From positions 192,001 to 256,000 of the forward strand of contig CBDCRW010000007.1 of NCBI GenBank assembly GCA_965221125.1: a DNA stretch of 64,000 nt, read 5' to 3'. Source of the DNA: Alphaproteobacteria bacterium. Its GTDB lineage: Bacteria > Pseudomonadota > Alphaproteobacteria > UBA828. The notes below the pieces were generated by a model. It was given only the letters and a program-made list of their open reading frames with translations. It was not told the origin of the DNA and did no database searches. Position 1 is the first letter of the stretch. The number at the start of each line of letters is the position of its first letter. Of this stretch, positions 1 through 64,000 are shown in pieces. The position numbers were made by a program, and so were the translations under genes.

Positions 1-908
1 AGCCGCCCGCCCCCGGTGCCGAAGGCGACGCGCCCGTCCACGGTCGGGCGGTAGTAGTTCACCAGGGTCCGGGAATCCGAGATGCACATGCCGTCCGCCC
101 AGCCGGAGGCGGCCAGGCGGTCGGGCATCGGCCGGGTGGCGACGATATCGCTCGAGATCACGAGGATGGTCCGCCTGAGCTCCGGCAGCATGGTCGACCA
201 CGCGTTCATGGCGATGACCACCTTCTCGGCGGTCAAGATGCCGCGCGGCGTCACCACCTGCGGCGGACGGCTGCGGTGGAGGCTCATCATCGGCGTCCGC
301 TCGTAGATGCGCACGCCCCTGGCGAGCGCCACGCGCCTCAAGCCCCGCGCGAGCAGGGCCGGCTGCACGGTGGCCCCGGTCGGCTCGTAGACGCCGGCGA
401 CGTGACGGTCTGTGCCCGAGCGCTGCTTGACCGTCTCCGGCTCCCACAGCTCGAAGGGGTGCAACTGATGGCGCGCCAGCGTGTCCACCAGCGCGTCCCA
501 GGAGCCGGTCTGCGCCTCGCTGGAGGCCGCCCAGAGCCAGCCGTCGCCGCGGTAGTGCGCGTCGATCCCGTTCTCGGTGCAGAAGCGGCCGATCTCGCCC
601 ACGGCGTCGGCCGACGCGCGGGCGAGCCGGGCCGCCTCGTCCGACGGGCAGAACTTGGCGAGCGAGCCGAACTTGGCCCACCAGCTCAGCACGAAGCCGC
701 CGTTGCGGCCGCTGGCGCCGCTGCCGCATTCGTCCTTCTCGACGATGGCGATGTCGAGGGAGGGGTCGCGCTCCTTCAGGCGGAGCGCCGTCCACAGCCC
801 GCAGAAGCCGCCGCCCACGATGCAGATGTCGGCGCGCTCCTCGCCTTCGAGCGCCGGCGCGGTCTCCTCCGCCGAAACCCCGGCTTCCGTCAGCCAGTGG
901 CTAAGCAT
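1..908 (-). CDS. FAD-dependent oxidoreductase (DadA/PuuB-like), 3' end beyond window
   Basis: Read manually from ATG 908 (not in ORF track): MLSHWLTEAG...ADICIVGGGFCGLWTA (GxGxxG variant)...IVEKDECGSGASGRNGG. Confidence 0.8.
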   Translation of the reverse strand, partial: MLSHWLTEAGVSAEETAPALEGEERADICIVGGGFCGLWTALRLKERDPSLDIAIVEKDECGSGASGRNGGFVLSWWAKFGSLAKFCPSDEAARLARASADAVGEIGRFCTENGIDAHYRGDGWLWAASSEAQTGSWDALVDTLARHQLHPFELWEPETVKQRSGTDRHVAGVYEPTGATVQPALLARGLRRVALARGVRIYERTPMMSLHRSRPPQVVTPRGILTAEKVVIAMNAWSTMLPELRRTILVISSDIVATRPMPDRLAASGWADGMCISDSRTLVNYYRPTVDGRVAFGTGGGR

Positions 909-923
909 TCGCCCGCTCCATTC

Positions 924-2318
924 CTACCCGGCGTCCTCCGCGCGCGCGCCGAAGAGGAGCGTGACGTTGATCCGCCGGCTCGCGTGGCCCGCGCGGAAGG
1001 CCACGCCAGCGCTTTCGTGAATGAGGCTCGAATCGAAGATCACCGCCCTGTTGCAGCGGTAGGGAACGCGCACCGGCGCCCGCCCTTGCCGTGCCACGAG
1101 GCGCTCCAGCCGCGCCGGGTCGAGATTGTAGTCCGAGAATCCCCAGTCCGGCGGCGCGGCAACGTCGTGGACCGTGAGGCCCGCAGCCTCCGGGTCGGGG
1201 CAGGCGTCGTCCGGCGTGATCCAGAGGTTGACGTTGACGGCGGCCTTGTCCGCGTGCTTGCGCGTGCCGCCGCCCGCCTGGCCGTAGCTGAACGCCCACA
1301 TCTGCGTGAGCCGATGCCCCGCCACGATGCCGCTCAGCCGCTGCCGCAGCTCCTGGGCGAGAGCGATCAGCACCGGATGGTCGAAGCCCTCGTGCAGGTA
1401 GGCGCCGAGGTAGCCGCCGTGCTCCTTGCAGTCGAACCAGATCGTGGCCTCCCGGCAGAAGCGCTGCAGCGCGGCCAGCGCCGGCGCGCTCAGCAGATCG
1501 TCGACCACGACCACCGACGGCGTCGTCCCGTGGTAGCGCCGCTCGATCGCGCCCGCATCGAGGCCGGGGTCGAGCGCAGGCAGGATGGCTTCCTCCGGCG
1601 GGCGGTGGATCACCCGGTTGTAGATGGGACCGATCAGCCGCCGTTCGCTATTCGTGAGCACGCGCGGCACGCTCGGCCGGTCTTCGCTGCCGAAGCCGGC
1701 GAGCACGCGTCGCAAGCCCTCGCGGGCTTCGACGAGCGCGGGCGGAAGCAAGCCCTTCGCCAGCAGGTGGTCCATCTGCGCGAGGTCAAACTCCAGCTTG
1801 GTCCGGGACGCGGTGCGGAAGGTCTCCTGCTGGGCGGGGTCGAGCACAGCTTTATCCGTGGCCGGGTCCGTCCCCCACCAGGCGGAGCCACGATAGAGCG
1901 CGAGCGCCGCCCGGTAGCAGGCGACGGCCTCCTCCAGCCGCCCCTGTCGTTTCAGCGCCGCGCCGAGGTTAGTGTGCGCCGCCACCGAGCCCGGCGCCTG
2001 CGCCAGCGCCGTGCGGAAGGCGCGCTCCGCCGCCGCGTCGTCCCCCTGGCGGAGCGCCAGGTTGCCGAGCGTGATGCGCAGGCTCGCCTTGTCCGGCGCG
2101 AGCGCCGCCGCGGTCTCGAACGCCTCGCGCGCGCTCTCGAGGGCGCCCCGGTCGGCCGCGACGAGGCCGCAGACGTAGTGCGCGCCCGCATCGCGCGGGT
2201 CGTGGGCGAGGATGGCGCGGCCGATGGCCTCGGCCTCGCCGCTCCTGCCCGCCTGGTAGGCGGCGAACGCCGCGCCTGAGCGCGGCCGCGGCTCAGCGGC
2301 GCCGTGCGAGCCCGTCAC
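924..2318 (-). CDS. TPR-repeat protein with C-terminal putative 2OG-Fe(II) oxygenase domain
   Basis: N-terminal TPRs (AHTNLGAALKRQGRLEEAVACYRAAL); C-terminal HxD (KHAD), distal His (LIHES) and RRIN. Confidence 0.75.
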   Translation of the reverse strand: MTGSHGAAEPRPRSGAAFAAYQAGRSGEAEAIGRAILAHDPRDAGAHYVCGLVAADRGALESAREAFETAAALAPDKASLRITLGNLALRQGDDAAAERAFRTALAQAPGSVAAHTNLGAALKRQGRLEEAVACYRAALALYRGSAWWGTDPATDKAVLDPAQQETFRTASRTKLEFDLAQMDHLLAKGLLPPALVEAREGLRRVLAGFGSEDRPSVPRVLTNSERRLIGPIYNRVIHRPPEEAILPALDPGLDAGAIERRYHGTTPSVVVVDDLLSAPALAALQRFCREATIWFDCKEHGGYLGAYLHEGFDHPVLIALAQELRQRLSGIVAGHRLTQMWAFSYGQAGGGTRKHADKAAVNVNLWITPDDACPDPEAAGLTVHDVAAPPDWGFSDYNLDPARLERLVARQGRAPVRVPYRCNRAVIFDSSLIHESAGVAFRAGHASRRINVTLLFGARAEDAG

Positions 2319-3918
2319 GGGTCACCTTGAACCCGGCCGCCTCGCGGTCCCAGGTCGCCGCCGTGATGCCGTCGGCGCGCAGCACCACCTTGCGCACCTT
2401 CTGCGTCGGCGTGCGCGGCAGATCGGCCCTGAACTCGATGAAGCGCGGCACCATGAAGTAGGGCATCTCGGCCGCACAATGGCGGAGCAGCGCCTCTTCA
2501 GTGAGCGCCGCGCCGGGATTCCGCACGACGACCACCATCACCTCGTCCTCGCCCACGTCGGCAGGCACCGCGACGGCGGCGGTCTCGGCGACGTCCGGGT
2601 GCTTGTTGACGATGCGCTCGACCTCGAAGGACGAGATGTTCTCGCCGCGCCGGCGGATCGCGTCCTTCATCCGGTCGTGGAAGAAGAGGAATCCCGCCTC
2701 GTCCATGTGGCCGCGATCGCCGCTGTGGAACCAGAGGTTGCGGAAGGCTGCCAGCGTCGCCTCTGGCAGGCCGTCGTAGCCTTCCATCAGGATGTAGGGG
2801 TGCCTCGCGCGCACCACGATCTCGCCCGACGTGCCGGGCGGCACCGGGCGGTCCATCTCGTCGAAGATCGCGACCTCGTAGTAGGGCGCGGCGCGGCCGG
2901 CGGTGCCCCTGGGCGTCGGCTCGCCGGGGCGCGTGTAGACGACGATGTTGGCCTCGGTCGAGCCGTAGCCCTCCGTCAGCTCAAGGCCGAAGCGCGCGAG
3001 GAACTCTTCCTGCACGTCGTGCGGGTTCGGCACCGAGTAGATCATGCGGAGCGGGTTGTCGGCATCGTCCTCCCGCGCCGGCTCGGCCCAGAGCATGTGG
3101 CAGATGCCGCCGACGCCCACCGTCACGGTGACGCCGTGCTCGCGTACGTCCGGCCAGAAGCGGCCCGCGCTGAAGCGGGGCCGCAGCAGCATCCGGCAGT
3201 TCGCCAGCATCGTGCCGAGCATGATGAACTTGCCCGCGATGTGGAAGAAGGGGAGGAAGTTGTAGGTCACGTCGTCGGCACGGAGCGAGACGATCTCGTT
3301 GAAGATGACGGCGAACGAGAGCTCGAAGTGGTTGTTGATGACCACGCCCTTCGACGGCCCCGTGGTGCCTGAGGTGAACATGATGCAGGCCGTGGTGGTC
3401 GCCTCGATGGGCTGCGGCCGGTCCGCGCCGTCCCCGCTCGCGATCTCGTCGAGCGAGAGCACCACGCCCGGCAGCGCGCGCCGCGCCTCCTCGATATCGC
3501 CGCCGGCGACGATGAAGGTGCCGAGGCCGGGGCAGCGCTCGGCGATGTGGGCGACCACGGGCACGAACTCCGCGTCCAGCACCATCGCGCTCGCCCGCGC
3601 GCTGGTGACGATGTGGGTGAGGATGTCGCCCCGGTAGGCGGTGTTGATCGGCACCTCCACGACGCCGAGCTTCGCCGTGGCGAACCAGACGAAGACGTGC
3701 GCCGGCGTATTCTGCATCATCACGGCGCAGCGCTGGCCCGCTTCGATGCCGCGCTCGCCAAGGCCTTCGGCGATGCGGTTGGCCGCGCGGTTGATGGCCG
3801 CGTAGGTGTAGTCCTGCCCCTCCCAGTGCATCACCGGGTGATCGGGGCGCTCCGCCGCGCGCTGCTCGAGCACGCGGCGGACCAGCCACGTCTCGGGCTC
3901 CCTGCCGATGGTCAGCAT
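2293..3918 (-). CDS. AMP-binding acyl-CoA ligase (CaiC-like)
   Basis: FTSGTTGPSKG, YGSTE, GDRG, RRRGENISSFEVE, PRTPTQK; start at ATG 3918 after GAGG. Confidence 0.88.
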   Translation of the reverse strand: MLTIGREPETWLVRRVLEQRAAERPDHPVMHWEGQDYTYAAINRAANRIAEGLGERGIEAGQRCAVMMQNTPAHVFVWFATAKLGVVEVPINTAYRGDILTHIVTSARASAMVLDAEFVPVVAHIAERCPGLGTFIVAGGDIEEARRALPGVVLSLDEIASGDGADRPQPIEATTTACIMFTSGTTGPSKGVVINNHFELSFAVIFNEIVSLRADDVTYNFLPFFHIAGKFIMLGTMLANCRMLLRPRFSAGRFWPDVREHGVTVTVGVGGICHMLWAEPAREDDADNPLRMIYSVPNPHDVQEEFLARFGLELTEGYGSTEANIVVYTRPGEPTPRGTAGRAAPYYEVAIFDEMDRPVPPGTSGEIVVRARHPYILMEGYDGLPEATLAAFRNLWFHSGDRGHMDEAGFLFFHDRMKDAIRRRGENISSFEVERIVNKHPDVAETAAVAVPADVGEDEVMVVVVRNPGAALTEEALLRHCAAEMPYFMVPRFIEFRADLPRTPTQKVRKVVLRADGITAATWDREAAGFKVTRDGLARRR

Positions 3919-4013
3919 CGCGCGCCGTCGATCCTCATGCCGCCAGAATGGAGACCGGCCGTTCGATGTCAACGCTTGCCGCGAATGTGAACGATCTTGC
4001 GCGGTTTCCCGCC

Positions 4014-4042
4014 TTGACGGGGGCAAACCGGGTTTTCATAGT
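4014..4042 (+). promoter_or_regulatory. Putative sigma70 promoter of the fatty-acid degradation operon
   Basis: TTGACG-17 nt-CATAGT, about 75 nt upstream of ATG 4117. Confidence 0.5.
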
Positions 4043-4116
4043 GCGCGGGAGTGCGTCCCCCGCGTCCGGACAGGGCGGAGCGGGGCCGCGAATCCCAGGC
4101 AAGAGGAGCGGAGCCC

Positions 4117-5841
4117 ATGGCTGAGGGCGAGGCGCAAGCGGGTGCCCACCCCTGGGAGAAGTCCTACCCGGAGAATGTCGACTGGAACGCGCCGCTGCCG
4201 AAGGCGCCGCTGCAGCGCCTGCTCGACGATGCGGTCGCCAAGTTCGGAGACCGCCCGGCGATCGACTTCATGGACAAGGTCACGACCTACCGCGAGCTTG
4301 GCGACCTCGCGAACCGTGCGGCCGAGGGTTTTCAAAAGCTCGGCGTCGGCAAGGGCACCAAGGTCGGCATCCTGCTGCCCAACTGCACCAACTTCGTGGC
4401 CATCTACTACGGCGTGCTGAAGGCGGGCGGGACGGTTGTCAACGTCAACCCGCTCTACGCCATCGAGGAGATCAAGAGCCAGATCGAGGATTCCGAGGCC
4501 GATATCCTGGTCACCCTCGACCTCTCCATCCTCTACGACAAGGCCCGCATCGCGCTCGACCAGACGCGGCTCACCCACCTGGTGATCTGCCCCATGGCGG
4601 AGATGCTGCCGGGGCTGAAGAAGCTGCTCTTCCCCATCGTCAAGCGCAGCGAGATCGCCAGGATCCCGCGCGATTCCCGCCACGTGTTCTTCCGCACGCT
4701 GACCGACAATTCCGGCAGGCCCACGCCGGTCGAGATCGAGGTCGACGACGACATCGCGGTGCTGCAGTACACCGGCGGCACCACCGGCACGTCCAAGGGC
4801 GCGATGCTGACCCACGCCAACCTCAGCGCGAACGTGGCGCAAGGGGCGATGATGATGCCCGGCGCCGAGGAAGGCCGCGAGGTCATGATCGGCGTGCTGC
4901 CGCTCTTCCATGTCTTCGCCATGGCCGTGGTGATGAATTTCAGCATCCGGATCGGCGCCAAGATGGTCCTGCTGCCGCGTTTCGAGCTGGATAACGTGCT
5001 CAAGGTCGTACACAAGAAGCGGCCGACTTTCTTCCCCGCGGTGCCGACGATCTACATCGCGATCAACGGCCATCCGGACGTGGCGGCCGGCAAGTACGAC
5101 CTCTCCTCCATCAAGCTCTGCCTCTCCGGCGGCGCGTCGCTGCCCCGCGAGGTGCAGGAGAAGTTCCAGGAGCTTTCCGGCTGCACGCTGGTGGAGGGCT
5201 ACGGCCTCAGCGAAACCTCGCCGATTGCGACCTGCAACCCGACCTCGCCCGGCGGCAGCCGCGAAGGCTCCCTCGGCGTGCCGGTGCCGGGCACCGTGGT
5301 CGACATCTGCTCCATCGACGACCCGGAGAAGGTGCTGCCGCAAGGCGAGATCGGCGAGATCTGCATCTCCGGCCCGCAGGTGATGAAGGGCTACTGGAAG
5401 CGCGACGAGGAGAACGAGCGCGCCTTCGCCGGCGGCCGCTTCCACACCGGCGACGTCGGCAAGATCGACGAGGACGGCTACGTCTACCTCATCGACCGGC
5501 TGAAGGAGGTCATCATCGCCGGCGGCTACAACGTCTATCCGCGCCACGTGGAGGAGGCGATCTACAAGCACCCGTCGGTGCTGGAGGTGACGGTCATCGG
5601 CGTCGACGACGCGCGGCGCCAGCAGACGGTCAAGGCCTTCGTCCGGCTCAAGGACGGCGAGAGCCTGACCGCCGACGCGCTCACGGACTTCCTCAAGGAC
5701 AAGCTGTCGCCCATCGAGATGCCGAAGCAGATCGAATTCCGCGACGAGCTGCCGAAGACGATCATCGGCAAGCTTTCCAAGAAGGAGCTGATCGCCGAAG
5801 AGGCCGCGAAGCAGGGCGCGGCCGCTGGCGGCGCCGCATGA
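4117..5841 (+). CDS. fadD: Long-chain fatty acid-CoA ligase
   Basis: HPWEKSYP N-terminus, YTGGTTGTSKG, GYGLSE, TGDVG, LPKTIIGK. Confidence 0.9.
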   Translation: MAEGEAQAGAHPWEKSYPENVDWNAPLPKAPLQRLLDDAVAKFGDRPAIDFMDKVTTYRELGDLANRAAEGFQKLGVGKGTKVGILLPNCTNFVAIYYGVLKAGGTVVNVNPLYAIEEIKSQIEDSEADILVTLDLSILYDKARIALDQTRLTHLVICPMAEMLPGLKKLLFPIVKRSEIARIPRDSRHVFFRTLTDNSGRPTPVEIEVDDDIAVLQYTGGTTGTSKGAMLTHANLSANVAQGAMMMPGAEEGREVMIGVLPLFHVFAMAVVMNFSIRIGAKMVLLPRFELDNVLKVVHKKRPTFFPAVPTIYIAINGHPDVAAGKYDLSSIKLCLSGGASLPREVQEKFQELSGCTLVEGYGLSETSPIATCNPTSPGGSREGSLGVPVPGTVVDICSIDDPEKVLPQGEIGEICISGPQVMKGYWKRDEENERAFAGGRFHTGDVGKIDEDGYVYLIDRLKEVIIAGGYNVYPRHVEEAIYKHPSVLEVTVIGVDDARRQQTVKAFVRLKDGESLTADALTDFLKDKLSPIEMPKQIEFRDELPKTIIGKLSKKELIAEEAAKQGAAAGGAA

Positions 5842-5895
5842 TCGCGGCCTGACGCCGCGACGTACCGCACCAGACAGAGCAAGAGGCCCCAGCCC

Positions 5896-7032
5896 ATGAA
5901 CAATGCCGTCATCGCCGGCTATGTCCGCTCGCCCTTCCACTTCGCCCACAAGGGCGCGCTGGTCGAAAAACGCCCCGACGACCTCGCGGCCGAGGTCGTG
6001 CACGGCCTGCTCGACCAGACCGGCGTCGACCCCGCCGAGATCGAGGACCTGATCATCGGCTGCGCCTTCCCCGAGGGCGAGCAGGGCTTCAACATGGGCC
6101 GCATCGTGGCGCTCATCGCGGACCTGCCCATCTCGGTCGCCGGCGCCACCGTCAACCGCTTCTGCGGCTCGTCCATGCAGGCGATCCACATCGCCGCCGG
6201 CGCGATCCGCATGGATGCGGGCGAGGCCTTCATCTGCGCCGGCGTCGAATCCATGAGCCGCGTGCCCATGGGCGGCTTCAACCCGGCGCCGAACCCGGAC
6301 CTCTACGAGAAGAACGAGGGCGCCTACATGTCCATGGGCGAGACCGCCGAGAACCTCGCCCGCAAGTACCAGATCACCCGCGAGGAGCAGGAGTCGCTCG
6401 CGGTCGCGAGCCACGCCCGCGCCACGTCCGCCTGGGACGACGGCAGGTTCGCCGGCGAGGTGATCGCGGTCGAGACCGGGGACGGCACGGTGGAGCGCGA
6501 CGGCTGCATCCGCCCCGGCACCAGCGCCGAGGTGCTCGCCGGGCTGGAGCCCGCCTTCGATGCCGACGGCACGGTCACCGCCGGCACGTCCTCGCCGCTC
6601 ACCGATGGCGCGGCCGCCGTGCTGGTCTGCACCGAGGACTACGCCAAGCGCAACGGCCTCTCCGTGCTCGCCCGCATCAAGGCCATCGCGGTGGCCGGCT
6701 GCCTGCCGGAGATCATGGGCTACGGCCCCGTCGTCTCGTCGGAGAAGGCGCTCGCCCGCGCCGGGATCAAGATGGCCGACATCGACGTGGTCGAGCTCAA
6801 CGAGGCCTTCGCCGTCCAGGCCCTCGCCTGCGTGCGCGAGCTTTCCATCGACCTAGAGCGCATGAACATCGACGGCGGCGCCATCGCCATCGGCCACCCC
6901 CTGGGCGCCACCGGCGCGCGGATTACCGGCAAGGCCGCCCAAATCCTCCGCCGCGAGGACAAGCGCTACGCGCTCGCCACCCAGTGCATCGGCGGCGGCC
7001 AGGGTATCTCCACCGTGCTTGAGGCCGCCTGA
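5896..7032 (+). CDS. Acetyl-CoA C-acyltransferase (thiolase)
   Basis: NRFCGSS catalytic Cys, NEAFA, GHPLGATG, CIGGGQG. Confidence 0.93.
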   Translation: MNNAVIAGYVRSPFHFAHKGALVEKRPDDLAAEVVHGLLDQTGVDPAEIEDLIIGCAFPEGEQGFNMGRIVALIADLPISVAGATVNRFCGSSMQAIHIAAGAIRMDAGEAFICAGVESMSRVPMGGFNPAPNPDLYEKNEGAYMSMGETAENLARKYQITREEQESLAVASHARATSAWDDGRFAGEVIAVETGDGTVERDGCIRPGTSAEVLAGLEPAFDADGTVTAGTSSPLTDGAAAVLVCTEDYAKRNGLSVLARIKAIAVAGCLPEIMGYGPVVSSEKALARAGIKMADIDVVELNEAFAVQALACVRELSIDLERMNIDGGAIAIGHPLGATGARITGKAAQILRREDKRYALATQCIGGGQGISTVLEAA

Positions 7033-9359
7033 TGGCGATCGAGAAGGCCGCCGTCATCGGGGCGGGTCTCATGGGCGGCGGCATCGCCGCCCACATCGCC
7101 AATGCGGGCCACGACGTGGTGCTGCTCGACATCGTGCCCGACGGCGCGAAGGACCGGAACGCGCTGGCCGAAGGCTCGGTGGCGCGGATGCTCAAGACCG
7201 ACCCCGCGCCCTTCATGGAGAAGTCGGACGCGAAGCGCATCGCCACCGGCAATGTCGAGGACCACCTGGACCTCGTGAGCGACGCCGACTGGATCGTCGA
7301 GGCGGTGATCGAGAGGACCGACGCCAAGCAGGCGATCTACCGCCAGCTCGATTCGGTGCGGAAGGCGGGCTCCATCGTCTCCTCCAACACGTCCACCATC
7401 CCCTCCGCCACGCTGCTGGACGGGATGCCCGAGTCGCTCGCGCGCGACTTCCTCATCACCCACTTCTTCAACCCGCCGCGCTACATGCGGCTGTTGGAAG
7501 TAGTGGCGGGGCCGGCGACCCGGGCCGACGCGGTGGCGGACGTCTGCGACTTCGCCGACCGCAAGCTCGGCAAGGGCGTGGTGCCCTGCAACGACACGCC
7601 GGGCTTCATCGCGAACCGCATCGGCACCTACTGGCTCGTCGCCGCGGTGCGCGCTGCGGTCGAGAACGGCGTGACGGTGGAGGAGGCGGACGCGGTGCTG
7701 GGCCGCCCCGTCGGCGTGCCCAAGACCGGCGTCTTCGGGCTGATCGACCTGGTCGGCCTCGACCTGATGCCGCTGGTGGGCCGCAGCCTGCGCGACGCGC
7801 TGCCGGAGAGCGACCCCTTCCACGCGGTCTACGACGAGCCCGCCTTCATCACCGAGATGATCGAGAGCGGCTACATCGGCCGCAAGGGCAAGGGCGGGTT
7901 CTATCGACTGAAGCCCGGCTCGGACAAGAAGGAGAAGGAGGTCCGCGACCTCGCCACCGGCGAGTACGGGCCGGCCCAGCGCCCGCGGCTGGAGAGCGTG
8001 GAGCAGGCGGGCCGCTCGCTCCGGGCGCTCTTCGAGCACGACGACAAGACCGGCGCCTACGCCTGGCAGGTGATGTCGGGCACGCTCGCCTACACGGCCG
8101 GCCTGGTGCCGGAGATCGCCGACGACGTGGAGGCGGTGGATCGCGCCATGCGCCTCGGCTACGCCTGGAAGCGCGGCCCCTTCGAGATGATCGACTCGGT
8201 CGGCGCCGACTGGTTTGCCGAGAAGCTTGCGGCGGAGGGCAGGGAGGTCCCGCCGCTGCTGCTGGCGGCAGCGGCGCAAGGCGGCTTCTACCGCGTGGCG
8301 GACGGCCGCGCGACCCATCTCGCCGGCAGCGGCACGCACGTGCCGCTCGCGCGGCCCGACGGCGTGCTCCTCCTCTCCGACATCAAGCAGACCGCGAAGC
8401 CGCTCGCCCGCAACGCTTCGGCCAGCCTCTGGGACATCGGCGACGGCGTCGCCTGCCTCGAATTCCACTCGAAGATGAACGCGCTCGACACCGAGATCAT
8501 GGCGCTGGTCGCGCAGTCGGTGGAGACCGTCGGCGGCGGCATGACGGCGCTCGTGATCCACAACGAGGGCAGCAACTTCTCCGTCGGCATGAATCTGGGC
8601 CTCGCCCTCTTCGTCGTGAACGTCGGCGCTTGGCAGATGATCGAGGAGACGGCGAAGCAGGGGCAGGACGCTTTCAAGGCGCTCAAGTTCGCGCCCTTCC
8701 CCGTGGTGGGCGCGCCCTCCGGCATGGCGCTCGGCGGCGGCTGCGAGGTCCTGCTGCACTGCGACGCGGTCCAAGCCCACGCCGAGAGCTACATGGGCCT
8801 CGTCGAGGTGGGCGTCGGCATCGTGCCCGGCTGGGGCGGCTGCAAGGAGATGATGCTGCGCGCGCTCGATTCCGGCCGGCCCGGCTTCGGCGGCGCGATG
8901 CCGGCGATCTCCAAGGTGTTCGAGGCCATCGGCATGGCCAAGGTCTCGCGTTCCGCAAAGGAGGCCCGAAAGCTCGGCTTCCTGCGCGAGGGCGACGGCA
9001 TCACCGCCAACCGCGACCGCCTGCTGGCCGATGCCAAGGCGAGGGCGCTGGCGCTGGCGGAGGACTACGCGCCGCCCGAGCCTGCCACCGTCAAGCTTCC
9101 GGGCAAGACCGGCCGCGTCGCGCTCAAGATGGCGGTCAAGGGGCTCGCCAAGACCCGCAAGGCGACGGCCCACGACCTGGTGGTGGTGGAGCACCTCGGC
9201 AACATCCTCACCGGCGGCGACACGGACACGACGAAGGAGGTCCCGGAGGACCGCCTCTCGGACCTGGAGCGCGAGGCGCTGCTCGCGCTGATCCGCACGC
9301 CCGCCACCATCGCCCGCATGGAGCACATGCTGGAGACCGGCAAGCCCCTAAGGAATTAG
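7032..9359 (+). CDS. 3-hydroxyacyl-CoA dehydrogenase/enoyl-CoA hydratase (FadN-like)
   Basis: GAGLMG, SSNTS, HFFNPPRYM, PGFIANRIG, C-terminal crotonase domain ALGGGCE, GKPLRN end; ATG overlaps the thiolase stop. Confidence 0.92.
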   Translation: MAIEKAAVIGAGLMGGGIAAHIANAGHDVVLLDIVPDGAKDRNALAEGSVARMLKTDPAPFMEKSDAKRIATGNVEDHLDLVSDADWIVEAVIERTDAKQAIYRQLDSVRKAGSIVSSNTSTIPSATLLDGMPESLARDFLITHFFNPPRYMRLLEVVAGPATRADAVADVCDFADRKLGKGVVPCNDTPGFIANRIGTYWLVAAVRAAVENGVTVEEADAVLGRPVGVPKTGVFGLIDLVGLDLMPLVGRSLRDALPESDPFHAVYDEPAFITEMIESGYIGRKGKGGFYRLKPGSDKKEKEVRDLATGEYGPAQRPRLESVEQAGRSLRALFEHDDKTGAYAWQVMSGTLAYTAGLVPEIADDVEAVDRAMRLGYAWKRGPFEMIDSVGADWFAEKLAAEGREVPPLLLAAAAQGGFYRVADGRATHLAGSGTHVPLARPDGVLLLSDIKQTAKPLARNASASLWDIGDGVACLEFHSKMNALDTEIMALVAQSVETVGGGMTALVIHNEGSNFSVGMNLGLALFVVNVGAWQMIEETAKQGQDAFKALKFAPFPVVGAPSGMALGGGCEVLLHCDAVQAHAESYMGLVEVGVGIVPGWGGCKEMMLRALDSGRPGFGGAMPAISKVFEAIGMAKVSRSAKEARKLGFLREGDGITANRDRLLADAKARALALAEDYAPPEPATVKLPGKTGRVALKMAVKGLAKTRKATAHDLVVVEHLGNILTGGDTDTTKEVPEDRLSDLEREALLALIRTPATIARMEHMLETGKPLRN

Positions 9360-9409
9360 CCGGACGGGAACGGGCGCGGCCGAAGGAGCGACGAGGCGGG
9401 AGCGACAGC

Positions 9410-10246
9410 ATGAGCGGCGTGGCCTGGACCCTCGCGGTCGCGCAGATGGACTGCGCCACCGGCGATACGGAGACGAACCTCGCGACCGTCGCCCGCCTCG
9501 CCCGCGAGGCTGCGGCCGAGGGAGCCGACCTCGTGGTCTTCCCGGAATGCGCGACCACCGGCTATTTCCTGGGCGACCGGCTCGCGGACCTGGCCGAGCC
9601 GGCGGACGGGCCCACCGCCCAGCGCCTCGCCGCCATCGCGCGGGAGAACGCGCTCACCATGGCCGTCGGCGCCTACACGAAACGCGACGGCGGCATCTAC
9701 GATTCGCAGCTCCTCTTCGGGCCGGACGGCGCCTGCCTCGCGGTCTATGACAAGGCCCACCTCTTTGCGGGCGAGCGCGAGAGCTGCCGCGCCGGCGACC
9801 GCGCGTGCGTTGTCGAGACGGCGCTTGGCAAGGTGGGGATGACCGTCTGCTACGACTTCATCTTCGCCGACTACGTGCGCCGCCTGGCCGACCTCGGCGC
9901 GGACCTCATCGTCAACAGCACCAACTGGATCGCCGACGCCTACCAGCAGGAGACCTGGGGCTGGAGCGGGCCGGTGACGCAGGGCCTCGCGGCCACGCGC
10001 GCGCTGGAGAACGGCACCTTCGTCGCCATGGCGAACCGCGTCGGCGAGGAGGAGCTGGCGCCCGGCCTCTCCTTCACCAGCCTCGGCCACTCCTGCATCG
10101 CCGGCCCTTCCGGCAAAATTCTGGCTTCGCTCGCGGAAGGGGAGGGGCTGGCCGTGGCGCGCGTGCGTATCGCGCAGGAGGACCTCGACCGCTGGCGCGC
10201 CATCGCGACCTATCGCGAGGACCGCCGCCCCGAATTGGGCGGATGA
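9410..10246 (+). CDS. Carbon-nitrogen hydrolase (nitrilase superfamily)
   Basis: Glu-Lys-Cys triad: VFPEC, YDKAHLF, VCYD; RALEN. Confidence 0.88.
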   Translation: MSGVAWTLAVAQMDCATGDTETNLATVARLAREAAAEGADLVVFPECATTGYFLGDRLADLAEPADGPTAQRLAAIARENALTMAVGAYTKRDGGIYDSQLLFGPDGACLAVYDKAHLFAGERESCRAGDRACVVETALGKVGMTVCYDFIFADYVRRLADLGADLIVNSTNWIADAYQQETWGWSGPVTQGLAATRALENGTFVAMANRVGEEELAPGLSFTSLGHSCIAGPSGKILASLAEGEGLAVARVRIAQEDLDRWRAIATYREDRRPELGG

Positions 10247-10340
10247 GCACTGCGGGTGTATCGCGGCAGCACAAGTCTTGTAGAGAACCGTAATAGGGGA
10301 GAAGCAGAAAGATTTAGGGGGATAACTTGGCGAGCTATGT

Positions 10341-10907
10341 TTAGAAGATACTGGCTAAAGTTTGGACAATAAAAGCAACACCAAATGCCATCAGAATTAG
10401 AAATGTAACATAAACAAATCTGGGAAATTCTCGAAAGGTTTGGAAGGGTACTTCTTTACCTAGTGCCTCACTACACTTTACGGATGTAATAAAGGCGGCC
10501 CGCATATTAATATAGACGCAATCTATAATCACTAGTTCGGATGGCGCTATTTTCGGAATTTTGATCATACAATCGCCCTTACCGACTGATACAAAGTCAA
10601 CTTGTCTAGGTTGATAGATATTGATATCCGTTGGAAAGTTGCTCAACACAAATTCGACTTCGGTAGCAGGTTTTCTTCCAATATTTTGTAAGAAGAACTT
10701 TTCCACGTATATGTCAGTAAAAGTATCCTTTTGGGAGTCTTGTGGATCTGGCACTCGGACTTGATTTAGGCTATTGTTCGCTCTTCCGTATATAAGTTTC
10801 ACTCGAGCCCTAAACAGCCAAGCGATGAATAAGGCAACTAGGGTTACCACTAAACCGATGAGTTGAGTTTGAAATGGACCAATAGAATTCCAAATTGAGT
10901 CAAGCAT
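10341..10907 (-). CDS. Hypothetical membrane protein (N- and C-terminal TM helices) on an AT-rich islet
   Basis: 188-aa open frame in AT-rich DNA, AAGGAAGG upstream, hydrophobic segments at both ends. Confidence 0.7.
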   Translation of the reverse strand: MLDSIWNSIGPFQTQLIGLVVTLVALFIAWLFRARVKLIYGRANNSLNQVRVPDPQDSQKDTFTDIYVEKFFLQNIGRKPATEVEFVLSNFPTDINIYQPRQVDFVSVGKGDCMIKIPKIAPSELVIIDCVYINMRAAFITSVKCSEALGKEVPFQTFREFPRFVYVTFLILMAFGVAFIVQTLASIF

Positions 10908-11357
10908 TTCTTATAAAGCCTTCCTTAGGGCACTGTGTGGGCGTGAAACGATTGTGAGCAATTCAACGGTTCATTGCCCGATTTTCCTGTGGCTCGAGGA
11001 ATTGGTCCGCGTGGTATCCATCCGGTTTGCGTCGTCGCGCTGCGTCCGAACCTCTGTCGAGAGCTGACTGCTCCAATACCAGATATTGTATCTCGCCGCT
11101 ACCACTTTACGCCAGATAAAGGGTGTGGGCCGGCGCACTGTCAGATGCGCATTGCCGGTCAGTGTCGAGAGTTCTCGGTCACTGGAGTTGCTCTCCCCGA
11201 CCGAAGCGCGCAACATCCGTGCGTTGACGGTTTCACCACTGCACTTGGATTCGATTCTAGACATGCCATGCGCCTTGGATGATATCGCTGCGCGCGACAC
11301 CGGGGCATCAGCGGACTTGAGATGCGCGATGGCCTAACCAGTCGGTTGGACAGCGAC

Positions 11358-12413
11358 ATGAGTGACATAGCCGCGTGGCCCGAGCGCTTCGCCGACGAGG
11401 CCGCGCTCGAGGATTTCATGAGCGCGCCGGACGAGGCGCTGCGCGCCTCCCTCGCGCGCGTCGACGGCGACATCGTCGTGCTCGGCGTCGGCGGCAAGAT
11501 GGGGCCGACCCTGGCCGGCCTCGCCAAGCGCGCCGCGCCGCACAAGCGCGTGGTCGGCGTCGCCCGCTTCTCCGACCCGCGCGTGCGCGAGACGCTCACC
11601 GCCTGGGGCGTGGAGACCATCCAGTGCGACCTGCTCGACCGCGCCGCGGTGGCGGCGTTGCCCAGGCTCCCCAACGTGGTGTTCATGGCGGGGCGCAAGT
11701 TCGGCGCCATCGGCGACGACGACCTGACCTGGGCGATGAACGCCCACGTGCCCGCCATCGTCGCCGAGACCTTCCGCCAGTCCCGGATCGTCGCCTTCTC
11801 CACCGGCTGCGTCTATCCCTTCGTCGACGTCCGCCACCAGGGCGCAACCGAGGAGACGCCACCCACGCCGCCGCCCGGCGAGTACGCCAACTCCTGCGTC
11901 GGCCGCGAGCGCCTGATCCGGTATTTCTCGCGCCGCCACGGCACGCCCGGGCGCCTCGTGCGACTCAACTACGCCATCGACATGCGCTACGGCGTGCTGC
12001 ATGACGTGGCCCGCAAGGTGCGGGACGGCGTGCCCATCGACCTCGCCACCGGCCACGTCAACGTCATCTGGCAGGGGGATGCCAACGCCATGGCGCTCCG
12101 CTGCTTCGAGCACTGCACCGTGCCGGCCGCCCCCCTCAACGTGAGCGGGCCGGAGACGGTGAGCATCCGCGCGCTGGCGGCAGCCTTCGGCGCGCGGCTG
12201 GGGCGCGAGCCCGTGTTCGCGGGCGAGGAGTCGCCCACCGGCTGGCTCACGAATGGCGCGCAGGCCTTCGGCCTCTTCGGCTATCCGCGCGTGCCCCTGG
12301 GGGCGATGATCGACTGGATGGCGGACTGGGTCGCGCGCGACATGCCGAGCCTCGCCAAGCCCACCCAGTACGAGGTGAGGGACGGCGTGTTCGCGGCGCC
12401 GACCGCCTCATGA
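11358..12413 (+). CDS. NAD-dependent epimerase/dehydratase family protein
   Basis: LGVGGKMG Rossmann variant, FSTGCVY, YANSC, RLNYAID. Confidence 0.85.
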
Positions 12414-13471
12414 GCCTCGCCTGGGGCGACGTGCCGGGGCCGGTGCGGGCGACGCTCGCGCGTGGCGTGGTGATCCCCGCGCACCCCCTCGCGCTCGACG
12501 CCGGGCGCAGGCTGGATGCGGAGCGGCAGCGCGCGCTCTCGCGCTACTACATCGATGCCGGCGCGGGCGGGCTGGCCGTGGGCGTCCACACCACGCAGTT
12601 CGCGATCCGCGACGCCGGGCTCTACGAGCCGGTGCTGACGCTCGCCGCCGAGACCGCCGACGCGTGGGCCGATCGCCCGCTGGTGCGGATCGCGGGCCTC
12701 GTCGGGCGCACGGAGCAGGCGCTCGCGGAAGCGGATATCGCCCTCGGCCTCGGCTACAACGCCGGCATGGTGAGCCTCGCCGCCTTCGCCGGCGCCAGCG
12801 AGGACGAGCGGCTGGAGCACTGCGCCCGGCTCGCGGCGCGCATCCCGCTCGTCGGCTTCTACCTGCAGCCTGCGGTGGGCGGCGTCGTGCTCGGCCCCAC
12901 TTTCTGGCGCCGGCTCGCGGCGCTGGAGAACGTGGTCGCGATCAAGGTCGCGCCCTTCAACCGCTACCGCACCCTCGACGTGGTGCGGGGCGTCGTCGAG
13001 GCCGGCGCCGAGGGGCGCGTGACCCTCTACACCGGCAACGACGACCACATCCTGCTCGATCTCGTCACGCCCTACCGCCTCGTGCGGGGCGACGAGGCGG
13101 TGACGGTGCGCATCAAGGGCGGGCTGCTCGGCCACTGGAGCGTCTGGGTCAAGCGCGCCGTGGAGATACTCGACCGCGCCCATGCGGCGGTGGCGGCGGG
13201 CGCGATCGACCCCGACTTCCTCGCGCTCGACGCCCAGATCACCGACTGCAACGCCGCGCTCTTCGACGTCGTCAACGACTTCCGGGGTTGCATCGCCGGC
13301 TGCCACGAGGTGCTGCGGCGCCAGGGGCTCATGCGCGGCATCTGGTGCCTCGACCCGCAGGAAGGGCTGAGCCCCGGCCAGGCCGAAGAGATCGACCGCG
13401 TCTCGGCGGCCTACCCCCACCTCACCGACGACGACTACGTGAGCGCCAACCGCGCGCGCTGGCTCGCCTGA
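12410..13471 (+). CDS. Dihydrodipicolinate synthase family (class I aldolase-like) protein
   Basis: [29 protein letters not shown] (Schiff-base Lys); ATGA overlap with upstream gene. Confidence 0.85.
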
Positions 13472-13503
13472 GGGCGCGCGCCCCCGGCGGCAGAGGGAGC
13501 CCC

Positions 13504-14658
13504 ATGGCCACCCACTTTTCGCAATCCGAGTTCGATCGGCGCCGCGAAGCGGCCGTGGGCGCGCTGAAGCGGCGCGGCCTTGCCGGCATCCTGCTCTTCA
13601 AGCAGGAGAGCATGTTCTACCTCACCGGCTACGACACCTTCGGCTTCTGCTTCTTCCAGGGCCTCTGGCTTGGCAGCGACGGGCGGATTGCCCTGCTCAC
13701 CCGCGCGCCGGACCTCAGGCAGGCGCAGCACACCTCGATCATCGAGGACATCCGCATCTGGGTGGACGAGGCGGGTGCCGACCCCGCCGCAGCCCTCCGC
13801 TACGTGGTGGCCGAACACGGCGGCGCCGGCCAGCGCATCGGCATCGAGCGCGACACGCAAGGGCTCACGGCCGCCAACGGGCGCAAGGTCGAGGCGGCGT
13901 TCCGTGATTTCTGCACGCTGGAGGACGCGTCGGACCTCGTCTCCGCGCTCCGCATCGTCAAGAGCGACGACGAGCTCGCCTACGTGCGCCGCGCCGCCGC
14001 GCTCGCCGACGATGCGCTCGCGGAGGCCGAGCGCCTCTGCGCGCCGGGCGCCTTCGAGGGCGACATCCTGGCCGCCATGCAGGGCGCGGTCTTCCGCGGC
14101 GGCGGCGAGTATCCCGGCAACCCCTTCATCCTCAGCTCCGGCCCCGACGCACTGTTATGCCGGGACAAGGCCGGGCGCCGCCGGCTCGCAGACCAGGACC
14201 AGCTCACCATCGAGTTCGCCGGCGCCTACTGCCGCTACCACGCGGCGCTCATGCGCACCCTCGCGGTGGGCCCGGTCAGGGGCGAGCACGCGGCGATGCA
14301 CCGGGCCTGCAGCGACGCCCTCGCCGCCTGCCGCGATACCCTGCACCCCGGCCGGCGCTTCGGCGAGGTCTTCGACGCCCACGCCCGGGTGCTCGACGCG
14401 GCAGGCTACCGCGCGCACCGCCTCAACGCCTGCGGCTACAGCCTGGGCGCGACCTTCGCGCCGTCATGGATGGACGGGCCGATGTTCTACACCGGCAACC
14501 CGCAGACCGTGGAGGCGGGGATGGTGCTCTTCGTCCACATCATCCTCGCCAACAGCGATGCCGGGCTCGCCATGACCCTCGGCGAGACCTACGCGATCAC
14601 GGACGACGGCCCGCAATGCCTGAGCCGGGCGCCGCACAACCTCGTCCCCGGCGGCTAG
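13504..14658 (+). CDS. M24 (Xaa-Pro peptidase/creatinase/ectoine hydrolase-like) family protein
   Basis: Creatinase N-domain YLTGYD, LRIVKSDDEL, pita-bread domain RYHAALMRT, CGYSLG, LGET. Confidence 0.85.
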   Translation: MATHFSQSEFDRRREAAVGALKRRGLAGILLFKQESMFYLTGYDTFGFCFFQGLWLGSDGRIALLTRAPDLRQAQHTSIIEDIRIWVDEAGADPAAALRYVVAEHGGAGQRIGIERDTQGLTAANGRKVEAAFRDFCTLEDASDLVSALRIVKSDDELAYVRRAAALADDALAEAERLCAPGAFEGDILAAMQGAVFRGGGEYPGNPFILSSGPDALLCRDKAGRRRLADQDQLTIEFAGAYCRYHAALMRTLAVGPVRGEHAAMHRACSDALAACRDTLHPGRRFGEVFDAHARVLDAAGYRAHRLNACGYSLGATFAPSWMDGPMFYTGNPQTVEAGMVLFVHIILANSDAGLAMTLGETYAITDDGPQCLSRAPHNLVPGG

Positions 14659-14804
14659 AGCGCGTCCGACTTAGACGGACGCGCGACAGGCCGCGACCGC
14701 GGCCCGCCGCGAATGCGGCGCGCCCGCGCAGGCATCGGCCAAAGGCCGATTGCCGTGAGCGATAAAGAATCAGAGCGTTTCCGTGCAAAACGGATACGCT
14801 CTAG
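14655..14804. mobile_element. MITE-like element with 14-bp imperfect terminal inverted repeats
   Basis: Left CTAGAGCGCGTCCG; right end reverse-complements to CTAGAGCGTATCCG (12/14 match); internal hairpins; no coding capacity. Confidence 0.6.
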
Positions 14805-14864
14805 ACGCGATCTCTCGACAGGTTGTCTGCCCGCGACTGCTTCTCGGAAGCCGATGTGAGATTG

Positions 14865-16046
14865 CTACCACTCGGAAGATTGCTCGGCATAGAAATGGTC
14901 CGGCAATCGGTAGCTGATGCCATCTTTGTCGAACATCGAAACTTCCAATATGGTGGTCAGGTTGCTGCGGTCTCGGAAACGTCCCGGTGTCACTCTCTTC
15001 ATCACACTCTCGATTCTGTTCAGCAGCCGGAACTTCCACAGGATTCCGAAGGTGGAACTCTTGGGGTATCTGAGTTCGTCGGCGAGCGCGTTCCCGATCA
15101 GTGCGCGCGAAACCTGCGCTATGTAGCCCGCCAACTTCCGGCGCGCCTGACTTTCCGTCATCCCGGCGAACAAGGGCGCGGTGTTGACCAGCGACGACGC
15201 GAGGACGATCGACTCCAGGGAGGGCGGAGGTTCGCACGCGCTGCCGATCTCGAAGACCTTGAGCGCATCCTGTTCGTCCCGGAAAAGAATGGTCTCGGGA
15301 ATACCCATCAGATAGCCGGAATAGCGCCACACGGCCATGAAGCTTCTTCGTTCCTCTTCGTTGAATGAGGCGCCAAGACTCTTCAAATGGATCAACAGCC
15401 TTGCCGAAAAGGCGGAGATGGCGAAGCCGACATGCGCCGCACTGATCGGCGTGCCCAATTCCTCGATATCCCACTCGTCTGAGTCGCTGAGCAACAACCT
15501 TATTCTGGCGTGGACCAGTCTCACCCGGATCGAGAGCGACCACCCGTCGCAATATTTGTCCATGCCGCCGGGCATGAATATCTCCAGCATGTGGCGGTTG
15601 TTCTGCTTCAGCCGCCTCATGCCCTGATCGCGCAGCCTGCCGGTCATGAAAAACGACTTGGCAATGTTCGTCGAAAACCCTTCCACCAGAACGCCGCCGA
15701 CCATTCCCGCAAGCACCAGCGGTGTATTCCTGTGAAACATGCGGCAGCCCGGAAAAAACGAATCCAAATCGACCCAGTCGGGCGGTTCGGCGTTTGACTC
15801 GAAGAATTTTCTGACCGACTCCGGTGCAGTGCGCAACGCACCCTCGTTGCCGCTTTCCAGGCCCAGTCTGATAAGCCTGGCCTGTTCCTCCGGCTCCAGG
15901 GAACGCAGGTCGGCAACCATCGCGTCGGCCAGCGGATCTCCGATGGTGGTGTGGGCAACGTAGTTGGCCGCTCTGTCGGGATCGACCGCCTGGCCCCTCG
16001 CGTATCCGTCGACATAGGCCGATGGGATAGTCTGCATGTCGATCAC
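14865..16046 (-). CDS. MpaB/Lcp (rubber oxygenase)-like heme oxygenase, DUF2236 family
   Basis: GDPLADA, PPDWVD, TGRL...RRL, RVRLVHARIR (heme His), GTPIS, WRYSGYLMGIP; alternative start ATG 16037. Confidence 0.85.
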   Translation of the reverse strand: MIDMQTIPSAYVDGYARGQAVDPDRAANYVAHTTIGDPLADAMVADLRSLEPEEQARLIRLGLESGNEGALRTAPESVRKFFESNAEPPDWVDLDSFFPGCRMFHRNTPLVLAGMVGGVLVEGFSTNIAKSFFMTGRLRDQGMRRLKQNNRHMLEIFMPGGMDKYCDGWSLSIRVRLVHARIRLLLSDSDEWDIEELGTPISAAHVGFAISAFSARLLIHLKSLGASFNEEERRSFMAVWRYSGYLMGIPETILFRDEQDALKVFEIGSACEPPPSLESIVLASSLVNTAPLFAGMTESQARRKLAGYIAQVSRALIGNALADELRYPKSSTFGILWKFRLLNRIESVMKRVTPGRFRDRSNLTTILEVSMFDKDGISYRLPDHFYAEQSSEW

Positions 16047-16104
16047 TCGGGCCTCGCGCCGAGCGGAGCATGTTCGATATTGCGGCCGCGCTGTCTCATC
16101 GACG

Positions 16105-16302
16105 CTAAAATGGATTTCCCAGGCGAATTGTGCCGGCGAGCTTCGCCATCGAGGTTCGCACGGTGTCCGGCACCGGCGCGACGTCGATGTCCCGACATGC
16201 GCCCTCGCAAGCCGGACGAACTGGAATGAAGCGGTTGCGATTCGGACGCCGCAGGGTTGTTTCGTCGCCCGACAGCCGCTCCGATGCTTCGGCGATCTTC
16301 AA
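16105..16302 (-). pseudogene. Possible degenerate MerR-type HTH remnant
   Basis: GGAGG then TTG: MKIAEASERLSGDETTLRRPNRNRFIP resembles the MerR N-terminus pattern. Confidence 0.25.
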
Positions 16303-16605
16303 CGTGGTTCCCTCCCGCATCTCCTGCTCAGGATGGATCGGCACGTCGCGATCGGATCAATAGACTCGTGGACGAGCCGTGGTCCAGTCATTTTGCCGAC
16401 CGGTCGGCTTGAATGCGAGTCTCGCATGGCGGCGTGTCCGAAAATGCGGGCGAGGAGCCCTGCACGAATCGCCTATATCCGGTATCATGTGGTACCCTTG
16501 AGCAACGTGATTCGCAATATTGTCCCGCTGTTGCCGTCACTGTCATGCCAGACACGCTATGTATGATCGCGCTTTGCTCCCACAACCCTTGCCGGAAGGA
16601 GCGCT

Positions 16606-17436
16606 ATGTTTCGCGACGCTCGAAACTGCGCAAAGGGACGTAAGGCCATGGCAACGAGCTGGCGGATTGGCGCCTTGCGAGCAGTCGCGGTGAAGTCCGC
16701 GCGCGTGGCCTGCGTGGCGGCAGCATCGATGCTCCCGCTGGTCGCAACCGCAGAGGCTCAGTCGATCGACGAAGCGCGTACTGCCTATGCCGAGGGTCGC
16801 TTCCTGGAGGCCGCCCAACTCGCCGAATCCCTCGGTACCTCCGAAGGCTTTGCGTTGGCGTCGAAGTCGGTAACGGTCCAAGCCTATTACGTCTCCGCAG
16901 ATGACGAGAAGGATGGCCTGTTCGAACGTGCCCTGGCATTGGCGCAGGAGGCGGTCCGATCCGACCCGGACGATCCGCAAGCCCATATCCAATTGTCGCA
17001 TGTCATGGGCCGGCACGGTCTGACGATCGGCGTAGTGGAATCGGCTTCCAAGGGATATGCCGACAAGATACGAGACGCGGTCGAGGCTGCGCTTCGCTTG
17101 AGCCCCGAGATGCCGGAGGCCCATTTGAGCATGGGCATGTGGCACTCGGTAGTTGTCTCCAGCCTTGGATCCTTCATGGCGGACATGATGTTCGGCGCCG
17201 ATGAGGACGAAGCCATCGAGTTTTACGAACGGGCCCTCAAGGGTGCGCCCGAGGAAAAGATCGTGCCTCTGGAGTACGCAATCGGCTTGCTGGATCTCGA
17301 TGACGACGATTACCGCGAACAGGCGCGCAAGCTGCTCCAACGGGCGATCGAATTGCCGGTCAAGGACGCCTACGACGACCTTGTTCACCAGAAGGCGGTC
17401 GAGACTCTCGCGGCGCTCGACTCCAGCGGCGACTGA
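16606..17436 (+). CDS. Exported TPR-like helical repeat protein
   Basis: AAGGAG SD; signal-like segment ending AEA-Q; TPR-like units (ALALAQEAVRSDPDDPQAH, AALRLSPEMPEAH, AIEFYERALKGAPE). Confidence 0.78.
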   Translation: MFRDARNCAKGRKAMATSWRIGALRAVAVKSARVACVAAASMLPLVATAEAQSIDEARTAYAEGRFLEAAQLAESLGTSEGFALASKSVTVQAYYVSADDEKDGLFERALALAQEAVRSDPDDPQAHIQLSHVMGRHGLTIGVVESASKGYADKIRDAVEAALRLSPEMPEAHLSMGMWHSVVVSSLGSFMADMMFGADEDEAIEFYERALKGAPEEKIVPLEYAIGLLDLDDDDYREQARKLLQRAIELPVKDAYDDLVHQKAVETLAALDSSGD

Positions 17437-17697
17437 AGCGGGTCCGGCAGTGGTGCCGTTGGCGGCGTTGTTGTGGGAGAACGGCGGGGCAGGTCCGCGT
17501 TGCCGGTTGCCGAATAACGTGAAAGACTGGACGTCAAACAAGCGGTCGCCCGTGATCTGTTCGAGACTCCCAAATCGAGGCAACGGTCGGACCGAAAGAC
17601 GGCATGCGCCGTTGCGGCCGGCGGGGGCGTCGGCGGCAATTGCGGTTGGTGCGAGCCGGGCACGTCATCCCCGTGCTGTGCGGACAAGGGTTGAGCT

Positions 17698-19986
17698 GTG
17701 ACCGAATTCATGGAGCGCTATATCGCCGTCGTTTTGACGCGTCGCTGGCTTATCGTCTTGGTGGCCGGCCCGATCATGCTGGCGATGACGGCGGGCGTTC
17801 AATACATCACCATCACGAATGATTACCGCAGCCTTTTCGAGGACGACAATCCCCAGCTCCTCGCATTCGATGCGCTGGAGAATACCTATTCTGCGTCCAA
17901 CCTCGCGCTCATTGCCGTGGCACCGGGGCAAGGCTCGGTGTTCACCCGGGAGGCGCTCGGCGCCATAGAGGAGCTGAGCGAGGCCGCCTGGGGCGCGCCC
18001 CACTCCATTCGGGTCGATTCGCTCACGAATTACTCCCATAGCGAGGCGTTCGAGGACGATCTGATTGTCGAGCCGCTCGTCATCGGCGCGCAGGACTTGA
18101 GCGATGACGAACTGGCGCAGGTCGAGGCCGTCGCGCTCAACTCTCCCGATCTGGCCGGGCGGCTGGTGGCGTATGACGGGCAAGTCGGCGGCGTGGCCAT
18201 CACCTTCGCCCTGCCCGACAACCCGGACGAGGCGGTGGTCGAGATTACCGACTACCTGAACGGCGTCCTGGCGGAAGCTCGCGCGGAGCATCCGGCCCTC
18301 GCCTACTACCTGACCGGCGACGTCGTCTTGAACCGCGCGTTCTCCGACGCCACCAAGAATGACCTCGTGACCTTCGCGCCGATCGTGCTCCTGGTCATCG
18401 TCGTGGTCACGGTCGCACTCTTGCGCTCGGCTCTCGGCACGCTCGCCATCATCGGCGTTCTGGGATTCATCATTAACACCACCATGGGGTTCGCGGGCTG
18501 GATCGGCACGGTGCTCAACCCCGCGAATTCGGGTGTGGCGATCATCGTCATGACGATCGCCATCGCCCACTCGGTTCATATCGTCACCGCCGTGCTATCG
18601 GGGCTGAGGCGCGGGCTGAGCAAGGAGGAAGCGATCGCTGCGTCCCTTCGCAGCAACGCCTATCCGGTGCTTCTTACGACCGTCACGACGGCAATCGGCT
18701 TTCTCAGCCTCAATTCCTCGGATTCGCCTGCCTTCCATGTTCTGGGAAATCTGGTGGCCTTCGGCGTCGTCTGCGCGTTCATCTATTCGATGACGCTCTT
18801 GCCGGCAGTGCTGTGCATCCTGCCGTTGCGTGCCCGCTCCGCCAGGAGCAGGCAGGCGGAGTTCTTCGAGCGCTTCGGCGCATTCGTCGTCGCGCGTCGG
18901 CGCTATCTATTCTTGGTCATGTGCCTCGTGGTTGCTGTCCTGGCCGCCGGTATCCCCCGAATCGAGCTGACCGACAACTGGACGCGGTATCTCGACGACC
19001 GTTACGAATTCCGGCGCAATACCGATTTCGTCATCGAGAATCTCACCGGCATGGAGACGCTGGAGTACTCGCTGAAAAGCGGGGGCGAAGGCGGCATCAC
19101 CGACCCCGAGTACATGAGCAAAGTCGAGGCGTTCGCAGAATGGTACCGCGATCAGCCCGAAGTGACTCATGTTCAGGCGTTCCCGGACATCATGAAGCGC
19201 CTGAACAAGAACATGCACGGGGACGATCCCGAATTCTATCGATTGCCGGACGATCCGGAATTGGCGGCGCAGTACCTGCTGCTTTACGAGCTCTCGCTCC
19301 CGTTCGGAAGCGACCTCAACAACCGCATCGACGTCGCCAAGTCCGCCACCCGACTGACCGTCGTGCTCCGCAGCTTGTCGGCACGAGAGCAGCGCGAGCT
19401 CGATGCACGCGCGCAGGCCTGGCTTGGCTCGAATGCGCCCAGTCTTCTCACGGAGGCATCGGGCGTGAGCATCGTCTTCGCTAACCTTTCGCAACGTAAC
19501 ATCGACAGCATGCTGGTCGGCACGCTCATAGCCATGGGGCTCATTTCGTTGATTCTGCTTCTGGTCTTCAGGAACGTGCGCCTCGGGCTTCTCAGCCTGA
19601 TACCCAACCTGATTCCCCTGGTGATGAGCTTCGGCCTGTGGGGCTATCTGGTCGGCCGTGTCGGTCTTGCGGCTTCCGTGGTCGCGGCGATGGCCTTCGG
19701 CATCATCGTGGACGACACGATCCACTTCCTCAGCAAGTACATGAAGGCACGCCGAGAGGGGAAGTCGCCGTCGGAAGCGGTGCGCTACACCTTCCGCATC
19801 GTGGGGCAGGCGCTGTGGACAACGACCGCGGTTCTGTCGGCCGGTTTTCTGGTGTTCGCGTCGTCCGGATTCGAGGTGAGCTGGTCGCTCGGCCTGCTGG
19901 TGACTCTCACCATTGTACTGGCGTTATTGGCGGACTTCCTGCTGCTGCCGCCTCTGCTAATGCTCATCGATCGGAAAAAGCCATGA
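17698..19986 (+). CDS. MMPL/RND family lipid transporter
   Basis: Duplicated 1+5 TM architecture, LTTVTTAIGFLSL, GIIVDDTIHF, LLLPPLL. Confidence 0.9.
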   Translation: MTEFMERYIAVVLTRRWLIVLVAGPIMLAMTAGVQYITITNDYRSLFEDDNPQLLAFDALENTYSASNLALIAVAPGQGSVFTREALGAIEELSEAAWGAPHSIRVDSLTNYSHSEAFEDDLIVEPLVIGAQDLSDDELAQVEAVALNSPDLAGRLVAYDGQVGGVAITFALPDNPDEAVVEITDYLNGVLAEARAEHPALAYYLTGDVVLNRAFSDATKNDLVTFAPIVLLVIVVVTVALLRSALGTLAIIGVLGFIINTTMGFAGWIGTVLNPANSGVAIIVMTIAIAHSVHIVTAVLSGLRRGLSKEEAIAASLRSNAYPVLLTTVTTAIGFLSLNSSDSPAFHVLGNLVAFGVVCAFIYSMTLLPAVLCILPLRARSARSRQAEFFERFGAFVVARRRYLFLVMCLVVAVLAAGIPRIELTDNWTRYLDDRYEFRRNTDFVIENLTGMETLEYSLKSGGEGGITDPEYMSKVEAFAEWYRDQPEVTHVQAFPDIMKRLNKNMHGDDPEFYRLPDDPELAAQYLLLYELSLPFGSDLNNRIDVAKSATRLTVVLRSLSAREQRELDARAQAWLGSNAPSLLTEASGVSIVFANLSQRNIDSMLVGTLIAMGLISLILLLVFRNVRLGLLSLIPNLIPLVMSFGLWGYLVGRVGLAASVVAAMAFGIIVDDTIHFLSKYMKARREGKSPSEAVRYTFRIVGQALWTTTAVLSAGFLVFASSGFEVSWSLGLLVTLTIVLALLADFLLLPPLLMLIDRKKP

Positions 19987-20807
19987 CACTCTTTCGACCC
20001 ACCCTACTGGCGCTCTCGATTATCGCGCTTTGCGCGACGTTCACGGTGTTTTCGGGAGCGGGAACAGCGGCGAATGCCGACGACTCGAGCCCCGAAGCAC
20101 GCGGGCTGCAGATTGCGGAAGACGCCCGCGCGCGCGCCGAAGGCTTCGGCAACTTCACGGCGAGCCAGACCATGGTCCTGCGCAACAAGCAGGGGCAGGA
20201 AAGCCGGCGCCAGCTCCGCTTCAAGGTTCTCGAAGTCGAAGACGACGGCGACAAGAGCATCTTCGTCTTCGACGAGCCGCGCGACGTCAAGGGGACGGCG
20301 CTGCTCATCCACGCCCACCGGCAGGGCGACGACGAGCAATGGCTCTATCTGCCGGCCCTGAAGCGGGTGAAGCGCATCAGTTCCGCGAACCGCTCCGGCT
20401 CCTTCATGGGCAGCGAGTTCGCCTACGAGGACCTGAGCACCCAGGAAGTGGAGAAGTACACGCACCGATACCTGCACGACGAGCCGTGCGGCGACCTCAC
20501 CTGCACGGTTTCGGAACGCGTGCCGGTGGAGAAGGGATCGGGCTACAGCCGCCAGCTGGTGTGGCACGACCAGGACGAGCTTCGCGTCTGGAAGGTGGAA
20601 TACTACGACCGCAAGAGCGCGCACCTGAAGACGTTGACGCTCAGCAATTACGAGCGCTATCTGGATCGCTTCTGGCAGGCTGGCGAGATGGTGATGGTGA
20701 ACCACGTTACGGGCAAGAGCACCGACCTGAGCTGGTCGGACTTCGAGTTCGGAACCGACCTCGACGACCGTGACTTCACCCGGACCGGCCTCAAGCGCGT
20801 GCGCTGA
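19983..20807 (+). CDS. Outer membrane lipoprotein-sorting (LolA-like) periplasmic protein
   Basis: Signal peptide; FDEPRDVKGTALL, QWLYLPALKRVKRI, FMGSEFAYEDL; ATGA overlap. Confidence 0.88.
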   Translation: MTLFRPTLLALSIIALCATFTVFSGAGTAANADDSSPEARGLQIAEDARARAEGFGNFTASQTMVLRNKQGQESRRQLRFKVLEVEDDGDKSIFVFDEPRDVKGTALLIHAHRQGDDEQWLYLPALKRVKRISSANRSGSFMGSEFAYEDLSTQEVEKYTHRYLHDEPCGDLTCTVSERVPVEKGSGYSRQLVWHDQDELRVWKVEYYDRKSAHLKTLTLSNYERYLDRFWQAGEMVMVNHVTGKSTDLSWSDFEFGTDLDDRDFTRTGLKRVR

Positions 20808-22072
20808 TGACCCTTGGCGTCGGCCTGCGCCGCGCCGCGCTCGGCGCTGCTTGCCTTCTGGCCGCGGCCCTTACCGCGGAGCCGGGCGCGGCGGACTGGA
20901 TCGACTACTACGAGTTCTCCGGCCGCGTGAGCGTGGACGGCCGATGGTATCCGCAGTCCGCCGCCTACCCGGATCAGCGCTCCCACGCGAGCGGCTTCTC
21001 CGTCGCGCCCAGGCTCTACCTGGAGGATGAAGAGGGCCGCAGCGTCACCCTGGAGGGCTTCTATCGCCTGGACGGCGGCGATCCGCACCGCACCCACGCC
21101 GATCTGCGCGAAGCCTATCTGCTGCTGTTCGGCGAACTCGGCGATGACGAGTGGGAGTTGCGTCTCGGCGTCGACCGCGTCTTCTGGGGTGTCGCGGAAT
21201 CGCGCCACCTGGTCGACATCATCAACCAGACGGACCTCATCGAGCACCCGAACGAAGAGGCCAAGCTGGGCCAGCCGATGGCCCATCTCACGCTGTCGGG
21301 CGAGTGGGGCGTGGCGGAGGTGTTCGCGCTCCCCTACCACCGCTTGCGCACCTATCCGGGCCGCCGCGGCCGGCTGCGCACGGGTCTCGTCGTGGACAAC
21401 GACCGCGCGACCTACGAAAGCGGCGCCGAGGAATGGCACCTGGACCTCGCCGCCCGCTACAGCCACAGCCTGGGCCCCTTCGACTTCGGCATCAGCGTCT
21501 TCGACGGCACCAGCCGCGAGCCCACGCTGCAGCTCGGCCTCGACCGCAATTCGGCGCCGATCCTGGTCCCCCACTACGAGCAGATCCGCCAGTTCGGCCT
21601 GGATGCGCAGATGACCGCCGGCGCCTGGCTGCTGAAACTCGAGGCCATCCGGCGCACCGGCGCGCGCAATGCCGCCCTGCCCGTCAGCATGGAAGAGGAC
21701 TACACGGCCTTCGTCGCCGGCGGCGAGTACACGCTCTACTCCGTGTTCGACTCAGGCATCGATCTCGGCCTGCTTGGCGAATGGAACCGCGACGGGCGGC
21801 GCGAGCGCGCGACCAACGTCTTTCAGAACGACCTCTTTCTCGGCGCTCGGCTTGCGTTCAACGACGTGGAGAGCACCGACCTCATCGTCGGCGTGCTTCA
21901 TGACGCGGACTTCGGCACCCGCTCCTTCAACGCGGAATTCAACAGGCGCCTCTCGGACGAATGGTCGCTTCATCTCGAAGCGGTCGTCTTCAGCGGTGTC
22001 GATGGGATGGATCTCGCCTACAGCACCCGGCGCGACAGCTTCGTCGAGTTGAACCTGACCTACAACTTCTAG
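20807..22072 (+). CDS. Putative outer membrane beta-barrel protein
   Basis: Signal peptide, amphipathic strands, LREAY, FWGVAES, terminal LNLTYNF beta-signal; translationally coupled. Confidence 0.8.
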   Translation: MTLGVGLRRAALGAACLLAAALTAEPGAADWIDYYEFSGRVSVDGRWYPQSAAYPDQRSHASGFSVAPRLYLEDEEGRSVTLEGFYRLDGGDPHRTHADLREAYLLLFGELGDDEWELRLGVDRVFWGVAESRHLVDIINQTDLIEHPNEEAKLGQPMAHLTLSGEWGVAEVFALPYHRLRTYPGRRGRLRTGLVVDNDRATYESGAEEWHLDLAARYSHSLGPFDFGISVFDGTSREPTLQLGLDRNSAPILVPHYEQIRQFGLDAQMTAGAWLLKLEAIRRTGARNAALPVSMEEDYTAFVAGGEYTLYSVFDSGIDLGLLGEWNRDGRRERATNVFQNDLFLGARLAFNDVESTDLIVGVLHDADFGTRSFNAEFNRRLSDEWSLHLEAVVFSGVDGMDLAYSTRRDSFVELNLTYNF

Positions 22073-22147
22073 AGCGATTTCCGACCATACGAGATAACTG
22101 CGGCCCGGTAGGGCGGAGGGGGAACGCAAGCCGCGACGTTCTTTACT

Positions 22148-22186
22148 CCCTCTCCTCCCCACGGGGAGGAGAGGGCCGGGGTGAGG
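22148..22186. repeat. REP-like palindrome
   Basis: CCCTCTCCTCCCC-AC-GGGGAGGAGAGGG perfect 13-bp inverted repeat followed by CCGGGGTGAGG. Confidence 0.7.
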
Positions 22187-22267
22187 TGGGGGATTCCTTT
22201 CGGCCGTCCGGCAAGCAAAGACGCGAACGTGCGGTAATCGAATACGATTCAATCCGGTCGGATCGTG

Positions 22268-22561
22268 CTAGCGGCGCAACACGCCATGGAGAAGGGCGAA
22301 GCGGTATCCATACACGGCGCAGTCCATGAGGAACTCGAAACTGAGAAGTATCATCACGATCATGGAGCCGAGCGAACCTGCAACCAACAGTAATGCGGCC
22401 GTCGGCGGGCCAAGAATGACGACGAGCGCCCACGCCGCGTCGGGCAGGCGCGTTCCCCGAACCCAGGACCAGCCTACCGACAGCGGCAGTGTGGTGAGCC
22501 CCGCCACCCCGAGCCACAGCCACTCCATCATGACAAGGGCGACACCAAGCCGGTTCTTCAT
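22268..22561 (-). CDS. Small hypothetical membrane protein
   Basis: MKNRLGVALVMMEWLWLG... about three hydrophobic segments; start uncertain. Confidence 0.45.
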   Translation of the reverse strand: MKNRLGVALVMMEWLWLGVAGLTTLPLSVGWSWVRGTRLPDAAWALVVILGPPTAALLLVAGSLGSMIVMILLSFEFLMDCAVYGYRFALLHGVLRR

Positions 22562-23027
22562 GTTCCACGTGCCGTTGCCCGTGGCGGCCTCGTGCTCCCA
22601 GCCACCGGCAGGCCGCGGAGAGGAGTGGGAGTGCGAGGGCGAGGTCTGGCCGGTCATGCAGAATTCACCGCGCTGGAACGGAGCTCGGCGCTGCTCTGGC
22701 AGGCGAGCACCAGAAGGTGCGATTGCTGCCGAGGCGAGTTCATGGCCCGCCTCGCGATAATCTGCATTTCTCCTCCGACTGCCCATCAGCTTATCACAAC
22801 GCAACAGCAAGGCAATCTGGATCGCATGTTGCCGGATCGTGTGTAGGCCCGGAGGTCATGCGCGAGCAGTAGTCAAGCAACAGGCGACGGCAGGTGGGAC
22901 CAGCCTGCGTTGATCGTCACCTCTTGCTCCCTTGGCGTGGCCATGCCGATCTACGATGCCAACCGGAAAACCTCCTCGGTCAACTCAACACCTCACTGCA
23001 GCACACTCGCGAGAAATGCAGGCCGGG

Positions 23028-23126
23028 AAGCGCGCCGAGGAGGTCGGCTGGAAGCAGGCGGTCCAGGAACGCGACGCCGGCACCTACGACTGGCCCCGCA
23101 ACCGCCCGATCGAAGGCGAGGAGTGA
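23028..23126 (+). pseudogene. Orphan 3' fragment resembling a crotonase/enoyl-CoA hydratase C-terminus
   Basis: KRAEEVGWKQAVQERDAGTYDWPRNRPIEGEE-stop in host-like codon usage, no corresponding 5' part. Confidence 0.5.
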
Positions 23127-23160
23127 TATAGTCGGGCAGCACTCCCTGAAGGCCCGGACG

Positions 23161-23451
23161 ATGACTGTGCTGAAGAACCCTTCTCACCCCGGCGAGGTAC
23201 TTGCGGAGCTCTATCTCGGGCCCCTCGGCATGAGCGCGATCGCACTCGCGAAGCGCCTGCATGTGCCGCGCACGCGCATCGAGCGGCTGGTGAAGGGCGA
23301 AACCTCGCTCTCGGTGGACACCGCGATGCGGCTTTCCCGGTTCTTCGGCAACACGCCGGAGTTCTGGATGAACCTGCAGCGGGCCTACGACATCGCCCGT
23401 GCACGTGAGACGGTCGACCTCTCGAACATCGAGCCCCTGGCGGCCGCCTGA
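23161..23451 (+). CDS. higA: HigA family antitoxin (XRE HTH)
   Basis: HPGEVLAELYL, RIERLVKG, DTAMRLSRFFGNTPEFWMNLQRAYD. Confidence 0.9.
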   Translation: MTVLKNPSHPGEVLAELYLGPLGMSAIALAKRLHVPRTRIERLVKGETSLSVDTAMRLSRFFGNTPEFWMNLQRAYDIARARETVDLSNIEPLAAA

Positions 23452-23582
23452 GACCTCGTCCCGCCCGACACCCAAGCGCCCCTGCCATTGCCGCTCGGCC
23501 CGCGCTGACATAGGCTGGCGCCGCCCCGCTGCCGTCCCGACCATTGCGGCGGCTTGCCACCCCTCGACCAAGGAGACGCAGC

Positions 23583-24980
23583 ATGTCGCTCGATCAGGCC
23601 CAGAACATCTCGCTGGAGGAGCTCGACAAGCAGGTCCTGCTCCACCCGGTCACCTCGATCGCCGAGCATCAGGACGCAGGCCCCGTCATCTACGGCAGGA
23701 GCGGGGGCGTGAAGGTCTACGACCGCCAGGGCAACGGCTACATCGACGCCGCCGCGGCGCTCTGGTGCGTCAACATCGGCTACGGGCGGACGAGGCTCGC
23801 CGAGGTCGCGGCCGAGGAAATGTCGCGCATCGGCTTCTTCCACAGTTTTGGCGCCGCCTCCAACGAGCCGCAGATCAGGCTGGCCGAGAAGCTGCTCTCG
23901 CTGCTGCACGAGCACGCGGACTGCCACCACATCGGCAAGGTGTTCTTCGGCCTCTCCGGCTCGGACGGCAACGACACGCAGTTCAAGCTGGTGCGCTACT
24001 ACAACAACCTGCTGGGCCGGCCCGAGAAGAAGAAGATCATCTCCCGCATCGGCGCCTACCACGGCGTCACCAACGCGGCCGGCAGCCTCACCGGCATTCC
24101 GCTCTACCACAAGGCCTTCGACCTGCCCTTCGAGGGCGTGCTGCACACCGACTGCCCACATTACTGGCGCGAGGGCCAGGACGGCGAGAGCGAGGAGGCG
24201 TTCGCGGACCGCATGGTGGCCTCCCTCGAAGCGATGATCGAGCGCGAGGGGCCGGAGACGGTCGCGGCCTTTATCGCCGAGCCCGTGATGGGCACCGGCG
24301 GCGTGATCATTCCGGGCGGCGGCTACTACGACAAGGTGCAGGCGCTGCTGAAAAAGCACGACATCCTCTTCATCGCGGACGAGGTGATCTGCGGCTTCGG
24401 CCGGCTCGGCACCTGGTTCGGCGCGAGCTACTTCGACCTCAAGCCCGACATGATGACCTTCGCCAAGGGGCTCACCAGCGCCTACTTCCCGATGTCGGCG
24501 GTGGCAATCTCCGACGACGTCTGGCAGGTGCTGGCGGACGGCACGCCAGAGGTCGGCATGTTCGCCCACGGCTTCACCTATTCGGGCCACCCGGTGGGCG
24601 GCGCGGTCGGCCTCGCCAACCTTGAGATCATGGAGTCCGAGAACCTGGTCGCCAACGCGGCCGAGGTCGGCCCCTACTTCAAGCAGTGCCTGGTCGAGCG
24701 CCTGGGCGGTCACCCCAACGTCGGCGACATCCGGGGCGCGGGCCTCATGCTCGGCGTCGAGTATGCGGCCGAGCCGGGCAGCAAGGCGGCACCCGACATG
24801 ACCCCGCCGGCGCACCGGCGCGTCTCCGCCGCTTCGCAGGAGCGCGGGCTGCTGACGCGGGCGCTGCCCTTCCTGCCGGTCAACGCGTTCTCGCCGCCGC
24901 TCACGTTCACGCGGGCGGACGTGGACGAGACCGTCGCCATCTACGGCGAGGCCGTGGAAAGCGTCTTCGGCACGGGCTGA
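23583..24980 (+). CDS. Class III (omega-amino acid) PLP aminotransferase
   Basis: [47 protein letters not shown]; AAGGAG SD. Confidence 0.92.
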
Positions 24981-25005
24981 GCCCCCGCCGCCGGGGCGCT
25001 GCGCC

Positions 25006-27078
25006 GTGGGGCTTCGCATCTCCGTCGATACCGGCGGCACCTTCACCGATGTGGTGGCCGGCGGCGACGGGCGGGAGGTGGTCGGCAAGGCGCCGACCAC
25101 GCCTGACCGCATCTTCGTCGGCATGCGGGGCGCGCTGGAGAACGCGGCCGAGCAGCTTGGCCTCAGCCTGCCCGCTCTGCTGGGCGAGACCGACCTGCTC
25201 ATCTACGGGACGACGCGGGCCACCAACGCGATCGTGCAGGGCGCGGTGGCCAAGACGGCGTTCCTCGTCACGTCCGGCTTCCCCGACATCCTGGTGCTGA
25301 AGGAGGGCGGCAAGCACGGGGTCCACGACTTCGAGACCGACTACCCGGACCCCTACATCCCGCAGGCGCATACCTTCGAGATCGACGAGCGGATCGACGC
25401 CGAGGGCGGCGTGGTGACGCCGCTGGATCGCGAGCAGGCGCGCGCGGTTCTGCGGCTCGTGGGCGAGCGCGGCTTCGAGGCGGTCGCGGTCTGCCTGCTC
25501 TGGGCGGTCGCGAACCCCGCGCACGAGCAGGCGCTGGCCGCGCTGATCGAGGAGGCGCTTCCCGGCGTGCCCTACACTCTCTCGCACCGGCTGATCCCCA
25601 TCGTGCGCGAATACCGGCGCGCGTCCGCCACCGCCATCGACGCCTCGCTCAAGCCGATCATGCAGGCGCACCTGCGCGGCATGGAGGACGACCTGCGCGG
25701 GGCCGGTTGTGAGGGCGAGATCCTGGTGAGCACCTCGGTCGGCGGCTGCATGCACGTGGACGAGCTGGTCGCGCGGCCCATCCACACGGTCAAGTCCGGC
25801 CCCGCCATGGCGCCGGTGGCGGCGCTCACCTACTCGCAGATGGAGGGTTTCGGGGACGACGTGATCGTCTGCGACACCGGCGGCACCACCTTCGACGTGA
25901 GCCTCGCGCGCGACGGCGCGGTGAAGCAGACCCGCGAGACCTGGATCGGCGGCCAGTGGATCGGCCACATCCTCTCCATCTCTTCGGTGGACGTGCGCAG
26001 CATCGGCGCGGGCGGCGGCTCCATCGCCTGGATCGATCCAGGCGGCCTGCTTCGCGTCGGCCCGCGCAGCGCAGGCGCCGTGCCGGGGCCGGCCTGCTAC
26101 GGCGCGGGCGGCACAGAGCCCACGGTGACCGATGCGGCGCTGCTGCTGGGCTACCTCGACCCCGGCTACTTCCTCGGCGGCAGGCTCGCGCTGGATGAGG
26201 GCGCGGCGCGACAAGCGGTGGGCGCGCTGGCGGACCGGCTCGGCAAATCCCTCGACGACGGCGCCCACGCCATCATGAGCCTCGCCAACGAGCTGATGAT
26301 CAAGGCGATCCAGGACATCACGGTCACCGAGGGCTTCAACCCGCGCGAATGCACCCTCGTCGCCGGCGGCGGCGCGGCCGGCCTCGGCGCCATGGCGATC
26401 GCGGGCGAGCTCGGCTGCGAGCGCGTGATCCTGCCGCGCACCGCTTCTGTGCTCAGCGCCTGCGGGATGCAGGTCTCGGACGTGGTCCACGAACATTCCG
26501 CCAGCATGGTGACGCGCTCGGTCGGCTTCGATTTCGAGGGGGTGAACGCCGTGCTCGCGGCCATCGACGAGGAGCTGGAGCGCTTCGCCGCGACCCTCGG
26601 CGAGCGCGGGCTCCAGACCATGCGGATCGAGCGCTTCGTCGAGGCCCGCTATCTGTTCCAGGTGTGGGAGCTCGACGTGGCGCTCCCGGTCGAGCGCTTC
26701 GAGACCGAGCGCGACGTCGCCGCGCTGGTCGAGCGCTTCCACGCCACCCACGAGCAGGTCTTCGCCGTGCGCGATCCGGAGAGCATCCTCGAATGCCTCA
26801 ACTGGAAGGGGCGGCTCTCCGTCGGCCTCGACGAAGCGCCGCGGCCGGCCGCAGGCGAGGCTACCGCCGGTGTGCCGGAGCCCGACAGCCGCCGGCCCGC
26901 CTACTTCGGCGGCGGCGCGCGCATCGACACGCCGATCTACCTCGGCCGCAACCTCCGCCCCGGCGCCGTGATCGAGGGGCCCGCCATCGTCGAGGAGCCG
27001 ACCACCACCATCGTGGTCGACCCCGGCACGCGGACCCGCCTCAGCGCCGGCGGCAACTTCATCCTGGAGGCCTTCTGA
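25006..27078 (+). CDS. Hydantoinase A/oxoprolinase family ATP-dependent amidohydrolase subunit
   Basis: DTGGTFTD, SGPA, DTGGTTFD, SAGAVPGPACYG, GPAIVEEPTTT. Confidence 0.92.
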   Translation: MGLRISVDTGGTFTDVVAGGDGREVVGKAPTTPDRIFVGMRGALENAAEQLGLSLPALLGETDLLIYGTTRATNAIVQGAVAKTAFLVTSGFPDILVLKEGGKHGVHDFETDYPDPYIPQAHTFEIDERIDAEGGVVTPLDREQARAVLRLVGERGFEAVAVCLLWAVANPAHEQALAALIEEALPGVPYTLSHRLIPIVREYRRASATAIDASLKPIMQAHLRGMEDDLRGAGCEGEILVSTSVGGCMHVDELVARPIHTVKSGPAMAPVAALTYSQMEGFGDDVIVCDTGGTTFDVSLARDGAVKQTRETWIGGQWIGHILSISSVDVRSIGAGGGSIAWIDPGGLLRVGPRSAGAVPGPACYGAGGTEPTVTDAALLLGYLDPGYFLGGRLALDEGAARQAVGALADRLGKSLDDGAHAIMSLANELMIKAIQDITVTEGFNPRECTLVAGGGAAGLGAMAIAGELGCERVILPRTASVLSACGMQVSDVVHEHSASMVTRSVGFDFEGVNAVLAAIDEELERFAATLGERGLQTMRIERFVEARYLFQVWELDVALPVERFETERDVAALVERFHATHEQVFAVRDPESILECLNWKGRLSVGLDEAPRPAAGEATAGVPEPDSRRPAYFGGGARIDTPIYLGRNLRPGAVIEGPAIVEEPTTTIVVDPGTRTRLSAGGNFILEAF

Positions 27079-27079
27079 G

Positions 27080-28870
27080 ATGACACAGCCCGCGCAAGCG
27101 CCGGAGGCGCTGGACCCGGTCCTTCTCTCGGTCCTCTCCAACCGGCTCGACGGCATCGTGCGCGAGATGTCCAACACGCTGCTCAAGGCGGCGCGCTCGG
27201 CGGTGATCGCCGTGGCGCGGGATTTCTCCTGCGCCATCTGCACCGCCGACAACCAGCTTCTCGCGACCGCCGAGGGCCTCCCTGTCCACATCTTCGGCTC
27301 GCACCTGCAGACGCGGGCCATGACCGACCTGCACGGCGACCTCGCCGAGGGCGACGCCTTCCTCCACAACGACCCCTATCTCGGCAACACGCATCCGGCC
27401 GATCACGCGGTGCTGGTGCCTGTCTTCATCGACGGCGAGCACCTCTTCACCGCCTGCGCCAAGGGCCACCAGGCGGACATCGGCAACAGCATCCCCACCA
27501 CCTATCACGCCGCGGCGAAGGACGTGTACGAGGAAGGCTCGCTGATCTTCCCCTGCGTCCGCGTGCAGCGGGACTACGAGATGGTGGACGACGTGATCCG
27601 CATGTGCCGGCGCCGGATTCGCGTGCCGGAGCAGTGGTACGGCGACTTCCTGGCGGAGCTCGGCGCGGCCCGCATCGCCGAGCGGCGGCTGAAGGAGCTC
27701 TGCGCCAAGTACGGTACGGAGACCATCAAGACCTTCATGCGCGAGTGGTTCGACTATTCCGAGCGCCGCATGGTGCAGGCGATCCAGGCGCTGCCCGAGG
27801 CCGAGGTCGAAGCCGAGGGCGCGCACGACCCGTTCGAGCCCTTCCTGCCCGACGGCATCCCCATCAAGGTCGAGGTCCGCATCGACCCCGGCGCGGGCCG
27901 CATCACCATCGACCTCCGCGACAACATCGACTGCGTCGACTGCGGCCTCAACGAATCGGAGGCCTGCGCCATCAACAACGTGGTGGCCGGCCTCTTCAAC
28001 TGCCTGGGCCCCGAGATTCCGCACAACGGCGGCTCGTTCCGCCGCGTGGACGTGCTGCTGCGGGACGGCTGCGTCGTCGGCCGCCCGTCCTTCCCCCATT
28101 CGACCTCGATGGCGACCACCAACGTCGCCGACCGTCTGGTCAACATCACCCACTCGGCGATGGCGAAGCTCGGCGACGGCTTCGGCCTGGCCGAGGGCGG
28201 CAGCGCCATGTGCGCCGCCACCGCGGTGCTGAGCGGCGCGGATTTCCGGCGGGGCGGCGATCCCTACATCAACCAGCTCATGATGGTGGTGAACGGCGGC
28301 CCGGCCGGGCCAAAGGCTGACGGCTGGGTCACCTACGTGCTGCCCGTGGTCTCCGGCCTCATGTACCGGGACAGCATCGAGCTTGCCGAGGTGAAGCACC
28401 CGATGCTGTTCAGGACCGTGCGCCTCATGCCGGGCACCGGCGGCGCCGGGCGCCATCGTGGCGGGCCTGCCTGCGAGGTCGTCTACGGCCCCCGTGAGGA
28501 CCCGATGACGGTGGTGATCCCGTCGGACTGCCAGATCAACCCGGCGCGGGGCGCCCAGGGCGGCCACGACGGCACGCCCGCGGTGCAGTTCAAGGTGGGC
28601 GCCAACGGCGACGAGACCAGGCTGCCCAACGTCGTGCAGCTCGACCTGTTGCCGGGCGAGCTGATCCGCGGCTTCGACGCCGGCGGCGGCGGCTACGGCG
28701 ACCCGATGGAGCGGGACCCCGAGCGGGTGCGCATGGACGTGGCCCGCGGCTGGGAGACACGCGCCCGCGCCCGCGAGATCTACGGCGTCGTCCTCACCGG
28801 CGACCGCGAGACCGACACGCTGGCGGTGGATCGGGCGGCGACCGAGGAGGCCCGCGCGGCCGTTTCCTGA
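27080..28870 (+). CDS. Hydantoinase B/oxoprolinase family subunit
   Basis: RDFSCAI, NDPYLGNTHPAD, HQADIG, GAGRHRGG, GGGGYGDP. Confidence 0.92.
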   Translation: MTQPAQAPEALDPVLLSVLSNRLDGIVREMSNTLLKAARSAVIAVARDFSCAICTADNQLLATAEGLPVHIFGSHLQTRAMTDLHGDLAEGDAFLHNDPYLGNTHPADHAVLVPVFIDGEHLFTACAKGHQADIGNSIPTTYHAAAKDVYEEGSLIFPCVRVQRDYEMVDDVIRMCRRRIRVPEQWYGDFLAELGAARIAERRLKELCAKYGTETIKTFMREWFDYSERRMVQAIQALPEAEVEAEGAHDPFEPFLPDGIPIKVEVRIDPGAGRITIDLRDNIDCVDCGLNESEACAINNVVAGLFNCLGPEIPHNGGSFRRVDVLLRDGCVVGRPSFPHSTSMATTNVADRLVNITHSAMAKLGDGFGLAEGGSAMCAATAVLSGADFRRGGDPYINQLMMVVNGGPAGPKADGWVTYVLPVVSGLMYRDSIELAEVKHPMLFRTVRLMPGTGGAGRHRGGPACEVVYGPREDPMTVVIPSDCQINPARGAQGGHDGTPAVQFKVGANGDETRLPNVVQLDLLPGELIRGFDAGGGGYGDPMERDPERVRMDVARGWETRARAREIYGVVLTGDRETDTLAVDRAATEEARAAVS

Positions 28871-29037
28871 GGGCGTCGCGCCGGCCGCGGGCGCCCCGCT
28901 CTTACCGTCTTGCCCTCGCCAACGGCCCGTGCTAACCAAGGCGCCGCTCGCGGCCGGCCGCCGCGAGCATGTCGTGACTGTTGCTCGATTCCAGGTTCCC
29001 GCCGGCAATCCCGTCAGGCAATCCGAAGGGTCCAACC

Positions 29038-29592
29038 ATGGCAGAAGCCGCGCCGCCCTCTGACAGCTCGACCGAGCACGCGGGCACGCGACGCGACTTT
29101 CTGGTCTTGGCTGCAGGCGCCATGGGCGGCATGGCGGTGGTCGGCATCACCTGGCCTCTGATCGAGACCATGAACCCGTCGGCCGACGTGCTGGCGCTGG
29201 CATCCACCGAGGTCGATCTCTCCGCCATCGAGGAAGGCCAGACCATCGTCGTGAAGTGGCGGGGGCGGCCGGTCTTCGTGCGCTACCGCACGGCAGAGGA
29301 GATCGCCGCGGCGCAGGAGACCCCGCTCGGCGACCTCTCCGATCCGCAGCCGGATTCGGAGCGCGCGCCGCAGGCGCAGTGGTTGATCGTGGAGGGTGTC
29401 TGCACCCACCTCGGCTGCGTGCCGCTCGGCTCCAAGATCGGCGATCCGAGAGGCGAGTTCGGCGGCTGGTTCTGTCCGTGCCACGGCTCGCACTACGACA
29501 CGTCCGGCCGCATCCGCAAGGGCCCGGCGCCGGCCAACCTGCCGGTGCCCTCTTACGAGTTCCTCGACGACACGCTGGTTCGGATCGGGTAG
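29038..29592 (+). CDS. petA: Ubiquinol-cytochrome c reductase Rieske subunit
   Basis: Tat motif TRRDFL, CTHLGC, CPCHGS. Confidence 0.96.
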   Translation: MAEAAPPSDSSTEHAGTRRDFLVLAAGAMGGMAVVGITWPLIETMNPSADVLALASTEVDLSAIEEGQTIVVKWRGRPVFVRYRTAEEIAAAQETPLGDLSDPQPDSERAPQAQWLIVEGVCTHLGCVPLGSKIGDPRGEFGGWFCPCHGSHYDTSGRIRKGPAPANLPVPSYEFLDDTLVRIG

Positions 29593-29605
29593 GGGATAGC
29601 GCCGG

Positions 29606-30877
29606 ATGACCACACCCGTACCGCAGAACCGCGTTGCCCAGTGGATCGAGTATCGCCTGCCGGTCTTCAGCTGGACCAACAAGCACCTCATCGACTACCC
29701 GGCGCCGCGCAATCTGAACTACTGGTGGAACTTCGGCTCCCTCGCCGGGATCATGCTTGTGCTGCAGATCGTGACCGGCGTGGTGCTGGCGATGCACTAC
29801 ACGCCGCACGCCGATCTCGCCTTCGATTCGGTCGAGCACATCATGCGCAACGTGGAGTGGGGGTGGCTCATGCGCTACCTCCACGCCAACGGCGCCTCGA
29901 TGTTCTTCGCCGTGGTCTACATCCACCTCTTCCGCGGCCTCTACTACGGCTCCTACAAGTCGCCGCGCGAGATCCTGTGGTGGATGGGCGTCATCATCCT
30001 GCTGCTCATGATGGCGTCGGCCTTCATGGGCTACGTGCTGCCGTGGGGGCAGATGAGCTTCTGGGCGGCGACGGTGATCACCAACATGACCTCGGCGATC
30101 CCGTGGATCGGCGAGACGGTCGTCACCTGGCTGTGGGGCGGCTTCTCGGTCGATCACCCGACGCTCGTCCGCTTCTACGCGCTGCACTACCTGCTGCCGT
30201 TCGTGCTCTTCGGCGTCGTCTTCATCCACCTCTGGGCGCTGCATCACCGCAAGTCCAACAACCCGCTCGGCATCGACATCAAGAGCGCGAAGGACACCAT
30301 CCCCTTCCACCCGTACTACACGGTGAAGGACTCGTTCGGGATCGGCGTGATGATGTTCATCCTGCTGATCTTCGTCTTCTACATGCCGAACGCGCTGGGC
30401 GAGGTGATCAACTACGAGAAGGCGAACCCGCTGCAGACGCCGGCGCACATCGTGCCGGAATGGTACTTCCTGCCCTTCTACGCGATCCTGCGCGCGATCC
30501 CCGACAAGCTCGGCGGCGTCGTGGCGATGGTCGCCTCGATCTTCATCCTCTTCATCCTGCCCTGGCTGGATACGTCGCGAGTCCGCAGCGCGCGTTTCCG
30601 CCCGATCTACAAGTGGGCGTTCTGGGTCTTCGTGATCGACACCATCGCGCTCGGCTGGGTCGGCGCCAACACGCCGGAAGGCAACTTCATCTGGATCGGC
30701 CAGGTCACCACCGGCTACTACTTCGCGCACTTCCTCATCATCCTGCCGCTCATCGGCAAGTTCGAGCGGCCCACGAAGCTGCCGGAGAGCATCCATCAGG
30801 CGGTGCTGAAAGGCGGCGGCGAGGGCGCGGCCGCGGATGCGGCGCCCGAGGCGGCTGCGGCGGGGGAGAAGGCGTGA
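29606..30877 (+). CDS. petB: Cytochrome b
   Basis: [25 protein letters not shown]. Confidence 0.97.
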
Positions 30878-31647
30878 TGCGGCGCGCGCTGCTGGCCGGG
30901 CTGCTGACCGGCGCGCTCGCTCTCTTTGGCGCCCATGCCGCGCATGCGGCAGGCGGCTCCGCCGACGTCCCCGATCAGGACTGGCAGCACGAAGGCGTCT
31001 TCGGCACCTTCGACCGGGGCGAGCTGCAGCGCGGCTTCCAGGTCTTCCAGGAGGTCTGCTCCGCCTGCCATTCGCTCCAGTACATCGCCTTCCGCAACCT
31101 GGTGGAGATCGGCTTCACCGAGGAGGAGGCAAAGGCGATCGCCGCGGAATACGAGGTCGAGGACGGGCCCGACGACGAGGGCGAGATGTTCGACCGCCCG
31201 GCGCGGCTCTCCGACTACTGGCCCTCGCCCTTCGCCAACGAGAACGAGGCGCGGGCGTCCAACGGCGGCGCGCTGCCGCCCGATCTCTCGCTCATCATCA
31301 AGGCGCGCGAGGGCGGCGCGGACTACATCTACGCGCTGATGACCGGCTACGAGGAAGAGGCGCCGGAGGACATGGAGCTCGCCGACGGCATGAGCTTCAA
31401 CCACTTCTTCCCAGGCCAGCAGATCGCCATGATCGAGCCGCTCTACGACGAGGCCGTCGAGTACGTGGACGGCACGCCCATGACGCTGGAGCAGCACGCG
31501 CGCGACGTGACCGCCTTCCTCTCGTGGACGGCCGAGCCGGAGCTCGAGGAGCGCAAGCAGACCGGCCTCAAGGTTCTCATCTTCGTATTCGTCCTCACGG
31601 CGGTACTGTTCGTCATCTACCGGCGCGTCTGGGCCAGGCTGCACTAG
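30877..31647 (+). CDS. petC: Cytochrome c1
   Basis: [23 protein letters not shown]-terminal TM anchor. Confidence 0.95.
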
Positions 31648-31720
31648 CCCTCAATTTGCACCCCTCGCCGGGCCGGGCGTGACGGCGGGGCAGGCCGCCG
31701 GCACAGACGCGGAGGGGATA

Positions 31721-33427
31721 ATGGCCCAACCCACAGGCTCACAGCACACCGATCCCAAGAGCGATATCGACATCGCGCGGGCGGCCACGAAGCGCCCGAT
31801 TCTCGATCTCGCCGAGGACCGCCTCGGCATCGCCGCGGAGCATCTGGTCCCCTACGGCCACGACAAGGCCAAGATCACCCTCGACCACATCGGCTCGCTG
31901 GAGGGCCGCGCGGACGGCAAGCTGATCCTGGTCACGGCGATCACGCCGACCCCGGCGGGCGAGGGCAAGACCACCACCACCGTCGGCCTCGGCGACGGCC
32001 TCAACCGCATCGGCAAGAACGCCGTCATGGCGCTGCGCGAGCCGAGCCTCGGCCCCTGCTTCGGTGTGAAGGGCGGCGCGGCCGGCGGCGGCTACGCGCA
32101 AGTGGTGCCGATGGAGGACATCAACCTCCACTTCACAGGCGACTTCCACGCCATCGGCGCGGCCAACAATCTGCTGGCGGCGATGGTGGACAACCACATC
32201 TACTGGGGCAACAAAGCCGGCATCGACCCGCGCCGCGTGAGCTGGCGCCGCGTCGTCGACATGAACGACCGCGCGCTTCGTTCCGTGGTCTCCTCGCTGG
32301 GCGGCGTCGCCAACGGCTTCCCGCGCGAGGACGGCTTCGATATCACCGTCGCCTCCGAGGTGATGGCGATCTTCTGCCTCTCGCGCGATCTCGACGACCT
32401 GCGCGCGCGCCTCGGCAACATCGTGGTGGGGCTCACGCGCGAGCGCGAGCCCGTGCGCGCCAGCGCGGTCAACGCCGACGGCGCCATGACCGCCCTGCTC
32501 AAGGACGCGCTCGCGCCCAACCTGGTGCAGACGCTGGAGAACAACCCGGCGCTGATCCACGGCGGCCCCTTCGCCAACATCGCGCACGGCTGCAACTCGG
32601 TGATCGCGACCAGGGCCGCGCTCAAGCTCGCCGACTACGTGGTGACCGAGGCCGGCTTCGGCGCCGACCTGGGCGCGGAAAAATTCTTCGACATCAAGTG
32701 CCGCAAGGCGGGGCTCGCGCCGGACTGCGCGGTCATCGTCGCCACCATCCGCGCGCTCAAGATGCACGGCGGCGTCGCGCGGAAGGACCTCGGCGCCGAG
32801 AACCTCGAGGCGCTGGCCGCGGGCATGGATAACCTCGCCCGCCACGTCGGCAACGTGCAGGGCTACGGCGTGCCGACGGTGGTCGCGATCAACCGCTTCT
32901 CCGCCGATACCGAGGCCGAGCGCGCGCTGGTGGCGGAGCGCTGCGCCGAGATGGGTGTCCGGGCGGTGGAGTGCGACCACTGGGCCATGGGCGGCGCCGG
33001 CTGCGAGGCGCTGGCGCACGAGGTGGTGAGCACGATCGAGACGAAGCCCTCCTCCTTCCAGCCCCTCTACCCGGACGATCTCACGCTGTGGGAGAAGATC
33101 GAGACCGTCGCCCGGCGAATCTACGGCGCCGACGGCATCACCGCGGACGACAAGGTGCGCCGGCAGCTCGACGACCTGCAAGCCGGCGGCTTCGGGCACT
33201 TCCCCGTCTGCATGGCAAAGACGCAGTACAGCTTCTCGGCCGATGCCGCGCTCAAGAATGCGCCGAGCGGCTTCGACGTGCCGGTCCGCGAGGTGCGGCT
33301 CTCCGGAGGCGCCGAGTTCGTGGTGGTGATCTGCGGCGCGATCATGACCATGCCGGGCCTGCCGCGCGTGCCTGCCGCCGACAACATCGCCGTCGACGAG
33401 AACGGCCACATCACCGGGCTGTTCTAG
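31721..33427 (+). CDS. fhs: Formate--tetrahydrofolate ligase
   Basis: [34 protein letters not shown]. Confidence 0.97.
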
Positions 33428-33503
33428 TTGGCGATCCATTGACGGAGGCGATAGCCTGACGAAGGAAGGTCATTCCGGCTGATTCTCGGACTGTCGGGAG
33501 GGA

Positions 33504-35840
33504 ATGATGCCGATCTATCCGCGACTCCACCGCTGCCTGTGGCGGCGGCACCGCCGCATTCCGCTTGCCGCAATTCCTCTTGGTCTCACGACCCTGATCC
33601 TCGCGTCTTGCGGTGGTTCGGGCGGCGAGCCATGCGTCGAGACCCATGACCAGGGTTGCGTTAGCGAAGCCGAATACGTGGCGCTGGCGGACGAGGTCGC
33701 GGGCGAGTACGCCGAGCGGACGAGCTTCCAGAACCAGTGGGGCCTTGAGGCGATCGGCGCGGATCAGGCCTACGCTAATCTGGAGCTGCGTTTCGGCCCC
33801 GGTGTCGCGGCCGGCGAGGGTGTTACCGTCGGCGTCCTGGATACGGGCATCGACACCAGGGACCCCGCGTTCGGTGACAGGATCGTCGCCGAGCAGTTCC
33901 TGTCGGGCGCGGCCGATGAGGACGGAAGCAGGTTCTCGCACGGCACGGCGGTGGCAAGCATTCTGGCGGGGGCGGAAGTTCCGGGTTACGAGCCTCAACC
34001 GCTCGGCGTGGCCTGGGGCGCTGACCTCGTAATGTTTGCGATTCCGCTAGGCGTAGCGCCTGACCTGTACGACCCGATCGAGGTGAGCGAGCTTCCAGGA
34101 ACGGGAGAGAGGTTTGCCGAAAGGTTCGAAGAGATACTCGCCTGGGAATTCGAGTCCGAGAGCATCGACTTCCTGAACCTGAGCCTCGGTGTCTCGGGAC
34201 TCATCGAGAACTACGGCGAAGAGGTGGCGCGCGAGCCCTTCGAGGCGATGGCTGCCGTGATCGCCCAGGAGGGCGTCGAGGACAAGGTCGTCTTCGTCTG
34301 GGCCGCGGGGAACGAGCACGGCACGGCGTGCGACATCCCGATACCCCAGTGCATCGATGGCGCGGTGGAGGCAAGCTCGCCTGCCCTGTTTGCTGGCTTG
34401 GCCGTGCGCTTCCCGGAGCTGCGCCAGAACACGGTCGCCGTCGTGGCCATACGTCCGGACGGCGAGATCGTCGACTTCTCCAACCGCTGCGGCATCGCCG
34501 CGGACTTCTGCCTGGCGGCGCCGGGCGACGATGTCGAGTTTTCCTATTTCGGCCCGCACCGGACGCTCGGTCCGGGCTTCCGGGGGGTCGGTACCGGAGG
34601 CGGCACGTCGTTCGCAGCACCGATGGTGACCGGCGGCCTCGCGCTCATGAAGCAGTATTTCAGGGGCCAGCTCTCCAACGTGGACCTGCTTGCGAGGCTC
34701 CTGGAGACGGCCAACCGGAGCGGTCTCTACGCCGACGCCGCGATCTACGGTCGCGGCCTCATGGACCTGGCCGCCGCGACCTCGCCCGTGGGCGCGCCGG
34801 TCGTCGCGATGGGCGATCGCGTGAATGGCTTCGGCGCATCAATCCAGGGCACGAGCCTGCAGGTCGGCCGCGCCTTCGGCGATTCGTTCGTCCATTCCCT
34901 CGCAAATCGCGAGATCGCCGCGTTCGACACCCTTGGGGCGCCGTTCTGGTACGACGCCGGGAGCCTCGTGACCGCGGCAACAGGGCCCTCGCTGCTGCAC
35001 CGGCTTCGTGACTTCGGACGCGCGTCGGCCCGCGCGCCGGATGCCTCTCCGACGGACCCGATCCGACTCCCGATCCTCGAGACGCCTGGCGCTCGGCAGG
35101 GTGCGGTCCCGGCCTTGTACCTTGCCGATTCCGGCGCGCCCGCCGCGAGGGCCGGTCACCTGGCGCTCGCCGGTCGCAGCCTGGTGGCGACCATGCCGGT
35201 TGGCGCCAACCTGAGCGCGATAGCGCTCACCACGGAAGGCCTGGCCGGGCAGGAGCCCGCGTCCGGTGCGACGCTGGCGTGGCGTGAGCCCGACGCCGCG
35301 CTCGGCGTGCGTGTCGGCTGGCTCGGCGAGCGAGAGACCCTGCTCGGAAGCTCGTCCGAGGGCGCTTTCGGCGACCTCGTGGCGAACGCGCTGTTCGCGG
35401 GCCTCGAGGCCGACGCGGATATCGGCCAGTGGCGCATCGGCGGCGCGGCGGAGATCGGCACCGTGAACGCGCGCACGCGCGACGGTCTCTTCGAAGGCGT
35501 GTCGCCGCTCGCCACCAGCGCGTTCGCGCTCCATGCCACCCGGCAGGGCGCGGAGGGCGACGTCGTTCGCGTGTCGCTGGCACAGCCGCTTCGCGTGGAG
35601 GACGGCGAGGCGCGCCTTGCCGTGCCGTCGGGGCGGACGACGGCGGGCGAGGTCATCCGCAGCGCCGTCGCTCTGAATGCCGAGCCGGGCGGCCGCCAGG
35701 TGGACCTCGCGGTGCAGTGGCGACGGCCGCTGGATGTCGGGCAGCTCAGCCTCGGCGCGACCCTCTCCCGCGAGCCCGGCCACGACAGGAGCGCGGACCC
35801 CGAGCTGATCCTGCTGTCAGGCTGGCGCCTCGCCTTCTGA
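33504..35840 (+). CDS. S8 subtilisin-like serine protease, lipoprotein with beta-rich C-terminus
   Basis: Lipobox-like LASC, VLDTGID, HGTAVA, AAGNE, GTSFAAP, YGRGLMD; ends GWRLAF. Confidence 0.88.
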   Translation: MMPIYPRLHRCLWRRHRRIPLAAIPLGLTTLILASCGGSGGEPCVETHDQGCVSEAEYVALADEVAGEYAERTSFQNQWGLEAIGADQAYANLELRFGPGVAAGEGVTVGVLDTGIDTRDPAFGDRIVAEQFLSGAADEDGSRFSHGTAVASILAGAEVPGYEPQPLGVAWGADLVMFAIPLGVAPDLYDPIEVSELPGTGERFAERFEEILAWEFESESIDFLNLSLGVSGLIENYGEEVAREPFEAMAAVIAQEGVEDKVVFVWAAGNEHGTACDIPIPQCIDGAVEASSPALFAGLAVRFPELRQNTVAVVAIRPDGEIVDFSNRCGIAADFCLAAPGDDVEFSYFGPHRTLGPGFRGVGTGGGTSFAAPMVTGGLALMKQYFRGQLSNVDLLARLLETANRSGLYADAAIYGRGLMDLAAATSPVGAPVVAMGDRVNGFGASIQGTSLQVGRAFGDSFVHSLANREIAAFDTLGAPFWYDAGSLVTAATGPSLLHRLRDFGRASARAPDASPTDPIRLPILETPGARQGAVPALYLADSGAPAARAGHLALAGRSLVATMPVGANLSAIALTTEGLAGQEPASGATLAWREPDAALGVRVGWLGERETLLGSSSEGAFGDLVANALFAGLEADADIGQWRIGGAAEIGTVNARTRDGLFEGVSPLATSAFALHATRQGAEGDVVRVSLAQPLRVEDGEARLAVPSGRTTAGEVIRSAVALNAEPGGRQVDLAVQWRRPLDVGQLSLGATLSREPGHDRSADPELILLSGWRLAF

Positions 35841-35860
35841 CGCGGCAGCCCGCCCGACGC

Positions 35861-37075
35861 CTACCCCATCGCGGCGCGCAGCCGGCGGTCGATCGCGTCC
35901 AGAAAATCCTTGGAGTTGAGCCAGCCCTGGTCGGGACCGATCAGGATGGCGAGGTCCTTGGTCATCTCGCCGGCTTCCACGCACTCGATGCAGCAGCGCT
36001 CCAGCGTGTCGGCGAAGTCGGCGAGCGCCTGGTTGCCGTCGCGCCGGCCTCTGTGCTTGAGCCCGCGCGTCCAGGCGAAGATCGAGGCGATCGGGTTGGT
36101 CGAGGTCTCCTCGCCCCGCTGGTAGGCGCGGTAGTGCCGCGTCACCGTGCCGTGCGCGGCCTCGGCTTCGACCGTCTTGCCGTCGGGCGACATCAGCACC
36201 GAGGTCATGAGGCCGAGCGAGCCGAAGCCCTGCGCCACGGTGTCGGACTGCACGTCGCCGTCGTAGTTCTTGCAGGCCCAGATGAAGGCGCCCTCCCACT
36301 TGAGCGCGGCGGCCACCATGTCGTCGATCAGCCGGTGCTCGTAGCTCAGGCCGGCGTCGTCGAAGCGGTCCCTGAACTCGGCCTCGTAGATCTCCTCGAA
36401 CAGGTCCTTGAAGCGCCCGTCGTAGAACTTGAGGATCGTGTTCTTGGTCGACATGTAGACCGGCCAGCCGCGCTCCAGTCCGTAGTTCATGCAGGAGCGG
36501 GCGAAGTCGCGGATCGAATCGTCCAGGTTGTACATGGCGAGCGCGACGCCGCCGCCGGGGAAGTCGAACACCTCCCGCTCGATGGTCTCGCCGCCGTTCG
36601 CGGGCTCGAAGCGCACCGTGAGCTTGCCCTTGCCGGGCACGACGAAGTCGGTGGCGCGGTACTGGTCGCCGAAGGCGTGGCGGCCGATCACGATGGGGTG
36701 CTCCCAGCCCGGCACCAGGCGCGGCACGTTGCGGCAGATGATGGGCTCGCGGAACACCGTGCCGCCCAGGATGTTGCGGATCGTGCCGTTGGGCGAGCGC
36801 CACATCTTCTTGAGGCCGAACTCCTCGACGCGGGCTTCGTCCGGCGTGATGGTTGCGCACTTCACGCCGACGCCGATTTCCCTGATCGCCTCGGCGCTGT
36901 CGACCGTGACCCGATCGTCGGTGGCGTCGCGATGCTCGACGCCGAGGTCGTAGTAGACGAGGTCGATATCCAGGTAGGGCAGGATCAGCTGGTCCTTGAT
37001 CCACGCCCAGATGATTCGCGTCATCTCGTCGCCGTCGATCTCGACGACGGGGTTGGCGACCTTGATTTTCGCCAT
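35861..37075 (-). CDS. icd: NADP-dependent isocitrate dehydrogenase (type II)
   Basis: [45 protein letters not shown]. Confidence 0.97.
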
Positions 37076-37123
37076 GCGAAGCTCTCCAGGAATGCGTTGT
37101 GGGCAAGGGCCCCGGGAGACGGG

Positions 37124-37177
37124 TGTCGCGGCCGTCAGGGCCGCGCAAACGATTGTCGCGGCCGGCGGGGCCGCGCG
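37124..37177. repeat. Tandem direct repeat of two GC hairpins upstream of icd
   Basis: TGTCGCGGCCGTCAGGGCCGCGCA and TGTCGCGGCCGGCGGGGCCGCGCG at 30-nt period. Confidence 0.5.
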
Positions 37178-37240
37178 CACCATATCAGCGCCGCCCCGGC
37201 GGTCAAGGTCGGGGCCGGCAGGCCGGAGGGAGGCTGCGTC

Positions 37241-37795
37241 TCAGGCCGCGCCGTTGTCGAGGACGCGGAACAGCTCGTCCGTCGAGCGCACGACGGTGGC
37301 GAGGCCGCTCACGGCCTTCGGCGCGAAGCCTTCGGCGCTCACGTGGTCGAGCAGGTCGAGCAGCGGCCCCCAAAAACCCTCGCTGTCGAGGACGACCACC
37401 GGCTTGTCGTGGAGCCCGAGCTGCTTCCAGGTCAGCACCTCGAAGAACTCGTCGAGGCTGCCGAAGCCGCCCGGCAGGACGACGAAGCCGTCCGCCCGGT
37501 CGATCATGATCCGCTTGCGCCGCAGCATGTCCTCGGTCACGACCTTCTCGGTCAGCGCCGCGTGCGCCACCTCGAGGCTTTCCAGGCTCTCGGGGATCAC
37601 GCCGACGGCCTTGCCGCCGCCCGCCAGCACCGCGTCCGCCACCACGCCCATCAGGCCGATGCCGCCGGCGCCGTAGACGAGCGTGATGCCGCGCCGGGCC
37701 ATGGCCGCGCCGAGGCTGCGGGCGGCCTCCGCATGAGCCGGATTCCGGCCCGTCTGGGCACCGCAAAAGACGCAAAGAGTCGCGACCGCCGCCAT
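37241..37795 (-). CDS. LOG family protein (TIGR00730)
   Basis: CVFCG, VYGAGGIGLMG, PGGFGSLDE. Confidence 0.9.
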   Translation of the reverse strand: MAAVATLCVFCGAQTGRNPAHAEAARSLGAAMARRGITLVYGAGGIGLMGVVADAVLAGGGKAVGVIPESLESLEVAHAALTEKVVTEDMLRRKRIMIDRADGFVVLPGGFGSLDEFFEVLTWKQLGLHDKPVVVLDSEGFWGPLLDLLDHVSAEGFAPKAVSGLATVVRSTDELFRVLDNGAA

Positions 37796-37968
37796 CGCCG
37801 ATCCGATCCTGAGAGTGTGGCCGAGCGTTTGGGAGAGCCGCTCTTTAGCAGAGACCGCTGCGCACCGCCAGCCGTGCCCTCCGCCGCTCCGCCGGTTGCA
37901 ATGACCCGGGCAGCGACTATGTGCGACTATAACCCCCGGTGCCGGAGCAGGGTCGAATGCCAAATCCC

Positions 37969-38928
37969 ATGTCGCGGCTCAGCGCCCATTTCGCCGGTTG
38001 CGCAGCCGGGTTGCTGCTCGCGGCGGTGGCGAGCGCCTTGTTCGCGGCCGAATCGCTGGCGCTGGAGCCCGATCCGGCGAGCCCCGACCCGGCGGCGCGC
38101 GGCGCCTACGTCCTGCGCGCGGCAGGCTGCGCCACCTGCCACACCGACGTCGTCAACGGCGGCGCGTACCTCGCCGGCGGGCGCATGCTCTCCTCGCCCT
38201 GGGGGGCGATCGCCGCGCCCAACATCACGCCGGATGCGGAGACCGGCATCGGCGGCTGGTCCGACGAGGATTTCGTGCGCGCGCTCCGCGACGGCAAGTC
38301 GCCCGAGGGCCGCACCTACTATCCCGCGTTTCCCTATACCTCGTATGCCGGCATGCGGCGCGAGGACATGCTCGACCTCAAGGCCTATCTCAACACGGTG
38401 GAGCCGGTCGCCGCGCCCAACAAGCCGCACGAACTGCGGTTTCCGTTCAGCGTGCGCCTCTTCCTCCACCCCTGGCGCTGGCTCTTCTTCGATCGCGCGC
38501 CCGGCGCGGCCGACACCGCCCAGGACGAGCGCCTCGCGCGCGGGCGCTACCTCGTCGAGACCCTCGGCCACTGCGCCGAGTGCCACACGCCGCGCAACAT
38601 GCTGGGCGCGCTCAAGCCCGGCCAGCACATGGCGGGCTCCCGCTACGGGCCGGGCGGCGTTTCGGTCCCCAACATCACGCCCGACGCCGAGACCGGCATC
38701 GGCGCGTGGTCCGAGGTCGATCTGGCGTTCTTCCTCCGCACCGGCTTCACGCCCTACGGCGACGACGTGCAGGGCGAGATGCGCGAGACCATCGACGACG
38801 GGCTGCGCCACCTGAAGCAAGCGGATCTCGAGGCGATGGCCGCCTATCTCAAGGCGCTGCCGGCGATTCGCAACCCGGTGAGCACGTCTCCGTCGCCGCC
38901 TGCGTTCTCGTCGGGTGGAGACTGGTGA
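37969..38928 (+). CDS. Diheme cytochrome c family protein
   Basis: Signal peptide, CATCH and CAECH, two PNITPD motifs, YPAFPY; start could be 37957. Confidence 0.88.
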   Translation: MSRLSAHFAGCAAGLLLAAVASALFAAESLALEPDPASPDPAARGAYVLRAAGCATCHTDVVNGGAYLAGGRMLSSPWGAIAAPNITPDAETGIGGWSDEDFVRALRDGKSPEGRTYYPAFPYTSYAGMRREDMLDLKAYLNTVEPVAAPNKPHELRFPFSVRLFLHPWRWLFFDRAPGAADTAQDERLARGRYLVETLGHCAECHTPRNMLGALKPGQHMAGSRYGPGGVSVPNITPDAETGIGAWSEVDLAFFLRTGFTPYGDDVQGEMRETIDDGLRHLKQADLEAMAAYLKALPAIRNPVSTSPSPPAFSSGGDW

Positions 38929-39002
38929 GGCGCCGGGCCGAACTGTCGCGCCTCGGCCGACTCGTGTATCGTGGCGCCACTCATGACTGCTAGGCGTAAC
39001 CA

Positions 39003-41594
39003 GTGAGCGAAACAGGGACGTTCACCAGCCGCGTGGCCGCCGTGCTGCGGCGGCGCGAGACGCTCCGCATCGGGGCGCCGGCCGCCGCGGCCGTCGTGGT
39101 CGTCGGCGTCCTGCTCGGCGTGTTCCTGACCGGCGGGTCCGATCCCGACGGATCGACGGGGCAGTCGGTCGACATTGCCGACCGCACGGCCGAGAGCCCG
39201 GACGCGAGCGTGACGCCCACTGAGGCGGCGCCCGATGCCGCCGATGGCGGCGTCACCACCCCAGACGCGCAGGAGCCCGAGGCGACGCCGGTGCCCGCCG
39301 ATGCCCCCGCGGAGCAGGACATGGCGGCAACCGCGGCGGATGACACCGCGCCATCGGTCGAAGCGCCGGGAGACGCCGACACGCCGGGAGACGCGGAAGC
39401 TGCCGACGCTGTTGCGGCGACCGATGACGATGCCGAGGCCGCTGCCGGACAGGACACGGCGGCTGCGACCGAAGAGGCGACATCGGAGAGCACGACAGAC
39501 GCTGACACCGTGGCGGCGTCCAGTGAGGCGTCCGCCACCGCCACCGGCGAGGGTGCGGCGAACGCGACTGACGCCGAAGCGGCGGACGACGCGGCCCGCG
39601 TCGACTCCATGGCGGAGACTGCCGACGATGCAACGACCGCTGCCGACGAGGATGCAGCGACGGCGGCTGACACCGAGGCAGCGGAAGACGAGGCTGGCGC
39701 CGACGTCATGGCGGGGTCCGACGTTGCCGCGTCCTCCACCGAGGATGACTCGGCAGCCGCGCCCGACGTAGGGACAACCGAGGACGAGGCCGGCACCGGC
39801 ACAATGGCGGAGACAGGCGACGCGGCCACCGCCACCGCCGACGAGGATGCGGCGGCTTCGCCTGATGCCGGGGCGACGGGCGAAGCGGCCGACACCGTGG
39901 CTGGGTCCGGCGAGGCAACCACAGTCACCGTAGTTGAGGATACAGAAGCTTCGAGTGACGTCGAGGCAATGGACGACGCGTCCGGCACCGACTCCGGCGC
40001 CATGACGGCGACCACCGACGATGCAGCGACCGCGACCGACAAGGATGCGGCGGCAGCGGCCGAGACAGGGGCGGCGGAAGACGCGGGCGAAACCGATGTT
40101 GCCGCAACGGCCGACGAAGGCGCCTCTGCCGCTGCCGAGCCGGATGCCGCAGACGACGTAGCGGCCGGCTCAGAGGCGGCGACGCCGGCTGAGCCCGGCA
40201 GCGACGACGCAACTGCATCGGTCGCCGACGACGAGCCCGCTTCCGAACAGGATGCGGCGGCTGCGGCAGCCGAGGGTACGAGCGACGCTGCTACTGCCGC
40301 CCCCCGCGACGAGCAGGCTGCGGTGGTCGAGGGAACCGCCGGGGCGGAGGAGGGGCCTCCCGAGGCGGAGGAACCCCTGGTCGAGACGCGCGTCGTCCCT
40401 GACGACCCGGTGGAAGCGGCGGACGAAGCGACGCCTGCGGTGATCCCGCCGAGCTTCGATACCGTGCGGATCACCCCGGACGGCCGCGCGGTGATCGCCG
40501 GCCGCGCCGCGCCCGAGGCCGAGGTCGCGGTGCGCAGCGAGACGGTCGACCTCGGCTCGGAGACCACCAACCGGGCGGGCGAGTGGACGCTGGTGCCGTA
40601 CATCGCCATTCCTCCCGGCCACCACGAGTTCCTGGCGATCGCGACCATGCCGGACGGCACGCAGGTGGAATCGGATCATGCGCTGATCGTGTCCGTCCCC
40701 GGCCCCGACGCGGAAGACGATTCGGTGCTTGCCGTCCTGGTGCCGCGCGACGGCATCGGCAGCAGCATCGTCGTGCAGAAGCCGGAGCCCAGGGACGAAG
40801 AGATCGACGTGGCCGCCCCGGCCGAGGATGCCGAGGACGAAGCTCCGGCCGACGAACTCGAATTGGCCGCCGTGGAGCCCGATCCGGCAGCCGCCGACGA
40901 GACCGCGCCTGCGACCGAGACCGATCCGGCAGTCACCGACGAAACCGCGCCCGCGGCAGAGACCGATCAGGCAGCCACGGGAGAAGCACCGGCCGCCGGG
41001 CCGGCGGGCGAGGTCGATGTCGCGGCCGCACCGACTCCGGAAGCCCAGGACGAGGGGGCAGCCGAAACGGCCACAGAGCCGGCGGTGGCCGAGGACGAGG
41101 GCCCCATCGTCGTGGACACGGTGGACTATGGCGAAGAAGGCGAAATGACCATCGCCGGCAAGGCCGAGCCCGAGGCGGACCTGAACGTCTACATCGACGA
41201 AGAGCACGTAGGGACCGTCGAGACCGACGATACGGGTGACTGGGAGGTCACGCCGGAGGAGGAGGTCGAGCCCGGCAGCTACACGCTCAGGATCGATCAG
41301 GTCGATCCCGCCGGCGTGGTCCTCGCGCGCATCGAGACCCCGCTGGTCCGGGCCCGGCCCGAGCTGCTCATGCTGGGCGATGCCATCGTCGTGGTGCAGC
41401 CCGGCAACAGCCTCTGGCGCATCGCCCGGCGCACCATGGGCGGCGGCATTCACTTCACCGAGATCTACGAGGCCAACCGCAGCCAGATCAAGGATCCGGC
41501 GCTGATCTATCCCGGCCAGATCTTCACCGTTCCGGGCCTCGAGAGCGAGCGGGCGCAGGCGTCCCCGTCGCCCGCCGCCGGCGAAGGGCAATAG
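39003..41594 (+). CDS. Membrane-anchored LysM peptidoglycan-binding protein with long acidic linker
   Basis: N-terminal TM, A/D/E/T-rich repeats, two Ig-like domains (PSFDTVRI..., IVVDTVDY...), LysM VVQPGNSLWRIA...IYPGQ. Confidence 0.85.
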   Translation: MSETGTFTSRVAAVLRRRETLRIGAPAAAAVVVVGVLLGVFLTGGSDPDGSTGQSVDIADRTAESPDASVTPTEAAPDAADGGVTTPDAQEPEATPVPADAPAEQDMAATAADDTAPSVEAPGDADTPGDAEAADAVAATDDDAEAAAGQDTAAATEEATSESTTDADTVAASSEASATATGEGAANATDAEAADDAARVDSMAETADDATTAADEDAATAADTEAAEDEAGADVMAGSDVAASSTEDDSAAAPDVGTTEDEAGTGTMAETGDAATATADEDAAASPDAGATGEAADTVAGSGEATTVTVVEDTEASSDVEAMDDASGTDSGAMTATTDDAATATDKDAAAAAETGAAEDAGETDVAATADEGASAAAEPDAADDVAAGSEAATPAEPGSDDATASVADDEPASEQDAAAAAAEGTSDAATAAPRDEQAAVVEGTAGAEEGPPEAEEPLVETRVVPDDPVEAADEATPAVIPPSFDTVRITPDGRAVIAGRAAPEAEVAVRSETVDLGSETTNRAGEWTLVPYIAIPPGHHEFLAIATMPDGTQVESDHALIVSVPGPDAEDDSVLAVLVPRDGIGSSIVVQKPEPRDEEIDVAAPAEDAEDEAPADELELAAVEPDPAAADETAPATETDPAVTDETAPAAETDQAATGEAPAAGPAGEVDVAAAPTPEAQDEGAAETATEPAVAEDEGPIVVDTVDYGEEGEMTIAGKAEPEADLNVYIDEEHVGTVETDDTGDWEVTPEEEVEPGSYTLRIDQVDPAGVVLARIETPLVRARPELLMLGDAIVVVQPGNSLWRIARRTMGGGIHFTEIYEANRSQIKDPALIYPGQIFTVPGLESERAQASPSPAAGEGQ
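39510..40100 (+). repeat. Degenerate ~33-codon intragenic repeats
   Basis: Units start at 39510, 39609, 39708, 39804, 39897, 40002 (93-105 nt apart), e.g. MAETADDATTAADEDAA / MAETGDAATATADEDAA / MTATTDDAATATDKDAA. Confidence 0.65.
40879..40976 (+). repeat. 42-bp intragenic tandem repeat (~2.3 copies)
   Basis: DPAAADETAPATET / DPAVTDETAPAAET / DQAA. Confidence 0.75.
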
Positions 41595-41608
41595 CGCGCC
41601 CGACTCTT

Positions 41609-42034
41609 CTAGCTCAGCCGCGCCACCACGTAACCCAGCAGGCTGACGAGGCGCCTCTTCTCGTCGTCGGAGAGCCCGTGGGTGGCGAGCGCGTTGACCT
41701 CGAGTGCGGCGGGCACCAGCTCGCCGCAGAGCTCGCGCCCCCGCTCCGTCAGCACCACGCGGCGCCTGCGGTTGTCGTCCCGGTCCTGCACCCGGCGGAT
41801 CAGGCCGTCGCGCTCCATGCGCTGCAGCGTGCGCGCGGCCGTCGGCTCCTCGATCTGCTGGCGCCGGCTCAGCTCCTTCTGGGTGAGGCTCTCCTCCTCC
41901 CACAGCAGCAGCAGCATCGACCATTGCGCGACCGAGACGCCGTAGCGGCCCAGCCGCTCCTGCAGCGCACGGGTGAAGAGGCGCGATGCGAGCGAGACGA
42001 GGTGGGCGGCGCTCTCCTCGATCACGAACGGCAC
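41609..42034 (-). CDS. MarR family transcriptional regulator
   Basis: QWSMLLLLW, TQKELS, LQRMERDGLIRR, DNRRRRVVLTERG; start uncertain. Confidence 0.88.
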   Translation of the reverse strand: MPFVIEESAAHLVSLASRLFTRALQERLGRYGVSVAQWSMLLLLWEEESLTQKELSRRQQIEEPTAARTLQRMERDGLIRRVQDRDDNRRRRVVLTERGRELCGELVPAALEVNALATHGLSDDEKRRLVSLLGYVVARLS

Positions 42035-42239
42035 AGCACCGTCCGCCTCCGCTGCGCCGCGTGCCGCCGGCCGACGGCGTATGACGGCATATGACACGGC
42101 GCGCGCTCCCCTGACAGCCCGCCGCAATCCTAGCCCGGTATTCCCGCGGAAAACCATTCAAACTCCCCGTCATCGCTGGCATAGTGCGCGCCGCGCAGCA
42201 GCGCGGATCGCCGGGCGCGCCGGCGAGACGAGGGGGGAC

Positions 42240-43565
42240 ATGACGCTCAAGGTTGCGATCGTCGGCTCCGGGCCGGCGGGTTTCTACACGGCGGATGCGC
42301 TGTTGAAGGCCGATTCCGCGTGCCAGGTCGACATCGTCGACCGGCTGCCGACGCCCTACGGGCTGATCCGCTTCGGCGTCGCACCCGACCACGAGAAGAC
42401 CAAGAACGTGATGCGCGGCTTCGCGCGCACGGCTGCGGACGAGCGCGTCAACTTCTACGGCGACGTCGATATCGGCGAGGCGCTCTCCCTCGACGAGCTG
42501 CGCGGGATGTACGACGCCGTCGTGCTCGCCGTCGGCGCTGCCCACGACCGCAAGCTGGGCCTGCCGGGCGAGGACAAGCCCGGCGTCGTCGGCTCGGCGA
42601 GCTTCGTCAACTGGTACAACGCCCACCCCGATTTCGTGGACAACACGCCCGATCTCGACACCTCCAGCGTGGTCATCATCGGCGCCGGCAACGTCGCCAT
42701 CGACGTGGCGCGCGTGCTGGTCAAGACGCCGGCGGAGATGGCGGCCACCGACCTGCCGGACTACGCCGCCCGCCCCATCCACGGCGCGCCGATCAACGAC
42801 GTCTACATGGTGGCGCGGCGAGGCCCGGTCGAGGCCAAGTTCACCAACGTCGAGCTGCGCGAGATGGGCCACCTCGAGCAGTGCGTGCCGCAGGTCGCCG
42901 CCGCCGACCTGCCCGACGAGGTCACCGGCGAGATGTCGCCGCGCGACCTGCGCGTGCGCGAGAAGAACCTCGAGACCCTCCGCGCTTTCACCGAGCGCGA
43001 GGCCGGCGAGAAGCCGAAGCGCGTGCACTTCGTGTTCTTCGCGAGCCCGGTCGAGATCCTGGGCGACGGCCGCGCGGAGGCCGTGCGCTTCGAGCGCACG
43101 CGGGTCGAGAACGGCCGCGCCGTCGGCACCGGCGAGCACTTCGAGATCGCCTGCGGCCTCGTGGTCGCCGCCGTCGGCTACCTCTCGCTCCCCGTGGACG
43201 GCGCGCCCTTCGACCACAGGAACGGCGTCGTCGTGAACGAGGACGGCCGCGTCGGGCCCGGCCTCTACGCAGCGGGCTGGATCAAGCGCGGGCCGACCGG
43301 CGTCATCGGAACCAACAAGGTCGACGGCAGGGATTGCGCCCGGCAGATCCTCGACGACCTCGGCGCGGAGGGCGGCGGCAAGCCGGGCCGCGAGGCGCTG
43401 GAGGCGCTGCTCCGCGCGCGCGGGCGCCGCTGGATCGATCTGGACGACTGGCAGCGGATCGAGGCGGCGGAGATCGACGCCGCGCCCGAGGGCGCGCCCC
43501 GCCGCAAGCTATACCGGCGCGAGGATTTCTACGCCGTCCTCGACGAGCACCGCGCCGCCGGCTGA
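42240..43565 (+). CDS. Ferredoxin--NADP reductase (FprA/adrenodoxin reductase family)
   Basis: GSGPAGFY, PYGLIRFGVAPDH, GAGNVAIDVAR, GWIKRGPTGVIGTN. Confidence 0.92.
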   Translation: MTLKVAIVGSGPAGFYTADALLKADSACQVDIVDRLPTPYGLIRFGVAPDHEKTKNVMRGFARTAADERVNFYGDVDIGEALSLDELRGMYDAVVLAVGAAHDRKLGLPGEDKPGVVGSASFVNWYNAHPDFVDNTPDLDTSSVVIIGAGNVAIDVARVLVKTPAEMAATDLPDYAARPIHGAPINDVYMVARRGPVEAKFTNVELREMGHLEQCVPQVAAADLPDEVTGEMSPRDLRVREKNLETLRAFTEREAGEKPKRVHFVFFASPVEILGDGRAEAVRFERTRVENGRAVGTGEHFEIACGLVVAAVGYLSLPVDGAPFDHRNGVVVNEDGRVGPGLYAAGWIKRGPTGVIGTNKVDGRDCARQILDDLGAEGGGKPGREALEALLRARGRRWIDLDDWQRIEAAEIDAAPEGAPRRKLYRREDFYAVLDEHRAAG

Positions 43566-43579
43566 GTTCCGCCTGCGCT

Positions 43580-45013
43580 CTACTCCTCGGCCAGCCGGGG
43601 CTTGCGGCCGATCCAGGGTCGCGCGGCTTCGAGCTGGGAAGCGAGGCGGAAGAGCGTGGCCTCGTCGCCGAAGCGGGCGATGGCCTGCACCGCGACGGGG
43701 AAGCCGCTCTCGGTCTGCCCGAGCGGAATCATCATCGCCGGCTGGCCGGTGAGGTTGAACCACACCGTGAACGGGCTGAAGCGGAACACGCGCCGCCAGT
43801 ATTCCTCGATATCCTCCATCATCATGTCGAGCCAGCCGAGTTTGGGCGGCAGGGTGCCGAGGCCGGGGGTGAGCAGCACGTCCCAATCCCGGTGGAACGC
43901 CGCCATCTGGCGGCCGAGCCGATGCGCGGTGTGGACCGCCGCCATGTAGCTCGCGCCGTCGATGTCTTCGGCCAGCGCCGCGCTCCTGGCGACCACAGTC
44001 TCGAGCTCGCCCGGCTGCGGCGTCCGGCCCGAGGGGTGCCCGCGCACCGTATAGAGGATGTTGACCGCGCTGAGCGTGCGGAAAATCGGCACCACGTCGG
44101 CGCCGTCGATCGCGGGGTCGGCCTCGTCCACCCGATGGCCGAGATCGGCGCAGAGCGACGCGGTCTCCTGCAGCACGCGGAGCGGATCGGCCTCCACGGG
44201 CGCGCCGTTGGGCGCCTTGCTGGTGACCGCGATGCGGAGCGTGCCTGGATCGGCGCCGACCTCGTCGAGGAACGGGCGGGCCGGTGGCAGCACGTAATAG
44301 GGATCGCCCGGGGCGGGGCCGTGAGTGGCATCGAGCAGCGCCGCATTGTCGCGTACCGTGAGCGACACCGCGTGCTCGATGGCAAGCCCCGCGAGCGCCT
44401 CGCCGAAGGCCGGCGCCAGGGTGTTGCGTGCGCGCGTCGGGCGCAGGCCCACCAGGCCGCAGGAGGCCGCCGGTGCGCGGATCGAGCCGAAGCCGTCCGA
44501 GGCATGGGCGATCGGCAGCATGCGGGCTGCCACAGCCGCACCCGCGCCGCCGCTGGAGCCTGCGGGCGTCCGCTCCAGGTCCCAGGGATTGCGCGAGGGG
44601 CCGTGGAGCTGCGGCTCGCAGGTGAGGCTGAGGCCCATCTCGCAACTGCTCGTCATGCCGTAGATCACCATGCCGGCCTGCTTGAGGCGCGTGACATGGA
44701 GGCTGTCCTCGGTGGCCGGCGGCAGATCGGCGAAGAAGCGGCTGCCGTGCGCGCACCTGACGCCGGCGACCGACGTGAAGAGAGCCTTGACCAGGTAGGG
44801 AACGCCGGCAAACGGCCCTTCCGGCAGGCCCGCCGCGATGGCCTGCGCGGCCTGGTCGTAGAGCTTCGTGACCACCGCATTGACCGCCGGATTGCGCGCT
44901 TCGACGCGCGCGATGGCGGCCTCCAGAACCTCCGCCGCGCTGACCTCCCCCGCCTTCATCAGCGCCGCGAGACCCAGCGCGTCGTACGACTCGTATTCCG
45001 CGAAGCCGCTCAT
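43580..45013 (-). CDS. Amidase (amidase-signature family)
   Basis: GVPYLVK, GSSGG, SDGFGSIRAPA (Ser-cisSer-Lys triad). Confidence 0.92.
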   Translation of the reverse strand: MSGFAEYESYDALGLAALMKAGEVSAAEVLEAAIARVEARNPAVNAVVTKLYDQAAQAIAAGLPEGPFAGVPYLVKALFTSVAGVRCAHGSRFFADLPPATEDSLHVTRLKQAGMVIYGMTSSCEMGLSLTCEPQLHGPSRNPWDLERTPAGSSGGAGAAVAARMLPIAHASDGFGSIRAPAASCGLVGLRPTRARNTLAPAFGEALAGLAIEHAVSLTVRDNAALLDATHGPAPGDPYYVLPPARPFLDEVGADPGTLRIAVTSKAPNGAPVEADPLRVLQETASLCADLGHRVDEADPAIDGADVVPIFRTLSAVNILYTVRGHPSGRTPQPGELETVVARSAALAEDIDGASYMAAVHTAHRLGRQMAAFHRDWDVLLTPGLGTLPPKLGWLDMMMEDIEEYWRRVFRFSPFTVWFNLTGQPAMMIPLGQTESGFPVAVQAIARFGDEATLFRLASQLEAARPWIGRKPRLAEE

Positions 45014-45151
45014 CGCCACCCTCCCCTGGTGCGTCGTCACGTCCCTGGGGAACCATAGCGCGTCGCCAGGCAGAGCGCCGAGTCGCCCCCGCAACGCAAG
45101 CCAGCCGACGGGGTGCCCGGCAGGAAACGGGGGCGGGGGTACCCTAAATTC

Positions 45152-45183
45152 CTCCCGCCCGGTAGCGGTGAACCGGGCGGGAG
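45152..45183 (-). terminator. Stem-loop downstream of the sugar-binding protein gene
   Basis: CTCCCGCCCGGT-8 nt-ACCGGGCGGGAG, 12-bp stem; weak U tract. Confidence 0.5.
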
Positions 45184-45194
45184 GGTGACAGGCT

Positions 45195-46118
45195 CTACCT
45201 GAAGTCTTCGGCGTTTTCCGTGGTCACGAGGACCGTGCCCGTATCGATGACCGGCGGAAGCTCACCGCCGCCGAGCAGCGTCATGACGCTCTCGACCCCG
45301 ATTGCGCCCATGTTGTAGGGATTCTGCGCGACGGTTGCCGACATCTCGCCGGCCAGCACGCTCTCGGCCGCATCCGGGTTGGCGTCGAAGCCGACGACGA
45401 AGACCTGCTCCAGCATGTCCGCGTTCTTGAGCGCTTCGATCGCGCCCAGGCCCATGTTGTCGTTGCTGGCGAAGACGGCCTGGAGGTTCGGATTGCCGGT
45501 GATGATGTTCTCCATCACGGCCAGCCCTTTTGCCCGGTCCCATTCACCGGTCTGCTCGGCGACGATGTTGAGGCCGCAGGCGGCGAGCCCGGCGGCTGAG
45601 CCATCGGCCCGCGCCTTGCCGGTCGACTGCGTGACGATGCCCTGCAGGATGGCAACGTCGGATCCGGCGGCCACGTTCGCACAAATGTGCTCGGCGGCGA
45701 GAGCGGCGCCCACCTGGTTGTCGGTGCCGATATAGGTCACGCCGGCATTCGAGCCCTTCGTGTCGACGAACACCACCGGAACCCCGTCGGCGATCGCCTC
45801 GTCCACGACCGGCGCCAGTGCGTTCGGGTCGGTCGGCGCGAGCACGATGCCGCTCACGCCCTTGGCGAGCTGGTCCTCGATCTGCGCGATTTGCGCGGCG
45901 ACGTCGGATTCGCTCGGCGGCGCGAGCACGACGACGTTCACGCCGAGCTCGGCGCCCTTCTCCTCCGCGCCGCGCTCGACGGCGGCCCAGAACGGGTTGC
46001 CGGCGCCCGGGCCCTTCATGCTGACGAGAACCGTCTCTTCGGCCGCAGCCATCGAGGCGAGTCCGACCAGTACCGTTGCCGCGACCGCCGCGGCTATTCC
46101 ACCTCGTAGCATTTTCAC
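45195..46118 (-). CDS. Sugar ABC transporter substrate-binding protein (RbsB-like)
   Basis: Signal peptide, NPFW, YIGTDN, NDNMGLGA, GFDA, AQNPYNMG; GTG start after AAGGAG. Confidence 0.92.
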   Translation of the reverse strand: MKMLRGGIAAAVAATVLVGLASMAAAEETVLVSMKGPGAGNPFWAAVERGAEEKGAELGVNVVVLAPPSESDVAAQIAQIEDQLAKGVSGIVLAPTDPNALAPVVDEAIADGVPVVFVDTKGSNAGVTYIGTDNQVGAALAAEHICANVAAGSDVAILQGIVTQSTGKARADGSAAGLAACGLNIVAEQTGEWDRAKGLAVMENIITGNPNLQAVFASNDNMGLGAIEALKNADMLEQVFVVGFDANPDAAESVLAGEMSATVAQNPYNMGAIGVESVMTLLGGGELPPVIDTGTVLVTTENAEDFR

Positions 46119-46215
46119 TGTCGTCTCCTTCCGATTTCTGTCTGCTGACATGATTGACGCAACGTCGCGAGCGCGGGTCGGTCAACCAAGTCCGAAGCAT
46201 TCATAACTACTGGCT

Positions 46216-47181
46216 CTAATGGCGCGTGCCAAGGTCGCGCCGCAGCACGTCGATGAACACCGCGAGCACGATGATCGCGCCGATCAGGATCTGCTGCCAG
46301 AACGAGCTGACATCGTTCAGGTTGAGGCCGTTCCTGATCAACCCCATGATCAGCACGCCGCCGAAGATGCCGAGCACCTGCCCGCGGCCGCCAAAAAAAC
46401 TCGCCCCGCCGATGATGACCGCGGCGATCGCTTCGAGCTCCATGCCCAGGCCCGCATTCGGAAACCCGGAATTGGTCCGCCCGGCCATGATCAGCCCGGC
46501 GATGCCGGCCATGAACCCGCATATGGAGTAGACGATGATCAACGTGCGGTCGACGTTGATTCCGCTGACCCTGGCCGCCTGCGGGTTGCCGCCGATCGCG
46601 TAGACGCGCCGGCCGAACACCGTGTGCTCAAGCAGGACCCAGAAAATCAGGTAAACCGCGACGGTAAAGAGAAAAACGACCGGCAGGTTGAATCGCGTTC
46701 CGTCGATTTCGCCGAGCAGAATACGGGCCGATCCGAGGAAGCGGACCGCGTCGGGCAGCCCCGAATAGGGCACACCGCCGGATATCAGGTTCGCCAATCC
46801 ACGGGCCATGAACAGCATGCCCAATGTCATGATGAACGGGTGCGGCATGCGCAGCTTCGTGATGCCGACGCCGTTCACGAAGCCCGCGGCAAGCCCCACC
46901 AGCGGCGACAGCACCAGCACCACCGGCCAGGGAACGCCGGACGCGCTGGTCACCGCGAGCGTCATCATGCCGAGCGCCAGGACCGAGCCGACGGACAGGT
47001 CGATGCCGGCGGTCAGGATCACCAGGAACATGCCGATCGACAGCATTCCGTTGGCTGCGGTCTGCTTGAAGATGTTGGTGATGTTGCGCCACGAGAAGAA
47101 GACGTCGGGTTGCAGCGCCCACAACACCACGCACATCACGATGATGACGATGAGGATTCCGTAACGGTCGAGGAACGGCAT
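46216..47181 (-). CDS. Sugar ABC transporter permease (RbsC-like)
   Basis: GIDLSVGS, GRRVYAIGGN, ELEAIAAVIIGG. Confidence 0.92.
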   Translation of the reverse strand: MPFLDRYGILIVIIVMCVVLWALQPDVFFSWRNITNIFKQTAANGMLSIGMFLVILTAGIDLSVGSVLALGMMTLAVTSASGVPWPVVLVLSPLVGLAAGFVNGVGITKLRMPHPFIMTLGMLFMARGLANLISGGVPYSGLPDAVRFLGSARILLGEIDGTRFNLPVVFLFTVAVYLIFWVLLEHTVFGRRVYAIGGNPQAARVSGINVDRTLIIVYSICGFMAGIAGLIMAGRTNSGFPNAGLGMELEAIAAVIIGGASFFGGRGQVLGIFGGVLIMGLIRNGLNLNDVSSFWQQILIGAIIVLAVFIDVLRRDLGTRH

Positions 47182-47236
47182 GAGCCGGACCCGCAGCGAG
47201 TCCTTGTCTGCGAACTCCGGCTCGGCGCCGGCCGGA

Positions 47237-48040
47237 TCACCCGGTGCGGTGATGCGCCGGCTCCTTCGTGTTTTCCTTCGTTCCCATGACCCAGCCGATG
47301 ACTTCGCTGCGGGTCGTCTCGGCCAGGTTCGCCTCGGCGAAGTTCGTGCCGTGGTAGAGCGCCATGACCCGGTCGCAGACGTAGAATATGTCGTCCATGC
47401 GGTGGCTGATGATCACGACCGAAATGCCGCGTTTCTTCAGGCCGATGATGAGGTCGAGCACCTTGCCGACCTCCTTGACCGCAAGCGCGGCAGTCGGCTC
47501 GTCCATGATGACGACTCGCGCCTGGAAGGCGATCGAGCGCGCGATCGCGACCGCCTGCCTCTGGCCGCCCGACAGCTCCTCCACCTTCTGCTCCACGCTC
47601 TTCACGTGGATTTTCAGATTGTCGAGATGCTGTTTCGCCTTTTCGCGCCCGCCGCGATGGTCGAACAGCTGCACCAGCCCGCCGAGCAGCCTGCGCCTCG
47701 GCTCGCGGCCGAGATAGATGTTCTCGGCAATGTTCATGTTACCGGCCAGGGCCAGGTCCTGGTAAACCATCTCGATTCCGAGATCGCGGGCATCGCGCGG
47801 GCTGTGGAACTGAACCTGCCGGCCGTCGAAGATCAGCCGGCCCTCGCTCGGCGGGTGCAGGCCCGACAGGACTTTCATGAGGGTCGACTTGCCGGCGCCG
47901 TTGTCGCCCACGACACCCAGCACCTCGCCCGGCCAAAGCTCGAGATCGACGTCGCGCAGGGCCGTAACCGCACCGAAATACTTCCAAATTCCATGGGCCT
48001 CGAGCAACGGACCCGGCGCTTCTTCGGTGCGTTCCGTCAA
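47237..48040 (-). CDS. Sugar ABC transporter ATP-binding protein (single NBD)
   Basis: GDNGAGKS, LSGGQRQ, MDEPTAAL; TTG start estimated. Confidence 0.9.
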   Translation of the reverse strand: MTERTEEAPGPLLEAHGIWKYFGAVTALRDVDLELWPGEVLGVVGDNGAGKSTLMKVLSGLHPPSEGRLIFDGRQVQFHSPRDARDLGIEMVYQDLALAGNMNIAENIYLGREPRRRLLGGLVQLFDHRGGREKAKQHLDNLKIHVKSVEQKVEELSGGQRQAVAIARSIAFQARVVIMDEPTAALAVKEVGKVLDLIIGLKKRGISVVIISHRMDDIFYVCDRVMALYHGTNFAEANLAETTRSEVIGWVMGTKENTKEPAHHRTG

Positions 48041-48231
48041 ATGTCCACCCGCGTGCGCGATAGGGGTTGGCCCACGCACGAACCATAGGTTGATCGCGTT
48101 TGAACCGTCAAGGCTGCCCCCGCCGCCGCCGGACATGCCCGAAAAGGTTGGACCACAACTAGACATCGCAGGCCGGTAGGAGTATCTCAATCCCACCGGC
48201 TCGTCCGGGCCTCACAGAGAACGACAGGGCT

Positions 48232-50100
48232 ATGGCAGAAGCAGCATTGACGCTTGAGGACGTGCCGCGCGAGGAGCTGGAATCGGCCGTGATCCGCTTC
48301 GCGGGAGATTCCGGCGACGGCATGCAGCTCACCGGCGGACGCTTTACCGAGACCACCGCGCTTGCCGGCAACGACCTCACCACCTTCCCCGATTTCCCGG
48401 CCGAGATCAGGGCGCCGATCGGCACCACCTACGGCGTCTCCGCCTTCCAGATCAACTTCGGCTCGCGCAACGTGATGACCTCCGGCGACGTGCCGGACGT
48501 ACTGGTCTGCATGAATCCCGCGGCGCTCAAGGTCAACATCGGCGACCTGCGCGAAGGCGGCCTCGTCATCGTCGATACCGGCACGTTTACCGACAAGAAC
48601 CTGCAGAAGGCCGGCTACGACGCCAACCCGCTCGACGACGAGAGCCTGTCCCGCTACCGCGTCATGGCGATCGACATCTCGAAGCTCACGCTGGAGGCGG
48701 TGAAGGAGTGCGACGTCTCCAAGAAGGAGGGGCTGCGCGCCAAGAACCTCTGGACCCTCGGCCTGATCTACTGGCTCTACGACCGCGACATCGTGGCGAC
48801 CGTGACCTGGCTCGACGCCAAGTTCAAGAAGCTGCCGAACATCGCCGCCGCTAACATCGCCTGCCTCAAGGCGGGCCACGCCTTCGGCGAGACGGCGGAG
48901 CTGCCCGACGGCGCGCTCGTCTACGAGATCAAGCCCGCGACCTTCCAGCCGGGGCTCTACCGCACCGTCACCGGGACGGAAGCGCTGGCCTGGGGCCTCG
49001 TGGCGGGCGCGAAGCTCGCCGACTTGCGGCTCGTGTTCAGCTCTTACCCCATCACGCCGGCCTCGTCGGTGCTGCACGTGCTGGCCCGGCTCAAGGCCTA
49101 CGACGTGGTGACCTTCCAGGCCGAGGACGAGATCGCCGCGGCAGGCGCCGCCATCGGCGCGTCCTACGCGGGCTCCCTCGGCGTGACCTCGAGCTCCGGC
49201 CCCGGCGTCGCGCTCAAGACCGAGGCGCTCGGCCTCGCGATCACCGCCGAGCTGCCGCTCATCCTCGTCAACTCCCAGCGCGCCGGGCCGTCCACCGGCA
49301 TGCCGACCAAGACCGAGCAGTCGGACCTCTACCTCGCCGTCTACGGCCGCAACGCGGACGCGCCGCTGGTGGTGCTCGCGGCGCGCTCCTCGGCGGACGC
49401 CTTCGACGTGGCCATCGAGGCGGTGCGCCTCGCCACCCGCTACATGACGCCGGTCGTCGTGCTGACCGACACCTTCATCGCCAACGCGGCCGAGCCCTGG
49501 CGGCTGCCGGATGTGAGCGCGCTCGCGCCCTTCCCCGTGGAGTTCCGCACCGAGACCGAGGGCTTCCAGCCCTATGAGCGCGACCCGGAGACGCTGGCCC
49601 GGCCCTGGGTGCGCCCCGGCACGCCCGGCCTCGAGCACCGCATCGGCGGGCTGGAGAAGGACTACGCCACGGGCAACGTCTCCTACGACCCCGAGAACCA
49701 CCAGCGCATGACCGACGTGCGGCACGAGAAGATCGCCCGCATCGCGAACGATATCCCCGAGCAGGCGGTCGATCAGGGGCCCGAGAGCGGCCCCCTCGCG
49801 GTGGTCGGCTGGGGCTCCACCTACGGGCCGATCAGCCGGGCCGTCGAGCGCAGCCGGAACGAGCGCGGCATCCCGGTCTCGCACATCCACCTGCGGCACC
49901 TGAGCCCGCTGCCGCGCAATCTCGGCGACCTGCTCGCCGGCTTCGACAAGGTGCTGGTGCCCGAGATGAACATGGGCCAGCTCACCACCGTGCTGCGCAG
50001 CCGCTACCTGGTGCCGGCGATAAGCCTGCCCAAGGTCACCGGCAAGCCCTTCAAGATCGTCGAGATCATGGACGCGATCCGCGCCCACTCGGAGGCATGA
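48232..50100 (+). CDS. korA: 2-oxoacid:ferredoxin oxidoreductase alpha subunit
   Basis: AGDSGDGMQ, YPITPAS, QAEDEIA, QRAGPSTGMPTK, EMNMGQL. Confidence 0.93.
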   Translation: MAEAALTLEDVPREELESAVIRFAGDSGDGMQLTGGRFTETTALAGNDLTTFPDFPAEIRAPIGTTYGVSAFQINFGSRNVMTSGDVPDVLVCMNPAALKVNIGDLREGGLVIVDTGTFTDKNLQKAGYDANPLDDESLSRYRVMAIDISKLTLEAVKECDVSKKEGLRAKNLWTLGLIYWLYDRDIVATVTWLDAKFKKLPNIAAANIACLKAGHAFGETAELPDGALVYEIKPATFQPGLYRTVTGTEALAWGLVAGAKLADLRLVFSSYPITPASSVLHVLARLKAYDVVTFQAEDEIAAAGAAIGASYAGSLGVTSSSGPGVALKTEALGLAITAELPLILVNSQRAGPSTGMPTKTEQSDLYLAVYGRNADAPLVVLAARSSADAFDVAIEAVRLATRYMTPVVVLTDTFIANAAEPWRLPDVSALAPFPVEFRTETEGFQPYERDPETLARPWVRPGTPGLEHRIGGLEKDYATGNVSYDPENHQRMTDVRHEKIARIANDIPEQAVDQGPESGPLAVVGWGSTYGPISRAVERSRNERGIPVSHIHLRHLSPLPRNLGDLLAGFDKVLVPEMNMGQLTTVLRSRYLVPAISLPKVTGKPFKIVEIMDAIRAHSEA

Positions 50101-50101
50101 G

Positions 50102-51133
50102 ATGAACGATACGGTTGCGATCCCCGCGCTCACGGCGCAGGACTTCACCTCGGACCAGGAGGTCCGCTGGTGCCCCGGCTGCGGCGACTACGCCATCATC
50201 AAGGCGGTGCGCAAGGCGCTCGCCGAGATCGGCACGGACACCAAGGACGTGGTGTTCGTCTCCGGCATCGGCTGTGCCGCGCGCTTCCCCTACTACATGG
50301 CGACCTACGGCTTTCACACGATCCACGGCCGCGCGCCCGCCATCGCCACCGGGGTCAAGATCGCCAATCCCGAGCTCGACGTCTGGGTGGTCTCGGGCGA
50401 CGGCGACGGGCTCTCCATCGGCGGCAACCACACGCTGCATGCGCTGCGCCGCAACGTCGATCTCAACATCCTGCTCTTCAACAACGAGATCTACGGCCTC
50501 ACCAAGGGGCAGTACTCGCCGACCTCGCGCGAGGGCACGCGCTCGCCGTCGACGCCGCTGGGCTCGGTGGATCATCCGCTGTCCGCGACCCGCTTCGCGC
50601 TCGGCGCCGGCGCGCGCTTCGTCGCCCGCGCCATCGATACCGACCAGAAGCGCCTGCCGGACATCCTGAAGGCCGCGCACGCGCACAAGGGCACGTCGTT
50701 CCTCGAAATCTTCCAGAACTGCATCGTCTACAACGACGGCGCGTTCGACGCCTTCGCCGAGCGCAAGAACGCGCCCGAGACGCAGATCTTCCTGGAGCAC
50801 GGCAAGCCGCTGATCTTCGGCAAGGAGCGGAACCGCGGGCTCAGGCTCGCGCCCGGCACGTTCACCCTCGAGGTGGTGACGCTCGGCGAGGACGGCATCG
50901 AGGAGTCCGACCTCCTGGTGCACGACCAGACCAACCGGCCGCTCGCCGGCATCCTGGCGGAGATGGAGCCGCCGGACTTCCCCGTGGCGCTCGGCGTGCT
51001 CTTCTGCAGCCCGGAGGAGAGCTACGAGGCCTCGGTCTACACCCAGATCGACGCCGCCAAGTCGACCGCCGAGGCCCCCGGCATCGAAGCCCTGCTGCAG
51101 AGCGGCCACACCTGGACGGTCGAGGCGCGCTAG
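50102..51133 (+). CDS. korB: 2-oxoacid:ferredoxin oxidoreductase beta subunit
   Basis: WCPGCGD, SGIGC, HGR, GDGD...NN TPP motif. Confidence 0.93.
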   Translation: MNDTVAIPALTAQDFTSDQEVRWCPGCGDYAIIKAVRKALAEIGTDTKDVVFVSGIGCAARFPYYMATYGFHTIHGRAPAIATGVKIANPELDVWVVSGDGDGLSIGGNHTLHALRRNVDLNILLFNNEIYGLTKGQYSPTSREGTRSPSTPLGSVDHPLSATRFALGAGARFVARAIDTDQKRLPDILKAAHAHKGTSFLEIFQNCIVYNDGAFDAFAERKNAPETQIFLEHGKPLIFGKERNRGLRLAPGTFTLEVVTLGEDGIEESDLLVHDQTNRPLAGILAEMEPPDFPVALGVLFCSPEESYEASVYTQIDAAKSTAEAPGIEALLQSGHTWTVEAR

Positions 51134-51175
51134 GCGCCCGCCCGTTCCCGCCGGCGACGGTCGCTTGAGGCCGCG

Positions 51176-51892
51176 ATGATCGAGGCCCTGCTCTTCGACG
51201 TGTTCGGCACGGTGGTCGACTGGCGCACCGGCGTCGCCCGCGAGGTCGAGGCCTTCTTCGCGGGCTCGGAGCATGAGGTCGATTCCGTCGCCTTCGCCGA
51301 TTCATGGCGGGCGAAGTACCAGCCCTCGATGGAGGAGATCCGCTCCGGGCGGCGGGGCTACACGGTGCTCGACGTGCTCCATCGCGAGAACCTCGACGCG
51401 ACGCTTGCCGAGTTCGCCCTGGACGATGCGGTGGACGACGAGGGCCGCGCCCACCTCAACCGGGCGTGGGAGAAGCTCCCGCCCTGGCCCGACGCGGTGC
51501 CGGGCCTGGACGCCCTGCACGGCCGCTACCTCCTCGCGCCCTGCTCCAACGGCTCGATCGGGATGATGGCCCGGCTCGCGCGCTCCGCCGGCCTGCCCTG
51601 GGATGCCATCGTCGGCGCCGACATCGGCCGGGGCTACAAGCCGCAGAGGGAGGTCTACACCGCGTCCGCCGCCGCCCTCGGCCTCGCGCCGGAACAAGTC
51701 ATGATGGTCGCCGCCCACAACTTCGACCTCGCAGCCGCCCGCGAGGCGGGCCTGGCGACGGCCTTCGTGTCCCGCCCCGACGAGTACGGCGACGGGCCGG
51801 TCGGCAAACCCGATCCTGGCCCCAGCGACGATTGGGAGGCCGTGGTGCCCGACTTCCTGGCCCTCGCCCGGCAGATGGGCACGGACGGGTAG
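51176..51892 (+). CDS. Haloacid dehalogenase type II
   Basis: FDVFGTVVDW, SNG, YKP, AAHNFDL. Confidence 0.88.
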   Translation: MIEALLFDVFGTVVDWRTGVAREVEAFFAGSEHEVDSVAFADSWRAKYQPSMEEIRSGRRGYTVLDVLHRENLDATLAEFALDDAVDDEGRAHLNRAWEKLPPWPDAVPGLDALHGRYLLAPCSNGSIGMMARLARSAGLPWDAIVGADIGRGYKPQREVYTASAAALGLAPEQVMMVAAHNFDLAAAREAGLATAFVSRPDEYGDGPVGKPDPGPSDDWEAVVPDFLALARQMGTDG

Positions 51893-51909
51893 CTGCCCCG
51901 CTTACGTCG

Positions 51910-52671
51910 TCAGGGCTGCGGCGCGACGCCGTGGCGGGCTAGGAATTCCAGCACGTAGGTGGGGAGGCCGAACTCCATAAGGTCGGCGTGGTCGGCCTCG
52001 GGAATGAACACGGCCTCCTTGGGCTCGGCTGCACGCTTGAAGAGCCTGCGCGCCTGGCGCACCGGAATGGTGCGGTCGCGCTCGCCGTGCACGATCAGGA
52101 CCGGCGCTCTCACCTTGCCGATCTTGGCGGCGGAATCGAAGCGGTCGACGATCAGCGGCCGGACCGGCAGCAGCGGGAAGCGCCCGGCGGCGATGTCCGC
52201 GATCGAGCTGAAGGGCGCCTCCAGCACCAGCGCGGCGGGCGCGGCCTCGCGCGCGAGGTGCACCGCGACCCCGGTGCCGAGCGACTCGCCGTAGGGGATC
52301 TGGCGCTCGTCGCCGCAGCCGTGCGCGCGGAGGAAAGCACGGGCCGCGCGGCCGTCGGCATAGAGCCCGTCCTCCGTCGGCCGGCCGGGATTGCCGCTGT
52401 AGCCCCGCCAGGTCGTGAGCAGGACGCCGAGGCCGGCGTTGAGATAGGCCCGCACCTTGAAGCCCCGCATGCCGATATGGCCGGCGTTGCCGTGGAAGTA
52501 GGCGAGGGTGGGCGCGCCGGGCACGCGCGGAGGCGCGTACCACGCGAGCAGCGCGAGCCCGTCCTCGGTCTCGAGCGAGACGGGCGCGAGCTCCGGGACG
52601 TCGGAGTCGGCCGGTGTCGGCCGGGTGGCGTCGGGGAAGTAGGTGAGCGAGCGCTGAATCGCCGCGAGCAT
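51910..52671 (-). CDS. Alpha/beta hydrolase (Bem46/ABHD13-like)
   Basis: FHGNAG, GESLG, HGERD, ADH. Confidence 0.88.
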   Translation of the reverse strand: MLAAIQRSLTYFPDATRPTPADSDVPELAPVSLETEDGLALLAWYAPPRVPGAPTLAYFHGNAGHIGMRGFKVRAYLNAGLGVLLTTWRGYSGNPGRPTEDGLYADGRAARAFLRAHGCGDERQIPYGESLGTGVAVHLAREAAPAALVLEAPFSSIADIAAGRFPLLPVRPLIVDRFDSAAKIGKVRAPVLIVHGERDRTIPVRQARRLFKRAAEPKEAVFIPEADHADLMEFGLPTYVLEFLARHGVAPQP

Positions 52672-52680
52672 TATCTGACG

Positions 52681-52713
52681 AAAAGGGCACCGGGCGTCGG
52701 CGGCCCGGTGCCC
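52681..52713 (-). terminator. Rho-independent terminator after the Bax inhibitor-1 gene
   Basis: GGGCACCGGGC-7 nt-GCCCGGTGCCC stem followed by TTTT on the minus strand. Confidence 0.7.
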
Positions 52714-52737
52714 GTCCGTCGCTGGCGGCCGGCGCGG

Positions 52738-53454
52738 CTATTCGCGCGCGGCGCCGAAGAGGTGCAGCAGCAGGATGAAGATGTTGATGAAGTTGAGGTA
52801 GAGCGAGAGCGCGCCCATCACCGACTTCTTCACCATCACGGCCTGCCCGTCGCTCTCCCGGTAGACGTCCTTGATCCGCTGCGTGTCGTAGGCGGTGAGC
52901 CCGAGGAACACCAGCACGCCGATCACCGAGATCACGAAGTGAAGCATCTCCGACTGCAGGAAGATGTTCACCACCATCGCGATGATGACGCCGATCAGGC
53001 CCATGAACAGGAACGAGCCCCACGAGACCAGCGAGCGCTTGGTCGTGTAGCCGTAGATGCTCATCGCGCCGAACATGCCCATGGTGATGAAGAACACCCG
53101 GACGATGCTCGTCGCCGTATAGGCCATGAAGATGTAGGAGAGCGAGGCCCCCATGAGGATTGAAAAGACCCAAAACAGCCACTGCGCCGTGGTGTGCTTC
53201 ATGGTCTGGATCTTGATGCCTAAGAAGAACACGATGCCGAGCGGGGCCAGCATGACGACGAAGCCGAGGCCCGAGCCGTAGAGCACGTTGAAGAGCCCGG
53301 TATTGGCGATCACGTAGGCGGTGATGCCGGTGAGCGCGAGGCCCGAGGCCATGTAGTTGTAGACCCGGAGCATGTAGCTCCGCAGACCTTCGTCGACCTG
53401 CGCCTGGGTCAGGGTCGTGCCGGCGAACGGCCGGCCTTGCGTTCCGAGTGCCAT
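52738..53454 (-). CDS. Bax inhibitor-1/YccA family membrane protein
   Basis: DEGLRSYMLRVYNYM, YGYTTKR, AYDTQRIK, LYLNFINIF. Confidence 0.92.
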   Translation of the reverse strand: MALGTQGRPFAGTTLTQAQVDEGLRSYMLRVYNYMASGLALTGITAYVIANTGLFNVLYGSGLGFVVMLAPLGIVFFLGIKIQTMKHTTAQWLFWVFSILMGASLSYIFMAYTATSIVRVFFITMGMFGAMSIYGYTTKRSLVSWGSFLFMGLIGVIIAMVVNIFLQSEMLHFVISVIGVLVFLGLTAYDTQRIKDVYRESDGQAVMVKKSVMGALSLYLNFINIFILLLHLFGAARE

Positions 53455-53574
53455 CGAAGCGTCCTCTGGTGCGGCGAACTGTCGGATTCGAGGATAGATA
53501 TTAGGAAGCCCGCGGCCCACTTTCAATGCCTCTGCGCTATCGAAGACTCCGATAGCGGGCCGCAGACGGGCCGC

Positions 53575-54339
53575 TCAGGTATCGTTCGCGGGCGTTGAAG
53601 CGGTCCCGAACGCAGGCGCGCTCGGCGTGAGCTTGCGGTAGGCGACCGTGACCACGGCCACCGGAACGCCGACGGTGAGGAAGGTGAGCGCGTTGAAGAA
53701 GGACACCATCGCGCCGGGGCCGAAGGTGGCGAGCACCAGCGAGCCCAGCACGCCGCCCAGCAGGAAGAGCAGCACCGTGATCGCCACGAAGGAGAGCAGG
53801 ATCGCGCCCACGAGCTGAAGCGTGGCCCCGCGCAGCCGGCGCCGCGCGGCCATGAGCCCCTGGTAGTTGTCGACCGCCATCGCCGGGAAGGCCAGCGCGA
53901 ACGGGGCCGCGACGAAGAGCGTGATCAGCAGCAGCACCAGGACCAGCAGCAGGTCCTGCGCCTGCATCGCGACGAGCAGGATCTCCTGCGGCAGCAGGAA
54001 GAGGACGAGGCGGGCGAAATACCTGACATCCCGCGCGCCCGGCCAGAACTGGATCGGCACGTTCGTATCGCGCGTCCCCAGCAGCAGGTAGCGGTGCCAG
54101 GCCACCGCGAAGACCGAGAGCAGGAAGAGCCGCGCGATTGCGTGGATGATGAGCTGCACGGAGGACGCGTCGGTCTGGAGGTCGAGCCGCATCACCGCTG
54201 GCAGCAGCACCGCCAGCACCATGGGCGCCAGCGCCAGGCCCAGCATGGTGCGGAAATTGCGGAAGGTGAGGCGGAAGGCCTCTCCCACCGTCTCGTACAC
54301 CCTGAGCCTGGGCGGCGAGGGGGCTCCGTGGCCGTACAT
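53575..54339 (-). CDS. Hypothetical multi-pass membrane protein
   Basis: About six hydrophobic segments, AVAWHRYLLLG; abuts ybbP stop. Confidence 0.7.
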   Translation of the reverse strand: MYGHGAPSPPRLRVYETVGEAFRLTFRNFRTMLGLALAPMVLAVLLPAVMRLDLQTDASSVQLIIHAIARLFLLSVFAVAWHRYLLLGTRDTNVPIQFWPGARDVRYFARLVLFLLPQEILLVAMQAQDLLLVLVLLLITLFVAAPFALAFPAMAVDNYQGLMAARRRLRGATLQLVGAILLSFVAITVLLFLLGGVLGSLVLATFGPGAMVSFFNALTFLTVGVPVAVVTVAYRKLTPSAPAFGTASTPANDT

Positions 54340-56862
54340 CTATTCCACTCGCAGGAGGGGCGCCGCCTTGCGGCCGAGCGCACGCCATGTGCTCGCGAAT
54401 CCGAGTACGAGCGTCATGGTTATACAGGCAGCGGCCGTCACCGCCACATATTCGGGCAGGAAGCGCCATTGCAGGTCGAGCACCTGCGTCACGAAGGCCC
54501 AGGCGGCGAGCGTGCCGATGCCGATGGCGAGCCCGGCGATGGCGCAGCCGAGCAGGATGTGCTCGGCGAGGAAGGCGCGCAGCAGGTCGCCGCGTCTGGC
54601 GCCCAGCACCTTGAAGACGACCGCGTCGTGAACGCGGCGCTCGTGCCCGGCTGCAGTCGCGCCCGCCAGCACCAGCAGGCCCGCCGCCACGGTGAGCCCG
54701 GCCACCGCCTGGATCGCCAGGCCAATCCGCCCCATGAGTTCGTCCAAGGCCTCGATGATCGCGCGTATGGGAACCGCCGTGATGTTGGCGAAGCGCTCCG
54801 TCACCGCGCGCTCGAGCACGGATTCCGCCTCCGGCGTCGCGCGCGCGGTGGCGAGCTGCGTCTGCGGCGCTCCCTCAAGGAGTCCGGGTGAGAATATCAC
54901 GACGAAGTTGATATCGAAGGCTGTCCAGTCGACCCGGCGCAGGCTCGCGACCTCGGCCGTGAACTCGCGCCCCAGCACGTTGATCGAGAGCGTGTCGCCG
55001 AGGCCGAGGCCGAAATCGCGCGCCACCTCTTCCGTCAGCGAGACCAGCGGCGGCCCGTCGTGGTCGGCGGCCCACCATTCGCCGGCGACGATCTCCGCGT
55101 TGGGCGGCGGTTCGGCGGCGTAGGAGAGGCCGATGTCGCTCTGCACCACCCACTCCGAGCCCTGCGCGACCTTGGCGTCCCGCACCGGCACGCCGTCGAT
55201 GCGGACGACCCGGCCCCGCAGCATCGGCACGCGGCGGCCGTAATCGGCGCCTGCGGTCTCGTTCACCAGCCGCTCGAAGGGCGCGATCTGGTGCTTCTGG
55301 ATGTCGAGGAAGAAGAAGGCCGGCCGCTCGCCCTCGCGCTGCTCGCTGATCTGCGCGCCGAGGTTGCCCTCGACCAGCGCGATCGCCACCAGCACCGCGA
55401 GCCCGGTGCCGAGCGACATGGCGACCGGCACCGTGGGCGCGCCCGGCCGGCCCAGGTTGGCGAGGCCGAGCCGGAGCGCGGGCAGCCGCCTGGGGCGCGT
55501 CCTGCGCGCCAGGACGACCACCAGCGCTGCCGCCGCCCTGAAGATTGCGAGCGCCGCCGGCGCGCCGAGCACGAAGCCGAGCGCGATGTCGGGGCGGGGC
55601 GCGGTGGCGACCGCGATGCCGGCGAGCGCGCAGGCCGCGAGCACCGTGCCTGCGACTGCCGCCAGCGGCGGCCAGCCCGAGGCCGGCGCGGCAGCGCCGC
55701 GGAACAGCACGCCGGGCCGGGTCCGCGCGGCCCGGCCCAGGGGCCAGAGCGAGAAGGCGAGCATCGTGAGCGCGCCATAGGCCGCCGCGAGGCCTAACGG
55801 CGCGCCGTGGATCAGTCCCGCGAGCGGCACCGGCAGGGTATCGCCCATGATGGCGGAGAGGATGGGCGGGGTCGCAGCGCCGATGACGAGGCCCGCCGCG
55901 ATGGCGCCTAGCCCCAGCGCGCCGAGCTGCAGCAGGAAGGCGCGCTGCACCGTGCCGCGCGTGGCGCCCACGCACTTGAGCGCCGCGATGGTGTGCAGCT
56001 TGCCGTGCAGATGGCTGGAGACGGCGCTCGCGACGCCGATTCCGCCGACGAGCAGCGCCGCGAGCCCGGCGAGGGTGAGGAACAGGCCGACGCGGTCGAG
56101 CTGGCGCCGGAGCGAGGGGTTGGCGTCGCGCACGTCGCGCAGCCGCCAGACGCCGTCGGGGAACGCCGCCTCCAGCCCGGCGGTCCAGTCCGCGACCGCC
56201 GTGCCCTCCGGTATCAGGACGCGGTAGCGCTGCCGCACCAGGGCGCCCGGCTGCATCAGGCCGGTCGTCTCCAGCGCTGCGTGATCCATCATCAGCCGGG
56301 GGCCGAGCGCGAACCCCGAGGTGAGCTTGTCCGGCTCGCGCGCGAGCACGGCGCGCACCGTGAGCAGCGCCGTGCCCACCCGCAGCCTGTCGCCGATCCC
56401 GATCGCGAGCCGGTCGAGCAGGCTCTTCTCGACCGCGATACCGCCGCCGGCCAGGGCGTCTGCGAGCGGCATTCCGCCCTCGAGGCGCGCGCGGCCCACC
56501 AGCGGATAGGCGCCGTCCACCGCCTTGAGCTCGACCAGCGAGCGGCCGGCGCTGTCCTCAGTATGGGCCATGCCGCGCATGGTGACGACGTGGGAGAGCG
56601 CGGCGGCGTTCGCCTCCAGGTAGTCCGTCACCTCTTGCGCGAGCGGCTGCGAGAACTGCACCAGCTCCACGTCGCCGCCGAGTATCATGCGTGCGTCGCG
56701 GGCGAGGCCGGCCTTGAGCGCTTCGCCGAGGGAGCCGACGGCGGCCGTCGTCGCGACCCCCAGCACCAGGCAGGCGAGGAAGACGCGGAAGCCCCGCACG
56801 CCGCCCCGCAGTTCGCGCCGGGCGATGCGCCACGCCGTGCCGACCTCGCGAATTGCCGTCAA
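54340..56862 (-). CDS. ybbP: ABC transporter permease, YbbP family
   Basis: ARRELRGG, ELKAVDGAYPL, FFLDIQ, duplicated FtsX domains. Confidence 0.88.
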   Translation of the reverse strand: MTAIREVGTAWRIARRELRGGVRGFRVFLACLVLGVATTAAVGSLGEALKAGLARDARMILGGDVELVQFSQPLAQEVTDYLEANAAALSHVVTMRGMAHTEDSAGRSLVELKAVDGAYPLVGRARLEGGMPLADALAGGGIAVEKSLLDRLAIGIGDRLRVGTALLTVRAVLAREPDKLTSGFALGPRLMMDHAALETTGLMQPGALVRQRYRVLIPEGTAVADWTAGLEAAFPDGVWRLRDVRDANPSLRRQLDRVGLFLTLAGLAALLVGGIGVASAVSSHLHGKLHTIAALKCVGATRGTVQRAFLLQLGALGLGAIAAGLVIGAATPPILSAIMGDTLPVPLAGLIHGAPLGLAAAYGALTMLAFSLWPLGRAARTRPGVLFRGAAAPASGWPPLAAVAGTVLAACALAGIAVATAPRPDIALGFVLGAPAALAIFRAAAALVVVLARRTRPRRLPALRLGLANLGRPGAPTVPVAMSLGTGLAVLVAIALVEGNLGAQISEQREGERPAFFFLDIQKHQIAPFERLVNETAGADYGRRVPMLRGRVVRIDGVPVRDAKVAQGSEWVVQSDIGLSYAAEPPPNAEIVAGEWWAADHDGPPLVSLTEEVARDFGLGLGDTLSINVLGREFTAEVASLRRVDWTAFDINFVVIFSPGLLEGAPQTQLATARATPEAESVLERAVTERFANITAVPIRAIIEALDELMGRIGLAIQAVAGLTVAAGLLVLAGATAAGHERRVHDAVVFKVLGARRGDLLRAFLAEHILLGCAIAGLAIGIGTLAAWAFVTQVLDLQWRFLPEYVAVTAAACITMTLVLGFASTWRALGRKAAPLLRVE

Positions 56863-56866
56863 GGGA

Positions 56867-57550
56867 TCAGCCCTCGGCGGATGCGACGATCCGCCCGTCC
56901 GCGATGTGCACCATGCGGTCGCACTGCGCGGCGAGTTCGTGATCGTGGGTGACGAGGATCAGCGTCGAGCCCCGTTCGGCGCGGAGGCGGAAAAGCTCGC
57001 CCATCACTGCGCTTCCAGTCTCGCCGTCGAGGTTGCCGGTGGGCTCGTCGGCCAGCAGCACGTCCGGCCGGGGCACGAAGGCCCGCGCCATCGCGACGCG
57101 CTGCTGCTCCCCACCGGAAAGTTGGCTCGGATAGTGCTGCAGGCGCTCAGCAAGCCCGACGGTCTCCAGCGCCTCCCGCGCCGCGCCGAAGGGGTCGGCG
57201 TGGGTGCCGAGCTCCAGGGGCAGCGCCACGTTCTCCAGCGCCGTCATGGTCGGGATCAGGTGGAAGGCCTGGAACACGATGCCGACGGCGCGCCGCCTGA
57301 ACGCCGCGAGCGCGCTTTCCCCCAGCCCGCCGATGTCCGTGCCGCTCACGATGACGCTGCCGCTGTCCGCCCGCTCCAGGCCCGCGACGATGGCGAGCAG
57401 CGTCGACTTGCCCGCGCCCGAGGGCCCGAGCACGGCGATGCTCTCGTCCCGCTGGGCAGTAAACGAGAGCCCGCGCAGGATGTTGACGGGGCCTGCCTTG
57501 CTGGTCAGGGTGAGGTGCACGTCATCCAGCACCACCGCCGGATCGCTCAT
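56867..57550 (-). CDS. ybbA: ABC transporter ATP-binding protein, YbbA family
   Basis: [25 protein letters not shown]. Confidence 0.9.
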
Positions 57551-58205
57551 GTCACCCCGCCGCTTCCCCGGCCGCGCGATATCGTGGGCCGCGGCCGCCC
57601 TCTGCGCGCTGCTGTTGCCATGCGCATCGCCCGCTGCCGCAGGCGAGCCCCGCATCGCCGTCCTCGGCGACAGCCTGACGGCGGGCTTCGGGCTCGCGCG
57701 GGAGGACGCCTTCCCGGCGCGTCTCGAAGCCGCGCTCCGGGCGGAGGGCCACGGGTGGCAGGTGATCGACGCCGGGGTCTCGGGCGACACCAGCGCCGGC
57801 GGGCGCGCCCGGCTCGACTGGGTGCTCGCCGATCGGCCGGAGATCGTGATCGTGGAGCTTGGCGCCAACGACGGCCTGCGCGGCCTGCCGACCGACCGGA
57901 TGGAGGCCAATCTCGACGCCATCCTCGCCGGAGTCGCCGGATCGGGCGCGTCGATTCTGCTCGCCGGCATGCGCGCGCCGGCCAACTTCGGCGCCGACTA
58001 TGCGGCCGCGTTCCGCGCGGTGTACGAGCGCCTCGCCGCCAGGCATCGTGTGGCCTTCTATCCGTTCTTCCTGGACGGGGTCGCCATAGTGCCCGCACTC
58101 AACCAGCCGGACGGCATCCATCCCAACGCGGCGGGCGTGGCCGAGATCGTGCGCCGCATCCTGCCCCATGTGGTGGCGCTCATCGCGCGCCGCAAGGGCG
58201 GCTGA
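57549..58205 (+). CDS. tesA: Arylesterase/acyl-CoA thioesterase I (SGNH)
   Basis: Signal peptide, GDSL, GVSGDT, GAND, DGIHP. Confidence 0.9.
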   Translation: MSPRRFPGRAISWAAAALCALLLPCASPAAAGEPRIAVLGDSLTAGFGLAREDAFPARLEAALRAEGHGWQVIDAGVSGDTSAGGRARLDWVLADRPEIVIVELGANDGLRGLPTDRMEANLDAILAGVAGSGASILLAGMRAPANFGADYAAAFRAVYERLAARHRVAFYPFFLDGVAIVPALNQPDGIHPNAAGVAEIVRRILPHVVALIARRKGG

Positions 58206-58229
58206 GGGGGAGGGGAGCGGGAACGCCCG

Positions 58230-58796
58230 ATGATCCGCCTCTTCGTCGCTCTCGCCCTGCCCGAGGACGTGCGCCGCCGGCTCGAGCTGCTGCATGGCGG
58301 CATTCCCGGCGCGCGCTGGCAGAGCGCGGAGCAAATGCACCTCACGCTCCGCTTCATCGGCGAGGTCGACGGCCCCGCCTTCCGCGAGATCATGGACGCG
58401 CTTGCGGACATCGAGGCCGGGGCCTTCACGCTCGCGCTGGAGGGCGTGGGCCACTTCCCGCCGCGCGGCCGGGCGCGCATCCTCTGGGCCGGCGTCGCGC
58501 CGAACCCTTCCCTCATGCGCCTGCAGGAGCGCACCGAGGCCGTCATCACCGGCCTCGGCCACGCGCCCGACGGCCGCAACTATGCGCCGCACGTCACCCT
58601 CGCGCGCTTCGCCTCGCGGGTGCCCCAGAACCGGCTTCAGGAGTTCGTGTCCTATCACGGCCCGTTCAGCAGCGGGCCGTTTCCGGTGCGCTCGTTCGAG
58701 CTGTTCTCGAGCCACCTCGGCGCCGGCGGCGCGCATTACGAGGTGGAGGCGCGCTATCCGCTGGCGCCGCCGCCGCTAGCGGACGACGACGCTTAG
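58230..58796 (+). CDS. thpR: RNA 2',3'-cyclic phosphodiesterase
   Basis: RLFVAL, HLTL and HVTL (2H motifs). Confidence 0.92.
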   Translation: MIRLFVALALPEDVRRRLELLHGGIPGARWQSAEQMHLTLRFIGEVDGPAFREIMDALADIEAGAFTLALEGVGHFPPRGRARILWAGVAPNPSLMRLQERTEAVITGLGHAPDGRNYAPHVTLARFASRVPQNRLQEFVSYHGPFSSGPFPVRSFELFSSHLGAGGAHYEVEARYPLAPPPLADDDA

Positions 58797-58808
58797 GCGC
58801 TGCCTGCC

Positions 58809-59207
58809 TCATCCGGTGGCCTCGATCCGCTCCATGTCCTCGTCCGAGAGGCCGAAGTGGTGGCCGATCTCGTGGATCAGCACGTGGCGGACGACCTCCT
58901 CCAGGCTGTTGCCGGTCTCGACCCAGTAGTCCAGCAGCGGCCGGCGGTAGAGGAAGATCAGGTCCACGTCCTCGCGCACGTCGTGGACCCCGCTCTGGTC
59001 GAGTGAGACGCCCTGATAGAGGCCGAGCAGGTCGTAGGGGCTCTCCAGCTCCATGTCCTCCTGCACCTCCTCGCTGGGGAAGTCCACGACGCGGATCATC
59101 ACCGGATCGACCCGCGCGCGCAGGAATTCCGGGATGCGGTGGTACTCGCGATCGGCGATCAGCTCGATGTCGGCCGCGCTCGGCGCATGGGTTTTCCGCC
59201 CGCTCAT
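58809..59207 (-). CDS. Zincin-like metallopeptidase family protein
   Basis: LLGLYQG, IFLYRRP, HEIGHHFG. Confidence 0.88.
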   Translation of the reverse strand: MSGRKTHAPSAADIELIADREYHRIPEFLRARVDPVMIRVVDFPSEEVQEDMELESPYDLLGLYQGVSLDQSGVHDVREDVDLIFLYRRPLLDYWVETGNSLEEVVRHVLIHEIGHHFGLSDEDMERIEATG

Positions 59208-59330
59208 GGCGCCAAGCCTAAAGCCAATGGAACCTCAGAGAAATCGCGCGGTGTGGCGGCACGGGTGTGTCCACCTGCGGGGGCGCTATACTGCGCCGCT
59301 TCGACAATCGGAGGCGGGGAGGCCGGAAGG

Positions 59331-60161
59331 GTGAACAACAGGGAAGCGCTGCTGCGCGAGCTGCGCGAGCACGCGCTGCAGATCAGGCGCAACACGTGGC
59401 GGGCGCTGCGTGCGGCGGGCTCCGGCCACATGGGCGGCTCGCTGTCTGCGGCCGACCTGCTCGCCGCGCTCTATTTCCACTACCTGAGGCTCCGCCCCGA
59501 CGAGCCCGACTGGCCGGAGCGCGACCGCTTCGTGCTCTCAAAGGGCCACGCCAACACGGCGCTCGGCGCGGTGCTGGCCCAGGCCGGCTTCGTCGACGAC
59601 GGCTTCATCGACACCTTCTATGGCTTCGAATCCCTCTTCGGCATGCACCCGGACATCAAGGTCCCCGGCGTCGAGATGTCGACCGGCGGCCTCGGTCACG
59701 GCCTCTCCATCGCCCTCGGCATGGCGCTCGGCGCCCGGCTGCAGCAGAACGGCGCGCGCACCGTGGTGATGCTGGGCGACGGCGAGCTGCAGGAAGGCTC
59801 CAACTGGGAGGCGGCGATGGCGGCCGCGCACCTCGCGCCGCTCTCGCTCACCGCCATCGTCGACTACAACAAGGTGCAGCAGAGCGCCCACGTCGCCGAC
59901 CTGCTGGGGCTGGAGCCGCTGGCCGACAAGTGGCGCGCCTTCGGCTGGCAGGTGAGCGAGTGCGACGGGCACGACATGGAGGCCATCGTCGATGCCCTCG
60001 ACGCGCTGCCCACCGCCCCCGACAAGCCCGCGCTCCTCATCGCCCATACGGTGAAGGGCAAGGGCACGAGCTTCGCCGAGGACACCTACCTCTGGCACAA
60101 CAACGCGGTGAGCGAAGAGACCTACGAGAAGGCCATGGCCGAGCTGGGAGGGCAAGCATGA
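59331..60161 (+). CDS. Transketolase N-terminal subunit
   Basis: GHMGGSLS, DRFVLSKGH, GDGELQEG, HTVKGKG; GTG start. Confidence 0.9.
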   Translation: MNNREALLRELREHALQIRRNTWRALRAAGSGHMGGSLSAADLLAALYFHYLRLRPDEPDWPERDRFVLSKGHANTALGAVLAQAGFVDDGFIDTFYGFESLFGMHPDIKVPGVEMSTGGLGHGLSIALGMALGARLQQNGARTVVMLGDGELQEGSNWEAAMAAAHLAPLSLTAIVDYNKVQQSAHVADLLGLEPLADKWRAFGWQVSECDGHDMEAIVDALDALPTAPDKPALLIAHTVKGKGTSFAEDTYLWHNNAVSEETYEKAMAELGGQA

Positions 60162-61138
60162 GCGCGCCGCAGCCGGGCAACGGGGCCGAGCCCGCCTGGG
60201 TCAAGGCGGCGGCCGATCAGTCGCGCCTCGCCTTCGGGCTCGCGGTGACCGAGCTGGGGCGTCGCGACGAGCGCGTGGTGGCGGTCTCCGCCGACACACT
60301 CGACCTGATCGGGCTGCGGGGCTTCATCGACCATGCGCCCGAGCGCGTCATCGACGTCGGCATCGCCGAGCAGAACGCCATGGGCGTGGCCGCCGGCCTC
60401 GCCACCACCGGGCTCCGCCCCTTCGTCTGCGGCTACGCGCCCTTCATCTCGGCGCGCTCCATGGAGCAGGTGCGGAACGAGGTCGCCTACGCCGACCAGC
60501 GCGTGGTGATCGGCGCGGCCGCGAGCGGAGTCTCGCTCGCCGTCTCGGGCGGCACCCACCATGCGCTGGAGGACCTCGCGCTGATGCGGAGCTTCCCCAA
60601 CATGACGGTGCTGGTGCCGGCGGACGCCCACGAGGCGTGGCACGCGACGCTCGCGACCGACGAGATCGACGGCCCCGTCTACCTCCGCCTCGGCGGACGC
60701 GTGCCGGAGCGCCCGGTGACGCCGGTCGATGCGCCCTTCAGCCTGGGCAGGGCCACGCGGCTCGCCGAGGGCTCGGACGTCGCCATCGTCGCCTGCGGCG
60801 CCCTGGTGCCGCAGGCCGTGGATGCGGCGGCCACGCTCGCCGATCAGGGCGTGGGCGCGCGGGTGCTCAACATGTCCACCATCAAGCCCTTGGACGAAGA
60901 CGCCATCCTCGCCGCTGCCGAGGAGACGCGGGGCATCGTGACCGCCGAGGAGCACCACCTCACCGGCGGGCTCGGCGGCGCGGTGGCGGAGCTTCTCGCC
61001 GTGCGCCGGCCGACGCCCATGCGCATGGTCGGCATGCCCGACGAGTTCGCGTGCGTGGGCCCCACCGACAGGATCCGCGCGCGCTACGGCATGAGCGCCG
61101 GGCACATCGTCGACGCCTGCCTCGACCTCTTGGGCTGA
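60158..61138 (+). CDS. Transketolase C-terminal subunit
   Basis: GIAEQNA, GTHHALED, GPVYLRL, EEHHLTGGLG; ATGA overlap. Confidence 0.9.
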   Translation: MSAPQPGNGAEPAWVKAAADQSRLAFGLAVTELGRRDERVVAVSADTLDLIGLRGFIDHAPERVIDVGIAEQNAMGVAAGLATTGLRPFVCGYAPFISARSMEQVRNEVAYADQRVVIGAAASGVSLAVSGGTHHALEDLALMRSFPNMTVLVPADAHEAWHATLATDEIDGPVYLRLGGRVPERPVTPVDAPFSLGRATRLAEGSDVAIVACGALVPQAVDAAATLADQGVGARVLNMSTIKPLDEDAILAAAEETRGIVTAEEHHLTGGLGGAVAELLAVRRPTPMRMVGMPDEFACVGPTDRIRARYGMSAGHIVDACLDLLG

Positions 61139-61254
61139 CCCGCCCGCTCCGGCCGCGCCCTGCTTGCGTCGGCTGCGCGATGGAATGAGAATGGCGGGCG
61201 TTGCCGGGCTGGCTGCCGCGCCATGCCGGCACAATCGGCGTGCGGGAGGCCGGA

Positions 61255-62754
61255 ATGTCGGAGATGCTCGAGCGTTCCGAGTGGTACGACATCGCGCGGG
61301 ACACCAACTGGACGCCCTCCTACGTCTCGCACGAGGAGCTGTTCCCGCCCCAGATGGGGGATCCCTACGACATCCCCGTCGAGGAGTGGGAGACCTTCGA
61401 CGAGCCCTACAAGGTCTCCTACCGCGAGTACGTCAACATCCAGCGCGAGAAGGATTCGGCCGCCTATTCGGTGAAGGCGGCGCTGGCGCGCTCGAAATTC
61501 TACGACCAGGCCGACGAGGGCTGGGCGAGCGTGCTCAAGCTGCACTACGGCGCCGTCGCGCTCACCGAGTACCAGGCCTGCCAGTTCCAGGCGCGGATGT
61601 CCCGCTTCGGCCCGTCGCCGGCCATGCGCAACATGTCGGTCTACGGCATGCTCGACGAGATGCGGCACACCCAGCTGCAGCTCTTCTTCCCGCACGAGCT
61701 GGTCCATCTCGACCGCCAGTACGACTGGGCCCACCAGGCGCAGCACTCCAAGAACTGGGCGGTGCTCGGCGGCCGTCACGCGATGGACGACATCATGATG
61801 ACGCGGGATGCCATCACGTCCTCAGTCATGGTCTCGTTCGCCTTCGAGACCGCGCTCACCAACCTGCAGATGATCGGGCTCTCCACCGACGCCGCCAACC
61901 TGGGCGATCACACCTTCTCGAACCTGATCACCAGCATCCAGTCGGACGAGGCCCGCCACGCCCAGCTCGGCACCCCCACCATCGAGATCATGATCCGCAA
62001 CGGCCGCAAGGAGGAAGCGCAGCAGGCCATGGACATCGCGCTCTGGCGCGTCTGGCGGCTCTTCGCGATCACCGTCGGCATCCCGATGGACTACTACATC
62101 CCGCTCGCGCAGCGGCACATGTCCTTCAAGGAGTTCATGCACGAGTGGGTCATCGACCAGTGGGAGCGGCAGGTGCAGGACCTCGGCCTGGAGCGACCGA
62201 GGTACTGGGACATCTTCCTCCTCGACATCGACAACCACCACCACTGCCAGCAGGGCGGCATCTGGTCCTGGCGGCCGACGGTGTGGTGGAATCCGCCGGG
62301 CGCCGTCGGGCCTGCGGAGCGCGAATGGCTCGAGGAGAAGTACCCCGGCTGGAACGAGAGCTACGGCAGCTACTGGGACGTGATCACCAACAACCTGCTC
62401 CAGGGCCACGAGGAAAAGACGCATCCCCAGTGCATCCCGATCATCTGCAACATGTGCCAGATCCCGATCTCGCACCGGCCGGGGCCGGAATGGGGCGCGC
62501 GGGCGTATCAGCGCGAGTACGGCGAGCGGCGCTACAACTTCTGCACCGAGGTCTGCCGCTGGATCTTCGATACCGACCCGGAGCGCTACAAGGACCACGA
62601 GACCATCGTGGACCGCATGTATTCGGGCGAGATCGACCCGCCGACGCTGGACAACGTGCTCACGTACATGGGCATCGGCGTCATCAGCGAGGGCGGCCGC
62701 GACGGCTACGACTACCGCTGGGTCGAGGGTTTTCGGGCCCAGGCGGCGGAATAG
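61255..62754 (+). CDS. tmoA: Soluble di-iron monooxygenase hydroxylase alpha subunit (toluene monooxygenase type)
   Basis: NWTPSYV, ALTEY, DEMRH, FETAL, DEARH di-iron ligands, WLEEKYPGW, C-terminal YHS-like region. Confidence 0.92.
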   Translation: MSEMLERSEWYDIARDTNWTPSYVSHEELFPPQMGDPYDIPVEEWETFDEPYKVSYREYVNIQREKDSAAYSVKAALARSKFYDQADEGWASVLKLHYGAVALTEYQACQFQARMSRFGPSPAMRNMSVYGMLDEMRHTQLQLFFPHELVHLDRQYDWAHQAQHSKNWAVLGGRHAMDDIMMTRDAITSSVMVSFAFETALTNLQMIGLSTDAANLGDHTFSNLITSIQSDEARHAQLGTPTIEIMIRNGRKEEAQQAMDIALWRVWRLFAITVGIPMDYYIPLAQRHMSFKEFMHEWVIDQWERQVQDLGLERPRYWDIFLLDIDNHHHCQQGGIWSWRPTVWWNPPGAVGPAEREWLEEKYPGWNESYGSYWDVITNNLLQGHEEKTHPQCIPIICNMCQIPISHRPGPEWGARAYQREYGERRYNFCTEVCRWIFDTDPERYKDHETIVDRMYSGEIDPPTLDNVLTYMGIGVISEGGRDGYDYRWVEGFRAQAAE

Positions 62755-62787
62755 CCGGGCGGCATCGGTCGGGTTGTCGAGAGCGGC

Positions 62788-63057
62788 ATGAGCGCGTTCC
62801 CCATCCTGTCGCGCTTCCAGCAGGACGCGCACATCAAGACGGTCGAGATCGAGCCCGGCCAGACCATGGACGAGGTGGCGGCGACCTGCGCCTTCCACTC
62901 GATCGACCTGCACGTGGCGGACAGGCCGGGGCGGACGCTCCGCGTGCGGCCCACCACCGACGACGATTCCGCGCCGCCCTGGCCGCGCGACCTCACCGTA
63001 GAGCGAGCGGGTATCCGCTTCTACGACTGCATCGACATCTATTTCGAAGAGCCCTAG
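62788..63057 (+). CDS. tmoB: Monooxygenase hydroxylase gamma subunit
   Basis: MSAFP...TMDEVA...PRDLTV...ID pattern and position after the alpha subunit. Confidence 0.85.
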   Translation: MSAFPILSRFQQDAHIKTVEIEPGQTMDEVAATCAFHSIDLHVADRPGRTLRVRPTTDDDSAPPWPRDLTVERAGIRFYDCIDIYFEEP

Positions 63058-63101
63058 GCGCTCGCGCGCCGGGGATGCGCGCACCGGAGATGGAGTGACG
63101 C

Positions 63102-63437
63102 ATGGCGTTCAAGAAGGCCTGCACGCTGGACGACATCTGGGAAGGCGACATGGAGACCTTCGACGTGGACGGCACCGAGGTGCTGCTCGTCCACGTCAAA
63201 GACGAGGGCATTCACGCGATCCAGGCCCAGTGCCCGCATCAGGAGGTCGACCTCGTGGACGGCGACCTCGACGGCCGGGTGCTGACCTGCATGATGCACC
63301 TCTGGGAGTTCGACGTGGTGGCTGGCAAGGGGGTCAACCCCGACCATGCCGAGATCGCCCAATACCCGGTCAGGATCGAGGGCGAGGACGTCCTGGTCGA
63401 CGTCGAGGGCATCGAGCCCAAGCACGCCAAGCCCTGA
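63102..63437 (+). CDS. tmoC: Rieske-type ferredoxin of the monooxygenase
   Basis: WEGDM, CPHQ...CMMHLWEFD, GVNP. Confidence 0.9.
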   Translation: MAFKKACTLDDIWEGDMETFDVDGTEVLLVHVKDEGIHAIQAQCPHQEVDLVDGDLDGRVLTCMMHLWEFDVVAGKGVNPDHAEIAQYPVRIEGEDVLVDVEGIEPKHAKP

Positions 63438-63471
63438 CGGCCGGCGGCGGGTCGAGGGGGAAGGAGCGGCG

Positions 63472-63777
63472 ATGAGCGGTGACGGCGCGGCCCGCAAGAA
63501 CATGGTGGGCCCAGTGCTGCGCGTCGGCGAGGTCGCCGATGCCGTGGTCGAGGCCCTGCGGGAGGACAATCCGGATAAGGACTTCGTGGTCGAGGACCGC
63601 GTCGCCTACGTCCGCGCCGAGACCGAGGGCGAATGCGTGGTCCGCGCCGAAACCGTGGCGCAGGTGCTCGGCCGGCCCTTCAGGATCGCCGAGCTGGAGG
63701 TGAACCTCACCTCCTTCTCCGGCCGGATCGAGACCACCGACGACACCATGCGCTTCTACTTCGAGAAGAGGTTGTAG
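63472..63777 (+). CDS. tmoD: Monooxygenase effector/coupling protein (MmoB/DmpM family)
   Basis: VGPVLR, DNP, AYVR, LGRPF, SFSGRI; AAGGAG SD. Confidence 0.9.
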   Translation: MSGDGAARKNMVGPVLRVGEVADAVVEALREDNPDKDFVVEDRVAYVRAETEGECVVRAETVAQVLGRPFRIAELEVNLTSFSGRIETTDDTMRFYFEKRL

Positions 63778-63824
63778 TGGCCCGCGCGAAAGGCTTGCGT
63801 GCTCTCGCGCTCTGCCCCTTCCAC

Positions 63825-63917
63825 GTCATGGCCGGGCTTGTCCCGGCCATCCACGGGCCCGAACGGCCTCGGGAGGTCATCGCTGCGCTGGATGCGCGGA
63901 ACAAGTCCGCGCATGAC
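63825..63917. repeat. Alphaproteobacterial REP-like double-hairpin element
   Basis: GTCATGGCCGGGCTTGTCCCGGCCATCCA ... TGGATGCGCGGAACAAGTCCGCGCATGAC inverted pair. Confidence 0.8.
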
Positions 63918-63954
63918 GGCGTGGGGAGCGGCCGGGTTGCGGTCGGGGTACGGC

Positions 63955-64000
63955 ATGGCGGGTGAGGTGCAAGGCGGGCCGGTGCAGGCCGGGCCGGTCC
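63955..64000 (+). CDS. Probable start of the monooxygenase beta subunit (truncated by window)
   Basis: ATG 63955 in the expected tmoE position; only 15 codons visible, so based on gene order alone. Confidence 0.4.
   Translation, partial: MAGEVQGGPVQAGPV

Follow-up and report, generated by a model that had tools for sequence, protein, structure and literature searches.

Enzymes of the toluene monooxygenase (TMO) family are valued biocatalysts and markers of hydrocarbon degradation. The 64,000-nucleotide stretch of DNA analysed here (the window) ends with four genes of this type, without genes for the hydroxylase beta subunit or the reductase behind them, raising the question of whether they encode a working enzyme and, if so, for which kind of substrate. 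We consider it about 75% probable that the locus belongs to a working four-component TMO-family monooxygenase encoded in pieces, completed by a beta subunit and a reductase from another contig (C6), with a substrate probably beyond classical toluene catabolism. The source genome comprises 4.58 Mb in 7 contigs (92% complete, 5.8% contaminated), and the host is a sponge-associated marine bacterium.

A TMO-family cluster and its active-site pocket

An earlier note on this DNA had called the cluster a divergent group 1 soluble di-iron monooxygenase (SDIMO), a label that is correct in the numbering of PMC11825192. Pfam domains follow the order alpha-gamma-ferredoxin-effector (window 61255-63777; Table 1), as that note had read it, and this is the order of the TMO family. 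Alpha carries two E...EXXH motifs of a carboxylate-bridged di-iron centre, and a TmoB-type gamma, a Rieske ferredoxin and an MmoB/DmpM effector succeed it in the order typical of group 1. The effectors of relatives align over 101/101 residues, and gamma is 91-96% identical among relatives without an in-operon beta. Codon usage is host-like, as had been claimed, with a GC3 of 0.88-0.95 in the cluster genes, like that of neighbouring genes.

Table 1. Features of the monooxygenase cluster, in window positions
Feature	Position	Strand	Evidence or remark
Alpha, hydroxylase subunit, 499 aa, di-iron centre and C-terminal YHS	61255..62754	+	Pfam Phenol_Hydrox 3.5e-71, YHS 1.9e-08
Gamma, hydroxylase subunit, 89 aa, TmoB family	62788..63057	+	Pfam TmoB 8.4e-17
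Rieske [2Fe-2S] ferredoxin, 111 aa, cluster ligands CPH...CMMH	63102..63437	+	Pfam Rieske 6.7e-18
Effector/coupling protein, 101 aa, MmoB/DmpM family	63472..63777	+	Pfam MmoB_DmpM 2.3e-29
Promoter-like motif CTTGCG-N18-GAGAAT	61163..61192	+	63 nt 5' of alpha start codon
REP-like repeat, two perfect hairpins, non-coding, after effector	63808..63920	.	6 further genome copies, 79-97% identity

The closest characterised systems compared, ToMO (TouABCDEF, PDB 1T0Q) and T4MO (TmoABCDEF, PDB 3DHG, 1VM9, 4WQM), share the four-component architecture and gene order. Full-length matches were obtained for alpha (661 bits against TouA, 1T0Q_A; 649 bits against TmoA, 3DHG_A), for the ferredoxin (127.8 bits against T4moC, 1VM9) and, at the distant loci described below, for beta (403/330 bits) and the reductase (182 bits). 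By contrast, the present system has its beta and reductase outside the operon, belongs to another clade, has a remodelled pocket and a different ferredoxin motif, and lacks both sigma-54/NtrC-type control and an adjacent aromatic pathway.

Alignment with TouA (1T0Q_A) and 11 canonical TMO rows, in which residue n+1 of our alpha corresponds to TouA n, confirmed that all six iron ligands are kept (E104, E134, H137, E197, E231 and H234 in TouA positions). The pocket substitutions listed in the earlier note were likewise seen: I100V, a threonine at 103 (where TouA has E, not G), A106Q, F175A/F176M, L192V, G199A/F200L and F205M, with Q141, T201, N202 and A107 retained. The full set is V100, T103, Q106, C108, Q109, F110, Q111, A175, M176, V192, L200, L203 and M205. 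Thus, at positions 100, 176, 200 and 205, which we take to be sites tied to regiospecificity, the canonical hydrophobic residues I/F/F/F are replaced by V/M/L/M, and T103, Q106, C108, Q109 and Q111 contribute a polar lining. Canonical rows carry I100, F176, F200, M203 and F205 in 11/11 cases, whereas the marine subclade carries V100, L200, L203 and M205 in 27/27 rows and M176 in 22/27; the signature V100, T103, Q106, L200 and M205 is kept in all 27 of these alphas. These data support a remodelled pocket that is conserved across the clade and not a product of drift. The ferredoxin reads CMMH where T4moC has CRAH, again as first noted; CMMH recurs in 9/9 relatives without an in-operon beta, and C-x-M-H in 27/27 marine-subclade loci.

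We then placed alpha in a tree of 80 rows, in which canonical TMOs are represented by proxies (P0091, Cupriavidus, Paraburkholderia and Marinobacter) in place of TmoA and TouA. The alpha of the cluster lies in a 43-row clade (SH-aLRT 100), composed largely of marine and sponge metagenome bacteria, in line with the separate clade that had been proposed. A distinct 13-row clade holds the canonical TMO-like sequences, including a Pseudomonas protein that scores 866/821 bits against TouA/TmoA (661/649 for our alpha). The 43-row clade is also separate from XamoA and the ELW1 'IsoA', both of which fall on the outgroup side, placing our alpha inside the TMO-family radiation. Our alpha is 53.6-57.3% identical to TMO-like plasmid genes, which exceeds the 35% group cut-off given in PMC11825192.

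XamoABCDEF of Xanthobacter Py2 and the isoprene monooxygenase clusters have the family and the gene order in common with the cluster, but alpha identity is only 43-44%, the clade is separate, and D141 and the M106/V108/T109/M110 pattern of the alkene/isoprene type are absent from our alpha. The cluster flanks contain no epoxide-handling genes (glutathione transferase, aldehyde or other dehydrogenase, CoA-transferase, CoM pathway). More similar are nine marine sister operons (L026-L030, L034, L036, L041 and L056), with alpha 77-87% identical, the same pocket signature and C-x-M-H ferredoxin, and the same core-genome setting beside housekeeping genes. Unlike the present cluster, they have beta in the operon, except L027, and L029 also has a reductase; a PRISE-like enone-reductase gene follows in these sister operons (9 loci), whereas the source genome's only PRISE homologue (48%) is encoded at another place. 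A review (Yang, Kertesz & Coleman 2025, PMC11825192) already notes uncharacterised TMO subgroups A and B of the group 1 SDIMOs, which, like our clade, are known only from genomes and MAGs and have no known substrate, and the Table S3 sequence list of that review includes two 'Rhodospirillaceae sp.' MAG proteins. The searched passages make no mention of split encoding, and a literature search at the level of listings and abstracts returned no paper that treats either this clade or a split TMO operon.

Beta subunit and reductase at distant loci

The earlier note had advised reading downstream for beta, reductase and pathway genes, and this turned up none of them: no beta or reductase gene occurs within 17 kb 3' of the effector on the same 905-kb contig, and BolA, a deacetylase (Hist_deacetyl) and a DegP-like protease follow instead. 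The last 223 bases of the window (63778-64000) are non-coding and carry the REP-like hairpins, which are visible in the fold, although the stretch as a whole is no more stably folded than shuffles (z = -0.9). The REP-like repeat is the end of the cluster, with BolA just past the window. All annotated reference operons (7/7) hold both beta and reductase; the six-gene layout, with both after the effector, is absent here, a difference that concerns how the genes are arranged and not the enzyme itself.

Another contig carries an intact beta gene (C6:288979-289971), which opens a thiolase-like/enoyl-CoA hydratase/acyl-CoA dehydrogenase operon and whose product aligns full length with TouE (403 bits, residues 5-327). 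It is one of four Phenol_Hydrox matches in the whole genome, the others being the alpha of the cluster (contig C7) and an alpha and a beta on contig C3. As for the reductase, the single NAD_binding_1 match genome-wide is a Fer2+FAD_binding_6+NAD_binding_1 protein (C6:532082-533080) that scores 181.8 bits against T4moF (4WQM), and BphA4-type Reductase_C is absent from the genome. The parts of the enzyme would hence be spread over three unlinked loci, the C7 cluster, the C6 beta and the C6 reductase.

This arrangement is shared by related genomes. The effector-BolA-deacetylase-DegP junction is found in 8/8 near relatives whose contigs extend past the effector (alpha 93-97% identical); in L015 (98%), the contig stops within the effector gene. 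An orphan beta, 85-88% identical, lies 34-230 kb from alpha on the same chromosome or contig in 4/4 such genomes searched, followed by the same thiolase-hydratase-dehydrogenase genes in all four. The 7-contig assembly of the source genome does not fix the alpha-to-beta distance; complete chromosomes of relatives show the split too, which answers the worry about contamination. In 17 marine relatives at a greater distance (alpha 75-91%), beta comes straight after the effector, and the closest counterpart of these operon betas is the C6 beta (60-81%). The beta tree unites the orphan betas in a single clade (SH-aLRT 98), with the operon betas of L023-L026 as its sister group, and it mirrors the tree of alpha, the two phylogenies being congruent. 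We infer from these data a pairing of alpha with the C6 beta.

The choice of the C6 reductase as electron donor is inferred by elimination. Its orthologues (72-87% identity) are unlinked in 5/5 related genomes, and it shares just 33% identity with the reductase inside the operon of the relative L029, arguing that it is not the ancestral partner. We also asked whether its locus is what is left of the original operon site: 5 kb away lies an EamA gene that best-matches (60%) the operon-linked EamA of L034, yet the 33% identity to the L029 reductase weighs against this idea.

On this basis, the four genes would supply alpha, gamma, Rieske ferredoxin and effector from their own transcription unit amid housekeeping genes, and the unlinked beta (source genome G000, C6:288979-289971) would complete an active (alpha-beta-gamma)2 hydroxylase. 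Electrons would pass from NADH through the C6 Fer2-FAD-NAD reductase and the Rieske ferredoxin to the di-iron site, with the effector presumably gating turnover as in T4MO and ToMO. The reaction itself is likewise predicted.

Could the enzyme instead draw on a second system? The same genome has another alpha-gamma-ferredoxin-effector-beta operon (C3:410029-413552), also without an adjacent reductase, so that the reductase, at least, has to be shared or borrowed. Alpha might use the beta of that operon, or both systems might share parts, with the C6 beta serving something else. We judge this very unlikely. The alpha and beta from C3 fall with XamoA and XamoE of Xanthobacter Py2, far from our proteins, and the C3 locus corresponds to the isoprene/alkene type (IsoI equivalog, 334.9 bits for a cut-off of 300). 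By contrast, the operon betas of sister genomes have the C6 beta as their orthologue, and this C6 beta has diverged in step with the alpha of the cluster. Moreover, five related genomes (G001-G005) keep the orphan beta, and the other beta they carry represents a third type, grouping with L053/L062/L064 and not with the C3 type.

Alternatively, the cluster could be the decaying remnant of a six-gene operon that has lost beta and reductase, the enzyme no longer being made. Both genes are missing in cis, a REP-like element sits at the expected place of beta, and the TMO operon is described as having six genes in PMC11825192. However, each of the four ORFs is intact, both here and in 9 related species-level genomes, and an intact cognate beta is retained in 5/5 genomes of the lineage. 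dN/dS values were 0.05-0.14 for alpha, 0.07-0.25 for gamma, 0.08-0.26 for the ferredoxin, 0.11-0.34 for the effector and 0.17-0.24 for the orphan beta, compared with 0.19-0.24 for BolA and 0.12-0.15 for transketolase-C; among split-lineage genomes, alpha (0.05-0.13) lies below the flanking BolA. Every part is therefore under purifying selection (dN/dS 0.05-0.34). RNA-library contigs also cover the cluster genes: contigs from four metatranscriptome libraries (three studies) map to alpha with 90-99% likeness, and one 875-nt contig spans alpha and gamma and runs into the ferredoxin gene. These are assembled contigs from libraries chosen for holding this gene, in which DNA carry-over is possible, and they hint at expression of the cluster. 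In three of the four runs most of the transketolase genes lacked such cover, a gap that is given no weight here. Taken together, these data make decay a most improbable explanation.

Candidate substrates and wider meaning

The window genes upstream of the cluster encode an FtsX/MacB permease, an ABC ATPase, a GDSL lipase, LigT, a zincin-like peptidase and a split transketolase (Transketolase_N, 59139-60161). As the earlier note had observed for the upstream side, no NtrC/XylR-type regulator, ring-cleavage gene or meta-cleavage operon was found near the cluster, and a sigma-54 consensus (<=2 mismatches) was not found in 60565-64000.

An ordinary toluene-, benzene- or phenol-hydroxylating TMO for aromatic hydrocarbon catabolism, its genes merely scattered, is a possible but doubtful reading. 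The enzyme is a clear family member with its catalytic residues kept, and, since T201, N202, Q141 and A107 are retained, canonical TMO substrates are possible. Two alpha/beta hydrolases, two Amidohydro_2 proteins and a small VOC-family protein encoded near the C6 beta could serve a ring-fission route, and PMC11825192 holds aromatic hydrocarbons plausible for the uncharacterised TMO subgroups. Yet our alpha lies outside the canonical clade, the residues at 100, 176, 200, 203 and 205 separate the marine from the canonical rows as described above, the genome's Phenol_Hydrox matches include no phenol hydroxylase, and NCBIfam names no neighbour of the C6 beta as a ring-cleavage equivalog. In addition, nothing of the regulation or meta-cleavage operon of such a pathway lies nearby, and the neighbours across the subclade are housekeeping genes or, in 9 loci, a PRISE-type reductase.

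We thus lean, modestly, towards a role other than classical toluene catabolism, because F176/F200/F205 have become M/L/M with a polar lining and the genes occupy a core-genome site without ring-cleavage genes; a 'non-toluene' substrate, as the earlier note had proposed, is plausible. From the conserved neighbours across relatives, no pathway revealing the substrate could be named: in a crude ORF clustering, only PRISE, Abhydrolase_11 and Fe-ADH recur, in one subgroup. An N-heterocycle or imported substrate was considered and set aside, the Bmp/PnrA-type ABC importer 5' of L024/L025 and rutB/yicO in Mycobacterium THAF192 occurring at only few loci.

A bolder and rather unlikely proposal is that this is a core-genome oxygenase of sponge-associated and pelagic marine Alphaproteobacteria acting on a polar biogenic compound and not on a hydrocarbon pollutant, the move of beta to the front of a beta-oxidation-like operon being adaptive, such that the active hydroxylase would assemble only with the downstream CoA-dependent pathway turned on. 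On this reading, beta left the operon at least twice independently, in this lineage and in the L027 genome, and such repeated departure would argue for selection over accident. If true, this would be control by subunit supply, which is not described for di-iron monooxygenases.

For the favoured reading, an enzyme encoded in pieces, an 'incomplete' operon need not be dead; pipelines demanding co-located subunits would miss the enzyme, and the local cluster cloned alone would be expected to yield inactive protein. The whole marine clade, with many members from sponge metagenomes, combines a distinct conserved pocket with core-genome contexts, and metagenome surveys that score these genes as 'toluene degradation' are for that reason probably in error.

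Upstream DNA and a promoter-like motif

The genes upstream vary from relative to relative (transketolase, glycerophosphodiesterase, an IS transposase, ribosomal proteins, UvrC, panBC, glutamine synthetase, OmpA). A simple consensus scanner found no promoter, no Rfam family matched in 60500-64000, and the one terminator-like site, inside alpha, is within chance expectation. The promoter-like motif in Table 1, read as a -35 TTGCGT, a 17-nt spacer and a -10 GAGAAT, is a conserved island in otherwise divergent upstream DNA, with GCTT invariant and GA.AATG nearly so among 14 aligned relatives. The exact pattern occurs twice in the 4.58-Mb genome, 5' of alpha and, at C6:288890, 5' of the orphan beta. 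We rejected a specific promoter shared by the two loci, a pattern defined post hoc and general-looking in its relaxed form, retaining it as a hint only. Since the relaxed pattern matches about 10 unrelated genes, the motif may be an ordinary sigma-70-type promoter.

Organization and flanking DNA of the monooxygenase cluster

ORF calling delineated four closely packed genes, and their Pfam families bear out the alpha-gamma-ferredoxin-effector order proposed in an earlier note. The alpha subunit (hereafter the query) matches solved alpha chains of the reference enzymes ToMO (1T0Q_A, 661 bits) and T4MO (3DHG_A, 649 bits) over its full length, the ferredoxin matches T4moC (128 bits), and all six iron ligands, as had been claimed, are found in the query, both by alignment to TouA (query residue n+1 = TouA n) and in an 80-sequence alignment. 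Judged by its enzyme features, the cluster is a genuine member of the toluene monooxygenase (TMO) family. Its codons are indeed host-like, with a GC3 of 0.88-0.95, similar to that of adjacent genes. The earlier note had extended the feature to position 64000; the genes reach 63777, and the remaining 223 bases up to the window's end are non-coding, with REP-like hairpins. This REP-like element comprises two perfect hairpins with 9-bp stems and recurs at six other genome sites (79-97% identity).

The earlier note had also advised looking downstream for the beta subunit and reductase. Neither gene follows the effector on the same 905-kb contig (C7, of which the window is positions 192001-256000), which instead carries BolA, a histone-deacetylase-family gene on the opposite strand, and a DegP-like protease. 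The upstream flank encodes an FtsX/MacB permease, an ABC ATPase, a GDSL lipase, LigT, a zincin-like peptidase, and a split transketolase. This transketolase-like pair ends 116 bp before alpha and adjoins it only in the source genome and at one related locus (L015); in other relatives, a glycerophosphodiesterase-like gene, an IS transposase or ribosomal-protein genes occupy the interval.

The reported absence of a sigma54 motif held, with no consensus within two mismatches past position 60564, and an Rfam search returned no match. The motif CTTGCG-N18-GA(G/C)AAT is the sole conserved island in the otherwise divergent DNA upstream of the relatives' alpha genes. It is also kept upstream of an orphan beta gene (on contig C6 in the source genome) in 5/5 genomes, and its two occurrences in the source genome precede alpha and this orphan beta. 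As a relaxed form resembles a general sigma-70-type promoter, we conclude only that the two loci each have their own conserved promoter.

Between 30 and 47% of sampled words of the stretch were present in sponge-metagenome runs from several studies. Among assembled contigs from runs selected for containing the gene, those of four metatranscriptome libraries (three studies) cover alpha at 90-99% likeness, and one of 875 nt covers the 3' end of alpha, all of gamma and the 5' end of the ferredoxin gene, hinting that the cluster is expressed.

Coordinates and properties of the features. dN/dS values are pairwise Nei-Gojobori estimates from 4-8 relatives per gene; BolA and transketolase-C are comparison genes. 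C3 and C6 are other contigs of the source genome; L numbers denote loci.
Feature	Location	Strand	Length	Domains or gene order	dN/dS
Four-gene cluster	window 61255-63777	+		alpha-gamma-ferredoxin-effector	
Alpha (query)	window 61255-62754	+	499 aa	Phenol_Hydrox + YHS	0.05-0.14
Gamma		+	89 aa	TmoB	0.07-0.25
Ferredoxin		+	111 aa	Rieske	0.08-0.26
Effector		+	101 aa	MmoB_DmpM	0.11-0.34
Orphan beta	C6:288979-289971			Phenol_Hydrox	0.17-0.24
BolA					0.19-0.24
Transketolase-C					0.12-0.15
Split transketolase-like pair	window 59139-61138			Transketolase_N; Transket_pyr + Transketolase_C	
Conserved motif	window 61163-61192				
REP-like element	window 63808-63920				
Reductase	C6:532082-533080		332 aa	Fer2-FAD_binding_6-NAD_binding_1	
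Reductase locus	C6:526278-534087 (L067)				
DruA ORF	C6:285199-286986 (L068:1199-2986)		595 aa	DruA (Druantia) + DDE_Tnp_1 transposase	
Second operon	C3:406072-414769 (L010)			alpha-gamma-ferredoxin-effector-beta	
Divergent trio	L022:4888-7748	-		alpha-gamma-beta	
Clusters without Rieske ferredoxin gene	L057:8001-11176; L059:7-3095			alpha-gamma-effector-beta	
Tandem clusters	L037:5265-10602; L039:550-5887			alpha-gamma-alpha-gamma-ferredoxin-effector-beta	
Ankyrin-repeat protein	L024:12391-13491				

The beta subunit and reductase at unlinked loci

The whole source genome holds four Phenol_Hydrox matches: the query, the alpha and beta of an operon on C3, and the lone C6 beta, which aligns with TouE over its full length (403 bits). 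Exactly one NAD_binding_1 protein is encoded, the C6 reductase (182 bits to T4moF), and no BphA4-type Reductase_C domain was found in this 92% complete genome. The monooxygenase is thus a variant in gene organization, spread over three unlinked loci. According to Yang, Kertesz & Coleman 2025 (PMC11825192), TMOs constitute group 1, their operon comprises six genes (alpha-gamma-ferredoxin-coupling protein-beta-reductase), and TMO subgroups A and B are known from genomes and MAGs only. Unlike the query system, 7/7 annotated reference operons that we compared have beta and reductase in place, and neither a split TMO operon nor the query's clade was described in the literature searched.

The genes adjoining the orphan beta bear generic names only, and the DruA ORF lies 2 kb upstream of its locus. 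The candidate reductase starts 4 nt after an alpha/beta hydrolase whose top NCBIfam hit, a UilS-type lactonase, scores below the cut-off; both genes are surrounded by two PhyH-family dioxygenases, two EamA transporters and an OYE/FadH-type flavoenzyme.

In species-representative genomes, 52 loci were identified, and their gene order was compared by tblastn. Alpha is 93-98% identical in nine of them (L015-L022, L035), and the effector-BolA-deacetylase-DegP junction is common to all eight that reach past the effector. Beta directly follows the effector in 17 loci with alpha 75-91% identical, and these in-operon betas are closest to the C6 beta (60-81%). In the four genomes searched from the group with beta-less clusters, two of them complete chromosomes, the alpha cluster shares its chromosome or contig with an orphan beta (85-88% identical) 34, 64, 119 or 230 kb away, which is followed, as in the source genome, by thiolase-like, enoyl-CoA hydratase and acyl-CoA dehydrogenase genes. 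Because G005, a relative with beta in its operon, has the thiolase orthologue 0.9 Mb away with no beta adjoining, we conclude that beta was transferred to the front of an operon that already existed. At locus L027, a PRISE-like gene directly follows the effector and beta (77%) lies on a separate contig next to an FMN-dependent dehydrogenase, a second, independent relocation. The order at L029, alpha-gamma-ferredoxin-effector-beta-reductase-PRISE, is likely ancestral.

Phylogeny and active-site pocket

In an 80-row alpha tree (60 rows from loci, 2 from the source genome, 18 database proteins; quick IQ-TREE, LG+G4, SH-aLRT only), the query belongs to an 11-row beta-less clade (99) that is embedded among the full-operon sisters L023-L026. 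This clade falls within a 43-row clade (100) that also includes Reyranella, Pseudonocardia xishanensis and two Mycobacterium sequences, and the canonical TMO-like sequences form a distinct 13-row clade (member P0091, 866 bits to TouA and 821 to TmoA), supporting the earlier claim of a separate clade. XamoA, the ELW1 'IsoA' and the C3 alpha lie on the outgroup side. The query's clade is uncharacterized and comes mostly from marine and sponge metagenomes. A 54-row beta tree parallels the alpha tree, with the orphan betas in one clade (98), sister to the L023-L026 operon betas (nine rows jointly 99); the C6 beta therefore appears to be the query's cognate partner by descent.

The pocket residues listed in the earlier note (V100, T103, Q106, A175/M176, V192, A199/L200, M205), like the retained Q141, T201 and N202, were confirmed against TouA and TMO-like proxies. 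Where all 11 canonical rows of the 80-sequence alignment carry I100, F176, F200 and F205, as well as M203, the query has V100, M176, L200 and M205, and is thus a variant in its pocket too. The substituted positions presumably tune regiospecificity in T4MO. All 27 marine-subclade rows share V100, T103, Q106, Q109, Q111, L200, L203 and M205; C108 occurs in 24 and M176 in 22 (F in three, I in two), and M205 extends to nearly all of the 43-row clade. The ferredoxin has CMMH in place of the T4moC CRAH, as noted before, and C-x-M-H recurs in 27/27 marine loci, with C-x-A-H in most others. Since the signature is conserved across the marine subclade, the pocket remodelling is ancient and maintained.

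Substrate clues, second monooxygenases and variant arrangements

No decisive substrate clue was found among flanking genes and recurrent partners. Flanking genes across loci are housekeeping and differ by lineage, and the one partner seen repeatedly is a PRISE-like Rossmann reductase encoded downstream of beta or reductase (nine loci), sometimes accompanied by a 2OG oxygenase and EamA exporters; the source genome encodes no more than a 48% homologue, at a different site. A substrate other than toluene is plausible.

The second di-iron operon, on C3, has alpha and beta that group with XamoA and XamoE. On its upstream side are a family-III CoA-transferase, a LysR regulator, an SDR near the IsoH equivalog cut-off (347.8 bits; cut-off 350) and a glutathione transferase that passes as an IsoI equivalog (334.9 bits; cut-off 300); on its downstream side are an aldehyde-dehydrogenase-like gene and a transposase, and no reductase gene adjoins it. 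The locus resembles a cluster for isoprene-type degradation, here carried by a sponge-associated alphaproteobacterium. Given the IsoI and near-IsoH neighbours and the grouping with XamoA, isoprene or alkene oxidation is probably covered by the C3 system, not by the query enzyme. The relatives G001-G005 each encode one further beta (L075-L079; 55-57% to the C6 beta), which groups with Arenicellales/Poriferihabitaceae-labelled MAGs (L062, L064) and not with the C3 beta, so close relatives differ in their second monooxygenase.

Directly upstream of the beta-less cluster at L022 lies a divergent trio that lacks ferredoxin and effector genes (69/62/67% identity to the query set), giving back-to-back clusters with complementary parts. 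The clusters at L057 and L059 (alpha 68%) have no Rieske ferredoxin gene; L057 shares its MAG with L020, where the cluster includes the ferredoxin and lacks beta. In the tandem clusters, two distinct alpha-gamma pairs (75-77% and 64% to the query) have a single ferredoxin, effector and beta in common, and the second alpha shows its own pocket pattern (I100, P101, F176, T192, F200). Alpha and gamma are fused in several database relatives of ~600 aa. Finally, ankyrin repeats are often noted as a feature of sponge symbionts, and an ankyrin-repeat protein is encoded ~0.9 kb 3' of beta at L024, the closest full-operon relative.
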